Shown here piece by piece: positions 1 through 64,000 of a DNA stretch of 64,000 nucleotides. Location of the stretch: IMG/VR virus record IMGVR_UViG_3300028800_000057; one strand, given 5' to 3'. The DNA is from a virus (lineage: Duplodnaviria > Heunggongvirae > Uroviricota > Caudoviricetes). Position numbers and translations under genes: made by a program. The first letter of the stretch is position 1. The number at the start of each line of letters is the position of its first letter. The notes under the pieces were generated by a model that was not told the origin of the DNA, ran no database searches, and saw only the letters and a program-made list of their open reading frames with translations.

Positions 1-494
1 AGGGCTACTATACAGTAGTCTACTACCGTGACGCAGATGAAGCTGAGACTATTGCCCTGACTGCCAAGGAAGCTGCTACTAAGGAAACTAAGGAAACCGC
101 TGAGAGAGCCGCCAAAGAAGCGATTGAGTCTGCCGAGAAGACCGCGCGGGCTCCCCTTGAAGGTCTGATCCGAAGTGACTCTCTCGTTACCCCACAAGGA
201 GTCAAGACTCAGGTAGCCCCCACCTACAAGAACAGCTATGGCCAGAGTGTAAACATCAGCAAGATTGAACTGAGTGATGGTCGAGTGGTCTACCACGAGA
301 GCATGTACTTATTCGACGATGGCCGAGAGTATATCTGGGCATCAGAAGAAGTTCTTGCTAGTCTGTACGAGGAACGACTTGCTGAGCACCCCATCAGCCT
401 AGAAGAAGCTCAAGAGTATCTGAGTAAGTACTCGGGTTGCTACGGGGCCGCCATCTACAAGTACGTGGTAGCACGGGCTGCTTCTCAGGTATGA
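1..494 (+). CDS. hypothetical protein, 5' truncated at window edge (frame continues from nt 3; includes track ORF 285..494)
   Basis: open frame from window start to TGA at 492-494; E/K/A-rich N-terminal part. Confidence 0.45.
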   Translation, partial: GYYTVVYYRDADEAETIALTAKEAATKETKETAERAAKEAIESAEKTARAPLEGLIRSDSLVTPQGVKTQVAPTYKNSYGQSVNISKIELSDGRVVYHESMYLFDDGREYIWASEEVLASLYEERLAEHPISLEEAQEYLSKYSGCYGAAIYKYVVARAASQV

Positions 495-1006
495 CCCTCA
501 CGACCCGCTCAGTACTTTACAAGGACGGTAAGCCGTTCGAGCCCTGGACGGGTCAAGTTGATCTGAGTACAACTGGGGGAGAGGTCCACGAGATTGAACT
601 CCCCGAGTGGCTCTCGACTGAGGAGTACTGCAAGACCTACCGCACGTGGAAGTACTTCTGGGGTCTCGGCGCCAATCCTGAGTGGCCCGAGAAGTGGCAA
701 CGTATTTTGGTCAGGAAGGGCTACAGTCCAGCGGATAGGCTCGCGTGCATCCAGCTACTCATGACCAAGAAGTTCAGGAGCAAGTTCCGTAGTGACCTCT
801 GTGCCCAGCTCAAAACCTGGCTGGAAGAGGAGCGTTATCCGCACCCGTTCTCGCCCAAGCAATGGGACAAGCTCGTCAATAAGTATGTGGTCTGGAGGGC
901 CGCCCAACTTGAGACTGCTCTCAATAGGGATCAAAGTTACTACGGGGTGCCCGGGGACAACCTAGAAGTGAAGGTTCTTGTTGAGAATCTGAAGACTCGC
1001 GCGTAA
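491..1006 (+). CDS. hypothetical protein (track ORF 437..1006; likely start at ATG 491 overlapping upstream stop)
   Basis: long ORF, ATGA start/stop overlap. Confidence 0.5.
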   Translation: MTLTTRSVLYKDGKPFEPWTGQVDLSTTGGEVHEIELPEWLSTEEYCKTYRTWKYFWGLGANPEWPEKWQRILVRKGYSPADRLACIQLLMTKKFRSKFRSDLCAQLKTWLEEERYPHPFSPKQWDKLVNKYVVWRAAQLETALNRDQSYYGVPGDNLEVKVLVENLKTRA

Positions 1007-1009
1007 TAG
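978..1009 (+). promoter_or_regulatory. conserved promoter-like motif copy 1 (TTGTTGAG-N15-GCGTAATAG)
   Basis: exact bipartite motif, 6 nt upstream of ATG 1016. Confidence 0.6.
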
Positions 1010-1015
1010 TAGAGT

Positions 1016-1312
1016 ATGGCGACTACCATCTACTTCTACACGAAACTCTGGGAAAACTCTGGCATTCACATAATAAGTACATCCGACAAGCCCGGTAGGG
1101 GAGGTACTCTTCTCATTCGAGGTACTCAGCCGGGTTCATCATACTGCATCCATTTGGGCAAGGACGCCTTCCTGACCATCGAAGAAGCTCGGGCTGATGT
1201 GGCCAAGCGATACGCAAGCGCGGTCAAGTCTGCAGAGAGAAAGCTTGCAAAGCTCCGGGAAATTGATCCGGCTAAGATAGTTCCAATCGAAGACCCTGTT
1301 GAAGAACTCTAG
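1016..1312 (+). CDS. hypothetical small protein
   Basis: ORF directly downstream of motif copy 1; gagtATG leader. Confidence 0.55.
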   Translation: MATTIYFYTKLWENSGIHIISTSDKPGRGGTLLIRGTQPGSSYCIHLGKDAFLTIEEARADVAKRYASAVKSAERKLAKLREIDPAKIVPIEDPVEEL

Positions 1313-1470
1313 GCTGATGAAACCGGCCACCAGGCGCACAAGGAAAGAAACCCATGGTTAAAATACGGTATTGGCCCGACGGAACCCGTCGGTTATATTG
1401 ACCTAGTAGAGGGGAAAATGCAAAACCAGACATGTTGGAGTTTATGGAAAAGCCTACTGCACCTTGATTT

Positions 1471-1502
1471 CAATTGAGATTCGCACTCCTCACGCGTAAT
1501 AC
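1471..1502 (+). promoter_or_regulatory. conserved promoter-like motif copy 2 (cAATTGAG-N15-GCGTAATAc)
   Basis: same spacing; shares 17-mer ACTCCTCACGCGTAATA with copy at 9185-9209. Confidence 0.5.
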
Positions 1503-1524
1503 CTTGTGAAAGGACAACGACCCC

Positions 1525-1728
1525 ATGCAACTAACCCCTTCTTACGGACGCGACTACACCAGCCAGAAAGCTGTTAAAGCTGACTGGGATGCCAACAAGG
1601 ACTTCACAATTGCTGATGTCTTTGGTGGCCAAGCGGGACGTCAGATCAACAAGCAGGATGCCCCAGCGGGTACCTACAACATCCGTTACAAGAAGTTGAC
1701 ACAGGTGTGCGTCATCGTGGTGAAGTGA
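1525..1728 (+). CDS. hypothetical small protein
   Basis: ORF downstream of motif copy 2. Confidence 0.45.
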   Translation: MQLTPSYGRDYTSQKAVKADWDANKDFTIADVFGGQAGRQINKQDAPAGTYNIRYKKLTQVCVIVVK

Positions 1729-2084
1729 TGAGCGCTATAGATCGACTAATCAAGATGGTTCATGGTACTACTCAGACTTCACAGGGTGCGTACGTTCAGC
1801 CTGGAACCTACGCCCCGGGAGAAGTCCCGGGCTATGCATTCTGTGAACCGGTCTATGCCAGTGCCAGTGGGCGCTGGCATATTCGAAAGGTCGAGGGGAG
1901 GCTCTACCTCGGTGGAGGAATCGACACACCTAGCCTATGCGGCAAAGTGAAACCCTTTGGTCCTGAGTATGGTGCGCTCGGAGGTTGGGATCTCAATGTC
2001 AAGATTACGGAACATCACCTTGGGCATTGCTGCCCGGATTGCGTCAAGGCTTACCAGGAGGCCGTCAGTGGAAACTCCAAGTAG
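1707..2084 (+). CDS. hypothetical Cys-containing protein
   Basis: ORF; HCCPDC motif. Confidence 0.45.
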   Translation: MRHRGEVMSAIDRLIKMVHGTTQTSQGAYVQPGTYAPGEVPGYAFCEPVYASASGRWHIRKVEGRLYLGGGIDTPSLCGKVKPFGPEYGALGGWDLNVKITEHHLGHCCPDCVKAYQEAVSGNSK

Positions 2085-2295
2085 TGGTATTCCAGGGAAC
2101 TACAAGTCAAAAGATCCCCGGGGATTCATTAGATTTATTCTGAGTAATCTAGCTCAGAAGTTCAAGGAGTTGGACTCGTCCTTGCAAGCCAATAGTCTAA
2201 ACCCTGGAATTTGTCAGGGTGTCACTGAACTGGCTGCCTTTCTGGAGAAGGAAGCAGCCCGTTTGCGCGGTATCATTCGAGACAACGGAGTGTGA
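2076..2295 (+). CDS. hypothetical protein (track ORF 1957..2295; likely GTG start at 2076 after AGGAGG)
   Basis: AGGAGG 6 nt upstream of GTG; overlaps upstream stop. Confidence 0.35.
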
Positions 2296-2897
2296 CTATG
2301 CCTGACCCAGTTGATAGCCGAGTCTCTAACGTACGAACCATCTTGGTAGGGGTTCTGCATCGAGCCAAGAACATAGAGTCGTTTTTGGCTGGTCAGGAGT
2401 TTGACAAGACCGTGCGTCAGGAGACCCTCCGGACCGCTAACTTCCTAGCTACCGAAGTAGAAAACCTGCGCAAGATAGTTCAGGACTATCACAATACTAA
2501 CAACACCAAGCGGAAGATTGGTGAGTGCTATGACTGTGGGTTTGATCACGATTGGTACATGGTCAAGAACGAGGTTTGGCTTCAAGCGTGGCCAGAGGAC
2601 TACCCCAAGTTGAGGACCAGGCTCATCTTGGAGAATCAGGGGCGACGGGTCTTCGTTAGCCTGTGTTACGAATGCCTTGAGAAACGACTTGGGCGGGTGC
2701 TCACTATCGACGACTTTGACCTCGGGATACCGATAAACAGTGGAGTTAGAATGGGCTTCAAGTTAGGACTACGCGATGAAATGGGATATAGACAAGGCAC
2801 TGGCGACATACGGTCAACCGGGAGTTCTGGTGGAGCACTCAATAGCTCGAATTCTACTAGCCAAGTACCTGTGGAAGCAACACAAGATCAAACCTAA
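2292..2897 (+). CDS. hypothetical zinc-finger protein
   Basis: CYDCG...CYEC Cys pairs. Confidence 0.5.
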   Translation: MTMPDPVDSRVSNVRTILVGVLHRAKNIESFLAGQEFDKTVRQETLRTANFLATEVENLRKIVQDYHNTNNTKRKIGECYDCGFDHDWYMVKNEVWLQAWPEDYPKLRTRLILENQGRRVFVSLCYECLEKRLGRVLTIDDFDLGIPINSGVRMGFKLGLRDEMGYRQGTGDIRSTGSSGGALNSSNSTSQVPVEATQDQT

Positions 2898-3144
2898 ACT
2901 GGATGCTGATTCAAAGGCGGATGCTGTTCTCTGTTGGAGCCTTGGCATCGGTCGTTGGGGGAGTCCCAAGCTGTTTGTTATTGCTCTAACCCTCAGGGAA
3001 GCTCACCTCCGATTGCGCAAAGTTCTCCTAGGTCTTAGTGAGGAGGACCAGCAACGCTATGGGGTTCAGACGCGACCGAGACGCCCCAAGCTTAGTCGGC
3101 GTGAAGCGAAGCGTATTATCAAGAGGCATGCAGTCAAGAAATGA
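2776..3144 (+). CDS. hypothetical basic protein
   Basis: ORF, K/R-rich C-terminus. Confidence 0.4.
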   Translation: MKWDIDKALATYGQPGVLVEHSIARILLAKYLWKQHKIKPKLDADSKADAVLCWSLGIGRWGSPKLFVIALTLREAHLRLRKVLLGLSEEDQQRYGVQTRPRRPKLSRREAKRIIKRHAVKK

Positions 3145-3407
3145 TTGTAGGTTGCTACACCCTCGACTTGTACTGTGACGGGGATCCCGATTGCAAGTAC
3201 TCAGTGAACAGCTCACCTGGTTGTAGCAACATGTCGGCTCAGTTTACTGCTGAGACCGGTGGTGAGTGTCGGCGCCAGGCGCGTGACGAGGGTTGGATTC
3301 TGAATTTAGAAGAGCAAACGACTGTATGTCCGAAATGTGCCAAGAAAGGGTTTCGTCCTGGGCCAGCTCCTGACCCGACAGACCATATTGAAGAAAGTGA
3401 TAAGTAA
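3141..3407 (+). CDS. hypothetical Cys-rich small protein
   Basis: ORF with CPKC. Confidence 0.4.
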   Translation: MIVGCYTLDLYCDGDPDCKYSVNSSPGCSNMSAQFTAETGGECRRQARDEGWILNLEEQTTVCPKCAKKGFRPGPAPDPTDHIEESDK

Positions 3408-3409
3408 TC

Positions 3410-3616
3410 ATGGATCTAGACACGTTCATCAAACAACTTCAGGACCTGAGATCCCAGAAGGGTAATCTGGATGTCTTCTACCTTGTCCACTCCGACACCG
3501 AGCAATATGGGGTTGATTCTGTAGTGGTGGCTACGGCTGATGAGGCCGTCGAGGAAAGGGTAGGTATCAAGGAAGGGACTGAATACATTCTCATTCAGAG
3601 TGAGACAGTCTGGTGA
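3410..3616 (+). CDS. hypothetical small protein
   Basis: ORF. Confidence 0.4.
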   Translation: MDLDTFIKQLQDLRSQKGNLDVFYLVHSDTEQYGVDSVVVATADEAVEERVGIKEGTEYILIQSETVW

Positions 3617-3622
3617 AAATTA

Positions 3623-3654
3623 TTGTTGAGGTTCAACCGGCTCATGCGTAATAG
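3623..3654 (+). promoter_or_regulatory. conserved promoter-like motif copy 3
   Basis: TTGTTGAG-N15-GCGTAATAG exact, 5 nt before ATG 3660. Confidence 0.6.
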
Positions 3655-3659
3655 CTGCC

Positions 3660-4205
3660 ATGGCACTCATTGAGACCCCTATCCATTGGCTTTGGTTGGC
3701 ACGCGGATCCGAGATCAACTTGAATCTCAGTCCAACAGGCCACGCCTTAATGGTACTAGACAACCACGAGAGAAGTATTGGAGAAGGAGGAAGAGTTCCC
3801 CTGAGGGTCCCCCTCATCTGGATTAGCACTAGACCTGAGGCGCATCCTTCGGTCGAAGGGCTCATAATGGGACACTTTCTTCGTCTGCTTGAGCGAGCAC
3901 GTCTGTTTGATCAAGCACGCGTGCTTCAGATGCGCACCCCTCACTTGTACGGGATCTTGAAGTCGAAGGGGCTGCGAGGGGGCGTGAGCAGTGGGGCTGA
4001 TGGATCACCGTTGACCGACTCAGCTGAGCTAGGGTTCGTCTGCTTGAGCCACACCCTATCCAACATCACAGGGTTTACCGTATTGTCACCAGGAAGGGTT
4101 GGTGACCTCTTGCTCCCGCACTATGTACAGGAGAACAACAACGAACCTGACCCCTCAGTGGAAATTACACGAGTGAGTAGGTACGAGAGAAAGTGGGTCA
4201 TCTGA
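3660..4205 (+). CDS. hypothetical protein with C-terminal SRYERKWVI tail
   Basis: ORF after motif copy 3; shared C-terminal motif family. Confidence 0.55.
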   Translation: MALIETPIHWLWLARGSEINLNLSPTGHALMVLDNHERSIGEGGRVPLRVPLIWISTRPEAHPSVEGLIMGHFLRLLERARLFDQARVLQMRTPHLYGILKSKGLRGGVSSGADGSPLTDSAELGFVCLSHTLSNITGFTVLSPGRVGDLLLPHYVQENNNEPDPSVEITRVSRYERKWVI

Positions 4206-4459
4206 TGGCCAAGCGTCGCGCGGGTATGGATAAGAGGCCCGGGATGTCCACATGGGATCATCAGCAAGCTGACAAATGGGTTCAGAAGTTCCTGGTACTC
4301 CTCGCCGAGAAGGGGCATAAGCCCGGGTTTCGATATGGCAAGAGTCTCTACCTGGACATGTTCGAGTTCTTCAGTCTAGTGTCGGCGGCCGTCGGCGGTA
4401 GCCCGATGGAGGTTGCTCTCGGGGTCGCTATCAGTGAACTGACCCGGGTAGAAGACTGA
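4193..4459 (+). CDS. hypothetical protein
   Basis: ORF. Confidence 0.35.
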   Translation: MGHLMAKRRAGMDKRPGMSTWDHQQADKWVQKFLVLLAEKGHKPGFRYGKSLYLDMFEFFSLVSAAVGGSPMEVALGVAISELTRVED

Positions 4460-4676
4460 GGTGGTTGTAGGAGCCGTCGTCGTTGGTGGTCCACCTCTGA
4501 CCCCTTCGACTATGATGAGGCTCCTGATGGTCCTTCTGGAGGCAGCAAGGGTCCATGTAGAAAGTGGCCGAGCACCGAGGATAGTGCTTGAGACAGAGTA
4601 GGCAAAATCCCGTGAAGCCTAATTCTGAGTACTCGTCTCGACACTCATGCTCGGTATGCTCAGGACACTTCATTGA

Positions 4677-4976
4677 CTACCCAGTCTGCTTGCGCTCAAA
4701 CATATTCCAGCTCGGGTCCTGCTCCGAGAGCGCGCGACAGCGCATGGTGGCGGCCAGCATATCAGGGATGGTGCGTGCCATCAAGGAGTCTTTCATTTCC
4801 TCTGGTAGCCCCTGGTACAGGGTGACGATCGATCTTGCCTCAGTTGAATTGACCAAGTAGCCCCTGACATGGGTAGCCTGCCTCAGCGCGACAGCTTCAA
4901 ACTCAACAATGATTTCAGCGTGGTCAGCCTTCGGTGGTAGAATGAATGTCCCTGATATAAAGTCCTTAGCTTCCAT
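4677..4976 (-). CDS. hypothetical protein
   Basis: ORF in minus block. Confidence 0.4.
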   Translation of the reverse strand: MEAKDFISGTFILPPKADHAEIIVEFEAVALRQATHVRGYLVNSTEARSIVTLYQGLPEEMKDSLMARTIPDMLAATMRCRALSEQDPSWNMFERKQTG

Positions 4977-5133
4977 GGTATCCCCTTTTCCCGGATGATA
5001 AGGTAAGTTACGCGCATGGCATAGTCGATCTCAACTACTTTCTTATGAAAAGTACTTCACGAGGCTATAATACTAGGCTCAAGTATCGTCAACCCTAGCA
5101 AGTAACAGGGTTTCTCCTAGGTATATTCAGACA

Positions 5134-5658
5134 CTACCACATGAGAAGATCTGATATCTCTCCAGCTTTCATCATAGCTAAGTTCTTGTTCTTGTAGCGA
5201 TAATCCCCAGTAACCTCCATAGCCCTATCAGCCCAGCGTGGGAGAACGAAGTTCTCGGCTTGCTCGATACTCTGAAACTCTATTTCTAGTAGTATCAGGC
5301 CGTCGAGGGTATCAAGAAAGGTGTCTACCTCGTACTTAGTCACCATCCTATCGGTGGTAAGCACGGTGCGGAGCTTACGCAGTGAGTACTTGCACTTGGG
5401 CCAAAGAGTATCGAATACCCACTGAGGGATCTCGGTCTCCCACTCGGGTCGTTCGAGGTCACCGTCACCCTTGACGGTCATGGTGTGGAGGATTCCGCTG
5501 CTCCGGCGCAACCTAAGTTCAGAGTCTGAGTCTAGGAGGTATCCCTGTTCGATCAGGACTGACTGGCTACCCTGAAGTTCCCCCGGAGCGAACTTCAGTC
5601 GAAACTTCCGCTCTATCTCAGTTCGAATATCTTCAGGTTCTCCGTTGGGCATGCCCAA
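5134..5658 (-). CDS. CYTH-domain protein (triphosphate tunnel metalloenzyme family)
   Basis: N-terminal EIERKF (ExExK) signature and acidic strand pattern typical of CYTH. Confidence 0.55.
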   Translation of the reverse strand: MGMPNGEPEDIRTEIERKFRLKFAPGELQGSQSVLIEQGYLLDSDSELRLRRSSGILHTMTVKGDGDLERPEWETEIPQWVFDTLWPKCKYSLRKLRTVLTTDRMVTKYEVDTFLDTLDGLILLEIEFQSIEQAENFVLPRWADRAMEVTGDYRYKNKNLAMMKAGEISDLLMW

Positions 5659-5679
5659 CGTACACCGAGTTCTCGGGTT

Positions 5680-6459
5680 TCAGATCCCGAGGGCCCGCTT
5701 GTGCTCGGGCCCTAAACCCGCTTCTTGCCCGCACCGATTGCACGAGCCCATTGTAAGTACCGCTTGGGTCAGCTCTTCATTGGTGCTGTCGACGGTCCCA
5801 ATGGGATAGCAGAATCGACTCTCACCGGCGACGACGGTCCCGTCATGGGATACCGAGGGGGTACAGAACCCGGACTTGCCCATCATCCCACGGACCCTCA
5901 AGGTCATGATCGCCGACGCAATCGACCTGGTCGAATGGGTGATGGATCTTAGGTTAAAGCTGCTTGGGGCAATACGTGGGTCAAGACCCTTAGGATCAAA
6001 CTTGGGACTCGCGGCTCGGCCGATGGTAGATAGAATGCAGAGCTTGTCTACGTAGATCACCTTCTTATGCTCGAACCTAGGTGGTTTGCGCGGATAGTAT
6101 CGCTCGTCGTTGGTGACCTGGATGAGGATGTTATCCCTCCACCATACATCGTCACGTAAGATTTGATTGCGGAGTTCCACATTGTCGAGCCAGAGCCCGT
6201 GGGTCAGGATTGTAACAATCCAATTCCGCTTGGCGACCATCTCGACCATCTCTACAATGCGAGGGTGGTCGGTGCACTCTCCGCCGGAGAGCATCATCAT
6301 CACCGGCATCTTCGCTTGAATAACCTGACACTCAACACGCTCTGTGAACTTGAGAGCCTTCTCGAAAAGTTCAATGGACATGTGCTCGCCTGCAGGGGTT
6401 GCATCCTCGAGACAGTGGCTACAGCCCATTGCGCAGTGTGAGGTTACTTTGATTAGCAT
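5680..6459 (-). CDS. radical SAM domain protein
   Basis: CAMGCSHC (Cx3Cx2C) near N-terminus and SGGECT (GGE) motif. Confidence 0.65.
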   Translation of the reverse strand: MLIKVTSHCAMGCSHCLEDATPAGEHMSIELFEKALKFTERVECQVIQAKMPVMMMLSGGECTDHPRIVEMVEMVAKRNWIVTILTHGLWLDNVELRNQILRDDVWWRDNILIQVTNDERYYPRKPPRFEHKKVIYVDKLCILSTIGRAASPKFDPKGLDPRIAPSSFNLRSITHSTRSIASAIMTLRVRGMMGKSGFCTPSVSHDGTVVAGESRFCYPIGTVDSTNEELTQAVLTMGSCNRCGQEAGLGPEHKRALGI

Positions 6460-6555
6460 CTTCGAGGATAATATCGTGGTGATGTGCCTATTGCAAGGGA
6501 TATCTGGCTTGGTTACTGGGTCAGATACTTTTAATCTTGGTGCTATATTGAGGTT

Positions 6556-7104
6556 GTGATAGGTTGTCCACCCATGCCCTCAAAGATAACGATACTCGTG
6601 ATACTTCCGGCGATTGCAACACTGATGCTGATCATTGGCTACGCTGGATCGAAGTCAATAGGAGTGGGGTCCCGTCCCGCCCCTGCTTGTCCGACTTGCC
6701 CGGTATGCCAAGACTACTCGGATGTCATGAAGACCATCAACACCTTGAGTCACCAGTTGGGGGTTGAGTCAGCTGGAAAGAAGGTCGATGAGATGGGCCA
6801 AGCCAAGTTTCAGGTTGGTCAGTATCAAAAGGTGGAGCAAGCTGAGGCTGACAAGGTAGAACTCCAGAAGTATCTGAGGAGTTGCGCCAAGGTCCCTACC
6901 GCGTGGTTCTGCTTTGATGGGCTACTTGATCGAATTGAAGTGGCAAAGGGTGCCTATTCGTATTTCCTAGTGATCAACAAGGTTACCATGCCTCAGTTGT
7001 TCGGTATCTGCAATTTCATGTGGTCAACCACCTCAATGGATCGGTGGGCTCGACACAACAACCATACCTGCAAAGAGTTCGACATTCATTACACAGAGCC
7101 CTAA
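6556..7104 (+). CDS. hypothetical membrane protein
   Basis: N-terminal hydrophobic segment ITILVILPAIATLMLIIGYAG. Confidence 0.45.
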   Translation: MIGCPPMPSKITILVILPAIATLMLIIGYAGSKSIGVGSRPAPACPTCPVCQDYSDVMKTINTLSHQLGVESAGKKVDEMGQAKFQVGQYQKVEQAEADKVELQKYLRSCAKVPTAWFCFDGLLDRIEVAKGAYSYFLVINKVTMPQLFGICNFMWSTTSMDRWARHNNHTCKEFDIHYTEP

Positions 7105-7366
7105 CTTATTGATGCGTACATCTTGGGTATGGCAGAGCTTAAGAGTAGCATACCCCCGCCGGTTGAAGCAGTTCGAGGCTTGTACATCAACCCAAAGATC
7201 TCACCCCCGAAGCCTGTGAGGATCATTCCGCAGGTGGCACCGATTGGAGTCAACAAGGCCCCACCGAAGAAGAGTGGTCGCCCCCGACGCTTCAATGCCA
7301 ACTTCAGTTGACGTCTTAGAGATCCCCCGGTACACTAGCCCCACTTTCAATCTGGATTCATTCTAT

Positions 7367-7395
7367 AAGGCTTTCGGAGATAATCCGAAAGCCTT
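7367..7395 (-). terminator. 12-bp stem hairpin (AAGGCTTTCGGA/TCCGAAAGCCTT) immediately 3' of minus gene 7398..7886
   Basis: perfect inverted repeat; no clear U-tract. Confidence 0.4.
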
Positions 7396-7397
7396 AG

Positions 7398-7886
7398 CTA
7401 TATGACCGGTGGGCGTTCGTATCGAGACAGATAGTTCCTTGGCCCAACGCTAATCTCACGAGGTAGTTTGATTTGTGGGTCTGACGTTATGTTCATGTAC
7501 TGAAAGTTGGCTTGGACATCAATCTGAGAATAGGCTACCCCGAGCTCTATGGTTGTGTATTCCCCGTTGATGAAGCCAACTATGTCGCCAAGCTCGTCAC
7601 GGACTGGAAGGGTAGAGTCGCACCCGAGACTGAAGATGACCCCGTGCAGGGTTCCGTGGAACATGTGTTGAACCCGACGTACTGCTGACTCCAGGTACTG
7701 AGTCACAACCTGCTCTAAGCTATCATCTATGGTCGCTCTGAAGCTCTGACTGGTAGGGTTGAGCCCGTCTCCGCCAGCCCATAGCGTGGTGTGGAAGTAT
7801 TCTGAAAAGGTGATGAACCTCCCATAGGTTGCGAAGGTTGGAACCTCGCCGAGGGGGATCTGGTACCAGTGAACAGGGACAATCAT
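7398..7886 (-). CDS. hypothetical protein with C-terminal SRYERPPVI tail
   Basis: ORF; shared C-terminal motif. Confidence 0.55.
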   Translation of the reverse strand: MIVPVHWYQIPLGEVPTFATYGRFITFSEYFHTTLWAGGDGLNPTSQSFRATIDDSLEQVVTQYLESAVRRVQHMFHGTLHGVIFSLGCDSTLPVRDELGDIVGFINGEYTTIELGVAYSQIDVQANFQYMNITSDPQIKLPREISVGPRNYLSRYERPPVI

Positions 7887-8073
7887 GAGCGCTCAACTGA
7901 CCTGTATTGGTGACATCTCCCTACTATTCTACACCAATTACAATAGCAGATCAATCACCGCTGTTGATACCCGTCAGGCCCAATGGTCTACTATTAGAAT
8001 GTAACTACTAACCCTACATACTTAATTTGCCCTTGGAAACGCGGGTATTCACCACCTCACCCCAGGGTTACCC

Positions 8074-8736
8074 TTGTATATGGCTGCAGAGGGCTATTTA
8101 GTTTCAATAAGCCCTAAGTTTTTGGTTGAGAACCACCATGCCTCGCACGTAATATCAAGTGTAAAGAGGTGGGACGTGACTACCAAGATTTTCTCCAGCC
8201 TGATTAGACTTGACAGCTCCACAGCCAAGAACAACTGCCATGAGGTGATGGCTACCCTGCACATCAACTTCTACCGGCAAGAGGCTCATACTAGAACCCT
8301 GACGGTTGATCTAAGGGCCGTCGAAGCGGAGTCTGAGTTCGTCAAGGTCCGTTTCTCGGGTTCGGTCAATCAGCGAGATCGCTCGGTGACTGGGCAGTGC
8401 ACGGATGAGATTCTGCGTTACTGGGGACACATCCCTGAGGTAGCTGAACTCTGTCGGCTCTGGGAGCGCTGGACTAGTAACGACAATAGGCTTGGAACCC
8501 GAGACCAGAATGCCGCTCTCGAAGGTGTGAGTGAGGTTGGTTTTGATGACTACGAGAAGTGGGTCAAGACCTACCTAATCGATGTGGGTCTCTACTGTGA
8601 CCACGGTTACATCTGGGGTTCTGACACTCTCATCGAAATCATACCTTCAGAGATCCTGTCGAAAATTGAGCAGGTGGTCGAGAGACTCAAGACTCTTATG
8701 CCAACCTTTGAGATGAAGGAATGCGTAAATGCCTGA
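8074..8736 (+). CDS. hypothetical protein, paralog of 10785..11336 (WGHIPEVAELCRLWERW motif)
   Basis: shared 17-aa near-identical motif with minus-strand paralog. Confidence 0.55.
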   Translation: MYMAAEGYLVSISPKFLVENHHASHVISSVKRWDVTTKIFSSLIRLDSSTAKNNCHEVMATLHINFYRQEAHTRTLTVDLRAVEAESEFVKVRFSGSVNQRDRSVTGQCTDEILRYWGHIPEVAELCRLWERWTSNDNRLGTRDQNAALEGVSEVGFDDYEKWVKTYLIDVGLYCDHGYIWGSDTLIEIIPSEILSKIEQVVERLKTLMPTFEMKECVNA

Positions 8737-9184
8737 ACCCCTTAGAAAACCAGCGATGGGGTTGAACAGCAATCTATCCCGAGATGGGGTTGAGTACTAT
8801 GTTCAGACTGAGGATCTCCCCAGTAAGTCCAAGATCACGACCCAAGTGTTCGTCGACGGTGGGGTGGTTGTCTATACTGATCACTACGACTACAGCGGGC
8901 ACCTGGGAAGTACTGACCTGAGCAGTTGCCTCATCAAGGTAATGCGTGCGTGCCACCAAAAGACCGTCGTGGGGGTTCAGAAGGGAACACTCGAGTCCGC
9001 CCCAACCAGACAATCAAAGATTTGCCCTGCCCCTGCTCCCCCTAAAGCTAAACCTAGAAGCCCCTCTGATGTTTGGGACTCCTTGGTGAAGGAAGCGCAC
9101 CGGAGAAACATGAGACTTCGAATGTCGACCAGACCGCCTCCGGCCTGGGACACCATCGTTGAAAACCTGAGAAGATCAGGTTGA
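8729..9184 (+). CDS. hypothetical protein
   Basis: ORF. Confidence 0.45.
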   Translation: MPEPLRKPAMGLNSNLSRDGVEYYVQTEDLPSKSKITTQVFVDGGVVVYTDHYDYSGHLGSTDLSSCLIKVMRACHQKTVVGVQKGTLESAPTRQSKICPAPAPPKAKPRSPSDVWDSLVKEAHRRNMRLRMSTRPPPAWDTIVENLRRSG

Positions 9185-9209
9185 GAAACCTACTCCTCAC
9201 GCGTAATAG
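9178..9209 (+). promoter_or_regulatory. conserved promoter-like motif copy 4
   Basis: aGGTTGAG-N15-GCGTAATAG. Confidence 0.55.
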
Positions 9210-9514
9210 TGAACATGATCTACCCAAAGCAACCGAATCAGGAACCAGAAAACTTCTCAAAATGGATGGGCTTCGAAGTCAAACCATCGGAGTACTACCC
9301 GGGCAAGGTATTCGTAGCAACCAACGAGCGTGGGCTAGCCATACTGGAAGCCTGCTATGATGGAATCTACTGGGCGGCCAAGATTCGAATCGATGACAAG
9401 TTCGTTGGTCAGGCCATGTCCATGGATCGCTCGACGGCAAGACGTGAGGCTGAACGAAGGCTTGCTGATGATATGGCCAAGGATCCGGACGCTCTGACCG
9501 TCATGTCTCACTGA
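9209..9514 (+). CDS. small protein with dsRBD-like C-terminal motif (likely ATG start at 9215)
   Basis: G.AMSMDRSTARREAERRLA resembles GxGxSK..AK..AA..AL. Confidence 0.45.
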   Translation: MNMIYPKQPNQEPENFSKWMGFEVKPSEYYPGKVFVATNERGLAILEACYDGIYWAAKIRIDDKFVGQAMSMDRSTARREAERRLADDMAKDPDALTVMSH

Positions 9515-9559
9515 CATTCTTGCACTACTTAACTCAGCTGTTATCACTGGAGATACGAC

Positions 9560-9898
9560 ATGCCTGAACTGAAAAACCCTGACTTCTCGACTTGGTTCGG
9601 GACTCCCATGGTTCAAGACCAAAAAGACCCCAATGTATCTCACGGTGAACCCCGTGAAGGGGTTTTATTAGTCGAGACCCTGTACGTTCAGAACCCCTTG
9701 GCAAAAGGGAAGCGACGGGGTGAGGATTGGACCGCCACGATAGAGGTCAGCCTACCCTCCGATTGCATACTCGATACGGTGGCCAAAGGTACTGGTTTTG
9801 AGTCAGATCGATCTGAAGCCCGCGCTCGCGCGATAGCCAATCTCAAAGAACAACTTGACCCAATGATCCAAAACCTAGTATTCTTGGGAGTACTATGA
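9560..9898 (+). CDS. small protein, tandem paralog with dsRBD-like C-terminal motif
   Basis: AKGTGFESDRSEARARAIANL. Confidence 0.45.
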   Translation: MPELKNPDFSTWFGTPMVQDQKDPNVSHGEPREGVLLVETLYVQNPLAKGKRRGEDWTATIEVSLPSDCILDTVAKGTGFESDRSEARARAIANLKEQLDPMIQNLVFLGVL

Positions 9899-10203
9899 GC
9901 GGAGAAGCCAGAAAAGCCTACTTTACCCATGACCCCCAGTTCGATACTTGGTTGGAGAAAACCCTAACAGATGAGGGTACTTACGAGGACAGCGAAGGGT
10001 CCCTCACCGAGTGGTATAACGGGGTCCATTGGAATACTAGGATTCGCATCAAGGGGGACGGTCCTCATATCACCGATGACTTGGTGGCCGAGGGTTGTAG
10101 CGAGGACCGCGCGCTTGCGCGCCAGGAAGCGGAACGTCTTCTGAGGGTGAAGCTTCGGTCCCTCTTGGAAAATGCTGAATCTTTTGGGTTCAGTGATTGT
10201 TGA
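9895..10203 (+). CDS. small protein, tandem paralog with dsRBD-like C-terminal motif
   Basis: AEGCSEDRALARQEAERLL. Confidence 0.45.
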   Translation: MSGEARKAYFTHDPQFDTWLEKTLTDEGTYEDSEGSLTEWYNGVHWNTRIRIKGDGPHITDDLVAEGCSEDRALARQEAERLLRVKLRSLLENAESFGFSDC

Positions 10204-10228
10204 GATCCGCGCCCCTCGCGCGTAATAG
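10197..10228 (+). promoter_or_regulatory. conserved promoter-like motif copy 5
   Basis: TTGTTGAG-N15-GCGTAATAG, gagtATG leader. Confidence 0.6.
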
Positions 10229-10233
10229 AGAGT

Positions 10234-10572
10234 ATGACCTACTCAATCGAAGAACAGAAGCAAATAGCCGAGACCATTCTCAATCAATTGGGTGGGCACA
10301 TCAAACCCATGATTGGTGCCTACAATGTGTTCTCACACGCTGAAGGCGCGCTGTCCTTCCGGTTCAGGTGTCATGCACAGAACCAATCCAATTACTGCAA
10401 GATCACCTTGGTTAACGACACCTACAAGATCGAGTTCAAGTCGATTCGTGGGACCAAGATTACGGACAAGGGTACGTTTGAAGACGTCTATGATGACGTT
10501 CTGAGACCGTTGTTCGAGGGTGAGACTGGTCTGTGCTTGGCATTGCCCGTAGTGCACTTTGCTCGGGCGTAA
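10234..10572 (+). CDS. hypothetical protein
   Basis: ORF after motif copy 5. Confidence 0.5.
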   Translation: MTYSIEEQKQIAETILNQLGGHIKPMIGAYNVFSHAEGALSFRFRCHAQNQSNYCKITLVNDTYKIEFKSIRGTKITDKGTFEDVYDDVLRPLFEGETGLCLALPVVHFARA

Positions 10573-10784
10573 GGGGACGGTTGATTCGAGGCCCAGTTGG
10601 ATACCAGCTGGGCCTCGGTCGTTCCATCAATCTTGAATCACCAATCGACCAAGCCGGCGCTCCGCGCGGTGCTTGGTCTTCTTGATGTAGCGCTTGGTCT
10701 GCCGGCTATGACAGACATAAGTGAGCTCCCAATAGTCCAGCTTGGACATCGAGATGCACTTGGTTGTTCGATTGAGTTGGCTGG

Positions 10785-11336
10785 TCATGCTCTGAAGTCA
10801 ATCTTCTTGACCAGGGTCCGGATGCGCGCCACAACCTTAGCAGGCATCGGGTCGAATAGCCATGACTTAGCAAACTCGTAGCCCCGGTCAATGAACAAGC
10901 CCTTGCGCTTCAGAAGTTCGCATGCCCAATCGTAGTAATTTGCATCATCAGGTCTAGCTTCCGTAGCCAAGGCGGCCGTTTGCGGACGCGTTCCGGCGAT
11001 GATATCATTCAGATGCCAGCGCTCCCACAGGTCACAGAGTTCGGACACCTCAGGGATGTGACCCCAGATCTCTCGGATTGTTGAGACGCACTGACACGAG
11101 GCGATGTACCCTTTTCGATTCCATACATCACCCACGATGGACAGGGTCAGGATCTTGTTCCGACCTTCTTTTAGGTCAACAGAGCGGCTACCCTTCGTAG
11201 GCTTGTAGGTGAGCTTGACCTTCAGAGTACCTCGAACATCCTCAGGTACTATCTCACTAGCAAAGTGATCAGGTAGGCTGATGGTGACTTCATAGTCTTC
11301 TGATGATTTTGTAGCCATGCCCTGTATTACGTACAA
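10785..11336 (-). CDS. hypothetical protein, paralog of 8074..8736 (WGHIPEVSELCDLWERW)
   Basis: shared motif. Confidence 0.55.
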   Translation of the reverse strand: MYVIQGMATKSSEDYEVTISLPDHFASEIVPEDVRGTLKVKLTYKPTKGSRSVDLKEGRNKILTLSIVGDVWNRKGYIASCQCVSTIREIWGHIPEVSELCDLWERWHLNDIIAGTRPQTAALATEARPDDANYYDWACELLKRKGLFIDRGYEFAKSWLFDPMPAKVVARIRTLVKKIDFRA

Positions 11337-11359
11337 TGGGCACTGATCTCAACAAGAAT

Positions 11360-11631
11360 CTACCGGAGTTCCATCATTCTAGTGTGATAGGCACTCTCGA
11401 CCCGTGCGCGCCAAGCGTTGATCTTACCACCCACTTCGCGTTTCTGGTCTGCAGGGACGTCGCCCATCATCCGGAGTACCCCTGTGAAGTCGCTCTGCTT
11501 ACCGAGTATGCAAGCTCTTGCGCTACTCAACGCTTCAGGAGTACGAACCGAAGCAAACTGCTGACGATAGTTTGCTTCAATTACTTGGAGTCTGGCTTCA
11601 ATACTCTGGACAGCTTCCTCTGAGGTAGGCA
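11360..11631 (-). CDS. hypothetical helical protein (track ORF 11360..11803 trimmed to internal ATG to avoid overlapping promoter and + gene)
   Basis: ORF; start choice is inference. Confidence 0.35.
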
Positions 11632-11662
11632 TGATACTCAAGTACACCGAAAGATGTACTTC

Positions 11663-11694
11663 TTGTTGAGATTCCTGCCCGTCATGCGTAATAG
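11663..11694 (+). promoter_or_regulatory. conserved promoter-like motif copy 6
   Basis: TTGTTGAG-N15-GCGTAATAG exact. Confidence 0.6.
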
Positions 11695-11699
11695 AAGAC

Positions 11700-12032
11700 A
11701 TGCCCACCGAAACCGCACGGACCCCCGCTGACTTCGACGCTGCTCTTGAGACTTTCGTCCGTTTGGCCGAGACTAATTCCAACAAGGACAAGTCAGAGCT
11801 CAATCAAGTCACCCTGACCGTCATGCGCGGCCCGCGCTACTGTCGCGTTGTCAGCGCATACACAAATGCTTCGGATCAACGTTCGGTTTTCTGCTTCGTT
11901 GACCGAGATGGGACTATCCTCAAGGCTCACAGTTGGAAGGGTCCTGCAAAGGGCGCGCGGGGTAGCATATTCAACACGGACAAGGGTGCAGCCGCTGTCA
12001 CTCCGTACGGGGCTGTCTACTTCAGACGCTAA
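11700..12032 (+). CDS. hypothetical protein
   Basis: ORF after motif copy 6. Confidence 0.5.
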   Translation: MPTETARTPADFDAALETFVRLAETNSNKDKSELNQVTLTVMRGPRYCRVVSAYTNASDQRSVFCFVDRDGTILKAHSWKGPAKGARGSIFNTDKGAAAVTPYGAVYFRR

Positions 12033-12036
12033 GGAG

Positions 12037-12354
12037 CCTATGGCAAAAGTCACAAGTAGGGTGATTGGAAGGATGATTGGGGAGATCAATGCTGAGGCCA
12101 TCGCTAGGATGGATGCTTTGGCTGAACAGTGGAGAACTGATGTACTAATTCCTTGGTGTCAAAAACATAAGCTCACCATCTTGATCGGCAATGGTACATG
12201 GAAATTCTATGACAAGAACGGTGAATACTTTGACGGAACCGAGCAAGATATGATGAAACCTATTAACAACGTCCTTGGTCAACCCGGACTAGGGTACGGT
12301 GACTACTTCGGGTACCATGTGGAATCAGTAGAGGAAAGCGACTTACTAGCCTAA
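12037..12354 (+). CDS. hypothetical protein (internal ATG of track ORF 11848..12354, preceded by AGGAGCC)
   Basis: SD-like sequence, ORF. Confidence 0.4.
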   Translation, partial: PMAKVTSRVIGRMIGEINAEAIARMDALAEQWRTDVLIPWCQKHKLTILIGNGTWKFYDKNGEYFDGTEQDMMKPINNVLGQPGLGYGDYFGYHVESVEESDLLA

Positions 12355-12365
12355 AGGAAAGAACC

Positions 12366-12590
12366 ATGCCACGAAGCGACCATGTTGTAATCGAGGGAAG
12401 AGTGACCTCTGCTCTGGGTGGTGGTCAGTATGAGGTCAAGTCCCAGGATGGGTCTGATGCAATTCGGGCTCAACTCTGCGGAAAGATGAAGAAATTCGGC
12501 ATTCGCTTGATCCCTGGTGATGATGTGAAAGTCGAAGTCGCGCCGTCGGACAAGACCCACGGTCTTGTCACTTGGAGAACTAAAAAATGA
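12366..12590 (+). CDS. infA: translation initiation factor IF-1 homolog
   Basis: S1-like 74-aa protein; strong similarity to IF1 pattern (HVVIEGRV..G.Y.V....G....A.L.GKM+K..IR+..GD.V.VE..PYD...G.+..R.K). Confidence 0.8.
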   Translation: MPRSDHVVIEGRVTSALGGGQYEVKSQDGSDAIRAQLCGKMKKFGIRLIPGDDVKVEVAPSDKTHGLVTWRTKK

Positions 12591-13162
12591 TGAGCCTGAA
12601 GTTTAGACCACCAGGGTACAGTAGTCCAGAGATGAAAGCTCGTGCTAGAAATCTTTGCACAGAGATCCTTCGTGAGCTAACCGAGTCCAATATGCCCGCG
12701 GTGGCCGAGCTAGACTCTGAGGATCACTATCGAATTGCACTCACGGTTAAGAAGGAGACCTATAACGTGGTGGAGGTTCACGAGATATTCGAACGACGCC
12801 ACCCAACGGGAAAGTTCAAGTTCAAGTACCATCGAATCTATGTGGGCAAGATTCGTGAGTGTGTCTGCAGGATGTACGAGCAGACCGAGGTAGCGAAGAA
12901 CCACTCTATGGTCAAGGTGGCGAATGTTTTGAAGGATCGCTTCCGGGCGATTGAGTCTGCAAGCATTGCGAACCGACTCAGCAAGGATATTGAAAAAGCA
13001 AGGGTGACCCTCGTTGCTAACCTGCGCCGGGACTTCCCTGAATTCACGCAGTACATCCAGGATAGCCCGACGACTGACGTTGAGCTGCGGTTCCGAGTAG
13101 ATGACTTGACCGCAAGACATATGCTCGTAGCTATCGCCCTTGGAGGAGGACTACCCAGGTGA
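12587..13162 (+). CDS. hypothetical protein
   Basis: ORF. Confidence 0.5.
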   Translation: MMSLKFRPPGYSSPEMKARARNLCTEILRELTESNMPAVAELDSEDHYRIALTVKKETYNVVEVHEIFERRHPTGKFKFKYHRIYVGKIRECVCRMYEQTEVAKNHSMVKVANVLKDRFRAIESASIANRLSKDIEKARVTLVANLRRDFPEFTQYIQDSPTTDVELRFRVDDLTARHMLVAIALGGGLPR

Positions 13163-13261
13163 AGGGCTACCTTAGTTAGAAAACGTAACTATTACATCTT
13201 GTTAGGTGTCAGGTTACCTTAGGGTTGCAATTTCAGAGATGCTAGCGTAGAAATACTTCAA

Positions 13262-13498
13262 ATGCCCACCACCCTCCAAGTTTCAGTCGAATTCAACCCA
13301 TTAGAACTAAGTTATGGAGACATGAGGGCTCTGCTTCTCGTTGACTTCGAGAAGCAGTTCATAAGGATGTTGTTGGACCGGCACGGTGGTAATCTATCGA
13401 AGGCGGCCAAGGAAGTGCGGATGGACCGGAAGCACTTGCACGACCTGGCCAAGAAACATGGATTGAGACAAACCCGTAAAGTACTGGAAAAGGAGTAA
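13262..13498 (+). CDS. small Fis-type helix-turn-helix DNA-binding protein
   Basis: C-terminal GGNLSKAAKEVRMDRKHLHDLAKKHGL resembles Fis/NtrC HTH. Confidence 0.5.
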   Translation: MPTTLQVSVEFNPLELSYGDMRALLLVDFEKQFIRMLLDRHGGNLSKAAKEVRMDRKHLHDLAKKHGLRQTRKVLEKE

Positions 13499-13505
13499 GT
13501 GAGTT

Positions 13506-13733
13506 ATGTCATGTTCCAACTGTGGTAGTGAGTATTGTGATGGCGAGAAGTGCGATGAGAACGGGGGCCAAGATCCATTTCCCGACCCAACTATTGACGA
13601 CGATGTTGAAGAGGGGGGTGACGATGGTGTAGAGGGTCTTGATGACGATGAAGATCTTGATGATGACGAAGATCTTGATGATGACGAAGATCTTGATGAT
13701 GACGAAGATCTTGATGATGACGACGAGGAGTGA
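13506..13733 (+). CDS. highly acidic repeat protein (DEDLDDD x4) with N-terminal Cys cluster
   Basis: tandem 21-bp coding repeats; about 50% D/E. Confidence 0.5.
   Translation: MSCSNCGSEYCDGEKCDENGGQDPFPDPTIDDDVEEGGDDGVEGLDDDEDLDDDEDLDDDEDLDDDEDLDDDDEE
13641..13722 (+). repeat. tandem 21-bp repeat GATGACGAAGATCTTGATGAT x about 4 (coding, inside acidic protein gene)
   Basis: direct inspection. Confidence 0.7.
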
Positions 13734-14197
13734 TGCCCACTAATACCCTGACCCGCGCCGAAGCTCACAAGATAGCTAGAGAACTCCTGCAAAGAGAGCG
13801 TAAGCTGGGCGACGAAGCCAATGACCACCACATCGTGAACTTGCTGCTGGATGCGCTTGGGGTCCCAGATTATCCCAAGCAGAGCTACAGCCCTCCTGTC
13901 AAGGATGCACCTAAGGATCCGTATGCTTGCTGGTTTGGTCACGAGATGCGGTGTACAGATGACCGGCAAACCAAGTTCTTCTACGCGGGGACAAGCTACG
14001 CCCTCGATGAAGAGTTAGTTGGTGAGCTTTGGATGTGCAACATCGAACTTTGGACTCCTACCGTCAAGACCAAGGGTTTCAATAAGGATAGATCCGTTTC
14101 TAGGTCGCAAGCCGAAGACCTGTTGCGCTTGTTCGTAGCTAAGGTAGCCACTATCGCGCAGGAGCTTGGGATCTCAGGAGAGGTGAAATCATGCTAG
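13730..14197 (+). CDS. hypothetical protein
   Basis: ORF. Confidence 0.5.
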   Translation: MMPTNTLTRAEAHKIARELLQRERKLGDEANDHHIVNLLLDALGVPDYPKQSYSPPVKDAPKDPYACWFGHEMRCTDDRQTKFFYAGTSYALDEELVGELWMCNIELWTPTVKTKGFNKDRSVSRSQAEDLLRLFVAKVATIAQELGISGEVKSC

Positions 14198-14382
14198 TGT
14201 GTGATAGATGTGGCGAGAGTTACCCGCGAGGGAGTAAGTACTCGACAAGTGACTACTGCGGTACTTGTACCTTCATTCACGGGAGCTTGCCGGAACCCAA
14301 AGTGGATCCCCCACCACTCAAGTACATAGACAGAGCCAACCTACGCTCAAAGGATACGATTGATCCCGAGCCTCCGGTGTAG
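14191..14382 (+). CDS. small zinc-ribbon protein
   Basis: CDRCG...CGTC. Confidence 0.4.
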   Translation: MLVCDRCGESYPRGSKYSTSDYCGTCTFIHGSLPEPKVDPPPLKYIDRANLRSKDTIDPEPPV

Positions 14383-14393
14383 GCTACTGGAGT

Positions 14394-14723
14394 ATGGATC
14401 AAGAATCAGCTATCCAGGTCTTCCTAGCTAGGTACAAGAATCCATTCATCCTAAATGTCTTGAAATCACACATAAGGACCCCAGCGGGCCGCAACAAGCT
14501 AGCTGCAAGTATGATTCAGCCAGTCAAACTGGCGGTTAGTTACTTGGAGTCAACAAGGAAATCCTTGAGTGACATCGAGTACCCTATGCAGTCGCGCGTG
14601 GATGAGTACCAGCGGTTCATAGCTGCAGTTCCTGAGGATGAGCAGAAGGCTGACCCTTTCCCAGAACTGGAGACTCTTGTCAATAAGCTTGCAGCCCTCA
14701 TCGAAAAGCGTAAATTGGGTTGA
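14394..14723 (+). CDS. hypothetical protein
   Basis: ORF. Confidence 0.45.
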   Translation: MDQESAIQVFLARYKNPFILNVLKSHIRTPAGRNKLAASMIQPVKLAVSYLESTRKSLSDIEYPMQSRVDEYQRFIAAVPEDEQKADPFPELETLVNKLAALIEKRKLG

Positions 14724-14748
14724 GATCCTGAGTATTCATGCGTAATAG
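14717..14748 (+). promoter_or_regulatory. conserved promoter-like motif copy 7
   Basis: gGGTTGAG-N15-GCGTAATAG. Confidence 0.55.
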
Positions 14749-14753
14749 TAGGT

Positions 14754-14999
14754 ATGGCAATCTCAGTTATCGATGGTCCTCTAGTTCAGGCTGAAGGACC
14801 CCATGACCACGAGGGTCTCGGTCGCGAGAGGTTTTGGGACATGACTCCCAAGCAACGTCGAGACAACCTAAGCCGGATCACAGAGCAAGCCAATGCTGGT
14901 GCCCTCCAAGCTCCGGATAAAGAGTTCGCTCGGGGTTGGCTGAGTGAGCTTGAACGCTACCGTCGTCACCATGGCGACCCGCTAGGAGATCCCCAGTGA
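14754..14999 (+). CDS. hypothetical protein
   Basis: ORF after motif copy 7. Confidence 0.5.
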   Translation: MAISVIDGPLVQAEGPHDHEGLGRERFWDMTPKQRRDNLSRITEQANAGALQAPDKEFARGWLSELERYRRHHGDPLGDPQ

Positions 15000-15601
15000 A
15001 GCACCACTACAAGTCGAATGAGGCAGCCAGGCAAGCCAAGAGCTTAGGTAAGAGTATCGTAGACGGATTTGCTCTTAAGGGGATCACGAATGCGAGTTGC
15101 AAGCTGGATGACAGGGGGCGCTACGGGATCTTCTTCGATTTCAACCCAAACGAAATCCATGTGCTCGTCATTGAGGATCACCGGAAGAGCCAGTTCGATC
15201 CGAAGAAGGAAGACCCTCCTCTGCTTTCTCTCCAGTATCGAACCATCTATGCGTTAGATGGTTCGGGGAGTAGACCCATCTGCAACGGCCTTACTGTAGG
15301 CAAGACGCTCCCCTCATTGCGCACCATACTCAACAACCTTGGTGTCCGCTACATCAGGCTTCAGACATCTCACTTCAGGTACCTTCAAGCTGATTTAGAG
15401 ACACGTGTCTTCAAGTTGGAAACCCAGAGTCTTGAGGAGGAGTTTCCGAGGTTCAAGGCCAATGTTGGAGGGGAGCCGGGTACTGGATCAGACTTGCACT
15501 CGATTCACTTTGACAAGATACCTATCGGGCGCGCACGGCAAATCTTAGAGATCCTCACCAAATACTTACCTGAGGATTATGAGGTAGGTGAAGGTAACTA
15601 G
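14996..15601 (+). CDS. hypothetical protein
   Basis: ORF. Confidence 0.5.
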   Translation: MKHHYKSNEAARQAKSLGKSIVDGFALKGITNASCKLDDRGRYGIFFDFNPNEIHVLVIEDHRKSQFDPKKEDPPLLSLQYRTIYALDGSGSRPICNGLTVGKTLPSLRTILNNLGVRYIRLQTSHFRYLQADLETRVFKLETQSLEEEFPRFKANVGGEPGTGSDLHSIHFDKIPIGRARQILEILTKYLPEDYEVGEGN

Positions 15602-15632
15602 TTGTAATATTGGTTGAATTTTCAGATTCTTG

Positions 15633-15664
15633 TTGAGTTATGGCGGGATCCTGCGTAATACATG
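15633..15664 (+). promoter_or_regulatory. conserved promoter-like motif copy 8 (TTGTTGAG-N15-GCGTAATAc) with no long ORF downstream
   Basis: motif; only a 38-codon ORF then an 11-bp-stem hairpin follow. Confidence 0.5.
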
Positions 15665-15855
15665 GCATGACCCGCTGGAATAGAACAGCGAGCTTCTGGC
15701 GGCAAACCAGAGGAATGATTGGAACCGACCCAATCAAGAGTTCAACCCTAACCACGAAAGGACTGTGTGACAGAAAAACTTAGAAAATCGATGAGCACCC
15801 GTGAGGGTGGCCACTGAGGCGGGTGCTCATAACTTACTAGTGCTATGCTGTAGTT

Positions 15856-16098
15856 ATGAGTGTCGAGGACAGAATCAGTCTGCTGATATGGAACTCGGAA
15901 GCTGAAACAACCGTTGGAGTTCCACCAAGACCTGGTGAGAAGCCGAAACCCAAGGTTGAGCCCGAGCCGCCCAAAGCTGAACCGGAGCCATCTGGGGCTT
16001 CACCAGCTCGCCCCAGACCTGAGACCATTTACTTTGAGCCTGCGTCGGAGCCGCCTAAGTCGATCGGGAAAGATACCGGAAAACCTAGCGGAGAATGA
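15856..16098 (+). CDS. hypothetical Pro/Glu/Lys-rich protein
   Basis: ORF, low complexity. Confidence 0.3.
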   Translation: MSVEDRISLLIWNSEAETTVGVPPRPGEKPKPKVEPEPPKAEPEPSGASPARPRPETIYFEPASEPPKSIGKDTGKPSGE

Positions 16099-16150
16099 GC
16101 CAGGTTGAATTCTTCCGTGGTGTAATAACACTGAACGGAAGGAACTTGCA

Positions 16151-17056
16151 ATGCCAACAGACAGTGTGAAGACAGAGATTGTGAAGATTGGTTCTGATGA
16201 GGTGGATGCTATTAGAGACAAGGCTGGAAATGGGTGGGTAGTTGTCAGAAGGGTGTGCGAAGTCCTTGGTATTGCTAGTAGTAATCAGATCGTCAAGTTG
16301 AAGAAAGCTCCTTGGGCAGTTGGTATGGACATCATATCAACTGGTCCAGATGGTAAGGAATATGAGCATTTCTGTCTTTCTGTTGACTCAACTCCCATGT
16401 GGCTTGCTACTATTCAAACCGCTAGGGTAAATCCGAAGGTAAAAACCAAGCTTATCCAATTTCAGAAGTTGGCGGCCAAGGCCCTTGCTGACTGGGCTTA
16501 TGGGCGTAACGGAGCCGGCTCTAGTCTCAAGTCTGATGCTATTGCTGAGACGCTAGCAGGGCTAACCAAAGTCATCGTTGAGCTGAACAACAATGTCCAG
16601 GCTCTCAGAGCCCCACTCCTCTCCCACGAACCATCAAGGCAGTTGGCCCGTAAGGTGGAGGATGAGTCGGACGCCGGTGAAGAGGTCAACCTTGTCGACC
16701 TAGCTCCGAGTGAGATTCGTAAGCTACTGAACAGGATGGTCCGTAGATCAGTGGACTACGGATTCGAGTCCGAGTATCGAGCGGCTTGGGACAAGCTCTA
16801 CAGACTGTACTCAAGGGCAAGTGGGGTCGATGTTGCCCAGGAGGCTTTCGAAGCTGGGGTACTTCGTGGGAAAGAAGTGGCAACCTTGGATTGGATTGCT
16901 AAGTATGGCCACCTATACCACCTCTACCGATACGCCAAATCAATTCTGAAGCCTGGGAAGCCAAGAGAGTTGCGTAAAGTTCTCAATAAGGCTATAAAAA
17001 CTGAGGAAGTAGAGTTGTCTGGGATTACAGATTTCGAGAGTATCTGGGATAGTTAA
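16151..17056 (+). CDS. putative DNA-binding/anti-repressor-like protein (Bro-N/Ant-like N-terminal region)
   Basis: N-terminal region resembles phage Ant/Bro-N architecture; weak. Confidence 0.4.
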   Translation: MPTDSVKTEIVKIGSDEVDAIRDKAGNGWVVVRRVCEVLGIASSNQIVKLKKAPWAVGMDIISTGPDGKEYEHFCLSVDSTPMWLATIQTARVNPKVKTKLIQFQKLAAKALADWAYGRNGAGSSLKSDAIAETLAGLTKVIVELNNNVQALRAPLLSHEPSRQLARKVEDESDAGEEVNLVDLAPSEIRKLLNRMVRRSVDYGFESEYRAAWDKLYRLYSRASGVDVAQEAFEAGVLRGKEVATLDWIAKYGHLYHLYRYAKSILKPGKPRELRKVLNKAIKTEEVELSGITDFESIWDS

Positions 17057-17306
17057 TGCTTGACATATCAACCATGAGTATCCGGACGAGGGCTTGGTAT
17101 CTTGCCCGCGCCATTGTTGTCAATCCTTCTGAGGGGGCTGTTCGTCTCTTACTGCAGCTATTTGGGGCCGCCCCTTGTGACGGGTGCGGGTACATCAAAA
17201 GTGGTTGCAGGTGCAACCCGAAGCGGAAGATCCCGCGTCGTCACTGGACTGACTTCTGTAGAGCCGACCGCGCGGAACGGTCGGCTAGAATGGAAAGACT
17301 ACGGTA

Positions 17307-18083
17307 GTGGAACTCATCGAAGCCACCAAGTTCTATGTCCGTCACCGGGAAGGATACCCGGAGACGGTCCTGGGGGACTATGCCCAGCGAGGGTTTACTG
17401 AGTGCGGGGTACAGCTCGAATCCTTTGAGTGGATTGACGACATTGACGAGATACCCGACCTGGGTTCTCATGTAGGGGTTGCTGGTTACATCGGGGATGT
17501 CCATCGGGCTCTTACTCGACTGAACCGACCCATACCGGTGAACGTCGACTACCCTGGGCCGCTTCATCATGTCTTGGGGCGCACTGTCCGGCGCGGGATA
17601 CTTGGGGATGTTCGAGCTTCCAACACCCCAGTGTTCATCAAGCCGGTCAAGCACAAGGAGTTCACTGGATTTGTCTGGTACAACCGTCTGGAGGATCGCC
17701 GGAGGATCGTGACTCAGCCAGACGATGTCGAGGTTTGGATCTCAGACTTCGTGTACTTCAGAGCTGAGTTTCGTAGCTACATCTTGAAGAATGTGATCCT
17801 AGATGTCCGAATCTACAAGGGAGATTGGTCCTTAGCTCCAAATCGTAGGGTCGTCGAGGACTCTGTAGCCCTCATGGCTCAGACGAAACAAGCCCCGTGG
17901 GCCTACTGCCTGGATTGGGGTGTCGACGAGAGCGGGCGCACTCTTCTCGTTGAAATGAATGACGGATACGCAATGGGGCACTATGGACTGAACCCGGCGC
18001 TCTATGCTAGGATGCTTTCAGCCCGTTGGTACGAGATGGCCACTGAAGGACTCAAAGTTCATGCGACTACCAGTATCGATTAG
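17307..18083 (+). CDS. putative ATP-grasp-like protein
   Basis: VFIKP...LLVEMNDGYAMGHYGL pattern; weak. Confidence 0.4.
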   Translation: MELIEATKFYVRHREGYPETVLGDYAQRGFTECGVQLESFEWIDDIDEIPDLGSHVGVAGYIGDVHRALTRLNRPIPVNVDYPGPLHHVLGRTVRRGILGDVRASNTPVFIKPVKHKEFTGFVWYNRLEDRRRIVTQPDDVEVWISDFVYFRAEFRSYILKNVILDVRIYKGDWSLAPNRRVVEDSVALMAQTKQAPWAYCLDWGVDESGRTLLVEMNDGYAMGHYGLNPALYARMLSARWYEMATEGLKVHATTSID

Positions 18084-18396
18084 TACTATTGATGCTAAAC
18101 ATTGCTCACTCAACTGCCGGATCATGAATCTAGGTCGTTGTATGGCGCATGAACACCACCCTGAAGAACTAAAGAGAGATGACTCCAACTACCTTCGAAC
18201 TGAGTACTGTAGCCGGCTAGCCTCCGACAAGTGGCAGGTCATCGAGACCTGTCCCAAGTGCGAGGGACGTTGTGAGGGGGAGAAAGATTCATTTCACACA
18301 GTATGCCTCAAGTGTGGGACTCAATTTGTTCGTACTAATGACCAAGATGAACATTATCTTCGGGAGGCCCGCCCTTCTGAGAAACGTACAGGTTAG
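18061..18396 (+). CDS. small Cys-rich protein, YLRTEYC family member 1 (track ORF 18004..18396)
   Basis: CSLNC...GRC...NYLRTEYC shared with 18411.. and 23478.. Confidence 0.45.
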   Translation: MRLPVSISTIDAKHCSLNCRIMNLGRCMAHEHHPEELKRDDSNYLRTEYCSRLASDKWQVIETCPKCEGRCEGEKDSFHTVCLKCGTQFVRTNDQDEHYLREARPSEKRTG

Positions 18397-18410
18397 GAAA
18401 AGGTTAAGTC

Positions 18411-18629
18411 ATGCAAGCTCTAAAAGTTATCATCCCGTTCGATGCTAGGTGCTGCTCGCTCAACTGTGTGTTCAATAGAACCTACAGTGGGACCTGCACC
18501 GTTCAAGGGGAAGAACCAGGCAAAGCCGAGAAGATTGGTCGAGACGGTGATCTGTATCTCAGGACTGACTACTGTGTCAACAACGCCTCGAGCGACGGAA
18601 GGATCACTCACTTACCAGTAGAAGAGTGA
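18411..18629 (+). CDS. small Cys-rich protein, YLRTEYC family member 2
   Basis: CSLNC...GTC...LYLRTDYC. Confidence 0.45.
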   Translation: MQALKVIIPFDARCCSLNCVFNRTYSGTCTVQGEEPGKAEKIGRDGDLYLRTDYCVNNASSDGRITHLPVEE

Positions 18630-18973
18630 CCCTTGGCATTCCGAACGTGGTACTCAAGAATGGTGTTGGGTATCACTTCGGGTCCAAAGCGTTTCTCGAT
18701 AACAGCCTTCTTGATCAGATAGTCTCGCAGGGTATCCTCAACTATCTGAATGGCTTCTTCGATGGTAGCCACACTCTTACTGGTCGAGTACAGAATAGCT
18801 ACCCCACTAACACGCAATTCGTACTTATAGTACTTCTTCGAATCAAAGGCCCATTCGGTGATCGTAGCCTTGTATGGTCCAGCCTCGATTTGCCAACTAG
18901 TTGTGGTTCCGTCAGCAGAGGGTACGCCCTCTACTGGTTCTCCAAGAAGTACACTAATTCCGTTGATGATCAT
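18608..18973 (-). CDS. hypothetical protein
   Basis: ORF. Confidence 0.45.
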   Translation of the reverse strand: MIINGISVLLGEPVEGVPSADGTTTSWQIEAGPYKATITEWAFDSKKYYKYELRVSGVAILYSTSKSVATIEEAIQIVEDTLRDYLIKKAVIEKRFGPEVIPNTILEYHVRNAKGHSSTGK

Positions 18974-19214
18974 TGGCTTTTGATTCCTTTCATAGTCTGC
19001 TCTTCAGATCTGCAGGAGCAGATCCATTGCTCTCCTACCTTCATGATGTGTGAAGGCGAGGGGCAACTTTGGGCTATGTCAACCTTGGTAAGAAGCCTCT
19101 CCGTACAACTCGCTGGCATCAGAAAGTTTGGGATCGCTTTCTGATTGTGGCGAAGGAAGATCCCAGCTGCTATTAGGGCAGACCCTAGGATAAATGCAAA
19201 TGCATACCAAGCTT

Positions 19215-19886
19215 TCATTGCTTATTCTTTCTTCTTGTGTGCCTTGTTGGGCTTACTAGGAGTTGCTTGCGCAAGTAGGCATCACACTCGCTCCTAGCTT
19301 CGTTGAGTTCAACTACTGGGTAGTTCTTGGAGCTGAATGCTGACACTATCAGGTGGGAGAACTCTTCGGGGAGCTTGGTTGGGAAGGCGAGCCAGTACCA
19401 CCCTTGGTACTTACCAAACCCTACCCGAAACGGTTTGATCTCTCCGACTACCACCTTGTCATTGAGAAGGAACTTGCCCCCGCACGGAGGGCTCAAGGTC
19501 GTTGACCGGCTCAGGTCAAGGGTATCCTTGACCCATGATAGCCAACGCCGTGGGCCATGCTTGGGCTTGCCTAGGCACTTCCGAACGTAATCTTCACAGT
19601 CGTCCTTGGCCTTCTTCGGGTCCTCTACAGGATGATTGCTGGTGTCCTTCTTTGGGATGTTCCCTTCTTGCTCGGCGATCCAGTACCATCCGTTGAACTG
19701 AACGAAACCTACTCGGAACGGAACAACCCGCGCAACTCTAACCTTCTGGTAGAATAGCTCGAACCCACGCGGGTTGCTCTTGTTCCATACCTCTAGCGGC
19801 TCTAACCGCCAAGCCATGAGCCTAGCTTTTGGCTGTATTCTCATGGGGCGAGTTACACCGTCATCAGGTAGCTGCAGCTTTGGCAC
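19215..19886 (-). CDS. hypothetical protein with internal duplication (PFRVGF..GWYW.A ... DC.DY.RK.L twice)
   Basis: two repeats within ORF. Confidence 0.5.
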   Translation of the reverse strand: MPKLQLPDDGVTRPMRIQPKARLMAWRLEPLEVWNKSNPRGFELFYQKVRVARVVPFRVGFVQFNGWYWIAEQEGNIPKKDTSNHPVEDPKKAKDDCEDYVRKCLGKPKHGPRRWLSWVKDTLDLSRSTTLSPPCGGKFLLNDKVVVGEIKPFRVGFGKYQGWYWLAFPTKLPEEFSHLIVSAFSSKNYPVVELNEARSECDAYLRKQLLVSPTRHTRRKNKQ

Positions 19887-20556
19887 GCATGGATGCGAGA
19901 AGAGCCTGAGCCTTGCTCTTCTGAAGCAAGGCTTCCGGGCTTGATTGCATCCCGCTGACTGCCTGGTTCAGCTCCTCACGGGCGACTGCTGACTTCTGTT
20001 GGGCCGCTTGAAGCGCTCCCCCGAGGTGAGTTGAGTCAACCCCAGTTGTCAGGTCCTGGACCTTCCGGACAGCGTTGAGGGCTTGAGTATCGGCCGTAGC
20101 TTGACTGACAGCTCGTCGAAGTTGCTGCAACTCCCTGACCATTATGGTGTGGCGCTCTTTCAACTTGTCCATGGTCACGGAAAGGAGCCGATGGTTCTCG
20201 AGTAGGGCTGCTTCTTGGGATTTGACGTCCTCTTGCTCTTCTTTCAGCTCGTTGACGTGAGCCGCCATTGGGATCTGGTCATCATCATTGGTGGGGTCCC
20301 CATCGTCCATATTGGCCTGAATAGCAGCCATGAACTCGTCAATGTGTTGCTGGATGGCCGCTACTTGCAGGTGCATGGCCTTGGCGGCCACATCAGCTCT
20401 GATGCACTCAGTGGATTCAGTCTGCATTGCTGCTTCCAACTCACGAATGAGCTGTTCATGCGCAGGGACTGAGTTAGCGTCAATGACCTTATCAAGTACC
20501 GAGTGAGCGCTCGCCTTGACGATCAAGGTTGCTTTCGAGAAAATGCTTAGTGCCAT
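19864..20556 (-). CDS. PspA/IM30 (phage-shock protein A / Vipp1) family coiled-coil protein
   Basis: N-terminus LSIFSKATLIVKASAHSVLDKVID..EQLIRELEAAM parallels PspA [24 protein letters not shown]..., all-helical about 230 aa. Confidence 0.65.
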   Translation of the reverse strand: MALSIFSKATLIVKASAHSVLDKVIDANSVPAHEQLIRELEAAMQTESTECIRADVAAKAMHLQVAAIQQHIDEFMAAIQANMDDGDPTNDDDQIPMAAHVNELKEEQEDVKSQEAALLENHRLLSVTMDKLKERHTIMVRELQQLRRAVSQATADTQALNAVRKVQDLTTGVDSTHLGGALQAAQQKSAVAREELNQAVSGMQSSPEALLQKSKAQALLASMRAKAAAT

Positions 20557-20588
20557 ACTGTTTTGCCTCTTGTTCTGTTGTTGAAGTT

Positions 20589-22580
20589 CTAGTCGTCGCT
20601 TGAGCTTGAATCATTGCTTGAGAAGTCGCTGTCACTTGAGGATGAGCTCGTGTCGACTGACTCACCACCAAATCCACCTCCGTCATCGTCATTGCTGCTG
20701 GTTTGGACTGACTCACCACCCCAACCACCTCGACGATTGTCATCATCGTCATCTGAGCGGCGGCTCTCACGACCACCACCATACCGACGATCCTCGTCTA
20801 GTTCTCGTCGAAGTTCACGATTCTCGGCATTGACTTCGATGTCGTTGAGGGCAAGGCCAAGCCCCAATCCAAGGCCAAGTCCAGAGTCGTCTCGGCCGTA
20901 GTTGTTGACCACTGTAGTGTGGGACACGTGACTGCTGGAGCGACTCGAGCCGCTGCCACCTGAGTAACCCGATGAGGGGCGATACGAGTTAGACGAAGGA
21001 CGTCGAGCATCCGCTAGCCGACGCATCAGTACTTGAACAGCATTGATTGCGTTGTTGATCTCAGACTCAGCAGCTCTAGCTAGTGTGACTTGTTGTTCAG
21101 CTGAGTCCCAGTTCTGAGTAAGAACTCCACTCTTGGCCAGAGCAATTGCTGACTGTCGTGCTTGGGTCCTTTGGATGACCACCGTACGTTGTTCAAGTGC
21201 TGGGAGTTCAGCGCCATCCCCGAAGGTTGTCCTAATTTGGCTGATGAGTGAGTCGAGGGTGACAAGCTTATCCGCTATCACGTACTGGTCGAGCCTGCTG
21301 ATATCCCCTTCGATCCGTTGCTTCCGAGAGTTTAGGTCATATACCTGCTGGGCGGCTCTCCTGGCTAGTATCGTTCCATCTTTGCAAACGTCGGTTACTG
21401 CTTGATATCTCTTCTCTTCCAGGTTCTTCTGGGCTTGCTCGAAGGAAGAGATCGCCTGCTGTAGGATGGCCCGGGGACCATCTACTTTCATGGATCTCTC
21501 TGCATTGATATTATTGGTTGCAATCTCGATTTCCTTAGCTAGGGCGTCGATGGTTGGTTGGGCTGAGTCACGTAGACGACTTATGCCTCGGATGGAGTTG
21601 GAGAGTTTGATAGCCTCGGCATCCACTCTCTCCAAGTTGGCTTGCACCCTTTCAAAGGTTGCAGTCATTGCATTGTAGGCATCAGCACTTAGGCCCACGC
21701 TTTCTGGGTCATTGGCGGAGCCAGTCATATTGACGTACTGACTCTTGGCCGAGTCCATATTGGACTTCAACGCTTCAAGTTGATCTTGTAGGGCCGAGAA
21801 CTCGGCAGGATTGATAGTCGTCTTGAGAGGGGCCAAGAGAACCCCAATGGTGGTCAGGTGGCTTTCAAACCCAGTGATTAGGTTGTTACAGGCGCCCCGA
21901 GTACCCTGAGCTTGTTGCTGAGCCGCGTCACGCTCCGACTTCGCCATTCGATATCGTATGAACAACCAGATCCCAGCCCCGATAACACCGGCAAGGAGCA
22001 GCCATTTCAGGAAGGAGAATCCTCCACTGAGGTCTGCTGGCTTCTCGTTGTGATTGACGATGGTGACAGGACCACTGGAGACAATGGCGTTCGCCTTCGT
22101 TGTCGACAGAAGGGTGTGGGTTCTGATGAGCCCAGCTTTGGCGGCGCCAGTCAGGTCCCCTTTACCAATAAGTCCGCCCATCTCCTCACCAATATCCACA
22201 ATCTTGTTGTGAGTGAGTACATTCTGGAAAGGGCCCTTCTTGGCGAACTGGACCGCAACCTTACCGTTGGGTTCGAGGATCAGCAGGAAGATGTTGCTCT
22301 TGAGGCGCCCGCCAGCTGACTGCCATGAGGGACACTTACTCAACAGAGCACCGGCGTATTTGTCAAGGTTCCCATATCTGTTCATCTCGTCTGTCGTGAT
22401 GACTCGAACGAGGGCTGGGTCCGCACCATCACCGGCGATCTTCCTGAGAAGAGGTTCGATCTCGGAGGCTTTGACTTTCCCTGTTGTATCAAAGACGGGG
22501 CTATTGCACTCGTCTGCAAGCGCCGGGCGCGCTAGGACTAGCACTAAGAGTGCTAGTATCACAGTGATCGATCTGATCAT
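20589..22580 (-). CDS. TPM-domain (YgcG-like) membrane protein with signal peptide, TM helix, long coiled-coil and Gly/Ser/Asp-rich C-terminal tail
   Basis: signal peptide; IFLLILEPNGKVAVQFAKKGPF resembles TPM core; TM GVIGAGIWLFIRY; GLGLGLGLGL and D/S/G tail. Confidence 0.6.
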   Translation of the reverse strand: MIRSITVILALLVLVLARPALADECNSPVFDTTGKVKASEIEPLLRKIAGDGADPALVRVITTDEMNRYGNLDKYAGALLSKCPSWQSAGGRLKSNIFLLILEPNGKVAVQFAKKGPFQNVLTHNKIVDIGEEMGGLIGKGDLTGAAKAGLIRTHTLLSTTKANAIVSSGPVTIVNHNEKPADLSGGFSFLKWLLLAGVIGAGIWLFIRYRMAKSERDAAQQQAQGTRGACNNLITGFESHLTTIGVLLAPLKTTINPAEFSALQDQLEALKSNMDSAKSQYVNMTGSANDPESVGLSADAYNAMTATFERVQANLERVDAEAIKLSNSIRGISRLRDSAQPTIDALAKEIEIATNNINAERSMKVDGPRAILQQAISSFEQAQKNLEEKRYQAVTDVCKDGTILARRAAQQVYDLNSRKQRIEGDISRLDQYVIADKLVTLDSLISQIRTTFGDGAELPALEQRTVVIQRTQARQSAIALAKSGVLTQNWDSAEQQVTLARAAESEINNAINAVQVLMRRLADARRPSSNSYRPSSGYSGGSGSSRSSSHVSHTTVVNNYGRDDSGLGLGLGLGLALNDIEVNAENRELRRELDEDRRYGGGRESRRSDDDDDNRRGGWGGESVQTSSNDDDGGGFGGESVDTSSSSSDSDFSSNDSSSSDD

Positions 22581-22957
22581 ATCTCAATTATGATTGGATT
22601 TACTCCAATCATTCCTTTCTTTGAGTTAACTTTTTTGGCCTTTGGGTGGGTACAATCCGGGCGATGCCCTTCAATCTTTTTGGCCCAGCACAGGTGACAG
22701 ACCATACCCATCGAACTTATTTGGTGAACCCACTCAGGCGGGTTACGCTTGATGGTAGTTGATTCGAAGTACCTCTCGCTCTTCCACTGAGCGGGGTTAT
22801 CGTTCCAAGATACAAGAGCCTTGCGCTCTTTTAGGTCAACCTCGATTACTCGGATCTTCCAGATCCCAAGCTCGGTCTTAGTGGTATGACCCACTTTGCG
22901 CCGGTGACAGTCGTAAATGGTATCCCCGGCTTTGAGACTAGTGAATGAAACAGCCAT
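22577..22957 (-). CDS. hypothetical protein
   Basis: ORF, ATGA overlap with TPM gene. Confidence 0.45.
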   Translation of the reverse strand: MAVSFTSLKAGDTIYDCHRRKVGHTTKTELGIWKIRVIEVDLKERKALVSWNDNPAQWKSERYFESTTIKRNPPEWVHQISSMGMVCHLCWAKKIEGHRPDCTHPKAKKVNSKKGMIGVNPIIIEI

Positions 22958-22959
22958 GG

Positions 22960-23466
22960 TTACTTCGTAGTGAGGTACTGGTAAACTCGGTATGGGATCT
23001 CGCAGGCTACTTCGCCATGCTGATCACAGATTTGGACCTTGCTGTTTCGTAGGGCCACGGGTTTACCAACGGGGATCATGATGGTCCAGGTATCTTCCAT
23101 GTCATTTAGCAAGTCCTCAAGTATCTGTTGAGGAGTCACATTCTTGGTCACCTTGCGCTTTGATGTCTTCTTGGGCGACTTTTTGGTTTTGGTGGGTGGG
23201 AAGGTCAGTTGTGGGATTGGCAGGTTAGCGTGAAGGCTACCGATTACCCTCTCCACAATGAGTTGGGCCCGACCTCTATCAGCGTACGTATCTGGCATGA
23301 CCGGGTGCTTACTTGAGTCAGAGTTGAGTACTTCCCTAGATCCCTTGAAGTACTCAACAAACCACCCGTGTCGCTTTTCAGTCGGCTCCCAGAGGGAAGC
23401 TTGGTACTCACCGATCAGCATCAAGATCTTGTTGCCTTGCTGGGTTACTGCAATCGCTTTATCCAT
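22960..23466 (-). CDS. hypothetical protein
   Basis: ORF. Confidence 0.45.
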   Translation of the reverse strand: MDKAIAVTQQGNKILMLIGEYQASLWEPTEKRHGWFVEYFKGSREVLNSDSSKHPVMPDTYADRGRAQLIVERVIGSLHANLPIPQLTFPPTKTKKSPKKTSKRKVTKNVTPQQILEDLLNDMEDTWTIMIPVGKPVALRNSKVQICDQHGEVACEIPYRVYQYLTTK

Positions 23467-23477
23467 TCCTCATATCC

Positions 23478-23687
23478 TTATCGGGCGTTCGTTCTACAGT
23501 ATTCGGTTCTGGCGTACATCTCGAAGCTACCGTTCAGGTGCAACGTCTCAGGTTCTAATTGAGCAGTACATACTCGACCTGATGACTTATTTGGGCACTC
23601 TGGGGCGCAAAATTGTCCTTGGGTTACAACTGAAGTGGATAGGGTGAGTCTCTTACGGGGTGGGGCTTGCTTGGGGAGTACTGACAT
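23478..23687 (-). CDS. small Cys-rich protein, YLRTEYC family member 3
   Basis: CAPEC...GRVC...EMYARTEYCRTNA. Confidence 0.4.
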   Translation of the reverse strand: MSVLPKQAPPRKRLTLSTSVVTQGQFCAPECPNKSSGRVCTAQLEPETLHLNGSFEMYARTEYCRTNAR

Positions 23688-23997
23688 TTTCGGCTCGCTG
23701 GATGTAGAGAGGGGTGTGTTCTTGGCCGATCAGAATACCCCACCGGTCACTGACCTCGTTCACGAAGGCAACCCAATCGTTTAGGGTTGGACCACTTTCA
23801 GGGTGGCGCGTGCATGCCTCTGGGTGCTTGACTGTACTATCGTCATTGGCTACCGCTACATACTCTCTGGAGACTGGGCAAAATCGTGCAACACAGACCC
23901 CTAAGTTCACCCAAACAGTTCGGCCATCCGAGGATATCTCGCCACAATCGTCTGGAAGTATTGTCCTAATCAGTTTTCTCCTACTCTTAAAGTCCAT
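23653..23997 (-). CDS. hypothetical protein
   Basis: ORF. Confidence 0.4.
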   Translation of the reverse strand: MDFKSRRKLIRTILPDDCGEISSDGRTVWVNLGVCVARFCPVSREYVAVANDDSTVKHPEACTRHPESGPTLNDWVAFVNEVSDRWGILIGQEHTPLYIQRAENVSTPQASPTP

Positions 23998-24076
23998 CGA
24001 TTATCCTTTACCCTCAACTTCCATCTACTCGAAACACAATAGAGCACAAATTCTGTCCTGATGATAGTGGCTCTCT

Positions 24077-24355
24077 TTATTTTCTTTGACCCACTACCCA
24101 AACCAAGCCAACAGCGAGTCGGTGCTTGCATTTGTGACCACTTTTGCTATCTGGGCAGGTACACGTTGAGGTTCTTGTCGCCGGATCAGCATAGACATAG
24201 TAAGTATCCGTACCTCCAGTGACTTCCCACGTCAGGTCACCTATCGGTTTGACTGTGCCTACTAGGCCAACGGCCCTGGATATCCTGGTCGCCAGGCTTG
24301 GGTGGGTCCGAGCCCAAATGCCAGCTAGTCTTTCAATGGCTTGGGTGCGATCCAT
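24077..24355 (-). CDS. SWIM zinc-finger protein
   Basis: CTCPDSKSGHKCKH = CxCxnCxH. Confidence 0.55.
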   Translation of the reverse strand: MDRTQAIERLAGIWARTHPSLATRISRAVGLVGTVKPIGDLTWEVTGGTDTYYVYADPATRTSTCTCPDSKSGHKCKHRLAVGLVWVVGQRK

Positions 24356-24361
24356 ACTCGC

Positions 24362-24393
24362 TATTACGCGCTGGCGTAATGAATCTCAACAAG
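24362..24393 (-). promoter_or_regulatory. conserved promoter-like motif copy 9 on minus strand (TTGTTGAG-N15-GCGTAATAG, cgagtATG leader)
   Basis: reverse complement exact, drives SWIM gene. Confidence 0.6.
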
Positions 24394-24413
24394 TTTTGGT
24401 GTAGTCAAAACTA

Positions 24414-24794
24414 ATGGACTTGGACCTTGAGCGATTTTGGGCAGTGGTGAGGCCCCATCGGAGAAAGCCAGCCCCAAAGCCAGTACCTGAGCCACGACGG
24501 AAGTCCGTCATTTGGATTCAGGCGGTCGAGTCTGGTAATATAACTTGCACAGATCGGATACGAGTACCACTCAGGGTGGACAAGAACAACAACTTACTTT
24601 GTGAACTAAGTTTTCCTGAACTTGATCGAGATGTTACGATTGTTGGGTTTCGAATGTACATTCGAGACAATACTCATGAGTTTAGGTACATTGAGTGTGC
24701 CCCGCGGGTCGTCATGCTGGGTGGTAGTATGAAGCTGAATCTCAGCATCGTGGATGATCTAAGCCTAATCAACCAGTTGATATCAATTCGATGA
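24414..24794 (+). CDS. hypothetical protein
   Basis: ORF. Confidence 0.45.
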   Translation: MDLDLERFWAVVRPHRRKPAPKPVPEPRRKSVIWIQAVESGNITCTDRIRVPLRVDKNNNLLCELSFPELDRDVTIVGFRMYIRDNTHEFRYIECAPRVVMLGGSMKLNLSIVDDLSLINQLISIR

Positions 24795-25294
24795 CTGAGT
24801 TTGTTGATCCACTTAAGATGGTTCGTAGCGTGTACAGTCACGTTGACTCTGAGAATCACGAGATCAACCTTGCTGATGACTCAAAGCGTCGGTGGTTCGG
24901 TTTCTCGTGCGTCGGCTGCAATGATGAGTACGTTACCTGGCAATGCTCGGGCAAGGCGTTGGGGTGCCTCATGGTCTATGAACATCCCGGTGAAGACCAG
25001 CTGCTGCTCAAGTTGGTGAGTACTCAAGCTGGTAGAATCTCTATTCGAGATGCGCTCAATCGACTTGTACAATTTAGGGTGACAGCAAAGATCTTCTCTC
25101 AGATGAAGTCTAACGCTGTACATGCTTCAAACCCACTTGATGACCCTAGTACTGAAGTTGAGATCCTCGAAGACATGCTTATGGACGATGCTGCTAGACT
25201 AACCACTTCAAGTGATAAGACCCTAATCAATTCATTGAAGACTAGCTTTCGCAATAACATCCCGAGTCGTTACAACCGGAGACCTGTGATATGA
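24791..25294 (+). CDS. hypothetical protein with C-terminal SRYNRRPVI tail
   Basis: ORF; tail family. Confidence 0.5.
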   Translation: MTEFVDPLKMVRSVYSHVDSENHEINLADDSKRRWFGFSCVGCNDEYVTWQCSGKALGCLMVYEHPGEDQLLLKLVSTQAGRISIRDALNRLVQFRVTAKIFSQMKSNAVHASNPLDDPSTEVEILEDMLMDDAARLTTSSDKTLINSLKTSFRNNIPSRYNRRPVI

Positions 25295-25905
25295 GCTACC
25301 CGCTCGCTGGGTACTACTGGGTTCAGTACAACAATAAGGAGAAGACAACCTTCATTGCGCGTCTATCCTGGTCAGAGGGTGCTGGTATCTGGTCTGTCTT
25401 TGGGCATGGTGTCGAAGTACCGCTTGACTCATTTACAATCCTTGAGGGGCCCTTACAGTGCTCGGTGACTAAGCCTCCCGCCAAGGAAGACTTACCTACG
25501 CGCCAGGAGAGGGTACTCAAGAGCTTTGAACCCATCGAGCCCTTGGGCCATGAGCGAGAGCCAGACGACCCAGCTACCTTGGAAGAGATTCTGGCCTGCT
25601 TCACAGGACGTGGTGGGACCGTTACGATCAATGCTGTTGACTTCTGTGCAATTCGTGAGGCTCCAGCCGGTAGGTTTCAACCAATTACCACGAGAGATCT
25701 GTTGATGACTGGGTGGGTTGCTACCCTCGATGAAGTACTTTCGATTTATGTATCTCGCAGAATCCCTGTTGGTTATTACTACTGGGGCTACCACCCAGAG
25801 CTCCATGCTAGGTACGTAGATGGTATGGGGATTCAACCACACTTAGACTCCCAAACCATTCGTCAGGTCCAACGAGGCTTGGAGCCCTTCTTGTCTCAAC
25901 CCTAG
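25291..25905 (+). CDS. hypothetical protein, copy 1 of tandem paralog pair (TINAVDF...GYYYWGYHPELHARY)
   Basis: ORF; homologous to downstream copy. Confidence 0.5.
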   Translation: MSYPLAGYYWVQYNNKEKTTFIARLSWSEGAGIWSVFGHGVEVPLDSFTILEGPLQCSVTKPPAKEDLPTRQERVLKSFEPIEPLGHEREPDDPATLEEILACFTGRGGTVTINAVDFCAIREAPAGRFQPITTRDLLMTGWVATLDEVLSIYVSRRIPVGYYYWGYHPELHARYVDGMGIQPHLDSQTIRQVQRGLEPFLSQP

Positions 25906-25929
25906 AACCTTGATAGCTTTGTCTTAAGT

Positions 25930-26452
25930 GTGAAGCCTGTCGACCCCATTGGAAGACGTGAGAAGAACCTAGAGCGTGTAGCGCTTAGGCACGGTCTTAC
26001 CTTCTACCTGGATGGACATTACATTGTGAAAACCAATGGATGGGAAGGAGAGCTCCGCGAGGCGACCGATGAAGAGATTCAGATGTGGTCGATCTTGTGT
26101 CCTGAAGACCCCGATCACCTAATTGCAAGCGTTGAAGAGGTTCGTGCTTGCTGGACTGAACGAAAAGGACCATTCACCATCAACGCACGTGACTACCACA
26201 GCTTGAAAGGGTGCGGTCGAGAGTTTGAACCAGAGAAAAGAGGACTTGATACAAGGGCTCATCGGGGAGTATATTGGTAAGAAGGTCTATGTTTCTAAAG
26301 CTATACCTATTGGGTTCTTCTATGAAGGGGATCACATCCCTGCCCTACATTGGTATCCAGTCCGAGGGAACTTCGACCCAGAACCAGAGCTCTCTGCTGA
26401 AGTCGAGTTACAGGTGTGGAACACTCTGTACCCGTTCAAGTTGAGTGGGTGA
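25930..26452 (+). CDS. tandem paralog copy 2, split between two frames at an A-run near 26233-26245 (track ORFs 25930..26280 and 26225..26452); same frame as copy 1 across a single TAG
   Basis: homology of both fragments to copy 1; no ATG at start. Confidence 0.35.
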
Positions 26453-26769
26453 TGTCTGATAAATCCGACCCTAGCAGAGAAGTTACCTTGGAGGAGTTGG
26501 ATTCTACCTATCTAATGTACGTAGAGAATCAGCTAAACCACCTTCTTGGGTGTATTACCAGCCCTCAGCACTCTCATCGAGTTGAAGTCATGGTATTGAA
26601 CATGATCAATACGAGAGACAAGATTGAGGAACTCAGGAAGAAAGCGGTAGCCGGTAAGCTAACTCTAGGTGAGGCGATCCAGCACTTCAAGGTTGAAAAG
26701 AAGAAGAGGAAACCTCGCCGACGCAAGGTGCTAACTCGATACGAGAGGGTGATCAAAAACTTCTTGTAA
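26416..26769 (+). CDS. hypothetical protein with C-terminal TRYERVIKNFL tail
   Basis: ORF; tail family. Confidence 0.5.
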   Translation: MEHSVPVQVEWVMSDKSDPSREVTLEELDSTYLMYVENQLNHLLGCITSPQHSHRVEVMVLNMINTRDKIEELRKKAVAGKLTLGEAIQHFKVEKKKRKPRRRKVLTRYERVIKNFL

Positions 26770-26787
26770 CGTTCCCATGACAAGAAC

Positions 26788-27144
26788 GTGGAACCACCTA
26801 GTTGCCCGACTCATCCACCCCCGACCCCCGGTGTTGACTACCTGACTTGTAAGGCAGCCTGGGAGCTCCTTCACGAGTCCTTCCAGTCACTGACCTCTGT
26901 AGGTAGAAAGCCTCTCATCGAACGTCAGTGCTTTCGTCAGCATCCAAAGCGAATGGGTGACTTCTCGGAGACCCTTGAAGTTCGAATTGGTAAGCGCCTC
27001 ATCAAGGTGGACATTGTGTTCATTCTTGAAAAAGGGCTCAACGTTAAGATCTGCGAAGAAGGATCAGATCAGCTTCTTCAAGATGAGTGGTTCACTCAGC
27101 AGTCACAGTACGAGAAGCAATTGACTACCTGCTTCTTGGTGTAA
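26788..27144 (+). CDS. hypothetical protein
   Basis: ORF. Confidence 0.45.
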   Translation: MEPPSCPTHPPPTPGVDYLTCKAAWELLHESFQSLTSVGRKPLIERQCFRQHPKRMGDFSETLEVRIGKRLIKVDIVFILEKGLNVKICEEGSDQLLQDEWFTQQSQYEKQLTTCFLV

Positions 27145-27150
27145 CGCCTA

Positions 27151-27846
27151 TTGATGCATGAGTCTTGGACCCACATCCTAAGCGACGAGATGGCGAAACC
27201 TTACTTCGCTGAGTTGCTCACGTTTGTGGCTGCGGAGCGAGAGTCTCACAAGGTATACCCACCGAAAGGTAAGGTGTTCACTGCCTTCGAGGTCACCCCC
27301 TTTGACAAGGTTCGAGTGGTGATCCTAGGTCAAGACCCATACCCTAGCCCAGGACATGCTCATGGGATGTCTTTCTCAGTCCCTCCTGGAGTCCGCCCGC
27401 CTAAGTCCCTGGTCAACATCTACAAGGAGCTTCAGAGCGACTTGGGGGTAGCCCCGGCGAGTCATGGCAACCTGATGAGTTGGGCTGAGCAAGGTGTCTT
27501 CCTACTCAACACGGTATTGACAGTCCGAGATGGGGAGCCAGGATCACATCGAGGTAAGGGTTGGGAAAAACTCACCAACAAAGTGATCAAGTTACTCTCG
27601 GCGCGAGAGGGCCGTATCGTGTTCCTTTTATGGGGAAGAGATGCTCAGAGCTTCGCCCCAATGATCAATACCTCCGAGCACCGGGTCATTATCTCAGCAC
27701 ACCCCTCTCCGTTTAGTGCCCATCAAGGATTCTTTGATTCAAAGCCTTTTTCGCAGGCCAACAAGGCTCTGATGCAGAAGGGCTTCGACCCCATCGATTG
27801 GGACCTCTCGAAGCAACCTCACGTGGAGTTAGCCAATGCCAAATGA
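27151..27846 (+). CDS. ung: uracil-DNA glycosylase (family 1 UNG)
   Basis: GQDPYPSPGHAHGMSFSV water-activating loop, LLNTVLTV, HPSPFSAHQGFF motifs. Confidence 0.85.
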   Translation: MMHESWTHILSDEMAKPYFAELLTFVAAERESHKVYPPKGKVFTAFEVTPFDKVRVVILGQDPYPSPGHAHGMSFSVPPGVRPPKSLVNIYKELQSDLGVAPASHGNLMSWAEQGVFLLNTVLTVRDGEPGSHRGKGWEKLTNKVIKLLSAREGRIVFLLWGRDAQSFAPMINTSEHRVIISAHPSPFSAHQGFFDSKPFSQANKALMQKGFDPIDWDLSKQPHVELANAK

Positions 27847-28480
27847 TATCGAGGTAGAGATCATACCTGATGTGTCAATTGGTTGCTCCGTAGGACATCC
27901 AATAGTTAGTCTAGATCCTCCAGATCAACGTTCTGATATCGGGTTCCTCCCTTCGTTGACAGAGGATACTTCTAGTTCCACTCCGATGCTTTATTTTGCA
28001 GGCCCACATGAGTTCGTTGGTGCTTTCCCAATGAACCACGAGCTACAGGTTATACCCCCACCACCTGAAAGTAATAGCCTGCGTGTAACACCCTATGACG
28101 AACCATTCTCATTCAACGCGACTGATTTAGATCTAGCATACCTAAGTACCCCTCCAGATCAAGTTCTTATAGCTAGTGAGAGTGGGTCATCCCAATGGGG
28201 TCCAGTCCCAGAGCACCTTACTAGACTAGAGGTTCAAAACGGACTTACTGAGGGTAGCATTATATTTAATGCTCAGGGTGGGTTAGAGGTCATCCGCATT
28301 GATGCTAACGGTGACTTCTACGTGCATGGGAACAAGGTAGACAACGACCACGAGATCTACCAGCACTTTAGGAAGTTCTTAGGGATGTCTTTCAGCCTCC
28401 CGGTCCCAGATCCTCGACCGCGAGATGGCATCGAGACTCGGTATGAGCGCATTCTCAAGAATCTTGAAGTGGATCAGTAA
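27836..28480 (+). CDS. acidic hypothetical protein with C-terminal TRYERILKNL tail
   Basis: ORF; tail family. Confidence 0.5.
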   Translation: MPNDIEVEIIPDVSIGCSVGHPIVSLDPPDQRSDIGFLPSLTEDTSSSTPMLYFAGPHEFVGAFPMNHELQVIPPPPESNSLRVTPYDEPFSFNATDLDLAYLSTPPDQVLIASESGSSQWGPVPEHLTRLEVQNGLTEGSIIFNAQGGLEVIRIDANGDFYVHGNKVDNDHEIYQHFRKFLGMSFSLPVPDPRPRDGIETRYERILKNLEVDQ

Positions 28481-28719
28481 ATTCCGAGATACTTCTCGAA
28501 CTGTCGGATTCTCTTCTTGAGTTGATTCAGGCCTCTCACAATCTCCATACGCAGTTGAGAATCGTACTTGATGGACTCGATGGTACTGATGGTTGTCTCC
28601 AACTCTTCTCGTAGCTCGTACAAGTGAGCTAAAGCATCCGCCGCCTGCACATGCTTGATAGTAGGGGCTTCCTCTGAAGTGAACCTCCTAGAGCTAGGAG
28701 GTTTGGTATCGTTGGTCAT
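28474..28719 (-). CDS. hypothetical small helical protein
   Basis: ORF. Confidence 0.35.
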   Translation of the reverse strand: MTNDTKPPSSRRFTSEEAPTIKHVQAADALAHLYELREELETTISTIESIKYDSQLRMEIVRGLNQLKKRIRQFEKYLGIY

Positions 28720-28765
28720 TGGGGTTGGGACTCTACAGCTAAGGTTCTTTTGCGCTTAACCTATT

Positions 28766-29020
28766 ATGGATTTTGGAGTGGCTTTCGGACTACTACATGA
28801 AGGCAAAGCAATAAAACGAAGTACCTGGGATTGTTGGATCGAGATACGAGATCTACCAGCTCACCGAGAGTCACTACCAGCGGACAGCTTTGAGATTGGT
28901 ACCTTCTTAGTACTAATCCAACCGACTGGTAACTACACACGTTGGACACCATTCGACCAAGACTTGCTAGCTAGGGATTGGGAGGAGACGCCAACTCTAG
29001 CTAAAGACCTCGTGGTGTAA
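28766..29020 (+). CDS. hypothetical protein
   Basis: ORF. Confidence 0.4.
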   Translation: MDFGVAFGLLHEGKAIKRSTWDCWIEIRDLPAHRESLPADSFEIGTFLVLIQPTGNYTRWTPFDQDLLARDWEETPTLAKDLVV

Positions 29021-29030
29021 TAGGAGTACT

Positions 29031-29351
29031 ATGAAGAAGTCACTCATCCCCGCTCTCGCTCTAGTCTACTTGGCGTTTCTTCCTGCTGGGAGATGCAACA
29101 AGCCACCACCAGTTAACCCAATACCACCGGTTGAGGTTGATGCTGGACCAGCACCAACCCCGGACACCTCAAGTTGCAATGGTTACTGTGATCACTTGAA
29201 GAGTCTTCCGTGTTCAGAGGGTACTAACCCAAAGTGTTTAGAGACTTGTCAGAAGGTCCTAATCGCTAACCTCATCAAGCTACCGATTGATTGTGTAATG
29301 GCAGCAACAACAGTCAAGTCCGCAGTCAATTGCGGAGCTGAGTGTAAGTAA
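29031..29351 (+). CDS. secreted Cys-rich small protein (signal peptide, 8 Cys)
   Basis: MKKSLIPALALVYLAFLPAG signal peptide. Confidence 0.5.
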   Translation: MKKSLIPALALVYLAFLPAGRCNKPPPVNPIPPVEVDAGPAPTPDTSSCNGYCDHLKSLPCSEGTNPKCLETCQKVLIANLIKLPIDCVMAATTVKSAVNCGAECK

Positions 29352-29368
29352 CCCCTAAGGAGCGTGTT

Positions 29369-30196
29369 ATGCCTAGAACATTTGGTGGGCCTCATAGTTA
29401 CGGCTACAAGAAAGATCGTCCAGATCACGGAATGCCCGGGATCAGTATTCTATCAGGTAAGTTCAAAGTAACTGCGATACCGAGGTCTATCAGTTACCGA
29501 GACCAGGTACTAGCTGGTCCTGGGATCATGGACCAAGGTAGGGTAGGAAGTTGTGTCGGCCATGCCACTGATGGTTCAATCGAGACTCGACTGACCATTG
29601 CTGGGACTACAATCTCGCATAGATCTCCTGTTTGGATCTATGACGTCGCCCGTTGTACCGAGCGCGCGAGGGACTATGTGGGGGTACCTAACAGCGAACT
29701 CCCCTCATTGGAAGACTCAGGAGCTATGCCCTCAGATGCTTGGACAGGAGTGGCTCAGTGGGGTCTTGCGGCTTACGAGGATAGGCCTACAAGTGACGAT
29801 ACCGCCAACAATGAACCTAGGCTGGGTCTCGTTGAGAGCGCTTCAGACGTCATCCTAACGGGAGCCTACCGTATCGACGACACTGGGGCAGCTCGCATCC
29901 TCGCTATGCAGACAGCCTTGGCGAACGGGTTCCCAATTGCTATAGCCATTCAAGTCGACACTGCCTTCGAGGACTTCGACGGTAAGACTCCCATTGGCGC
30001 CCCGAACCCAAATGATATCCTAGGTGGGCACTACATCTACGTGACTGGGTACGATACCCAATCCAACGGTACTACAATATTCAACGGTCCTAATAGCTGG
30101 ACTGATAAATGGGGTGACGGCGGTTTCTGGATTGGAAACGAGGACTTCATCGCTGGAACAACCGATATCTATGTGGCAGACGTAAAGACTACTTGA
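29369..30196 (+). CDS. papain-like (C1 family) cysteine peptidase
   Basis: QGRVGSCVGHA (Cys), GGHYIYVTGY (His), NSWTDKWGDGGFW (Asn/Trp) triad context. Confidence 0.7.
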   Translation: MPRTFGGPHSYGYKKDRPDHGMPGISILSGKFKVTAIPRSISYRDQVLAGPGIMDQGRVGSCVGHATDGSIETRLTIAGTTISHRSPVWIYDVARCTERARDYVGVPNSELPSLEDSGAMPSDAWTGVAQWGLAAYEDRPTSDDTANNEPRLGLVESASDVILTGAYRIDDTGAARILAMQTALANGFPIAIAIQVDTAFEDFDGKTPIGAPNPNDILGGHYIYVTGYDTQSNGTTIFNGPNSWTDKWGDGGFWIGNEDFIAGTTDIYVADVKTT

Positions 30197-30222
30197 GCTA
30201 GGTCTCAACCTATTCTAGGGTA

Positions 30223-30633
30223 GTGCGCATGCGTATTACCCTAGAACCACATCCTGGATGCGATATTCAAATCACTATCGATCCAACTGAGGACAAGAAG
30301 TTCTTCCTGGAGTTGTTGCTGCCTGCATACAAGAAGAATGTCCTAGGGGAACACGAGAATCCGTATCCAGTACTGATGAGTAAGTTCCGCTCGAGTCCTC
30401 CGAAGGCAGCCAAACTAAAGACCGATCGTGGGTGGCTTTGCACTTACGACGTCACTGATGTAGTATCAGAGGACTACCAGGTTAAGTTTCCGACTTACAG
30501 TATCTTGTGGATCATGATCCACTTCGACGCACTGAAGGTCACCATCAAAGGACCTAACAGTGTAACAGTGTTCAAGATCCCACCACCTCCAGGTGTCACC
30601 GTTGACCCAGAAACCCATCAGGTCCAGGTATGA
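30223..30633 (+). CDS. hypothetical protein
   Basis: ORF. Confidence 0.45.
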   Translation: MRMRITLEPHPGCDIQITIDPTEDKKFFLELLLPAYKKNVLGEHENPYPVLMSKFRSSPPKAAKLKTDRGWLCTYDVTDVVSEDYQVKFPTYSILWIMIHFDALKVTIKGPNSVTVFKIPPPPGVTVDPETHQVQV

Positions 30634-30658
30634 GCGAGTCATTGAGGGCATAGCAGTA

Positions 30659-30715
30659 GCCTCGAAGTACCCTCGAAGGCATAGGTGGCCCTCGAATGGT
30701 GTGGCCCTCGAATGG
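30659..30715 (+). repeat. iteron-like direct repeats: CCTCGAA x4 including perfect tandem 16-mer GTGGCCCTCGAATGGT x2 (30684-30699, 30700-30715)
   Basis: direct inspection in 460-bp non-coding region upstream of methyltransferase. Confidence 0.65.
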
Positions 30716-31093
30716 TAAGGTTACCCGCTGCCTAATCTGTGAGACAATTCGTTGGAAGACCGAGAGCAAGGACAGGGGTAGGCGCGTGGTACTCTTCCAA
30801 CCCCGCCGCTCCACTGAGTGGGATCGGGTAATGCCTCCTTGCCTCAAGACTTAGACCAGAAGTGCTTCTTTGCAGGTCGGACTCCCCTACTTCTAAGGTG
30901 GAAGTCGTTGGTGTCGGTGTCCCAAGGTCTCCTACGTCTACGTCTGAGGCTAATTAGTACGAGGCCAACTGCAACTGCAACTACGGCTAGAATTATCGAT
31001 AGTGCCACGAAACTGTATTACGCTTCAGCACACCTGATCTCAACGATAAATTGACTTTCCTGTGGGCCGACTCTCTCGGTGTAATGGTTTTCA

Positions 31094-32383
31094 ATGGAAA
31101 GCCAGATCGTACTAGGGGATTGCAGAGAGGTCCTCAAGTCCCAACCTGACAACGTCTTCGATTCAGTGGTGACAGACCCCCCCTCAGGGATCAAGTTCCT
31201 TGGGCTCGAGTGGGATACTTTCAAACCGACCGAGGATGAGGAGGGGGTAGAGGGGCGCGCTGAGCTGCTGGCCTTCCAGAACTTCCTAGCTGTATCCTTT
31301 CGAGAGGTCTACCGAGTCCTCAAGCCTGGTGGGTTCGGATTGGTCTGGGCGCTCCCGCGCAGTAGCCATCATACGAAGATGGCCCTAGAGCGCTGCAGGT
31401 TCGAGATTAGGGACACCCTGTACCATATCTTTGGCCAAGGGTACAAGAAAGGGACTGATGTCAGCAAGGAGCTCGAGACTCTAGGGGACATTGAGTTGGC
31501 GGAGAGGTGGTTGGGCTACCACACAGGATTGAAGCCAGCTGTCGAGGAGTGGGTGCTCGTCCGTAAACCACTCGAAGGTACGGTCGTCGACAACATCCGA
31601 AAGTATGGGGCTGGAGCTCTAAATATTGATTCTTCCAGAGTTTTCACTGATTGGGATGAACCTGACCGACCCGATACTTGGAAGAATAGCGGTCACACCT
31701 CGAAACCAGAAGCGGTAAAGGTTGCAGCTCCGCCGGGGAACGGAATCAATTGCCACCCGCTCGGAAGGTGGCCCTCTAATCTTATCCTATCCCACTGTCC
31801 TGATTGCAAGCGTATCGGGACCAAGGTCATCAAAGGAGACCCGCGCGGTAACTGCAAGGGGACCCGTCCAGGGGGTTTCTATGCTCCAGGATCAGACTCA
31901 GGTGATGGGAAGCCAAACGCCTATGTCTACGGAGACCAGGAGCTACCGATCTACGAGTGCGTTGAGGGTTGCCCAGTGGGTATCTTGGATAGAAATGGGA
32001 GCAACTCTCGGTACTTCAAGACATTTGATCCAGACCCAGAAGCCAACTTCATCTACCAAGCGAAGCCGTCACCTTCGGAGAAGAATGCTGACTTGGATGA
32101 GGGCCTCGTCAATGAACACAAGACTGTTAAGTCGTTGAAGTTAATGTCTTATCTGGTCCAACTAGTAACTCCCCAAGGCGGGAGAGTACTTGACCCATTC
32201 GCGGGATCCGGTACTACTTTGGTTGCGGCTGCAGAGCTAGACTTCGGGTTTCTGGGTATCGAGAAGGACCCTAAGACTTGGCCTGTTATTCAAAGTCGGG
32301 TGGCCAATGTCCTCAAGCGTATTGAGCTGGCGCGAGAGAAGCTAGCTGGGTTCAATGCAATGTTCGAACTGGAGAGTGAGTGA
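31094..32383 (+). CDS. DNA methyltransferase (N6A/N4C beta-class) with variant motif IV DPPS, C-terminal FELESE
   Basis: FDSVVTDPPSG ... DPFAGSGTT (motif I). Confidence 0.75.
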   Translation: MESQIVLGDCREVLKSQPDNVFDSVVTDPPSGIKFLGLEWDTFKPTEDEEGVEGRAELLAFQNFLAVSFREVYRVLKPGGFGLVWALPRSSHHTKMALERCRFEIRDTLYHIFGQGYKKGTDVSKELETLGDIELAERWLGYHTGLKPAVEEWVLVRKPLEGTVVDNIRKYGAGALNIDSSRVFTDWDEPDRPDTWKNSGHTSKPEAVKVAAPPGNGINCHPLGRWPSNLILSHCPDCKRIGTKVIKGDPRGNCKGTRPGGFYAPGSDSGDGKPNAYVYGDQELPIYECVEGCPVGILDRNGSNSRYFKTFDPDPEANFIYQAKPSPSEKNADLDEGLVNEHKTVKSLKLMSYLVQLVTPQGGRVLDPFAGSGTTLVAAAELDFGFLGIEKDPKTWPVIQSRVANVLKRIELAREKLAGFNAMFELESE

Positions 32384-32655
32384 TGTCCTCATATTATGAC
32401 GGTGGTTTTGATGAGTGGGTAGAGGACTTATTTTTCACGGTGCCAAGGGAGAAGTTCAAAGAGATCAAACTTCTCCTTGAACCTTACCGGGAGATGATTG
32501 ACAACAAGCTTACTAACGACTTCGAGCCCGAAACCATGTCATGGAGAACCTATCGCAACTCTCTGTGGAGTTGCCTCCCTGAAGAGATCAACCAGAAGAC
32601 TGCCGAGATACTAGCTCGGGACCTTCCACCAAGCGATAGTTTCTCCAGCGCTTGA
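32380..32655 (+). CDS. hypothetical protein
   Basis: ORF, ATGA overlap. Confidence 0.4.
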   Translation: MMSSYYDGGFDEWVEDLFFTVPREKFKEIKLLLEPYREMIDNKLTNDFEPETMSWRTYRNSLWSCLPEEINQKTAEILARDLPPSDSFSSA

Positions 32656-33211
32656 GCGAGATCTTCCCTCCTTTGTCTGTGTAGACGAACTCTGCATCCA
32701 CGTTGATGACCGTGAATGGTGGGCTGCTGAGACGCCTTTGATCCTTGGTCTGCCACCTTTGGCCAGCTACAGGAAGTGACTTTTGTGGGCCTTCCTTGGT
32801 GACCTTGGCTGCATCCTCTCTAACGATCGGATACTCTCCGCTTTTGGAAGTAGACTTCTTGGGGGGCTGACTTTGGACCACCTGAGAGGGTGGGGGCCGT
32901 GGAGGCTCCGAAGGCAATGGATCCGAGGCAAGTTCTTCAACGACCTCAACGACTTCGGGCTCCTGTTTTTGTGGCCCCGGCACGACGGTAATCGGTTGAG
33001 GAGGTTCTGGTTCTCCTATATCTAGGACAAGTGTGTACTTGTCCCCAATCACGTTCTCTCGAACTGTCTCATTGGCAGTTCGCCCTCCGGAGACCCTAAA
33101 GAATCTCCCCCTCACACAGAAAGTTTCGCCTGGGTCAAAAGCCCTAACTATGCGTTGAGCAATGCTTTCTGGTGTTTCCGATTCATCAAAAAGTAACCTA
33201 GATATTCGCAT
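32588..33211 (-). CDS. hypothetical Pro-rich protein
   Basis: ORF. Confidence 0.4.
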   Translation of the reverse strand: MRISRLLFDESETPESIAQRIVRAFDPGETFCVRGRFFRVSGGRTANETVRENVIGDKYTLVLDIGEPEPPQPITVVPGPQKQEPEVVEVVEELASDPLPSEPPRPPPSQVVQSQPPKKSTSKSGEYPIVREDAAKVTKEGPQKSLPVAGQRWQTKDQRRLSSPPFTVINVDAEFVYTDKGGKISLKRWRNYRLVEGPELVSRQSSG

Positions 33212-33377
33212 CCGCGCTGCCCCATATACTCACTGAATCAGTGTTTGTCCAGTTGTGGCCGACAAGTAGTTTGTCTATCACCAAAAGATCCCAATATTAT
33301 TCAAGTGTTAGAAAGTAACCCAGCATTCAAAAGTAGAAGCAATTGCCCGAAGTATACACCGTGGGGTAGAGGATGGG

Positions 33378-33821
33378 ATGAAGTCTCCGTTGGACAAGGT
33401 TCAGGATCTAATCTCCCTGGCTCTGGATGGCAACCCAGATCAAGCAGAAGCGAGGAATGCAGCAATTACCGCTGTGAAACTGATTCGGAAGCATGATCTG
33501 TTGGTAATTGACTTCGAGGTCGGAAAGGTACGACGAAGCCCAGGACAGTTATCATCGAAGAAAACCCAAAGGTTAGCTGAGGAGCGTGTGAGCCGCGCTG
33601 TCTCGGGTCTAGTGAATAAGTCCATCATCGGTGAGTACCCAATGGTCCGAGCTACACAGCTAGCTGAGGAGGCGGTGTCGTCGGGTGAGATCACACAGAG
33701 TCAGTGGGACACCTACTACAAGCAGTTGCGCGTGTGTTTGCTTTCAAAAGTCAGGCATGGAGTCCTAGTCTCGAAAAGTGGGTGGCAAGGGGGCTACCAA
33801 CTAGCTCGAAGTGGGAAGTGA
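33378..33821 (+). CDS. hypothetical protein
   Basis: ORF. Confidence 0.45.
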   Translation: MKSPLDKVQDLISLALDGNPDQAEARNAAITAVKLIRKHDLLVIDFEVGKVRRSPGQLSSKKTQRLAEERVSRAVSGLVNKSIIGEYPMVRATQLAEEAVSSGEITQSQWDTYYKQLRVCLLSKVRHGVLVSKSGWQGGYQLARSGK

Positions 33822-33849
33822 CTAACCTTTCAATATCTCATTTGGGGGC

Positions 33850-34413
33850 ATGAGTACCATAGAGTGTTTCTTTCTGAGGCCAGCTGCTTTTGCTCAAGAA
33901 ACCCTAAGGAGGTTCTCACTCTCGAATGACTCCAGTGCTTGTCCTATCACTGGATATCACACTTGCTCTGTAGACATAAACGTCGTCCCCTTCGAGCTAT
34001 CCGACCTTGACGGTAAGCCAGGTGAAGGCATTGATCATGATGACCCACGCTGGCCTACCTCTTGTGCTTGCGGGTATCAGTTCGAACCTGAGGATCAATG
34101 GCAGCATCAGCTAACTAGATTGTATTGGAGATCTGATCACCTAGCCATGAGGACAACTCTTCAGAAAGCTCCCGTGGGGTCTATGTATTACGCAGATTGG
34201 TACGATTGGAAGGGGCCCGATAACCACTGTCTAGTCGTTATTACTCCTGGTGGGCCATGGGTTGTAGATGGGCCGTCATCTAATGGGAACGGAACTAAGG
34301 GAAATCCTTGGACTCGTACTGGTGAAGTCCCAAGAGTTACTGCTAACCCAAGTATTCACTTTCCCGGTCAATACCACGGGTGGTTGCGCAATGGGGTCCT
34401 AGAAGAGTGCTAA
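33850..34413 (+). CDS. hypothetical protein
   Basis: ORF. Confidence 0.45.
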   Translation: MSTIECFFLRPAAFAQETLRRFSLSNDSSACPITGYHTCSVDINVVPFELSDLDGKPGEGIDHDDPRWPTSCACGYQFEPEDQWQHQLTRLYWRSDHLAMRTTLQKAPVGSMYYADWYDWKGPDNHCLVVITPGGPWVVDGPSSNGNGTKGNPWTRTGEVPRVTANPSIHFPGQYHGWLRNGVLEEC

Positions 34414-34493
34414 AGAGTGTCTAAGGGTGTGGGTGGTTAGTTGAGGGAGAAGTATCTGTCTATGCCGGGACATAGGAAAGGAGAACCGCACCT

Positions 34494-36346
34494 ATGCCCC
34501 ACAGCAACCCAAACTTCTATGATGCCATTGTTACTGGTATCACTAGCAGTCAGGATCACTGGTCCTCAGGATCCTTCCCGAATTCCTACATCACGCACGT
34601 TGCTCAAATTATCTACAATGCTATCTCTCCTAGCACTAGTAGCAACATTGACGCTGAAGCTGAGCTCCTTCAGTCAATCGTCGGCGGGTTGTTCTCAACC
34701 AACCACCTAATACCGTCACTCGACCCAAGCTACAACACCATTGCAGTAGCAATTAACAATCTATTTCAACAAGTAAGAAGTACGCTTGATGGGATATCTT
34801 CCGGGGGTGGGATCGCTACTGGACTTCAAACCTCAGCGCTAATACCGGTCAGTATATCAGGAGCTGCGCCCCCTGCTGCTGGACAAGTGCTGACTGCTAC
34901 CTCTAGTACCACTGCCGATTGGGAGAATTCTGGGGGTGGCGTTACATTAGCTACAACAACTCCTGCATCAGAAGCTGTCGGTGGTGCAGGTGCTGTCGGG
35001 GTTGGGACAACTGCTGCTCGAGACGACCACATCCATCCGATGCCCGCCTTTGGAACGACTACAGGAACGTTCTGCCAAGGTAACGACTCGAGGTTGGTAA
35101 CTATCTCAGGATCAACCCCTGCATCAGAAGTAGTTGGTGGATCTGGGGCTGCAGGGTCAACCGGTCATACATCAGATGCTGGGCACATTCATCCAATGCC
35201 CGCCTTTGGAACAACTGCAGGAACCTTCTGCCAAGGTAACGACACCAGGTTTATCAGTATCTCAGGGTCAACCCCTGCATCGGAAGTAGTTGGTGGATCT
35301 GGTGTTGTAGGGTCAACCGGGCATGCATCAGATGCTGGTCATGTTCATCCAATGCCAGCTTTCGGAACGACTACAGGAACGTTCTGCCAGGGGGTGATGC
35401 TCGACTCTCAGATGATAGGACGGCTTCTGGAATCAGAACCGCAACTACAATAGTCTCAGTAGCCTCTGCGGCTGCTCCTTCAGCTGGTCAAGTTCTTACC
35501 GCTTCCTCTGATACTGTTGCTGCTTGGGTTACACCATCAGGTGGCGGTGGTGGTACTTTCCCAGGAACTTACACCTATGCCACACTACCAAGTGCAGCTA
35601 GTGCTGGGGTTGGGGCTCAACAGATTGTGTCAGATGTCCCAGATTGTACTTTCATATCAGATGGAACAGTTTGGCAGCCATTCTGCAGTGGGGTCCTTGT
35701 AGTTCCACCAGCTATCCCAGTTTCAGCACTTACTGCTTACGGTGCGTCAACTTCAAATACTACCCTTACGCAAGAGGGGCCATTTTGGAGACTTACAACG
35801 TCAGAGCAGTTGAATCAAGTACTTCACGCATGGCTTGTTGGGCCCTTAGCGAAAGATGGCAGCGGTCAGTACACCATCGAAATCGGCATTGACTCTTCAG
35901 ATACTTTACTGATTCAACCCTTTGGTACACTTGGGATATACACTGATGATGCTGTAAGCCAGGGTTGTAGTTGGTTCTGGTACAATCAAGGCACTACCCT
36001 AGCTATTTCAGCACACTATTATTCTACAATACCCAGTTATGCTTCCGCTGCTGGCGCTGTTTCGATGGGCTTAGCACCAAGAGTCAAGTTTCTACGCGTT
36101 GGGTATATAGCATCATCGAATGTAACTACCGTTGATGTATCAACTAATGGTACTGACTGGTTTAGGATTTTCAGCAGCCCCAACAGCTGGTTCTATAACT
36201 TTGGGGCCCCAACGACGTTTACTAGGTTTGGAATTGATATCGATTGTTCCAATAACAACAACCTCGCCGCTGGTTCAAGCAGAATGTCAGCACGTATTTG
36301 TCATTTTGTGCAGACGGCAGGGCCGCCACCTGCCCCTGTACTATAA
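34494..36346 (+). CDS. tail-fibre-like protein with HIHPMPAFGTTxGTFCQGND repeats; reading frame shifts -1 at a G5 run near 35388-35394 (track ORFs 34494..35453 and 35627..36346 are one gene)
   Basis: frame-2 translation upstream of 35627 is stop-free back to about 35330 and carries APSAGQVLTASSDTVAAW, which is also in 36827..37639. Confidence 0.5.
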
Positions 36347-36353
36347 CCACTGA

Positions 36354-36797
36354 CTATCGTGGCCAGGGATCAGCTCGCCGGAGACCGCACTTGTTGTCTC
36401 CGGTTACCTCTGGTTCCTCGAAGTTGTGGTTACGCCCGTTGTACAGAGTCTCACCGGTTAGCTTCTGGTACTGATCAACCCAAGCCCTAGCTTGACGCTC
36501 TTGGTTTGGATTGATTCTACCCGCTTGAAGGAGTGCTGATACCTTCTGAGGGCTGATTCCGTAGAACGGATTACCCCTCTGTGACTCTAGCAACGGATGA
36601 TCATCGTGGTCACCTGGCATCCGTGCAGTAAACAACGGGTTCTGTGGAGGTAGAACATACCGTTCATCTTCAGTAACTCGGTCATTTGCGTGATCTCGAA
36701 GGGTTGGGTTGTTATCTTGACCCCCTGAGAATAAGTCACGGATGTTTTTGGTAACAGGCATAGAGCTAAGTGTACCTTCAACTTCTGAGGACCACAA
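36354..36797 (-). CDS. hypothetical protein
   Basis: ORF. Confidence 0.4.
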   Translation of the reverse strand: MWSSEVEGTLSSMPVTKNIRDLFSGGQDNNPTLRDHANDRVTEDERYVLPPQNPLFTARMPGDHDDHPLLESQRGNPFYGISPQKVSALLQAGRINPNQERQARAWVDQYQKLTGETLYNGRNHNFEEPEVTGDNKCGLRRADPWPR

Positions 36798-36826
36798 CCC
36801 TGGTTGAAGTTCTTATGCCGCGGTAG

Positions 36827-37639
36827 TTGAGTATGACTACCGAAAGGTTTGCCAACAAGGCTATCACGACCCTCAATGGTGGGATTAACGGGGTTGTAAC
36901 CTCTTTGGTGGTTACTGATGCCTCCGAGTTCCCCACCCTACCACAATTTAGAGTGCTAGTTGAGGATGAGCTCATGCTAGTGACTGGGGTCAGCGGAGTT
37001 AGCTTCACTGTTCAAAGAGGATTAGAAGGAACACTGAACGTACCCCACGCCAATGGGGCTGCAGTAACTCATATTTTGACTGCTGGGGCACTATCAGAAA
37101 TTTCAGCCTCTGGACTCAGGACAGCAACGACAGTAGTTGATGTATCAGCGTCCACTGCACCATCACCAGGTCAAGTTCTTACCGCTTCCTCTGATACTGT
37201 TGCTGCTTGGGCAACCCCAACACCAGGTAGTACCCTCGTAACCACTCAGTTTGATATTGACCTCACCACAACAGCGAATACTGCGATAGATACTCGTCCA
37301 TCGACTCCGACAGGACCTGGTCGATGGAAGTTAAAGTCGATTGACCTCCGATTAAAGGTCGCTATTACAGGGGTTGGTACCCCTAGTTCAGTTCTCAGTA
37401 TTGGGGCAGTCTCTGGTGAGCAGCAGATAGTTGTTGATCAGACAGTAACTGACTCATCAACTGTTGGTTCAAGTGTTGGAGGGTTTGCTCTTGGGACCTT
37501 GGGGTTTGATATGAGCCAATCCACTGGCTTTGAAGCCATGTATCCGGCTGGTCAAGCAATTTACGCAAATGTAACTCAATCAGGAAACCCTGCAACTGGT
37601 ACAGTAACCGCTTACTTGCTCTGGCAAGGGCTGCCGTGA
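36827..37639 (+). CDS. tail-fibre-like protein (fibre N-terminal-domain-like start, Thr/Ser/Gly-rich)
   Basis: composition, shared module with 34494..36346. Confidence 0.45.
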   Translation: MSMTTERFANKAITTLNGGINGVVTSLVVTDASEFPTLPQFRVLVEDELMLVTGVSGVSFTVQRGLEGTLNVPHANGAAVTHILTAGALSEISASGLRTATTVVDVSASTAPSPGQVLTASSDTVAAWATPTPGSTLVTTQFDIDLTTTANTAIDTRPSTPTGPGRWKLKSIDLRLKVAITGVGTPSSVLSIGAVSGEQQIVVDQTVTDSSTVGSSVGGFALGTLGFDMSQSTGFEAMYPAGQAIYANVTQSGNPATGTVTAYLLWQGLP

Positions 37640-37825
37640 TGGTGTAGTCCACCTATGAAGTTCATCTGCCACCCCGTCGTCGATGATAAAGGGAACGCCA
37701 TCAAGTGGCGTATCGAGGGTGGCGACCGGAGGTACCGTGGGGTTTTCCTCGAGGCCCTGAAGGACCGAGTTCGCCTGGAGTACCCAGACGCTGAATTCGA
37801 TGAAGGTGACCCAGTCTCTTGGGGC

Positions 37826-38515
37826 TCAAGCTTCTAGGGCTTCGATCGACTTGCGGATGTTGATCTGAGCCAGGTGCTCGTAGGAGCTGAAGCGCATCTC
37901 GGGGGTGGAGTAGAACGGGTCCCGAAGGAACCGCTTGAGTATGCTCGCGCGCCCCTTACGGTAGGCTTCGAGCTCCACAAACTGATACTCCAGACGGATG
38001 TCTCCCTCATACTTAACAAATTGGTCCAGACTCTCACCGAAGATGGCCAGGTCGATGTCATGGAGGATCATCTCCTCGCGCGTCTTGGGCTCTCTCGTGT
38101 ACTGACTGAAAAGTATTAGGTCACGGATCTTAGCACTGACCGGTGATGGGACTTGAAGCATGCGCTCCACACGAGATTGACCAATGTTCGCGCTCTGAAC
38201 CTCGTTGTCCCGTGCAGTCGGGTCATATACAAAGTCATGATACCAGAACGTCAATTCAAGGGTTATGCTCGGCTCCTGGAAGAATCGATCGTAGACTTCG
38301 AACATATGACGGAGGTGATCCCTCACATGGTAGTACCGACCTTTACCACTGTACGCCCCAAGGATCTCCTCAATCAAACTCGGGCTGGCTCCCTGAGCCT
38401 CAGCTCTCTTTAGGGTAGTTTCCCATCGAGATAACAGGTAGGCGGTAGTACTCACTCTACTATTGTGCCACATTTGAAGGGTCCAGACAAATAAAAAGGG
38501 CTTGGTTTGCACCAA
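37826..38515 (-). CDS. HD-domain phosphohydrolase
   Basis: YHVRDH ... WYHDFVYD ... LHDIDL (H..HD..D). Confidence 0.55.
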   Translation of the reverse strand: MVQTKPFLFVWTLQMWHNSRVSTTAYLLSRWETTLKRAEAQGASPSLIEEILGAYSGKGRYYHVRDHLRHMFEVYDRFFQEPSITLELTFWYHDFVYDPTARDNEVQSANIGQSRVERMLQVPSPVSAKIRDLILFSQYTREPKTREEMILHDIDLAIFGESLDQFVKYEGDIRLEYQFVELEAYRKGRASILKRFLRDPFYSTPEMRFSSYEHLAQINIRKSIEALEA

Positions 38516-38523
38516 GCCCTTTT
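38486..38523 (-). terminator. rho-independent terminator after flotillin gene (stem AAAGGGCTTGGT/ACCAAGCCCTTT then T-run on minus strand)
   Basis: 12-bp stem, TTTTTATTT tract. Confidence 0.65.
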
Positions 38524-38543
38524 CAACTAACGATTACCGACTA

Positions 38544-40481
38544 CTAGGTTGTAGCTGGCTTGTCAGTCTTCTTACCTATCATCTTGCCAACTGAGGATGC
38601 GATCTCGTTGACTGCGCCCATGGTCTTCTGAACAGTCTCGACCGTGGAGGCGTCTGCGCCGGCCAAGAACCCACCGAAGGCCTGGGAGAGGCCCATGCCC
38701 GCGTTGAAGTGCTGGGACATCTTGGCGACGTCCTCAGGGGTACCGTAGACGTTGGCTTGGATCTTTCCGTAGAACTGGGCAGTCGCTTTGGCCGACTCGA
38801 TTCTGACCAGGGCTTCTTGGGTGATTTGGAGTTTGGCCAACTCGAAGTTCTGAGCCGCCTCACCGTTGGCTGCACGAGCTTCTAGTTCAGGCTTGAGGAC
38901 CTCTTCAACTCGTTGCTTGTCGATCTGGACCTCGCGAGCCTTGACCTCGACAGGGACCATGGCCAGAGCTTTCTGACCCTCAGCAGCAGCTAGCAGCTTG
39001 GCTTTCTCACCGTCAGCTTGGGCAATGAGGGTTGCCTTGTTACCAGCGGCTTGAAGTTCTGCTGCTTTCGAATCTGCTGTTGCCTTCTTGGTTGTAGCTT
39101 CAGCATCCGCATCAGCCGATGCTTTGCGCGCCTCAGCCTCTTTCATGGTCCGATAGGCGCCGGCATCAGCGGTCCTCTGGGCGGTTACATAGTTCTTCTC
39201 AGCTTCACCTTGAGCCGCAATAACTGCCTTCTGCTTCTCTCGGTCTGCTGCAGCAACTACCTCTACCGTTTGGATATTCTGACGAGCCTTCTGTCGGTCA
39301 GCTTCAGCATCCGCTAAGAGGGCTTCCGCCTTGGCTTTCTCGGCTTCAGATCCAGCAATGGCTTTCTGTTGGTCCCGCTTGGCGACTTCCACCTTCTGTT
39401 CAGCAACCACGATGGCTTGCTGTTGCTGACGCTTGGCAACCTCGACGGCCTGTTCTTGAGAAACCTTGGCAAGGATTGTCTGTTGTGCGTTCTCGGTTGC
39501 AGCCACATCGATTTTCCGTTGAGCTTCGATCTGGCTTTGCTTACCAATGCGTTCCTGCTCAGCTTGAATTGAGAGTACTTGAGCCGACTGATTCGCTTCA
39601 GCCTCAGCTTGCTTCCTCTCCAGCTCTAGGATCTGAGTTCGTGTCTGAACGTCCTGATCCTTTCGAGCTTGCTCACCGGTGCGGACGATGGTGTTCCTCT
39701 CGGTGAGGTTCTTCTGAGTGATTTCCGCAATGGTTCTCAGCCCTTGGGCGTCGAAGATGTTATCATTTTTCAGGTTGGTAATATCGGTCTGATCCAACTT
39801 GGAGATGGTGACTGTTTCAAGGAGGAACCCGTTGTGCTTCAAGTCCGCAGTGACCCCCTCCACAACTTCCTTCAAGAACTCATCTCGGTCGCTGTTTAGT
39901 TGTTCTAGGGTCTTCTTGGCAGCACTCGTGCGCAGAGCTGATACCAGCTTGTCTTCAATGAGGGCCGCTACACTCGACTCATAGGACCGTCCGTCAGACT
40001 TTCTTTGTTGTTGAGAATTCACATTGACTTCGCTCATCTTGTCACCAAGGGAACGGGCTGCTGCTTTGATATCCTCATCCGAGGCTTGTACCCGAACGTA
40101 GAACTCAGCTTGGACGTCGGCGCGCAACTTATCACTGGTGATGAGAGCATCGGCCCCAATACGTTGTACTGGCAACTTGATGGTCTCAAGGGACACTCGA
40201 ACTATCTGGTGGATGACAGGGAGGATAACCTGACCACCATCTCGAATGACCTTCAACCCGCCCATGCCAGTCTTGACAAAGGCCTCACTTGCCTTTGTTT
40301 TGACATACAACTTGGTGATTACGAGAAGTGTTACGCAGATCAGAACCAGCGTGATTCCGCTGATAGTCATGATGACGGAGGACACCCCCGGTACATGGTG
40401 CGTTGTGAATGTGTTTACTGCTATTGGACTGGCAATTAGAGCTATCCCAAAGAGCAACAGAAAAAATAGACCTATACCCAT
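38544..40481 (-). CDS. flotillin-like SPFH/band-7 protein (YqiK-like) with N-terminal TM and long Ala/Glu/Lys/Gln coiled-coil
   Basis: TM helices, SPFH-like VIRDGGQVILPVIHQIVRVSLETI, extended EA-repeat coiled coil. Confidence 0.7.
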   Translation of the reverse strand: MGIGLFFLLLFGIALIASPIAVNTFTTHHVPGVSSVIMTISGITLVLICVTLLVITKLYVKTKASEAFVKTGMGGLKVIRDGGQVILPVIHQIVRVSLETIKLPVQRIGADALITSDKLRADVQAEFYVRVQASDEDIKAAARSLGDKMSEVNVNSQQQRKSDGRSYESSVAALIEDKLVSALRTSAAKKTLEQLNSDRDEFLKEVVEGVTADLKHNGFLLETVTISKLDQTDITNLKNDNIFDAQGLRTIAEITQKNLTERNTIVRTGEQARKDQDVQTRTQILELERKQAEAEANQSAQVLSIQAEQERIGKQSQIEAQRKIDVAATENAQQTILAKVSQEQAVEVAKRQQQQAIVVAEQKVEVAKRDQQKAIAGSEAEKAKAEALLADAEADRQKARQNIQTVEVVAAADREKQKAVIAAQGEAEKNYVTAQRTADAGAYRTMKEAEARKASADADAEATTKKATADSKAAELQAAGNKATLIAQADGEKAKLLAAAEGQKALAMVPVEVKAREVQIDKQRVEEVLKPELEARAANGEAAQNFELAKLQITQEALVRIESAKATAQFYGKIQANVYGTPEDVAKMSQHFNAGMGLSQAFGGFLAGADASTVETVQKTMGAVNEIASSVGKMIGKKTDKPATT

Positions 40482-40525
40482 TTTGATTTACATCTTTCCC
40501 CCTGCGAGAGCAGGGTTTAATAAAC

Positions 40526-41173
40526 TCACCCACCAATGGTGGGATCAACAACTATTGTGTACACATCAAGAGCTTCGTTGTATTCGAAGGTTAGAATTGG
40601 AGTGCCTTTGGCAATAGGCTTGTCCGACCTGCATTGGATTTGGTAGCGGTCCCCACTCCTATTCGTGATTTGAGCTACCCCACCAGTACTGTCACAAGCT
40701 AGGGTGACAGTTCCAATACACCCAATGAGGTCTACCTTCTTCACTGAATCGGTTTCAGTGGTGGGCATGAACTTACCCACGGTTCGACTCACGAAGGCAG
40801 TACCAAAGAACATCGTGATGGAGGCAACGGCTACTGAGATAAGAGCGAACCCACTCCACACCTTGATGAGTGCTCCGAGTATCGTGTTCATGCAGATCCC
40901 AGTACCTGCAAATATCAAGGACAGAGACATGAATGAGATGGCAAGTGGTACCCTCCCAAACCCTAGGAAGCCAAGTAACCAACTCCCCTGTCCCTCCCCA
41001 TCCTGATCCCCTTCAGCGTCATGATCCCCGTCTAGGTGAAAGTCACCGTGGATGTCCCCATGAACCCCTACGTCGTGACCAGCACCTGAAAACCCGACTC
41101 CAAGTACGGATAGTATTCCGATTGCCAGCGGGATGTAGAAGATCAGATTATACCACTTGAAAAAGTCAGACAT
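40526..41173 (-). CDS. NfeD-like membrane protein (YqiJ-like) with His-rich segment and C-terminal OB-fold
   Basis: TM segments, GHDVGVHGDIHGDFH, C-terminal PIAKGTPILTFEYNEALDVYTIV. Confidence 0.6.
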   Translation of the reverse strand: MSDFFKWYNLIFYIPLAIGILSVLGVGFSGAGHDVGVHGDIHGDFHLDGDHDAEGDQDGEGQGSWLLGFLGFGRVPLAISFMSLSLIFAGTGICMNTILGALIKVWSGFALISVAVASITMFFGTAFVSRTVGKFMPTTETDSVKKVDLIGCIGTVTLACDSTGGVAQITNRSGDRYQIQCRSDKPIAKGTPILTFEYNEALDVYTIVVDPTIGG

Positions 41174-41194
41174 TTACGGCTATTACACCGGTCG

Positions 41195-41222
41195 CCAACA
41201 ATCTTCAGAAAAAGATTGTTGG
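41195..41222. promoter_or_regulatory. perfect 11-bp-arm palindrome CCAACAATCTT-N6-AAGATTGTTGG between divergent genes
   Basis: direct inspection. Confidence 0.45.
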
Positions 41223-41240
41223 AAGGCGTAAGTAACCCCT

Positions 41241-41591
41241 ATGACTAAACTTCAGCCAGGTACCATCTTTGAAGACTCAGAGGGGTATCTCTTTTGGGTC
41301 CTCCTTGTTGACTCAGAGAGGAACCTTGTGTATGTGCAAGATGATCCACTACACGTACTCTCCCCATGTACTCGAGTGATTCGGATCTTCACTATCTGTG
41401 ATGCACTTGAGGATGAGTTCACAGTTCGAGACCCAACCTACGACGAGATGGGCCGGTTCCTTGGGGTGAACCGAACGACGTTCGTCGACTCCCATAACCT
41501 GGACACAATCCCGTCGCCCCCTAACCTAGAGAGCCTCAGACCAACCGCAGAGCATCCTTCAATCCTGGAGACATACTCGCAAAAAGCCTAG
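41241..41591 (+). CDS. hypothetical protein
   Basis: ORF. Confidence 0.4.
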   Translation: MTKLQPGTIFEDSEGYLFWVLLVDSERNLVYVQDDPLHVLSPCTRVIRIFTICDALEDEFTVRDPTYDEMGRFLGVNRTTFVDSHNLDTIPSPPNLESLRPTAEHPSILETYSQKA

Positions 41592-41946
41592 TATTGTACT
41601 CGTGGAATGATGTCGATGGATCAGTGATAACCGACTGATCTGCCCACTTCACAACACCAGCTTCTTTGGAACGCGGCTCCCCCTTCCAAGATCGAATTAG
41701 AAATGCCAAACAAGGGCGAGGCTCCCCACATTCTACTCGGTCCTTGTCTTCGAAGATAGGCTCACAGTGGATTACCTCGATCCCAGTCTCCTCCCATACT
41801 TCCCGTATGATAGCCTCCTCAGCTGTCTCGCCCGGGTCGATCTTCCCACCGGGTAGCCCAAAGTCGTCAGGGTTGTCTTTGCGCGATACTACAAGTATCT
41901 GACCCCTTTTGACAAATAATCCGGTTACCGAGAAAAGTTGGCTCAT
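41536..41946 (-). CDS. NUDIX hydrolase
   Basis: Nudix box GLPGGKIDPGETAEEAIIREVWEETGI. Confidence 0.75.
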   Translation of the reverse strand: MSQLFSVTGLFVKRGQILVVSRKDNPDDFGLPGGKIDPGETAEEAIIREVWEETGIEVIHCEPIFEDKDRVECGEPRPCLAFLIRSWKGEPRSKEAGVVKWADQSVITDPSTSFHEYNTRLFASMSPGLKDALRLV

Positions 41947-41947
41947 A

Positions 41948-42424
41948 TTAGTACAGCGGGCTCTTGTTTAGGTTAATTGTCACGTCTTGGAAGAGTATGG
42001 ATCCATTCTTCACAGAGGCAAAGTAGGCAAGAACCAAGATGTTCCTGTCTAGTCTGCGTAACCAGGCAGCTGCATGTTGCATATCTTCGATCTGTTTATT
42101 CTGGAGAGCTACTTTTCCCATACCACCGAAACGATACTGATAGTACCCGCAACCTGCATGGGCAATCAAGTGGATAGTATTGATCTTGTGCCCTTTGACA
42201 AGAAAAGAGGTTCCTGACCGGCAGGCCTCTGACTCAATAATCGAGGCTCCTACCATGTCCAGGAGCGCGGGTCCGCCGGGCATCGCCATCACATCGTACC
42301 GCTGACAACCGCTGTTCCTGAGTAGCTCAAAGATTGGTTTACTGAACCGGCCATCACTGCACTGAATGACTAGTGTATCAGGGTGATCCTCTTTGAACCC
42401 AGGTAGTGTGGTGAATTCGCTCAT
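41948..42424 (-). CDS. beta-carbonic-anhydrase-like protein (Cys-His-Cys zinc site pattern)
   Basis: IQCSDGRF and IAHAGCGYY resemble CSDSR / HxxCG. Confidence 0.35.
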   Translation of the reverse strand: MSEFTTLPGFKEDHPDTLVIQCSDGRFSKPIFELLRNSGCQRYDVMAMPGGPALLDMVGASIIESEACRSGTSFLVKGHKINTIHLIAHAGCGYYQYRFGGMGKVALQNKQIEDMQHAAAWLRRLDRNILVLAYFASVKNGSILFQDVTINLNKSPLY

Positions 42425-42519
42425 TTTAGTTGTCTTTCCTACTGAAGTTGCGGTACTTATCTACACCGGACCAAAATGTCTAGGACTTTCAATCTTTTCC
42501 TTGAAGATGGTGGCAGGAG

Positions 42520-43119
42520 ATGAAGGGTAGAATATTCGGGCTAACTGGTGGAATAGCTTGTGGAAAGAGCGTTATATCCAGACTATACCAGGATAACGGG
42601 GTCCGCATGGTGGATGCCGACGTGGTGGCTCGAGACGTAGTGGCCCCGGGCACCCCAGCGCTATCCCTCTTAGTGAGTAACTTTGGAAGGGACATTCTAC
42701 TCCCCGACGGGTCTCTTGATCGTCCGAGATTGGGGGCTTTGGTATTTACGGATTCAAAGAAGAGGGCCGTTCTTGACAACACCCTCCGTCGATACTTGAA
42801 TGACGAGATACGACTTCGCCTAAAGCAGGCCGTTGACCAATACCCACTGGTTGGGTTTGAGGCTCCCCTACTCATTGAACACGGGCACCACCTGGAGTTC
42901 AGACCCATAGTCGTTGTAGCAGTATCATCCGAGATACAACTACAACGATTGATGGACAGAGATGGGTTCAACGAGCAAGAGGCGCTCGCGCGCATCAGCT
43001 CTCAGCTTCCAATCAGTGACAAAGTCAAACTTGCAGACTATGTACTGTGGAACGAAGGATCTAAGGACGAACTTTACAAGGAAGCACTACACGTGCTCTC
43101 CAAGATCAAGTTCCCCTAA
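42520..43119 (+). CDS. coaE: dephospho-CoA kinase
   Basis: GLTGGIACGKS P-loop, VDADVVARDVVAPG. Confidence 0.8.
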   Translation: MKGRIFGLTGGIACGKSVISRLYQDNGVRMVDADVVARDVVAPGTPALSLLVSNFGRDILLPDGSLDRPRLGALVFTDSKKRAVLDNTLRRYLNDEIRLRLKQAVDQYPLVGFEAPLLIEHGHHLEFRPIVVVAVSSEIQLQRLMDRDGFNEQEALARISSQLPISDKVKLADYVLWNEGSKDELYKEALHVLSKIKFP

Positions 43120-43120
43120 G

Positions 43121-43390
43121 TCAGTACCCGTCATCCTCACGACGTCGGCGCCCACCACCCCCGCTACTCTTCTTCTTGGGTCCGAAGTCATCCTCGGGAA
43201 AAGATGTGACACCACTGGGTGCTGGCGCTGGTAGACCCTCTTTCTGTGCCTTCTTGATATCCCTGCATGGTTTACATCGGCGGGGATCTGTGAAGTTCAT
43301 TCGAGAGAAGAACTCCTGGTCCTTTGACCTAAATACAAAGTCTTTTCCACAATCGCAGCAATTAAGGGTCTTATCTTCGAAGTCTGACAT
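43121..43390 (-). CDS. zinc-ribbon protein with Gly/Arg-rich tail
   Basis: CCDCG...CKPC. Confidence 0.45.
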   Translation of the reverse strand: MSDFEDKTLNCCDCGKDFVFRSKDQEFFSRMNFTDPRRCKPCRDIKKAQKEGLPAPAPSGVTSFPEDDFGPKKKSSGGGGRRRREDDGY

Positions 43391-43584
43391 GTTTGGGGAA
43401 TGGTTTCGTTGATTCAGTTCGGGTTCACAGGTCAGCCAGAATAGCCGCCTTCTAATCCTACACCGGTCAACCTCACTGAAGGATTATTAGGTGAGAGCAT
43501 GTACCATCATGTAAACCATAAATTATCAATAACCCCTAAAGTGGTGTACTGAAAAGCCGTTACTAGTGTAAGAAGGGAGGGAAC

Positions 43585-43995
43585 ATGACAGGGAACATGC
43601 TTATAGTTGAGGACGAGCCAGTACTCAGGAGTACTTTCACCCGTATTCTCAAGTCATTAGGACTGACTGTTACAGCGGTGGGGTCGGTGACAGAAGCCAA
43701 GAAGGCATTCCAGGGTGGAGTATTTTCTTTGGTGATGTCCGACATGATGCTACCTGACGGGACAGGGCGGGACTTTCACTCTTGGGTGACTGAGAACTTT
43801 CCTGACCACCATCACAGGTTTTTCTTCTGTTCAGGGAGCATGAGTGCGGACCTGAGAGAGTATGTCGACTCGAATGACTGCAAGCTACTTGCAAAGCCAC
43901 TGGATCTCTCAGCCCTAATTGCGGCTATCGGAGAGAATTGTGATGCCCCTCAAACCAATAGAAGATCTGCTAATGCAGATGGGGTTCTGTCCTGA
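43585..43995 (+). CDS. stand-alone response-regulator receiver (REC) domain protein
   Basis: MLIVEDEPVLR ... VMSDMMLPDGTG. Confidence 0.6.
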   Translation: MTGNMLIVEDEPVLRSTFTRILKSLGLTVTAVGSVTEAKKAFQGGVFSLVMSDMMLPDGTGRDFHSWVTENFPDHHHRFFFCSGSMSADLREYVDSNDCKLLAKPLDLSALIAAIGENCDAPQTNRRSANADGVLS

Positions 43996-44386
43996 GGACT
44001 TCGATTCGATTCGAAGGGCGCGTACTCGAGAAGAAGCTACTCAGAAACTTGAGTCCCTGAAAGCACGCTTCAAGAAAGAACTCCGGAAGAAGATACCGGA
44101 CCTTCACCCCGACCGGACCCGTGGGGACCCCAAGAAGACCATCCAATTTCGTCTTCTACTCGACTTTGCGCGCGAGTTGGAAGATACTCAAATCCCTCAG
44201 GTGGTGGTACCCCCGCGTGTCATGGTCTACGAGGTAACCTTCCACAACCCAATCCCTAGGACTCGTAGTAAGAATGCATGGGCGGGGCTCCCAGATGAGA
44301 TTAGGACTAAGGTGACTTCGACCGCTCCAGCAACTACAGTGGCCGGAATGAGACCATCCGGTGTCGTTAGTACTCGTGGAAGATAG
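43919..44386 (+). CDS. hypothetical protein
   Basis: ORF. Confidence 0.35.
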   Translation: MRLSERIVMPLKPIEDLLMQMGFCPEDFDSIRRARTREEATQKLESLKARFKKELRKKIPDLHPDRTRGDPKKTIQFRLLLDFARELEDTQIPQVVVPPRVMVYEVTFHNPIPRTRSKNAWAGLPDEIRTKVTSTAPATTVAGMRPSGVVSTRGR

Positions 44387-44756
44387 CCCGCAACGACCGG
44401 TGGCTCCCATACCGCTTCCGGACTTGTCCCATTTGACCCAGGCAGAGCTTTCTGCCCTTCGTGGGTACCTGACTACAAAAAGCAAGGAGGCCCGGAAGGA
44501 AGCCACCAAGGTAATCGGGAAGGATCATAAGGTTCGAGATCTCTGGCTGAAGACCCTCGGCCTCAAGAGCGATGCAACCCCAGAAGAGCGGGCTGCCGTC
44601 GAGACCCCGTTCTACGAAGAAATTCTACGTCAACCCGAGGCTTTCGTGTTATATGCTTGGGCCAACGGGCTCGCTACTCTGGATAGGCATGTATGGGAAA
44701 CAATGCTAGACCGATCAAAGGTGACGACAGAAAAGAAACCACTATCGAAACGTTGA
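44361..44756 (+). CDS. hypothetical protein
   Basis: ORF. Confidence 0.35.
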   Translation: MSLVLVEDSPQRPVAPIPLPDLSHLTQAELSALRGYLTTKSKEARKEATKVIGKDHKVRDLWLKTLGLKSDATPEERAAVETPFYEEILRQPEAFVLYAWANGLATLDRHVWETMLDRSKVTTEKKPLSKR

Positions 44757-45142
44757 AGAGGCTTGGGCCCAGCGCTTCAGACCTTACCTTGCTCCAGATC
44801 TTGGATCAAGAGAGGAATCTTTTCTCCTTGGCTAGCAAGGAGATCATGCATTTCCTTGTCGACGAGCTAATTCGTCGAAAGGTCTACCCGGAGGATACGC
44901 CTGAAGGTAACCCGAACTCCGTGTTCACTATGGTCGAGGGCTGGGGCGCCTACTGGCATGTCTGGAAGGGGACCTTGGAGTGCCCTCACTGCAAAGCTGA
45001 CCTACGAGATCACAAGATGGGTCCTCCTGGTCTCAGGCAAATTGGAGTAGTAGACAGGGGCTTGGACAAGATCACCCACTGGGTTTGCCCTGATTGCAAG
45101 GGGACGTGGGGTCGTGAGTTCACGCTAACGAAACAGGGATAG
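44693..45142 (+). CDS. hypothetical zinc-binding protein
   Basis: CPHCK...CPDCKG. Confidence 0.4.
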   Translation: MGNNARPIKGDDRKETTIETLKRLGPSASDLTLLQILDQERNLFSLASKEIMHFLVDELIRRKVYPEDTPEGNPNSVFTMVEGWGAYWHVWKGTLECPHCKADLRDHKMGPPGLRQIGVVDRGLDKITHWVCPDCKGTWGREFTLTKQG

Positions 45143-45578
45143 TGTACACGGTCTTCCCGGCTTTTCTTGCGTAGGTGATGGCTTGCCCAGTACCTGACTT
45201 GAAGTTGCCGTTGAAGAACGCTACTACAAAGGTCCCTCGGTCCACTAGGTACTCATTCCGCTTCTTGTAGCTCAAGTAGTGATCGTCCTCAGTAATTGGT
45301 TCCTGAAGTTCGATGACCAAGTCTGCGCGTCGAGTCCAGTTCCTAGTCGAGAGGGGTTGTCTATCGACGGTGTCCGGAACCACTACGATGAGTTTAGGCC
45401 TGATACCTTCTCGGTAGTGAAGGGCTGCCTTGAGAAATTCTGTGTCCACCCCACTTGCACCACCAAGGTAGACTTCGTCAATACTTAGGTTCATAAGCAA
45501 GGTAGCGGCTGCAGTCCACACCCGTTTCGTACTCTTGGGGCCAATAGTACGGTGACCCGTGATAGCAGCCGATTTCAT
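45120..45578 (-). CDS. YpsA-like SLOG-family (DUF1273) nucleotide-binding protein
   Basis: ITGHR, GGASGVDTEF, VVVPDTV, YKKRNEYLVDRGT, FFNG..GTGQAITYARKAGKTVY parallel YpsA motifs. Confidence 0.65.
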   Translation of the reverse strand: MKSAAITGHRTIGPKSTKRVWTAAATLLMNLSIDEVYLGGASGVDTEFLKAALHYREGIRPKLIVVVPDTVDRQPLSTRNWTRRADLVIELQEPITEDDHYLSYKKRNEYLVDRGTFVVAFFNGNFKSGTGQAITYARKAGKTVYTIPVSLA

Positions 45579-46075
45579 AGGTCGTAGATGAAGACTGGAA
45601 GATCACCCATTGTCTCTTGGATCAGAGGTTCTACCTGATCCCACTTTCCACCAGCGAGTCCACACCCAATCCTCGGGGCGTGAATAGTGGAGCCCTTCGA
45701 GCGAGCGCTCTCTGCTACCTTGGTCAAGCAAGTTCGAAGTGCATCGTATCGAAGCGGTGATGGACCTGGGTCCTCTTCAACCGCGTGCTGTAGACTTCCA
45801 GCCCTCCCATAACCAACCTGGGCAATCATGTTGGCGACCCAGAGACCAGGACCGACCAAAGCCCAGCCAACATTACCGAGGGCGAAGTCACCAGATCTAG
45901 TGTTGTGCCCTTCCTTGTACCACTTCCGGTACTGCCCTTCCGGTTCGGTCCAGCGCTTGGATAACGCCAACACGAAGCCCTTTCCCCAACCGCCCCTATC
46001 ATTGCAAATATGCATAATGATTCTAGATTCACTCGGTTGTGGACGAGTAGCGTCACCCTGCAAGTAAGTGATCAA
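45575..46075 (-). CDS. macro-domain protein (ADP-ribose binding/hydrolase fold)
   Basis: GDAT...IIMHICNDRGGWGKG resembles macro GD..D..AIVNAAN..L..GGGV. Confidence 0.55.
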   Translation of the reverse strand: MITYLQGDATRPQPSESRIIMHICNDRGGWGKGFVLALSKRWTEPEGQYRKWYKEGHNTRSGDFALGNVGWALVGPGLWVANMIAQVGYGRAGSLQHAVEEDPGPSPLRYDALRTCLTKVAESARSKGSTIHAPRIGCGLAGGKWDQVEPLIQETMGDLPVFIYDL

Positions 46076-46159
46076 TGCGCCTCCGATCTCTTGGTACTCT
46101 ACGTTTCTATTCCGCGCAAGCTATCAACGTCAAGCCGAGTAACTTTCTATAACCTATGA

Positions 46160-46591
46160 CTATTTTTTCTCTGGGTGGCATAAGTTACGAATGACTCTCT
46201 CGTGTCGGGTGGGGACGCACTCGCGAGGGGACCCAGTCTTACTCTTCAGGTGTGGCATCTCTCGGAGCAGCTGGTCAAGTACTTCTTGGTGGCCTGCCTC
46301 GGCCTTCTCCCATGTCGAATAACGCCACTGGGCCTGATCCATAGTTCCTCCGAATACCATGGTCTCAAATAGGAGTGGCTCGGCTCCGTCCATCCAGCGG
46401 TGATTGATGCCCATGAGGAAAGTAGTTGATACAAGGATCTCCTCGGTCCCAGAAAGATACTCATCCTTTCGTACTCTTCGAACTCCATGATCAGGATCTT
46501 GTACAATCCACTCAAGGCATTCGATAGAGCTGACGGGGACCGCCGTCTTTCCCTCGAGTTTGAAGAAACGACACATCGAGGGAAGATACAC
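46160..46591 (-). CDS. hypothetical protein with C-terminal TRHERVIRNL tail
   Basis: ORF; tail family. Confidence 0.45.
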   Translation of the reverse strand: MYLPSMCRFFKLEGKTAVPVSSIECLEWIVQDPDHGVRRVRKDEYLSGTEEILVSTTFLMGINHRWMDGAEPLLFETMVFGGTMDQAQWRYSTWEKAEAGHQEVLDQLLREMPHLKSKTGSPRECVPTRHERVIRNLCHPEKK

Positions 46592-46721
46592 CGTTGACAG
46601 AACTAGGACAACTGATTATCCTGGGTGGCATGTCGAAGTATACGTAGATTTCTTCAGCTCGCGGCCCGCCGCCTCATGTTCGTTTTTCAAATAACTTTGA
46701 AACGACTAGGAGGTTAGTGCG

Positions 46722-47189
46722 ATGCATACCGTGATAAAGAAACTACGAACAGATTTAGTCAAGAGTATCCAAGACACTTTGGAGATCAGTAGAAAGATCC
46801 AAAGCCTCAAGTGGAAAGATGGATCGTTACCCGAGGTGCAGCGTCTTCGCTCCGCCAAGAACGAGCAGGGGCAGAGGGTCAACGGAAGTCGATCCCTAAA
46901 GCCTTACCTTCGCCCCGAGACCGGCGATGAGCGAAACCGTCTCTGGACGAAGAAAAGGAGCCTTGGCTTCACGACTCGTGATTACTTGCTCCTTTGGGCT
47001 ATGCTTCGAGGGCGCGCGTACAAGAGTGTTGAAGCTAAATGCAAAGAGGATAACTATCCGAGTACCTACGGGATGGCCTGTATCCTCGAAGGGTACTTTT
47101 CGGACACCAGGTGTCCGATTGGAGCTGACGAGATCAACGAGTGGGTCAAGGGTGGTGCTGCTCCCCAACTCATTGAGGTGGCTGCCTAG
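46722..47189 (+). CDS. hypothetical protein
   Basis: ORF. Confidence 0.4.
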   Translation: MHTVIKKLRTDLVKSIQDTLEISRKIQSLKWKDGSLPEVQRLRSAKNEQGQRVNGSRSLKPYLRPETGDERNRLWTKKRSLGFTTRDYLLLWAMLRGRAYKSVEAKCKEDNYPSTYGMACILEGYFSDTRCPIGADEINEWVKGGAAPQLIEVAA

Positions 47190-47659
47190 TGTCCAGCATC
47201 CAAGTAGAGCTAGACAAGCTCAACAAGGAAGCCGTCGAGAAGACGGCTGAGGCAGAGAGGCTAGTACGGCTATCTGCTATGTTTCCAGATCTACAAAAGC
47301 ATGTGGGTCGATGGAACAAGGTGGCCTACTACTCAGTATCAGTGAACTCGAAAGTTGAAAGGTTTGACCTTCGACATAACTGCGGGTGTTGCTCTGACAG
47401 TCCTTTGGAGGTTTGGCCTTACTTGGAAACTCCGGAGGGTAATGTATACTCTGACCCACCGAGCTTTCAAGTTGGGGAAAAGCATTACCTAGGGGGTGAC
47501 AGGCCCTACCCTAAGTGGAGGGAGAAGCTCCAAGCGGCTGGGATCCCTGAGGTGGTTATCGGGGCAATCTCGATGCACTTCCAAGTGGACAAAGATGCTC
47601 GGGTTCAGGCTGCCTACGAGGATGATGAGGTTCCTGAAGACCCTGATCCACTCGTCTGA
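47189..47659 (+). CDS. hypothetical protein
   Basis: ORF. Confidence 0.4.
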   Translation: MSSIQVELDKLNKEAVEKTAEAERLVRLSAMFPDLQKHVGRWNKVAYYSVSVNSKVERFDLRHNCGCCSDSPLEVWPYLETPEGNVYSDPPSFQVGEKHYLGGDRPYPKWREKLQAAGIPEVVIGAISMHFQVDKDARVQAAYEDDEVPEDPDPLV

Positions 47660-47815
47660 TCTTCGTGCTTGGCTGTGATCTCAGGCTTACCCAAGCACGA
47701 ATCACACACGTGTACTCCGGTTCGACTCGCTTCAATCACGCTCGGATGAAGTGGGTCGAACCAGGAGGCCCAATGACACTTCGAGCATTCAAGTTCAACG
47801 GTCCCTCTCGGACGG

Positions 47816-48160
47816 ATGTTGTCTTCCATGGAAACTACTACCCCGCAGAAACTTTACCTTGTAACTCGTGAGGATCTATCACCTGCTCAACAAGCTGTCC
47901 AGGCTGCACATGCCCTGACTGAGTACCTAATGCAGCATAAAGAAGGTGCTTTGAGTTGGCACTCAAGCTCAAATACCCTGGCTTTACTGTCAGTTCCGAC
48001 TGAGGAGAGTTTGAGCGCCTTGGCCCACAAAGCTAGACGTAAAGGGTTTATGATCTCGGAGTTTAGAGAGCCAGACAGACTTGACGAATTGACTGCGGTG
48101 GCCTTCGAACCGAAAGCCAAACCACTTTTGCGTAACATTCAATTGGCTCTTAGGCTATAG
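47816..48160 (+). CDS. PTH2-like (peptidyl-tRNA hydrolase type 2 fold) protein
   Basis: KLYLVTREDLSPAQQAVQAAHA resembles Pth2 K.v.VVR.DL.M.KGK.AAQ..HA. Confidence 0.4.
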   Translation: MLSSMETTTPQKLYLVTREDLSPAQQAVQAAHALTEYLMQHKEGALSWHSSSNTLALLSVPTEESLSALAHKARRKGFMISEFREPDRLDELTAVAFEPKAKPLLRNIQLALRL

Positions 48161-48358
48161 TTGAGTATGACGGTGACCAATTGCAAACAGAGTCTCTACT
48201 TCCCTGTGGATATGTACCACGAGGTTCGTGAGGAGGCTGTACGCCTTGATCGATCCGTCTCGTGGGTTGTCGTTCAAGCCTGGAGGATAGCGAGATCAAA
48301 GATCAAGAATCTTCCCGGTGTAACTGATCCACCTGATAGTGATACCAAGCTTCCGTAG
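48161..48358 (+). CDS. hypothetical small protein; its stop codon lies inside the tRNA 5' arm
   Basis: ORF. Confidence 0.3.
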   Translation: MSMTVTNCKQSLYFPVDMYHEVREEAVRLDRSVSWVVVQAWRIARSKIKNLPGVTDPPDSDTKLP

Positions 48359-48420
48359 CTCAGCGGTAGAGCAGTGAATTCTAACCTCATTGGTCGTGGG
48401 TTCGAACCCCTCCGGAAGCG
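48349..48420 (+). tRNA. tRNA-like cloverleaf with anticodon CUA (amber-suppressor type); 7-bp acceptor, D-arm GCTC/GAGC, T-loop TTCGAAC; one mismatch each in anticodon and T stems
   Basis: manual fold: loop TT-CTA-AC with U33 and A37. Confidence 0.55.
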
Positions 48421-48421
48421 C

Positions 48422-49342
48422 TCAGAGTTTCCACATGACCGTTGTATTTGGGCCTACCCCAATATGGTTATCTAAGTTGTGCAGGTGATCCATTCTCTCC
48501 AGTGAGAGCTTGAACTTCTTAGGGATAGCTTCGAACCCATAGTAGGAGCCGGCCATTGCTCCGGCGATAGCAGCTGTCGTGTCTGTGTCCCCACCCGCTC
48601 TGATGGCGGCCATGACAGCATCCTCGTATGAATCAGTGAGCATGAAGGCGGCTGCCGCTGAGGGTACCGTTTGGGTTACATGAGACTTGGTTCCAAAGAC
48701 ACTGAATGCCTCCGGTAGGGAAAGTCGGTCTTTGGTCTTTCCGAGTATGATGAGCTTGTCTTTGATCTTGGAGTTGCTCAGAAAATCCAAGGTAGCTTCA
48801 ATAAGATCAAACTTTGGTACCCCCTGCCAGATGAAAGCAACCATCAAGGCAACTGCTGCTGAACCCTCTCGAGCTTCCACTGACTTATGGGTGATCCTAG
48901 ACTCCATCCTTGCAAACTCGGATACCGTCAGCGGATCATCATGGTAAAATGCTCCCATGGGGGCCGCCCGCATTGCGGTACCATTGCCTTCGGCGCCATC
49001 AATCCCACTATCTGTCCAGCGAAAACCCTCCTTCAAGCGTTGAAGTGAGGCTTTGGTGGTCTTACCCATCCCCCGAGTATCCCCGGCGATGTACCAGTGG
49101 AGATACCGGTTGGCGACATCGCGCGGGTAAAAACCCCCACAGATGTACAGGGATTCTGTAAGCATCTTCGCCATCATAGTATCATCAGTCCATTGGCCAG
49201 GGGTGAGCTGATGATACTCACTTGGCAAGTAGTCTCCCCTCCAACTTAGGAGCATAGGATCGCTCGCAAGCCGTGTTTCGAAGGGCATTCCAAGAGCATC
49301 TGCCACAGCCTCACCTACTAGAGGTGCCGGATCACTAACCAT
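48422..49342 (-). CDS. ADP-ribosylglycohydrolase (ARH/DraG family)
   Basis: VADALGMPFE ... QWTDDTMM ... GGDTDTTAAIAGA. Confidence 0.8.
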   Translation of the reverse strand: MVSDPAPLVGEAVADALGMPFETRLASDPMLLSWRGDYLPSEYHQLTPGQWTDDTMMAKMLTESLYICGGFYPRDVANRYLHWYIAGDTRGMGKTTKASLQRLKEGFRWTDSGIDGAEGNGTAMRAAPMGAFYHDDPLTVSEFARMESRITHKSVEAREGSAAVALMVAFIWQGVPKFDLIEATLDFLSNSKIKDKLIILGKTKDRLSLPEAFSVFGTKSHVTQTVPSAAAAFMLTDSYEDAVMAAIRAGGDTDTTAAIAGAMAGSYYGFEAIPKKFKLSLERMDHLHNLDNHIGVGPNTTVMWKL

Positions 49343-49348
49343 GTATTG

Positions 49349-49425
49349 TCACTACACCAAGGGGACATGAAGTCCCCTCAGAGACTTCATGTCGATTTCA
49401 CTTGAAGATTAAAACTAGCTGGTGT
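49349..49425. ncRNA. candidate structured RNA between divergent ARH and Ro60 genes: 11-bp hairpin GACATGAAGTC/GACTTCATGTC enclosed by outer pairing CTACACCA/TGGTGTAG
   Basis: direct inspection of nested complementarity; function inferred from Ro60 adjacency. Confidence 0.3.
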
Positions 49426-49480
49426 AGATAGGTGAGTTCCTCATATCGAGGGGCAACTTGTCCAGTCCGTTAGGACTGGA

Positions 49481-51118
49481 ATGCTAGAAATGGAGGCCAC
49501 CGTGGCCAAGAATAATATCGTCGGTTTGAACCCGAATGCGAGCAATTATGCTGGTGGGGATGCGTATGCTATGGCGCCGGAGAATGCCCTGGCACAACTA
49601 GCTGTAACTGGTTGTTTTAACAGTACCTTCTATACAACTGCTGAGTCACAGGCAGAGCAGGTTCTCGACCTAGTCGGGAAGTCTGATCCTGAGTTCGTGG
49701 CTAAGCTAGCGGTTTATGCCCATACGACTGGGTACATGAAGGACATGCCGGCGGCCCTCCTGGCCAACTTAGCTGTTCGTAACCCTGAGCTCTGCGTGAA
49801 GGTCTTCCCGCGCGTAGTCAGCAACGGTAAGATGTTGCGCAACTTTGCTCAGATCATTCGGTCTGGGAAGTTTGGTAAGAGGAACGCTTCCTCGCACCGG
49901 CTGCGAAAGGTCATTGCCCAGTGGTTCGACTCTAGGACTGACGACCAAATATTCTTCAACTCGGTCGGTAACAACCCGACCTTGGGTGACGTGGTGAAGG
50001 TGGCTCGGGTGCGCCCGACGTCTAGGACCAGGTCTGCTCTCTATGCTCACCTGGCGGGCAAGGATAAGGGTTTCTTCGACGGTGAGGACTTCGTTACGGC
50101 TGAGTCTCTCCCGGCGCTAGTAGCGGCTTATGAAGCCTTCCGGGTGTCCCCGGTGGGTGAGGTTCCTAATGCACCCTTCGAGATGCTATTGGGACTTAAG
50201 TTGAGTCTTGATGATTGGAAGGCGGTAGCCGCCAAGGCAACTTGGCCTCAGACCTTCAAGAATCTCAATACGTTCGCTCGTCACGGAGTTCTTGCGGACC
50301 CTGAGATGGTCAACTTGATTGCAGCCAAACTACATAACAAGGATCTGATCGAAAAGGCTCACGTCTTTCCATACCAGATCATGATGACCTACAAGGCGGT
50401 TACGGATCGGAGCATCACCTTCCGTGGTTCAAAGCCCAATGATGACGACTTTGAACAGATGCCGAACAAGATCATTGTAGCTCTTGAGGAAGCTCTTGAA
50501 CTAGCTACAATGAACGTTCCTGCCTTCGATGGGCAGAACGTAGTCATCTGTGTCGACGTGTCTGGGTCGATGTCCACAAGCCCTGTAACTGGTTCTCGAA
50601 AGGGTTCCACTACAAAGGTCATGAGCATCGATGTGGGTTCGTTGATTGGTTCGTCCATCCTCAGAAGGAACCCGCGGGCTAGACTCATCGCCTTCGAGGG
50701 TCGAGTAGTCCCGGTCAAGGTGCATGCTGGCAACAGTGTCATGCAGAATACCAAGATCTTAGCCTCCGTTGGTGGTGGTTCAACTGATTGTGCTAAACCT
50801 TTGGCTTTGCTCAATGCAGAGGCCGCCAAGGTTGACGTGGTCATCTTCGTCTCGGATTACGAGTCTTGGACTGGTAATCATGGGATCACAGGGGCGACTC
50901 AAATGCAAGGGCAATGGGACTTACTGAAGTGTAGGAACCCCAATGCCAAGTTGGTCTGCTTGGATCTCGCACCTCACAACACGAATCAGGTTGTAAGCCG
51001 ATCTGATACTTTTGGTATCGGTGGGTTCTCTGATCAGGTTTTCAGCATGATCAGTGATTTTGTCACTGGTTCCGGCAAGAACCAGTGGGTAGACATCATC
51101 AATCAAGTTGAACTCTGA
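49481..51118 (+). CDS. Ro60/Rsr-like TROVE-domain protein with C-terminal vWA (MIDAS DVSGSM)
   Basis: NYAGGDAYAM..LAQLAVTGCFNSTFYT ... KVFPRVVSNGKMLRNF TROVE-like; VVICVDVSGSMS vWA. Confidence 0.7.
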   Translation: MLEMEATVAKNNIVGLNPNASNYAGGDAYAMAPENALAQLAVTGCFNSTFYTTAESQAEQVLDLVGKSDPEFVAKLAVYAHTTGYMKDMPAALLANLAVRNPELCVKVFPRVVSNGKMLRNFAQIIRSGKFGKRNASSHRLRKVIAQWFDSRTDDQIFFNSVGNNPTLGDVVKVARVRPTSRTRSALYAHLAGKDKGFFDGEDFVTAESLPALVAAYEAFRVSPVGEVPNAPFEMLLGLKLSLDDWKAVAAKATWPQTFKNLNTFARHGVLADPEMVNLIAAKLHNKDLIEKAHVFPYQIMMTYKAVTDRSITFRGSKPNDDDFEQMPNKIIVALEEALELATMNVPAFDGQNVVICVDVSGSMSTSPVTGSRKGSTTKVMSIDVGSLIGSSILRRNPRARLIAFEGRVVPVKVHAGNSVMQNTKILASVGGGSTDCAKPLALLNAEAAKVDVVIFVSDYESWTGNHGITGATQMQGQWDLLKCRNPNAKLVCLDLAPHNTNQVVSRSDTFGIGGFSDQVFSMISDFVTGSGKNQWVDIINQVEL

Positions 51119-51140
51119 GTAACCAAGTATAGTTAGTTGA

Positions 51141-51707
51141 TTGCAAAGGGCACTGCGGATTTACTTCTGCGGTGTCCTTTGTGTAATGTCCTTCACCCCA
51201 GAGACCTTGATCGGCAGTTTGATTACTGCCGTCTTATCCGGTGGCGGTACCGCGTTCACTACTGTCTTCGCTCTTTTCAAGGACATTCGAAAGAAGGTCG
51301 AGGAACTTGAGAAGAAGGTTGGTTCTTTTGAATCTAAAACCGGACTTGCTTACGCAATAGTCAGGCTAGAGGAGACCATCAAGGATGTCAAACGAGACAC
51401 TGAGGAGACAACCGACGCTCGTAGGCGTCGCCCGTCCTTCCTCAGCTTTGATGATATGCTTGAGGCTGATACGACAGCCCTACCTTCCCTAATCCATCGT
51501 ATTAAGAACTTTGAAGTCAAGGTGAGGGAGATTGAAGAGAGCCTTCAACGACTTGACATGAGGGTCAAGCGCATGGTTATGGAGGAGGAATTCGAAGCTG
51601 CTGATCGTAAGCGTGCCGAGGAAATAGCGGGAGTTAGAACTACTGTGTTTGAGGTCAAAGGGCTCCTCCAAGGCTTGCACATGGCATTAGGCCTCACTAA
51701 GAGATAA
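51141..51707 (+). CDS. membrane-anchored coiled-coil protein
   Basis: N-terminal TM, helical remainder. Confidence 0.45.
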   Translation: MQRALRIYFCGVLCVMSFTPETLIGSLITAVLSGGGTAFTTVFALFKDIRKKVEELEKKVGSFESKTGLAYAIVRLEETIKDVKRDTEETTDARRRRPSFLSFDDMLEADTTALPSLIHRIKNFEVKVREIEESLQRLDMRVKRMVMEEEFEAADRKRAEEIAGVRTTVFEVKGLLQGLHMALGLTKR

Positions 51708-51709
51708 CC

Positions 51710-51955
51710 ATGGATCGGCCCCACCCAAAGATCTTCAGGCACCAGTCTGGGCTCATGCAATCAGTCAAGGCTGAGTTGGATGGGGTTCTTGAGGCTACGA
51801 TAGCCGTGGTGGAAAAGGTTAAGAGTGACCCACCTCCAAAGGAGTCACTGCATCCCGTTGATCCTGGTCTCTACAAGTTGACTTCAGCGGATAGTGGAGA
51901 GCACCCAGGATTGATTGAGACAGTTGTAATCCCGAACAAGAGGAAGAAGACCTAA
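51710..51955 (+). CDS. hypothetical small protein
   Basis: ORF. Confidence 0.35.
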   Translation: MDRPHPKIFRHQSGLMQSVKAELDGVLEATIAVVEKVKSDPPPKESLHPVDPGLYKLTSADSGEHPGLIETVVIPNKRKKT

Positions 51956-51958
51956 GTA

Positions 51959-53797
51959 CTATCGAAGTGGGCCATCCCCTGCAAGACCGCTCGGGATACC
52001 TGCCACACTAATGGTAGCATCCACTGTCCCTGAGGAGATCAGGATGCGCGAGATATTGTTGCTACCCTTGTTGTTCACATACATGTGGTCCGCACCGTCC
52101 CAGGCAACCTCGTCTGGAGTTGTCCCGACACTGATAGTTGAGTCAACTGTCCCTGAAGAGATCTCTATGAGTGATACAGTTCCGTCACCGGAATTAGTGA
52201 CATACATGTGGTCCGCCCCATCCCACGCTATTTTATTCGGGCTACTCCCTACGAAGATCATAGCATCGACATTGTTACTCGTCAGACTGATTCGGATTAC
52301 TTGATTGGATAACGAGCTAACCACATACATGTGGTCCGCACCGTCCCAAGCAACTCCCTTAAAGTCGTTTAATAGAGGGATAGTCAGGTTGACTGTTGCG
52401 GTTGTAGTGTCCACGCTAGACACTGTTCCATCGCTACTATTGACCGCAAACATGTGGGACACACCGTCCCAAGCGATAGCACGAGGGGAGTTCCCAAGTG
52501 TAATTGCGGATCCAAGTAGAGCGCCTGTTGCGATCTGGATCCTATGAGCAGTGTTCCCACCACGACCAACAACATACATGTATGAGCCACCATCCCATTC
52601 AATTCCGAATGGGTTAGTTTCAGCACTGCTTATGGTAGTAGTACTCAGATCTGCTATTGCTATCCTGGTAACTGTGTTGTCGTTCTGACTAGCGACATAC
52701 ATGTAGAGTCCACCGTCCCATGCAATATCAACCGGTTCACTACCAACACTAATGAGATCACTTACTACTCCAGAAGAGATTAGAATCCTCCTAGCTACGT
52801 TTGTACTATCCATGGATACGTACATGTAGAGGCCGCCATCCCAAGCAACCCCAGTTGGAAATCCTGACCCCAGGGAGATGGTCGCATCGACAGCTCCGCT
52901 CGAGATCAGGATTCTAGATACAGTGTTGGTGCCATTGTTAGTGACATACATGTGGGCCCCTCCGTCCCACGCAACCCTATATGGATTAGAACCAACAGGG
53001 ATGATCAGATCAACAACTCCTGTTGAGATCAGGATCCTGTAGACTGAACCATCCTGGTCCACTGTGTACATGTGGGCCCCACCATCCCACGCGATATCAA
53101 TTGGAGATATCCCAACAGGGATGACTAAGTCAATAACTCCAGTAGAAGCAATGATTCTAGAGACCGTCCCTTGCCCAAAGTTTGCTGTGTAGATGTGACC
53201 AGACCCGTCTCGTGCAACGCCCCATGAATTAGGGGCATTCATCAGATGTACTGACGAATAACTAGGCCAAGTATCTACTGATACTTCCAGAATCTTGTTC
53301 GTGTTTGGGTTAGTATTGTTGGCAGTTACCCACATATTGAAGCTGCCATCCCAAGCCACCTTGTTGGGAACACCGTCACTACTACTGAAGTTGATGTTAG
53401 AGTCTACAACCCCCGAGACAATTGCAATTCGAGTAATCGTGTTTTCATTGTCAACCACGTACACGAAGCTAGTATCCCTAGCTAGCGCAATCGGTTGAGA
53501 TCCAATGTTAGTAGTACTATCTAGTGCAAGACTGGATATCCTAACTCTTTGAACTGAATCCCCATCAACCTCAGCCAAGTACATATAGGATCCACCATCC
53601 CATACTATCGCTTGGGGGTTGTCACCAGCGGTAACGGTGCTGTCAATAGCCCCGGTAGCTATGTTGACGCGCGGTACTAGATTTGCTGAGCCAAGAGGGA
53701 CCCACATGTGCCCCCCAATAAGTGGGCGCTTGCCTAAGGCCCACTCGGGGGCTCGTGCAATGGTTCTCATTAGAGTGCCCTCACGTACTCGAACCAA
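51959..53797 (-). CDS. YVTN/NHL-type beta-propeller repeat protein (about 14 x AWDG..HMYV repeats), likely receptor-binding/tail-associated
   Basis: regular about 40-aa repeats. Confidence 0.6.
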   Translation of the reverse strand: MVRVREGTLMRTIARAPEWALGKRPLIGGHMWVPLGSANLVPRVNIATGAIDSTVTAGDNPQAIVWDGGSYMYLAEVDGDSVQRVRISSLALDSTTNIGSQPIALARDTSFVYVVDNENTITRIAIVSGVVDSNINFSSSDGVPNKVAWDGSFNMWVTANNTNPNTNKILEVSVDTWPSYSSVHLMNAPNSWGVARDGSGHIYTANFGQGTVSRIIASTGVIDLVIPVGISPIDIAWDGGAHMYTVDQDGSVYRILISTGVVDLIIPVGSNPYRVAWDGGAHMYVTNNGTNTVSRILISSGAVDATISLGSGFPTGVAWDGGLYMYVSMDSTNVARRILISSGVVSDLISVGSEPVDIAWDGGLYMYVASQNDNTVTRIAIADLSTTTISSAETNPFGIEWDGGSYMYVVGRGGNTAHRIQIATGALLGSAITLGNSPRAIAWDGVSHMFAVNSSDGTVSSVDTTTATVNLTIPLLNDFKGVAWDGADHMYVVSSLSNQVIRISLTSNNVDAMIFVGSSPNKIAWDGADHMYVTNSGDGTVSLIEISSGTVDSTISVGTTPDEVAWDGADHMYVNNKGSNNISRILISSGTVDATISVAGIPSGLAGDGPLR

Positions 53798-55176
53798 GCT
53801 CGAACCCTAAAGCTGTAGTGATTACCGGATGCTTGCTGACCCACCTGGAGTTGCACCGAGTTCCCATTAATCACCTGTCTGAAGTAGGTGGCTGAGGTAA
53901 GAGATCGACTATCATCAGACAGAGATAGGGTTCCTCCGGCGCGGTGATAGGTGACCACCCCACGCTCCCTCTGGAGGTTATCCCCAGTACCTGTATTAGT
54001 AGCAATGTTGTCAGTTACTACAAGCAAGTCGTATCCATCTGCTGGTGGACCTACAATAGTGTCGATAATATGCCAGGTTACCCCGCCGCCAGTACCATTA
54101 TAGGTGGTGAGTGGTGGCGCGATATCAGGACCAAGTTCACACTTCCAAACCTGGTTATGGAAAGAAGCTACGGGTGCTGGATCCGCTACAGCTGTCTGCC
54201 TAAACGTTTTTCCAGCATAAACGCTACCTTCTCTAACATAAACCTGAAACCCTGTAGTCATCCAGGGAATAAATGGGTAAGGTACTAAACTACCACCAAT
54301 ATACCAGTAAATAGTGTTTGACCCTAACGACCCTCTAGATAGTAACACTAGATCAGCGTTACTAAGAGTTACCCCATCAAAGTGTGATGGATTACCTGGA
54401 TCAGGGGAGGCAACTAAGGAGACTGCTTTGACCGTCATCCTATCGGTCATTATCCCAAGTGGGTTACCTGAACCAAGTGAAGCGTCAAAGAAAAGCCCAA
54501 AGTTTTGGTATGGAAAGATCTCACTGGGTTGTAGTTCATCAGTCCCCGTGTTACCAACTGCAGACCAAGTCCCTGCCGGGCTTATAGGTAGGTTGAGCTC
54601 ACTTGAAGTCAGGGTTGGGGTGTTGAAGGTAGTAGTACCAGTAATATTGAGCTTTGTGAAATTTCCAATCGAACCCCCATCAATAAACGCCTCTACACTC
54701 GAGCCGCCACCACCCCCGCCACGCTTGATGAATTGATTGAGGGTCCTAGCCCAACCAAAGACCGGATCATTCTCGAAGCGTTCTCCTAGGGCGCCTACAC
54801 GAAATGAGCTAGCTGTCAGGGTATAGATCCCAAACGTCGTCGTGTATGCCGGACCCCCGTTGTTGGCTATGGACTGGAAGATGTAGGCTCGACCAGCTAC
54901 CCCTGCAGGAACCGTGAAGGTTACCGTGCTACCGGGGGTCGAGACGATACCTGTTATGGGGTCTACGTTAGCGAGGACTGGGACAACAGTATCCTCATCA
55001 GTACCTACTACCCTGAGAGTCCACTGCCCAACGCTATCAGCACTTACTAGCGTGATGGATATCGTGTTGCCTGGAGTGACGTTTACTCCAGCTGGGTAGT
55101 TCGGATCTCCTGTGTGATCAGGGTTGATTAGCGGACCAGTGCCATCTTGAACTAGAACGTGCGGAGACGCAGCCAT
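53770..55176 (-). CDS. hypothetical large structural (fibre/baseplate-like) protein
   Basis: ORF, Gly/Thr-rich. Confidence 0.45.
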   Translation of the reverse strand: MAASPHVLVQDGTGPLINPDHTGDPNYPAGVNVTPGNTISITLVSADSVGQWTLRVVGTDEDTVVPVLANVDPITGIVSTPGSTVTFTVPAGVAGRAYIFQSIANNGGPAYTTTFGIYTLTASSFRVGALGERFENDPVFGWARTLNQFIKRGGGGGGSSVEAFIDGGSIGNFTKLNITGTTTFNTPTLTSSELNLPISPAGTWSAVGNTGTDELQPSEIFPYQNFGLFFDASLGSGNPLGIMTDRMTVKAVSLVASPDPGNPSHFDGVTLSNADLVLLSRGSLGSNTIYWYIGGSLVPYPFIPWMTTGFQVYVREGSVYAGKTFRQTAVADPAPVASFHNQVWKCELGPDIAPPLTTYNGTGGGVTWHIIDTIVGPPADGYDLLVVTDNIATNTGTGDNLQRERGVVTYHRAGGTLSLSDDSRSLTSATYFRQVINGNSVQLQVGQQASGNHYSFRVRAWFEYVRAL

Positions 55177-55483
55177 ACCATGACTGCCGTATGAGTGCTC
55201 TATCAGCGCCCATACCTCAGGACTCCCAATAAAGTTTTGACGTACTAGCTATGGTAGTAACCAATGAAGCTCAGTGCGTACTTCAACCTTGGAGATGTTA
55301 TTCTCTATGGCCGATGGAAAAACCACCGTGGTCGCGTTGTCTCATTCGGGCAAGACAAGCACGGAAACCCAACCATTGAGATTGAACCGATCCCCAAGGG
55401 ACGGAAGCAAAACAAGGTGATGGGGCTCTACAAGATCTGGCATGAGCACAAGGACCCTGTGGTAGCTGCAGAGCACCAACTAG

Positions 55484-56134
55484 TTAGAAATGTTTGCGCC
55501 CGTTTTTCTGGTGATGATGAGGTTTAGCCTCTCGCTTGTGTTGTCTAGACTTGGCCAGAATGTTCTTCCGAACCGTCATCATGTCGAGGGTTGATATCGC
55601 CCCCTGAATGGTCTTACCGTCCAAGTGATCCATCTCGTGTTGAATCGCTTTGGCAAAGAAGTCCTCAGCCTCGATTTCAGTGGGGAATCCCTCACCATCT
55701 AAGTACTTCACCTTGATGGTCTCGTAGCGAGGCATCTTTGCGCTACCACCGGGGAAGGACAGACAGCCCTCCCGGCTCATGACCGGTTCTTTTCCTTCGG
55801 GTAGGACCAACTCTGGGTTGATGAAGATATGAGGGTCAGAACGTTCCAAGTCCTCTGGCCACCGGACGTCGACCACGAACATTCGGATGCTCTTCCCAAC
55901 CTGGGGGGCCGCTAGACCTACCCCACCCTCTAACATCATGGTCAAGAGCATGTCTCGCGCCAGCTGCTTGATCTCCTCAGTGACCTCTTCTACGGGAACA
56001 CAGACCTGATTGAGGATATCGCTAGGGTAGTAGACCATCTTCAGCGGGCTAATTCCGGTGATCTCCTCAGATCCTTTAGCAGATTCCTGTTCTAGAGCAT
56101 TTGAGTAGGCAATGGCTATGTGATCTCGTATCAT
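55484..56134 (-). CDS. def: peptide deformylase
   Basis: GVGLAAPQVG, EGCLSFPG, QHEMDHLDG. Confidence 0.85.
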   Translation of the reverse strand: MIRDHIAIAYSNALEQESAKGSEEITGISPLKMVYYPSDILNQVCVPVEEVTEEIKQLARDMLLTMMLEGGVGLAAPQVGKSIRMFVVDVRWPEDLERSDPHIFINPELVLPEGKEPVMSREGCLSFPGGSAKMPRYETIKVKYLDGEGFPTEIEAEDFFAKAIQHEMDHLDGKTIQGAISTLDMMTVRKNILAKSRQHKREAKPHHHQKNGRKHF

Positions 56135-56727
56135 TTGTCACCAAACTGTTCGTAAGCACGTGACGCTACCGCGCCTTTGGCATTATCACCTTGATAATGC
56201 CCCTTGTAAAGATCAACTTCACCACGAATGGTGAAAAATCGTATTTGACAGATTCTCATCCCTGGGTATAACCTGATAGGATAGGTGGCTAGTACTTCGA
56301 GTGTGTACTGACCATAGAAACCAGGGTCCCCGAGACCGGCGGTTACATGAACCAGCACAAATAGCCGTCCTATGCTTGACTTACCGTCAATTGCTGGGAC
56401 ATACTTGTTGGTTCCGACACTCTCTCTAGTGTGCATCAGGTATCCGATGCCAGGTTTGAGTATGAACCCCTCAGGACCCATCTTGAAGGAGTTCGTTGGG
56501 TTGTCCACCTTGGGGTCCAAGTAACTACCGCTCTTCCAGACCTTATTGTACACTGTGATTCCATCGCCAAGTGTGAGGTCATAGGAGGCTGGGTTTAATT
56601 GAGAAACCTCGAACGGACTTATGTCGATCTCACCGAGATGAGTCTCCATTTCAATCTCTTTCCCCGACAGAATACCTTGTTGCATAGGATTCAAGTACAC
56701 CGATTTAATGGGGTGTGTAACCGGCAT
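56131..56727 (-). CDS. dcd: dCTP deaminase
   Basis: IDGKSSIGRLFVLVHVTAGLGDPGF..TLEV...P..L.PGMRICQI. Confidence 0.8.
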   Translation of the reverse strand: MPVTHPIKSVYLNPMQQGILSGKEIEMETHLGEIDISPFEVSQLNPASYDLTLGDGITVYNKVWKSGSYLDPKVDNPTNSFKMGPEGFILKPGIGYLMHTRESVGTNKYVPAIDGKSSIGRLFVLVHVTAGLGDPGFYGQYTLEVLATYPIRLYPGMRICQIRFFTIRGEVDLYKGHYQGDNAKGAVASRAYEQFGDK

Positions 56728-56761
56728 TTAAGAGACCCAGTTACAAACATCTGGTTGATTG

Positions 56762-57079
56762 TTAGGACAGTGGGGTTGGTTCGACGATGCCAGCCTCGAG
56801 CAAGACCTTGATGAAGAGGTTGCAGAGGATCTCGTCAGTGGCTTGCCAGGGTAGCTCTATGGTGAAGTTGCGCGTCGCGGCTATATGCCTCACGAGGTAC
56901 TCCAAAGACTCTCGTACGGTCAACGGGGGGTCTCTGGATACCATTTCCAAGACCATCTCGGATGGCGTACCTCGGCAAATGAGAAGGCTGTGATTCCTGA
57001 AGTAGACTGAACGTGGCAGCTTCTCGGTACCGGTGGCGAAGCTAGGGGTGTCGCTCATAGCACCTTGGTGGGTCCGCAA
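56762..57079 (-). CDS. hypothetical protein
   Basis: ORF. Confidence 0.4.
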   Translation of the reverse strand: MRTHQGAMSDTPSFATGTEKLPRSVYFRNHSLLICRGTPSEMVLEMVSRDPPLTVRESLEYLVRHIAATRNFTIELPWQATDEILCNLFIKVLLEAGIVEPTPLS

Positions 57080-57372
57080 TGGGTTGGAGCTAGCTTCTTA
57101 GGGGTAGACTTGACTGCCACCCATGCTGGGGCAAGTCCAATTGAGGAAACTGTTACTACCTGCTTGGTAGTTCCACGTGTAAGATCAGAAACTACTGAGG
57201 TGACTTGGAACTCACCGTTCACTTTTAGCTCTTCGGTGCGCCCCCGGTTCACTCGACTCAGTGTGAATGCGATCTTAATCTTACTGCCGATTGGTATTGG
57301 CTCAGGAAGATCCATGCGCACCTCAGGTGACTGCTTCATATCGCTGAATTTAACGATGCTTGCTCGGTTCAT
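57055..57372 (-). CDS. hypothetical protein
   Basis: ORF. Confidence 0.4.
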   Translation of the reverse strand: MNRASIVKFSDMKQSPEVRMDLPEPIPIGSKIKIAFTLSRVNRGRTEELKVNGEFQVTSVVSDLTRGTTKQVVTVSSIGLAPAWVAVKSTPKKLAPTHCGPTKVL

Positions 57373-57828
57373 GTTCGACTTACCTCAGAAGTAACACTAA
57401 GATCGATACACCAGAAAAATGATCTAGACACTGGGATCTTGGAGGGTGTATAAGACGAGACCCTCACATGGCCGTAGAGGAAGGTTCCCTGATCCTTGAC
57501 CCTTACCAAAGGGTACGCGGAACTCTGTGCAGCTCTACAGAGACCTCCACGAAAATCAATAAATGCCTCAGTACGGAATTGGCCATCACTTCTCATCGAA
57601 GTGTCTCCGTATCTGGTTTCATTGGGCTCTGTTCTTCGAGAGAGCTATTTGGACTCGAAGAATAATCCCTCTGTAAGAGCGGCTGCGAGATGTTCTCCCT
57701 CAGTCCGCTTTGATTAGTACCCCGAATAGAGATTAGAACGAATGACCGATCTAACACTGTTGAAGTCGCTCCGCGGATCATCTGATCCAAGGTCTACTTC
57801 TTCATTGGGATCGATCATTATCTCTATG

Positions 57829-57857
57829 ATTACTTCTCTCTCTACGAGAGAAGTAAT
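57829..57857. other. perfect 12-bp-stem hairpin ATTACTTCTCTC-TCTAC-GAGAGAAGTAAT in about 620-bp gene-poor AT-rich region
   Basis: direct inspection. Confidence 0.5.
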
Positions 57858-57994
57858 TAGTGGTGAAGCTGAGGACTCAAATTCCACATTCAATTCGAAT
57901 ACTGATAGCAACTTCAACCACAATAACCGTAACTTCAAATACTCTCAGTGAGAACAAGATAACCGATACCTCAACCCATATAGAAGCAACCCCA

Positions 57995-58735
57995 CTACCT
58001 CGTACCCCTCAACATGTAGAAGCTCGTAGCGTAAGTCCAACAGATGGACGGATTGATACTGGTTCCAATTTGAGCTCCAACTTCATTCGCCCTATCGAAG
58101 AACTTCTTGGCCTCAGTGGGCCGATTCAGTACCAATAGTTCAATAGCTTTAGACCAGAAGTTCAAAATTAGTGTGTCAAAAGACTTGTCTTCGTCTCTTG
58201 GCTCATCGTTGTGCATGTTAGATATGTAGAACAGAACTCCATCATCGCTTCGATCCGTCATCCACCTCATCCAGCCTATGGATAGGGCCTCAAAGGTCTT
58301 CCGAGACCAACGTCTCCCCTTTGTTTTCGTAGGGATTAGATCGCTGCGCACGACATCTAAGCAGTAGTTCAAGCAGAATATCAACAGCCTTGTTTCGAAC
58401 TTGTCGGGGCTGACAGGAAGTAACCTCAAAGTCTTTTCAGAATAAGTCGTAACCCTCTCTCTATTCGGTGTATCAGAAAAAGCCGCGTCAAAAACAGCCT
58501 TCTGTGCAGCCATCTCTGAGATGATAGTACTAGTATCCTCAGAGTCATCAGGCAGATCAGGATCGTTGCTTAGACTTAGTGGCTCAGATGGTGAGAGATG
58601 TTTGCGTACCCCTCCTCTAGAGGTAGACCTCTTGCGACTACTATTAACCATTGATTCGTTCACAGCCTTATTTGAAGTTGACAACAACAAGTCCACTGAG
58701 ATAATACACCGAGTCCGACATAGGTAGAGAATCAC
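57995..58735 (-). CDS. hypothetical protein
   Basis: ORF. Confidence 0.45.
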   Translation of the reverse strand: MILYLCRTRCIISVDLLLSTSNKAVNESMVNSSRKRSTSRGGVRKHLSPSEPLSLSNDPDLPDDSEDTSTIISEMAAQKAVFDAAFSDTPNRERVTTYSEKTLRLLPVSPDKFETRLLIFCLNYCLDVVRSDLIPTKTKGRRWSRKTFEALSIGWMRWMTDRSDDGVLFYISNMHNDEPRDEDKSFDTLILNFWSKAIELLVLNRPTEAKKFFDRANEVGAQIGTSINPSICWTYATSFYMLRGTR

Positions 58736-58758
58736 ACTAGTAGGTAGAGTTTGGTGCT

Positions 58759-59889
58759 TTGACCTTAAAAAGGGAAACTGTGGCTAATTTAGTAGGAAAT
58801 TTACCTGATGATTTCATACCCTCAAACTTTACTGTGTTATATGACACCTACTCACCATTTGTTACGAGGTTAGTCACACGGTACAATCGTGTTCAAGCTA
58901 ATTTCGAGGACCTTCTCCAGCACGTATGGATGAAGTTGGTCGAAGTTGACGTCATTCAGAAGTACAATGACTCAAGCTCCCTCCCTAAGAAGATGACCGC
59001 GCTCGAAGCGTGTGCTTATCTAGATATAGAGTGGGGATCACTGAAGCGCGCCGTTCACCGTCACCTTATTGGTGAGGATCGCCATCTCGACCGCATTCGA
59101 AGTGTGTCAAAAGACACTAAGGGCAAACTCCTTCGACGGGATCACGGCACCTGCCACTGTTGCGGTAGGAACATGGTTGAGTTTGGCAAGGCTTTCAACC
59201 GGTACAAGAGTGATCCGTTGAGGACTAACTGGTTCAAGAGAATGCTGGCATCGCTTGGCCTGACCTCGAAGCAGAAGACCTTCTGGTACGCCGTGAAGGA
59301 CCCTAGCGTTGCCTTCCGAAGGGGTATGGATGAAGCCGACCGGTACAAGACCACTTGCTTCATCTGCTTGCGCCAGATCAGTCCTCCAGTGGTACGTTCC
59401 AAGTCTGAGTGGGCCCCAGTACCCATTGAGGGTACGTGGGCTTCAAAGAAGGCGCTTTACTCTCGAGAGGATATTGAACGGTTCCGGTTGGAGCGGGAAG
59501 CTAGAGGCAAGCGTAATAACAAGGCCATCTGTCCTAGGAAGATCAAGTCAAAACCGTTCTTCAAACTGTATCTTGCTCGCGCGGTTCACAACATCTACGC
59601 CAACTGGTGTCGGACTCGGTCTCGACGGTACAAGGAGCACTTCCCAGGGACAGACCCTGAGACGGGTCGGTCATGGGAAGACACCCTCGTGTCAAACACC
59701 TCGACTCAAGACACACTGTCCGAGTTGCATGAGGCTGTAAAGATCCTTGTGGATAACAACTCGGATGTGATGACGAAAACCCACGAAGACGTCATCATCT
59801 TGCTAGCGAAGGGGTGCTCCCCTGAAGAGATTGTTGTGCGTCTTGGGCTGCCCAAACGTGGACTCAAGACCCTCTCACTCGGGACTTGA
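58759..59889 (+). CDS. sigma-factor-like protein (region 2- and region 4-like segments with inserted Cys-rich segment)
   Basis: FEDLLQHVWMKLVE (region 2-like); DVIILLAKGCSPEEIVVRLGL (region 4 HTH-like). Confidence 0.5.
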   Translation: MTLKRETVANLVGNLPDDFIPSNFTVLYDTYSPFVTRLVTRYNRVQANFEDLLQHVWMKLVEVDVIQKYNDSSSLPKKMTALEACAYLDIEWGSLKRAVHRHLIGEDRHLDRIRSVSKDTKGKLLRRDHGTCHCCGRNMVEFGKAFNRYKSDPLRTNWFKRMLASLGLTSKQKTFWYAVKDPSVAFRRGMDEADRYKTTCFICLRQISPPVVRSKSEWAPVPIEGTWASKKALYSREDIERFRLEREARGKRNNKAICPRKIKSKPFFKLYLARAVHNIYANWCRTRSRRYKEHFPGTDPETGRSWEDTLVSNTSTQDTLSELHEAVKILVDNNSDVMTKTHEDVIILLAKGCSPEEIVVRLGLPKRGLKTLSLGT

Positions 59890-60680
59890 GAATCCTCTTG
59901 TTCAGGGGGTCTGATGTGACAGCTCGAACTCGTCTCATCAAAGCCTCCCTAGAACTCAAGCGCCTAGTATTCAGCTCGTTGCCTTGGGGCCTTCGAGTTG
60001 CGCACTTGCTCCACCAGATCCGGTTCGCGTCCGACGCCTCCGTCTTTGGTCAATCCATCTACGGGTTATTTCTCCTCTACGGAGTTGAGGGGATGCCCAC
60101 CCCACCTATGGTACCTAAAAGTATCAAGGATATCAACAGATTGCACGGGTATGGTCGAGATTTCGGCCAAAAGGCGTTAGGCCTTGCCCTTCGATTGTTC
60201 AAATCCGACTCGATGAAGGTCGAGCGGTCTCAAGAGACTCTATCTCTTGTATTCATGAAGCTTTTCTCTGACTCAACCCTAGAGAGTAAATTCAAGGGGA
60301 AGCCACTCGCCTACGCTGAGAATTATGCATACTTAGCTGTAAGGAGTGAGGCAGTCAGTTTGATGCGTAAAGAAAGGCTACGCGCCCACAGTGACATTGA
60401 AGATCTCGTCACCGAGCCAGCTTCATGGGATAGCCTAGGCGACATGATCCCGAGGGCTGAGCAAGAAGCTCTACTGAAGGAGCTAGAGCGCGCTGTCAAC
60501 CCGGAGACGTTCCCTGATATCGTGGAGTACTTCCAGCTCCTGCTAGAAGGTCACAATACAGAGGAGATTGCGCGGGAGAGGTTACTTCCTAGCCTACAAG
60601 ACAAGGCAATGACCCAGCAAGGGTTGAGGCGGTATGAAGGGGTGATCAAGAGGGTTCTTGAGCGCCACTTTGGTGTATAG
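59886..60680 (+). CDS. second sigma-factor-like protein
   Basis: ETLSLVFMKLF...ENYAYLAVRSEAVSLMRKER; FPDIVEYFQLLLEGHNTEEIARE. Confidence 0.45.
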   Translation: MRILLFRGSDVTARTRLIKASLELKRLVFSSLPWGLRVAHLLHQIRFASDASVFGQSIYGLFLLYGVEGMPTPPMVPKSIKDINRLHGYGRDFGQKALGLALRLFKSDSMKVERSQETLSLVFMKLFSDSTLESKFKGKPLAYAENYAYLAVRSEAVSLMRKERLRAHSDIEDLVTEPASWDSLGDMIPRAEQEALLKELERAVNPETFPDIVEYFQLLLEGHNTEEIARERLLPSLQDKAMTQQGLRRYEGVIKRVLERHFGV

Positions 60681-60686
60681 CCGGAC

Positions 60687-62024
60687 GTGACTCAACCTGT
60701 AGACGTCATCCTCCACGGTCAGTGTTTGGATGTTCTCCGTACTTACCCAGACAACTTCTTTGATAGTGTCGTAACAGATCCGCCTTACGGGCTCGGTGGG
60801 CGTGACCCAACGCCGGAAGAGATCTTAGCTTACCTGAATGGGGCGGTCCTTGTAACAGGGGAGTTCATGAACAAGGATTGGGACTTACCCTCAGTCCTGG
60901 TCTGGAAGGAATGCCTTAGGGTCGTCAAGCCCGGTGGGTTCTTGTTCTCGTTCGCCGGGACTCGGACGATTGACATCCTCTCAATTGGAATCCGGATCGC
61001 TGGGTTCACGAATCGTGACACTATCCCGGTTGAGATGGGGCCGCCAATCCTTCGGTGGCTTCGTGCTCAAGGGATGCCCAAGAATGTTGATGTCGGTAAG
61101 GAGTTCAAGAAGGCGGGCCTCCTCGACCTAGCGGTTCTATGGAAAGAGTTCGGAACGGCTCTTAAACCTTACTGGGAACCAATACTCGTCTTCCGCAAAC
61201 CTATTGCTGAACAGACCCTGCTCAAGCAGCTTGAAGTCACTGGGACTGGGGTCATCAACATCGAGGCTTCTAGGGTCAAGCACTCATCCCTAGCAGACTT
61301 CGCCAAGCACAAGGCGGGGGTAGACGCCATCAAGGCGCGCGGGGGCAAGATGGGTAACTCGTGGAAGAACTCTTCTGACCTGTCTGGAGCCAATGATGTC
61401 TCGACTTCGGGTCGACTCCCTCCGAACGTCATCTTCGTTCATTCGGACTTATGCCGGAAGGTTGGTAGTCAGGTAGTGGCTATGCCGCCCATCAATCGCT
61501 TTGATGATGGAGCTAAGCCATTTGGTGGCGGTGCCGGTCACAAGTACACAACAGTCCATCGAGAGGATGAGACCATTGATACTTGGGAGTGTCACCCCTC
61601 GTGTCCGATCTACCATCTCAATCAACAGCACAAGGTTGAGGCTGGTGGGGCTTCGAAGTACTTCCTGAATGTTGACCCTGATTCCCTATTCTTCTACGTC
61701 CCCAAACCCAATCTCCGAGAGAAGAGTGCCGGGCTTGAGGAGGGGGAAGAGAACGAGCACAATACGGTCAAACCTGTACGGCTCATGGAGTACTTGGTAA
61801 CTATGGCGACCCCTACCAACGGGACTGTCCTAGACCTTTATTGTGGATCAGGTACGACTTGCGTAGCTGCTATTAATAAGGGATTCCACTTCGTAGGCAT
61901 CGAGAAGGAAGAGCCATCGGTCAAGACCGCTCGGTTGAGAGTCCTGGCTGCTCAAGCGGATCGTCGGGAGTTTGAGGACCGAGAGGTAATGGCTGGGGCA
62001 ATGTATGAGCTTGAATCAGAGTGA
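60687..62024 (+). CDS. DNA methyltransferase (N6A/N4C beta-class, canonical DPPY), C-terminal YELESE
   Basis: FDSVVTDPPYGLGG ... DLYCGSGTT. Confidence 0.85.
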   Translation: MTQPVDVILHGQCLDVLRTYPDNFFDSVVTDPPYGLGGRDPTPEEILAYLNGAVLVTGEFMNKDWDLPSVLVWKECLRVVKPGGFLFSFAGTRTIDILSIGIRIAGFTNRDTIPVEMGPPILRWLRAQGMPKNVDVGKEFKKAGLLDLAVLWKEFGTALKPYWEPILVFRKPIAEQTLLKQLEVTGTGVINIEASRVKHSSLADFAKHKAGVDAIKARGGKMGNSWKNSSDLSGANDVSTSGRLPPNVIFVHSDLCRKVGSQVVAMPPINRFDDGAKPFGGGAGHKYTTVHREDETIDTWECHPSCPIYHLNQQHKVEAGGASKYFLNVDPDSLFFYVPKPNLREKSAGLEEGEENEHNTVKPVRLMEYLVTMATPTNGTVLDLYCGSGTTCVAAINKGFHFVGIEKEEPSVKTARLRVLAAQADRREFEDREVMAGAMYELESE

Positions 62025-62262
62025 GTTTCTGGGCTCGAGTTAGATTCTTGATCTTCAGCTCTCGCTTTAGAGCTGAGCTCTTATCCTCCACTGGCTCTCG
62101 GTAGGTTAGCTTCCATGGTCTTCCCGCTCGAGTAAACTTGGCTCCGGTTCCATTGTTGTGGGCCGTCAGTCGCTTCTCAAGGTCGTTCGTGATCCCGGTG
62201 TAAAGCTTCCCAGTCACCTGACTCCTGATAATGTATACAACCCAGATGGAACCGTTAGACAT
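61921..62262 (-). CDS. GIY-YIG domain protein (YhbQ/UPF0213-like)
   Basis: VYIIRSQVTGKLYTGITNDLEKRLTAHNNGTGAKFTRAGRPWKLTY. Confidence 0.7.
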   Translation of the reverse strand: MSNGSIWVVYIIRSQVTGKLYTGITNDLEKRLTAHNNGTGAKFTRAGRPWKLTYREPVEDKSSALKRELKIKNLTRAQKLTLIQAHTLPQPLPLGPQTPDDPLEQPGLSTERS

Positions 62263-62773
62263 ACTTCATAAATTCCTACTATCAGGGAAGTTTCAATGGA
62301 TGAGCAGTGTGTTTCTACACCAGGAAGGGTGGTCTGTAGTAGCTAACCACCACTGCGTCATAGCTTTCAAAGGGGAAGTAGGTGAGAAGGTTGAGGACGC
62401 ACCATTACTTCCTGTTCTGCAGCTACCTCGTCCTAAGGAGGCTGTGAGGGTAGAGCTGAGTTCCCTGTTGAGGTGGGTCACCAAGATTAAGCCCTTACTT
62501 GATGTGATTGATGTGGACTTGAAGTTTCAAGGAGTCCTTGCAGGGATCAATATCGACTTGAGGAAGTTGTCCTTCATCCTCAAATTATTACCCCCAGGAG
62601 AAGTGTTCGTGTGGGACTCCACTTTGGCTCAGGGGATCAAGTCCTTGGGTTTTGAACGGGGGCCGTGGAGGGGTTGCTTGGCGGGCGTAGGGATCGAAGC
62701 TTCGGAGTGTACCAATGTCTTCGTGGTGGAAGAGTCGGCTATTGACTTGATGTTGGAGTTGGAGAGCGAGTAG
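62231..62773 (+). CDS. hypothetical protein with C-terminal LELESE tail
   Basis: ORF; shares ELESE terminus with both methyltransferases. Confidence 0.45.
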   Translation: MYTTQMEPLDILHKFLLSGKFQWMSSVFLHQEGWSVVANHHCVIAFKGEVGEKVEDAPLLPVLQLPRPKEAVRVELSSLLRWVTKIKPLLDVIDVDLKFQGVLAGINIDLRKLSFILKLLPPGEVFVWDSTLAQGIKSLGFERGPWRGCLAGVGIEASECTNVFVVEESAIDLMLELESE

Positions 62774-62774
62774 C

Positions 62775-63470
62775 TCACCAGGTGAAGTCGCCTTCTGCCT
62801 TCTTCATTTTCATGTGGTGCAGGATCATAGGACCGTAGAACATACTTGCAAAGGTCCCACCAGCCCACCTCTTGCGGTCATAGTCCGAGAGGTTCCTCAT
62901 GGCTCGCTCACGTCTCATTTGGATGTTGTAGGCGGCCGCGTCGATGATCTGTTGACGATACTCTCCATAAGTTGGGGAGTGGGCAAGGACCCACGTTGAG
63001 AAGTCAACATACCCCTCATCATAGAAGCAATCATCTATAGGGAACTTGGCATAGCTCCCATGCGTGAACTCGTGGGTTAGCTTTTCCAGGGTCTGCCCAG
63101 GGTTGCCTTCTACGCTCGGGCTCAGTTGCACCTGACCAGTCATCATGTTGAAGGAGGCGGTGGCGCCGGACATGTGCATGCCATCTGCCATAGGGAGGAT
63201 GGTGGGTAGGGGCTCCTTGCCGAATGGTCCAAGGGCTTCAATTAGATAGGTGTGGATCTTGGGCAGCCAGGATTCAACGAAGCGGTCCCATTCTGAATTG
63301 AAGACCTTGCAGACGAACTTCGGGGGCTCGGAGGCGAAAAGGCTTTTCACAACCAAGGGTCCTGATAAGTAAAAGTTTCTCTTGACGTACCCCAGCCCCT
63401 CGGTGTACTGCTGGTGCTCAAGGTTTGACCTCCCCAGGTAGGGGAATGTCGGGCCAAGAAAAAAGATCAC
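62775..63470 (-). CDS. putative zinc metallopeptidase (HEFTH motif)
   Basis: LTHEFTHGSY HExxH with downstream acidic residues. Confidence 0.45.
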   Translation of the reverse strand: MIFFLGPTFPYLGRSNLEHQQYTEGLGYVKRNFYLSGPLVVKSLFASEPPKFVCKVFNSEWDRFVESWLPKIHTYLIEALGPFGKEPLPTILPMADGMHMSGATASFNMMTGQVQLSPSVEGNPGQTLEKLTHEFTHGSYAKFPIDDCFYDEGYVDFSTWVLAHSPTYGEYRQQIIDAAAYNIQMRRERAMRNLSDYDRKRWAGGTFASMFYGPMILHHMKMKKAEGDFTW

Positions 63471-64000
63471 ACAGGCGAAAAAAGACCTTGACGGTCTACC
63501 GCCCCCTGAGCTAGGCTACAGTCTCAAGGCTCAAGAAGCCAATCAATCGGAGTAACGTGTCCTCTCTACTCAAAACCGCAACATTAGAATCCAGGCCGGC
63601 GAGAATATCGCTGTCGGGTTCGTTGTGCGTCCATAGTCTAGGGCATTTTACAAGCGATATGGCCCAACTTAAGTCTTGGTATCCCACCTCAGCACGTATT
63701 GCCAATCCAGAGGTGGGTACATAGGGCGGCTAGTCTGAATAACGGAGTACCCGTAAACAGAAGGCCGCCCTGGGAAACCACGGTGGCCTTAGTCGTTTTA
63801 GGGCCATTCCCCCGATAAAACCAACACACAGGGAACTGTGTGAAAACTAGAGCTTCGTCTGTCACACACAGTGGCATCAGGATAGGTTTGTCAGTTCGTT
63901 AGGAAAGCAAAGGACAATGGGAATTACAGATCGCTATCGACTCGTAACCGCAGCTAGACCCCACACTATGGTGGTTGATTAGCAATCAGGCGAGTTGCGG

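Follow-up and report, generated by a model that had tools for sequence, protein, structure and literature searches.

Two open reading frames lie in tandem directly upstream of a methyltransferase gene in the phage DNA analysed here (64,000 nucleotides from a larger contig, about 443 kb in length, hereafter the window), and a preliminary description had proposed that both encode sigma factors, the first with an inserted Cys-rich segment, HGTCHCCG. Are these genes members of the sigma-70 family, and what does the Cys-rich segment belong to? The two tandem plus-strand ORFs were confirmed, with lengths of 376 aa (ORF1, 58759-59889) and 264 aa (ORF2, 59886-60680), both maximal frames opening with TTG. 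The gene directly 3' of the pair (60687-62024, plus strand), which begins 6 nt past the ORF2 stop, is indeed an N6/N4 DNA methyltransferase (PF01555 N6_N4 DNA methylase, E = 8e-28; phrog_67, E = 4e-56). The true start of ORF1 is most likely the GTG at 58780 (58780-59889, plus strand, 369 aa), as indicated by the gene calling of identical contigs and by the 'MANLV' N-termini of homologs. That of ORF2 is most likely the GTG at 59916 (59916-60680, plus strand, 254 aa), which is preceded by AGGGGG, and the N-terminal 60 residues of ORF2 are kept at the protein level in homologs that share 47-85% identity. The revised starts remove the overlap between the two genes; the gap between them is 24-41 nt in four relatives. 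In public records both genes are mostly 'hypothetical' and ORF2 is often cut to 195 aa. The other side of the pair is occupied by a divergently transcribed conserved neighbour of 218 aa (57995-58651, minus strand, from gene calls), for which family searches of Pfam, PHROGs and NCBIfam gave no match; a minus-strand gene of 182-226 aa is found at the same position in the relatives L005, L007 and L008.

The region-2-like segment claimed for ORF1 is real and not a product of chance, and the region-4-like one is probably so. The unspliced protein matched positions 1-35 of Pfam Sigma70_r2 (E = 1.5e-5) over the N-terminal half of sigma2, regions 2.1-2.2 (residues 24-72 in the 376-aa numbering; 58828-58974, plus strand), where AF2 predicted helices at residues 24-42 and 46-62 with pLDDT above 88. 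When residues 73-262 were excised, the full Sigma70_r2 match was restored (positions 1-71 of 71, E = 3.5e-8, 33.6 bits for a cutoff of 24), and 23 of the 24 members of the spliced family matched this model. The match is completed by the C-terminal half of sigma2, regions 2.3/2.4 (FKLYLARAVHNIYANWCRTRSRRYKE; 59545-59637, plus strand), the most conserved segment of the ORF1 family, with 11 of the 16 invariant columns; in the predicted model, sigma2 refolds canonically. ORF1 also matched TIGR02937 (E = 1.2e-7; 31.5 bits, under the NCBIfam cutoff of 42.9), and an hhalign comparison with sigmaE was colinear over residues 20-171 (E = 1.8e-4). At the C-terminus, a region-4-like HTH (residues 335-376; 59761-59886, plus strand) aligned by hhalign to sigmaE region 4.2, and residues 268-370 matched the sigma factor family phrog_1740 (E = 7e-4). 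For this region Pfam gave generic HTH matches only (GerE, HTH_7, HTH_23), and the homolog P0079 matched Sigma70_ECF (E = 1e-3) and Sigma70_r4 (E = 8e-3), both under cutoff. Profile and model evidence thus supports ORF1 as a divergent, putative sigma-70-family protein of the ECF (sigma2 plus sigma4) type with an interrupted sigma2 domain and a putative region 4 that drew weak or generic HTH matches only.

The interruption (residues 73-262; 58975-59544, plus strand) falls within loop L3 of sigma2. In ECF sigmas, L3 is the -10 specificity loop and builds the pocket that receives the flipped -10 'master' nucleotide. The insert junction was aligned by hhalign to F64|R65 of the sigmaE sequence used, which would place it inside L3. 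L3 corresponds to sigmaE residues 63-72 (PMC6372665). The Cys-rich segment was found where the preliminary description had seen it, in the first ORF, at residues 129-136, but it proved to be part of a larger, nested module of 190 aa. From the predicted structure, this insert is probably a winged HTH enclosing a ZRANB3-like HNH domain. The latter, a nuclease-dead HNH/Cys4 zinc domain that includes HGTCHCCG (residues 114-213; 59098-59397, plus strand), has the beta-beta-alpha-metal fold. It lies between the N-terminal part of a probable MerR/excisionase-like winged HTH (residues 75-112; 58981-59094, plus strand) and the probable C-terminal part (residues 214-250; 59398-59508, plus strand), which comprises a wing strand and the helix 'REDIERF' (strand at 233-235 and helix at 236-248 in the AF2 model, pLDDT about 96). 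Neither MerR_1 (best E = 0.044, 2 of 24 members) nor HTH_17 (E = 0.036-0.12 over 13 residues) matched the insert significantly. Since a flank-only profile, with the HNH removed, was without match in Pfam and PDB sequence searches, the winged-HTH assignment is made from fold and pattern only.

In the HNH domain, the position aligned to the catalytic His of the ZRANB3 'DH' holds K (13), R (10) or some other residue and never H, and that aligned to the second His, of 'CH', is L, A, V or W. Both catalytic His are absent in all 36 aligned members, and the Cys4 site and the module surface are conserved. Nuclease activity is not expected, because both catalytic/metal-binding His are replaced. Homologs include HNH-less (P0079/80/81), double-HNH (P0030) and free-standing (P0257) variants of the module. 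A search of 5.8 billion proteins with an insert-only profile returned the same sigma family, the free-standing P0257 and a weak partial match, P0258, and no other host protein family. Two further identities were considered and rejected: an intein, given that no Hint/intein Pfam family was matched at E <= 1, the nuclease is dead, the module is conserved, the insert boundaries are variable and inspection revealed no His-Asn conserved ahead of the C-terminal junction; and a ZAS-like anti-sigma zinc motif for HGTCHCCG, the cysteines being part of the HNH CxxC...CxxC site.

The second gene is recognisable as a sigma factor at the family level only. The ORF2 sequence itself reached E = 0.018 against TIGR02937 (14.7 bits, under the cutoff of 42.9), neither ORF2 by itself nor its close family (A1) had a significant match in Pfam, PHROGs and PDB sequence searches, and Foldseek comparison of its AF2 model with the PDB gave a best E of about 1.4, with ECF sigmas at noise level only. 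A 77-member profile (A4), built from full-length matches only (E < ~1e-10, N-terminal extension included) and matched by ORF2 at E = 4.7e-68, found SigH (2e-8), SigR (7e-7), SigL (3e-5) and RpoE (2e-4); its top ten PDB matches were all ECF sigmas, colinear from sigma2 into sigma4. Pfam matches were present in some of the 77 members (Sigma70_r2 in 10, Sigma70_r4_2 in 5, Sigma70_r4 in 2). By this family profile the region-2-like and region-4-like segments attributed to ORF2 are real, and the evidence supports, by transitivity, its assignment as a divergent, putative ECF-type sigma factor, with an approximate layout of a conserved N-terminal extension (residues 1-75), sigma2 (~78-158) and sigma4 (~180-252).

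The ORF2 family and the spliced ORF1 family matched each other at 95.8% (E = 7.6e-9, hhalign); as judged from this comparison, the two proteins are distant paralogs. Sigma identity had been named beforehand as the point on which the proposal could fail; for both ORFs, profile and fold evidence supports membership in the ECF-type sigma-70 family. In 8/8 loci (5 distinct genomes, the window included) the two families are adjacent, also where identity is as low as 33-45%, and the pair is kept in every relative examined, to 33% identity, on contigs of about 290-512 kb that are apparently huge phages. The ORF2 family counts 219 representatives at 50% identity; at 90% identity, that of ORF1 comprises 81 clusters. 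Searched by tblastn, 50,697 deposited phage genomes contained no match to either protein, and no further ORF1/ORF2 paralogs were found within the window; the rest of the contig may encode additional sigmas or an RNAP of the phage.

Upstream of the pair, a sigma70-type promoter close to the consensus (TTGACA-N16-GATAAT plus an extended -10 TG; 58678-58705, plus strand; 11 of 12 matches) lies 74 nt before the ORF1 start. Upstream of the ORF1 homolog, promoters of this kind are found 69-108 nt away at all six loci compared, with a TTGAC(A/T/C) -35, a spacer of 16-18 nt and a -10 starting with TA. Because the pair sits behind such a promoter, ORF1, ORF2 and the methyltransferase probably form an early, host-transcribed operon. 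A methyltransferase follows the pair in three of four relatives (L005, L006, L008), in one of them with PhoH in between; this adjacency probably reflects operon or temporal co-expression, not functional coupling.

The preliminary description had also suggested these sigmas as candidates for recognising a conserved bipartite motif, TTGTTGAG/GCGTAATAG (GTTGAG-N16-CGTAATA), which looks, by sequence, like a promoter for leaderless mRNAs. A link of either sigma to it is plausible: the motif geometry (CGTA -10, 16-nt spacer) fits an ECF-type sigma, and nothing ties it specifically to ORF1 or to ORF2. The motif is absent from the relatives' loci, of which only the sigma region was covered. IMG/VR yielded 6 single matches, a number judged, not computed, to be at about chance level for 17 specified bases. 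Scanning for another over-represented, promoter-like word returned coding repeats only.

Like the ECF (group 4) sigmas, such as E. coli sigmaE, M. tuberculosis SigH and SigL and S. coelicolor SigR, both proteins combine sigma2 and sigma4 (putative in ORF1) through a short linker and are without region 1.1 or region 3. They differ from them in being phage-encoded and very divergent, under the NCBIfam cutoff, in carrying the 190-aa module in ORF1 L3 and the 75-aa N-terminal extension on ORF2, and in having no recognised anti-sigma beside them. Large phages without their own RNAP encode sigma factors such as SPO1 gp28 and gp33/34 and T4 gp55. Jumbo phages of this kind encode sigma factors that include 'group 2' sigmas (PMC7824862). 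Unlike T4 gp55, ORF1 and ORF2 keep a sigma4-like HTH, and unlike SigO-RsoA and T4 gp55/gp33, in which the sigma2 and sigma4 functions are split over two polypeptides, each ORF is colinear with both domains. The HNH part of ORF1 resembles that of ZRANB3 (PDB 5mkw) and of Cap5 in its beta-beta-alpha-metal fold, helical insertion and CxxC...CxxC zinc site; unlike the ZRANB3-type HNH, its His are replaced by K/R and L/A/V, and it is embedded in a transcription factor. Unlike MerR and AlpA-excisionase (HTH_17), to which no profile match was significant, the probable winged HTH of ORF1 is split by the HNH and itself lies inside sigma2. We found no literature description of a sigma region 2 that contains an HNH or HTH module.

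The tools themselves returned the domain architecture, paralogy, catalytic-residue loss and synteny; we infer RNAP binding, promoter targets, timing and a role of the insert. It is likely, in our assessment, that a huge phage carries here an early operon in which a sigma70-type promoter drives two paralogous divergent ECF-type sigmas and a DNA methyltransferase, with the role of the L3 module a proposal. After infection, the host holoenzyme would transcribe the operon. By family membership, each phage sigma would then grip the host core RNA polymerase via sigma2 and sigma4 and could redirect it to middle or late classes of phage promoters. ORF2 would be a plain sigma2-sigma4 protein apart from its conserved extension of about 75 aa, whereas ORF1 would carry in L3 an autonomous module, the winged HTH around a zinc-binding, catalytically dead HNH. 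Most likely, this module contributes further DNA contacts, or takes the place of existing ones, at the -10 element or just upstream; alternatively, it may provide a docking or regulatory surface, in either case without nuclease action. The L3 insertion could, against a canonical role of ORF1, abolish the usual -10 reading. More tentatively, and with odds we place clearly below even, the -10 loop of ORF1 may have been replaced by the winged HTH and zinc-finger (ex-HNH) module, such that the holoenzyme reads duplex or structured -10/spacer DNA instead of, or besides, a flipped base, and might drive the GTTGAG-N16-CGTAATA promoters.

On another reading, ORF1 might be sigma-derived and yet no specificity factor, acting as a decoy, inhibitor or auxiliary factor on core RNAP or DNA, with the wHTH-HNH module binding DNA and ORF2 as the only working sigma. 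The interruption of the loop needed for ECF -10 recognition, the free-standing occurrence of the module, which can therefore work without a sigma, and the short, weakly sigma-like region 4 of ORF1 are compatible with such a role. We nevertheless consider it unlikely: the full-length architecture of ORF1 is conserved across about 80 clusters, its sigma2 adopts the canonical fold in the predicted model, and no part of the family varies less than the 2.3/2.4 helix with its aromatic 'YANW', a sign that a melting or -10 function has been kept. It could also be that the two proteins form an obligate pair at the same promoters, as a co-sigma or heteromer comparable to two-subunit sigma systems. Their strict adjacency in all loci and the short conserved intergenic gap, which suggests co-expression, would fit this arrangement, but sigma2 and sigma4-like domains are both present in each protein and the ORF2 family looks broader than that of ORF1, so that we hold it to be rather improbable.

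That ORF2 is an unrelated helical protein, matched to sigmas by profile drift, would agree with the silence of its own sequence and close family in Pfam, PHROG and PDB searches and with the Foldseek result. Against it stand the full-length membership of the A4 profile and the place of ORF2 within it, the uniformly ECF, colinear PDB matches and the independent paralogy to ORF1, and we regard such drift as very improbable. HNH domains are typical of phage homing endonucleases, and the number of HNH copies varies among homologs (0, 1 or 2), as could be expected if the insert were a selfish element, an intein or HNH homing endonuclease, with no role in the sigma. This idea carries hardly any weight with us, since the search for Hint/intein families was negative, the catalytic His have been lost throughout the aligned members with the Cys4 site and module surface retained, the module stays in frame over 33-92% identity, and its free-standing homolog likewise lacks the catalytic residues.

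The -10 specificity of sigmas is thought to be tuned by small sequence changes in L3; ORF1 carries there a whole putative nucleic-acid-binding module, conserved across phage-like contigs of about 290-510 kb. The module is a clear instance of the domestication of an HNH nuclease into a non-catalytic zinc module, and its intermediates, whether free-standing, without HNH or with a duplicated one, record the path taken. Should ORF1 prove to work as a sigma, the ways in which RNA polymerase is known to be programmed would be widened, and a natural scaffold for engineered orthogonal sigma/promoter pairs would be at hand. With both genes recognised, the transcription programme of this uncultured clade of huge phages becomes more accessible.

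The two sigma-like genes lie side by side on the + strand, directly upstream of a DNA methyltransferase gene, exactly where the preliminary description had placed them: the maximal ORF1 spans 58759-59889 (376 aa), ORF2, in the same orientation, spans 59886-60680 (264 aa), and the N6/N4 DNA methylase gene (60687-62024, 445 aa; PF01555, E 8e-28; phrog_67, E 4e-56) begins 6 nt after ORF2. The true start of ORF1 is most likely GTG 58780, giving 369 aa, since both the N-termini of homologs and the genes called for identical contigs agree on it. That of ORF2 is most likely GTG 59916, which is preceded by AGGGGG and gives 254 aa. A protein 100% identical to ORF2 (P0091) is called as 195 aa on some public records; as the first ~60 residues of ORF2 are conserved at the protein level in homologs at 47-85% identity and the gap between the two genes is 24-41 nt in four relatives, this shorter call looks truncated. 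At its 3' end, the methyltransferase gene is overlapped in antisense over ~104 nt by a 113-aa GIY-YIG domain gene (61921-62262, - strand), an overlap also called on identical public contigs.

Intact ORF1 matched only positions 1-35 of the 71 in Pfam Sigma70_r2 (at residues 27-61, scoring 25.1 bits where the cutoff is 24) and reached TIGR02937 at E 1.2e-7, under the cutoff of that model, and a sigma PHROG matched residues 268-370. The ORF1 family comprises 81 clusters at 90% identity, nearly all full length; conserved across them are two paired helices at the N-terminus, a long segment in the middle and a near-invariant 'FKLYLARAVHNIYANWCRTRxRRYKE'. Residues 73-262 (376-aa numbering), a probable MerR/excisionase-like winged helix-turn-helix enclosing an HNH, were cut out computationally from 24 members of the family. 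Spliced in this way, ORF1 covered the whole Sigma70_r2 model (1-71/71, E 3.5e-8, 33.6 bits), and 23 of the 24 spliced members matched it. The spliced profile was colinear with residues 20-171 of E. coli σE, from region 2 to region 4.2 (hhalign E 1.8e-4, probability 48%), and the splice junction fell between F64 and R65 of σE. In σE, loop L3 spans residues 63-72; the flipped -10 'master nucleotide' is accommodated in a pocket made by this loop, which in ECF sigmas determines specificity in a modular way (Lin et al. 2019, PMC6372665, discussing Campagne et al.). The position of the junction thus points to an insert located in L3, or replacing it, and ORF1 is predicted to be a sigma factor whose σ2 domain is interrupted.

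The Cys-rich segment noted in the preliminary description, HGTCHCCG, is present at ORF1 residues 129-136, and it belongs to this larger nested insert, in which four cysteines would form the zinc site of a dead HNH. At the position of the ZRANB3 catalytic histidine ('VDHIKP'), 23 of 36 family members carry K or R and none carries H, and at that of the second histidine ('CHKE') L, A, V or W is found. The cysteines are retained, C132, C200 and C203 in 35/36 members and C135 in 30/36. This loss of both histidines with conservation of the four cysteines indicates a zinc-binding, nuclease-dead HNH. A nested origin of the insert is supported by natural variants: the sigma homologs P0079, P0080 and P0081 possess both σ2 halves and a contiguous HTH-like segment without HNH, the homolog P0030 has the HNH in two copies, and P0257 is the whole module as a free-standing 186-aa protein, also catalytically dead (locus L016, 1103-1663). 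The gene context of P0257 is unrelated to the sigma pair: it adjoins an FHA-domain gene, and no sigma parts were found in its neighbourhood. When 5.8 billion proteins were searched with a profile of the insert alone, the module did not turn up in any other protein family.

ORF2 by its own sequence matched only TIGR02937 (E 0.018), its close family had no match among PDB sequences, and Foldseek with the ORF2 model (pLDDT 77.5) was uninformative. An exhaustive profile search gathered 219 representative proteins at E <= 1e-3. When a 77-member ORF2-anchored alignment was compared with the PDB, the best matches were M. tuberculosis SigH (2e-8), a SigH chimera and S. coelicolor SigR (7e-7), followed by SigL (3e-5), R. 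sphaeroides RpoE (2e-4), SigE and others; each of the top 10 is an ECF sigma, with an alignment that runs from region 2.1 into region 4. Single members matched Sigma70_r2 (10/77), Sigma70_r4_2 (5/77) and Sigma70_r4 (2/77). The ORF2 family profile aligned with the spliced ORF1 family profile over 148 colinear columns (95.8% probability, E 7.6e-9), and the comparison fell near noise when the insert was retained. These profile comparisons identify ORF2, at the family level, as a predicted sigma factor and paralog of ORF1. Its conserved N-terminal extension (~75 residues) resembles no recognisable family. One ORF2-family gene (L006, 5635-7128) encodes 497 aa, with the sigma-like part at residues 19-265 followed by a C-terminal extension of ~230 aa, and several other members are 370-457 aa long.

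The pairing is conserved. In each of four relatives, L005-L008, the gene after the ORF1 homolog (33-52% identity) belongs to the ORF2 family (E 1e-64 to 1e-69), and peptide deformylase and dCTP deaminase genes always lie upstream; the methyltransferase lies downstream in 3/4, once with a PhoH gene between. The window contains no further paralogs of ORF1 or ORF2. Upstream of ORF1, 58678-58705 carries a near-consensus σ70-type promoter (TTGACA-N16-GATAAT, extended -10 TG, 11/12), and at all six loci checked TTGAC(A/T/C), followed 16-18 nt later by a -10 that begins with TA, is found 69-108 nt upstream of the homolog. These promoters suggest early transcription of the operon by the host holoenzyme. 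Between promoter and ORF1 start, the 5' UTR contains the direct repeat TAGGTAGAG (58721-58729 and 58741-58749, copies 20 nt apart), a possible operator or site of autoregulation.

The two sequences proposed as sigma targets, TTGTTGAG and GCGTAATAG, are halves of one bipartite motif, TTGTTGAG-N15-GCGTAATAG, with the core GTTGAG-N16-CGTAATA. It occurs in 10 copies at <=3 mismatches (0.05 expected), all within 978-31046: 978-1009, 3623-3654, 9178-9209, 10197-10228, 11324-11355(-), 11663-11694, 14717-14748, 15630-15661, 24361-24392(-) and 31015-31046(-). A start codon (9 ATG, 1 GTG) follows every copy by 5-6 nt, too close for a Shine-Dalgarno sequence to fit in between, which suggests that the motif is probably a promoter class for leaderless mRNAs. 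ECF-type promoters have a 'CGT(A/C)' -10 and spacers of 14-17 bp (PMC5758882); the CGTA -10 and 16-nt spacer agree with this. The -35 is without the usual 'AAC'. The geometry is ECF-like rather than σ70-like, and a phage ECF-type sigma, which need not be ORF1 or ORF2, is a reasonable candidate reader. A search of the window for another over-represented word resembling a promoter found none.

Gene content and contig size suggest an uncultured huge phage. P0091 was found on a 443 kb contig, and the records bearing homologs of both proteins are metagenomic and of 90-512 kb; none of 50,697 deposited phage genomes showed similarity to ORF1 or ORF2. Phage-type accessory genes include a P22 antirepressor-like N-domain, a Ro60/TROVE-vWA homolog (49481-51118, +; PF25045, E 7e-16; TROVE, E 2e-6; phrog_850, E 4e-36), an ADP-ribosylglycohydrolase (48422-49342, -; E 2e-66), two DNA methylases, the second of N6/N4 type at 31094-32383 (+), and the peptide deformylase and dCTP deaminase (55484-56727, -), which keep their synteny with the sigma pair in every relative examined. 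A 612-aa beta-propeller-like protein (51959-53797, -; Vgb_lyase/WD40-like matches) has blades carrying the DNA-level repeat ACATACATGTGG..CC.CC.TCCCA at 52077-52944, in multiples of 123 nt. An 18-nt tandem repeat, GAAGATCTTGATGATGAC (13653-13725; 16-nt core matched 4 times, with a divergent copy just upstream), would encode, in one + strand frame, an acidic EDLDDD repeat.

Large phages without their own RNA polymerase routinely encode sigma factors (PMC7824862), and σ70 homologs have been noted in huge phages (PMC7162821), so that their presence here is a known kind of finding. The literature search returned no description of a σ2 whose L3 loop is broken by a nested module of DNA-binding type, of a domesticated, dead HNH within a σ2 insert, or of conserved pairing with a second divergent sigma paralog, and the pair is more unusual than first described. 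The original reading of both genes as sigma factors is supported: fold and profile evidence assigns ORF1 and ORF2 to the σ70 superfamily, and both score under the NCBIfam ECF cutoff, so neither belongs to that family in the strict sense. Direct participation of the ORF1 module in promoter DNA recognition is a tentative and rather doubtful proposal; that both proteins act as sigma factors for the host RNA polymerase is likely.
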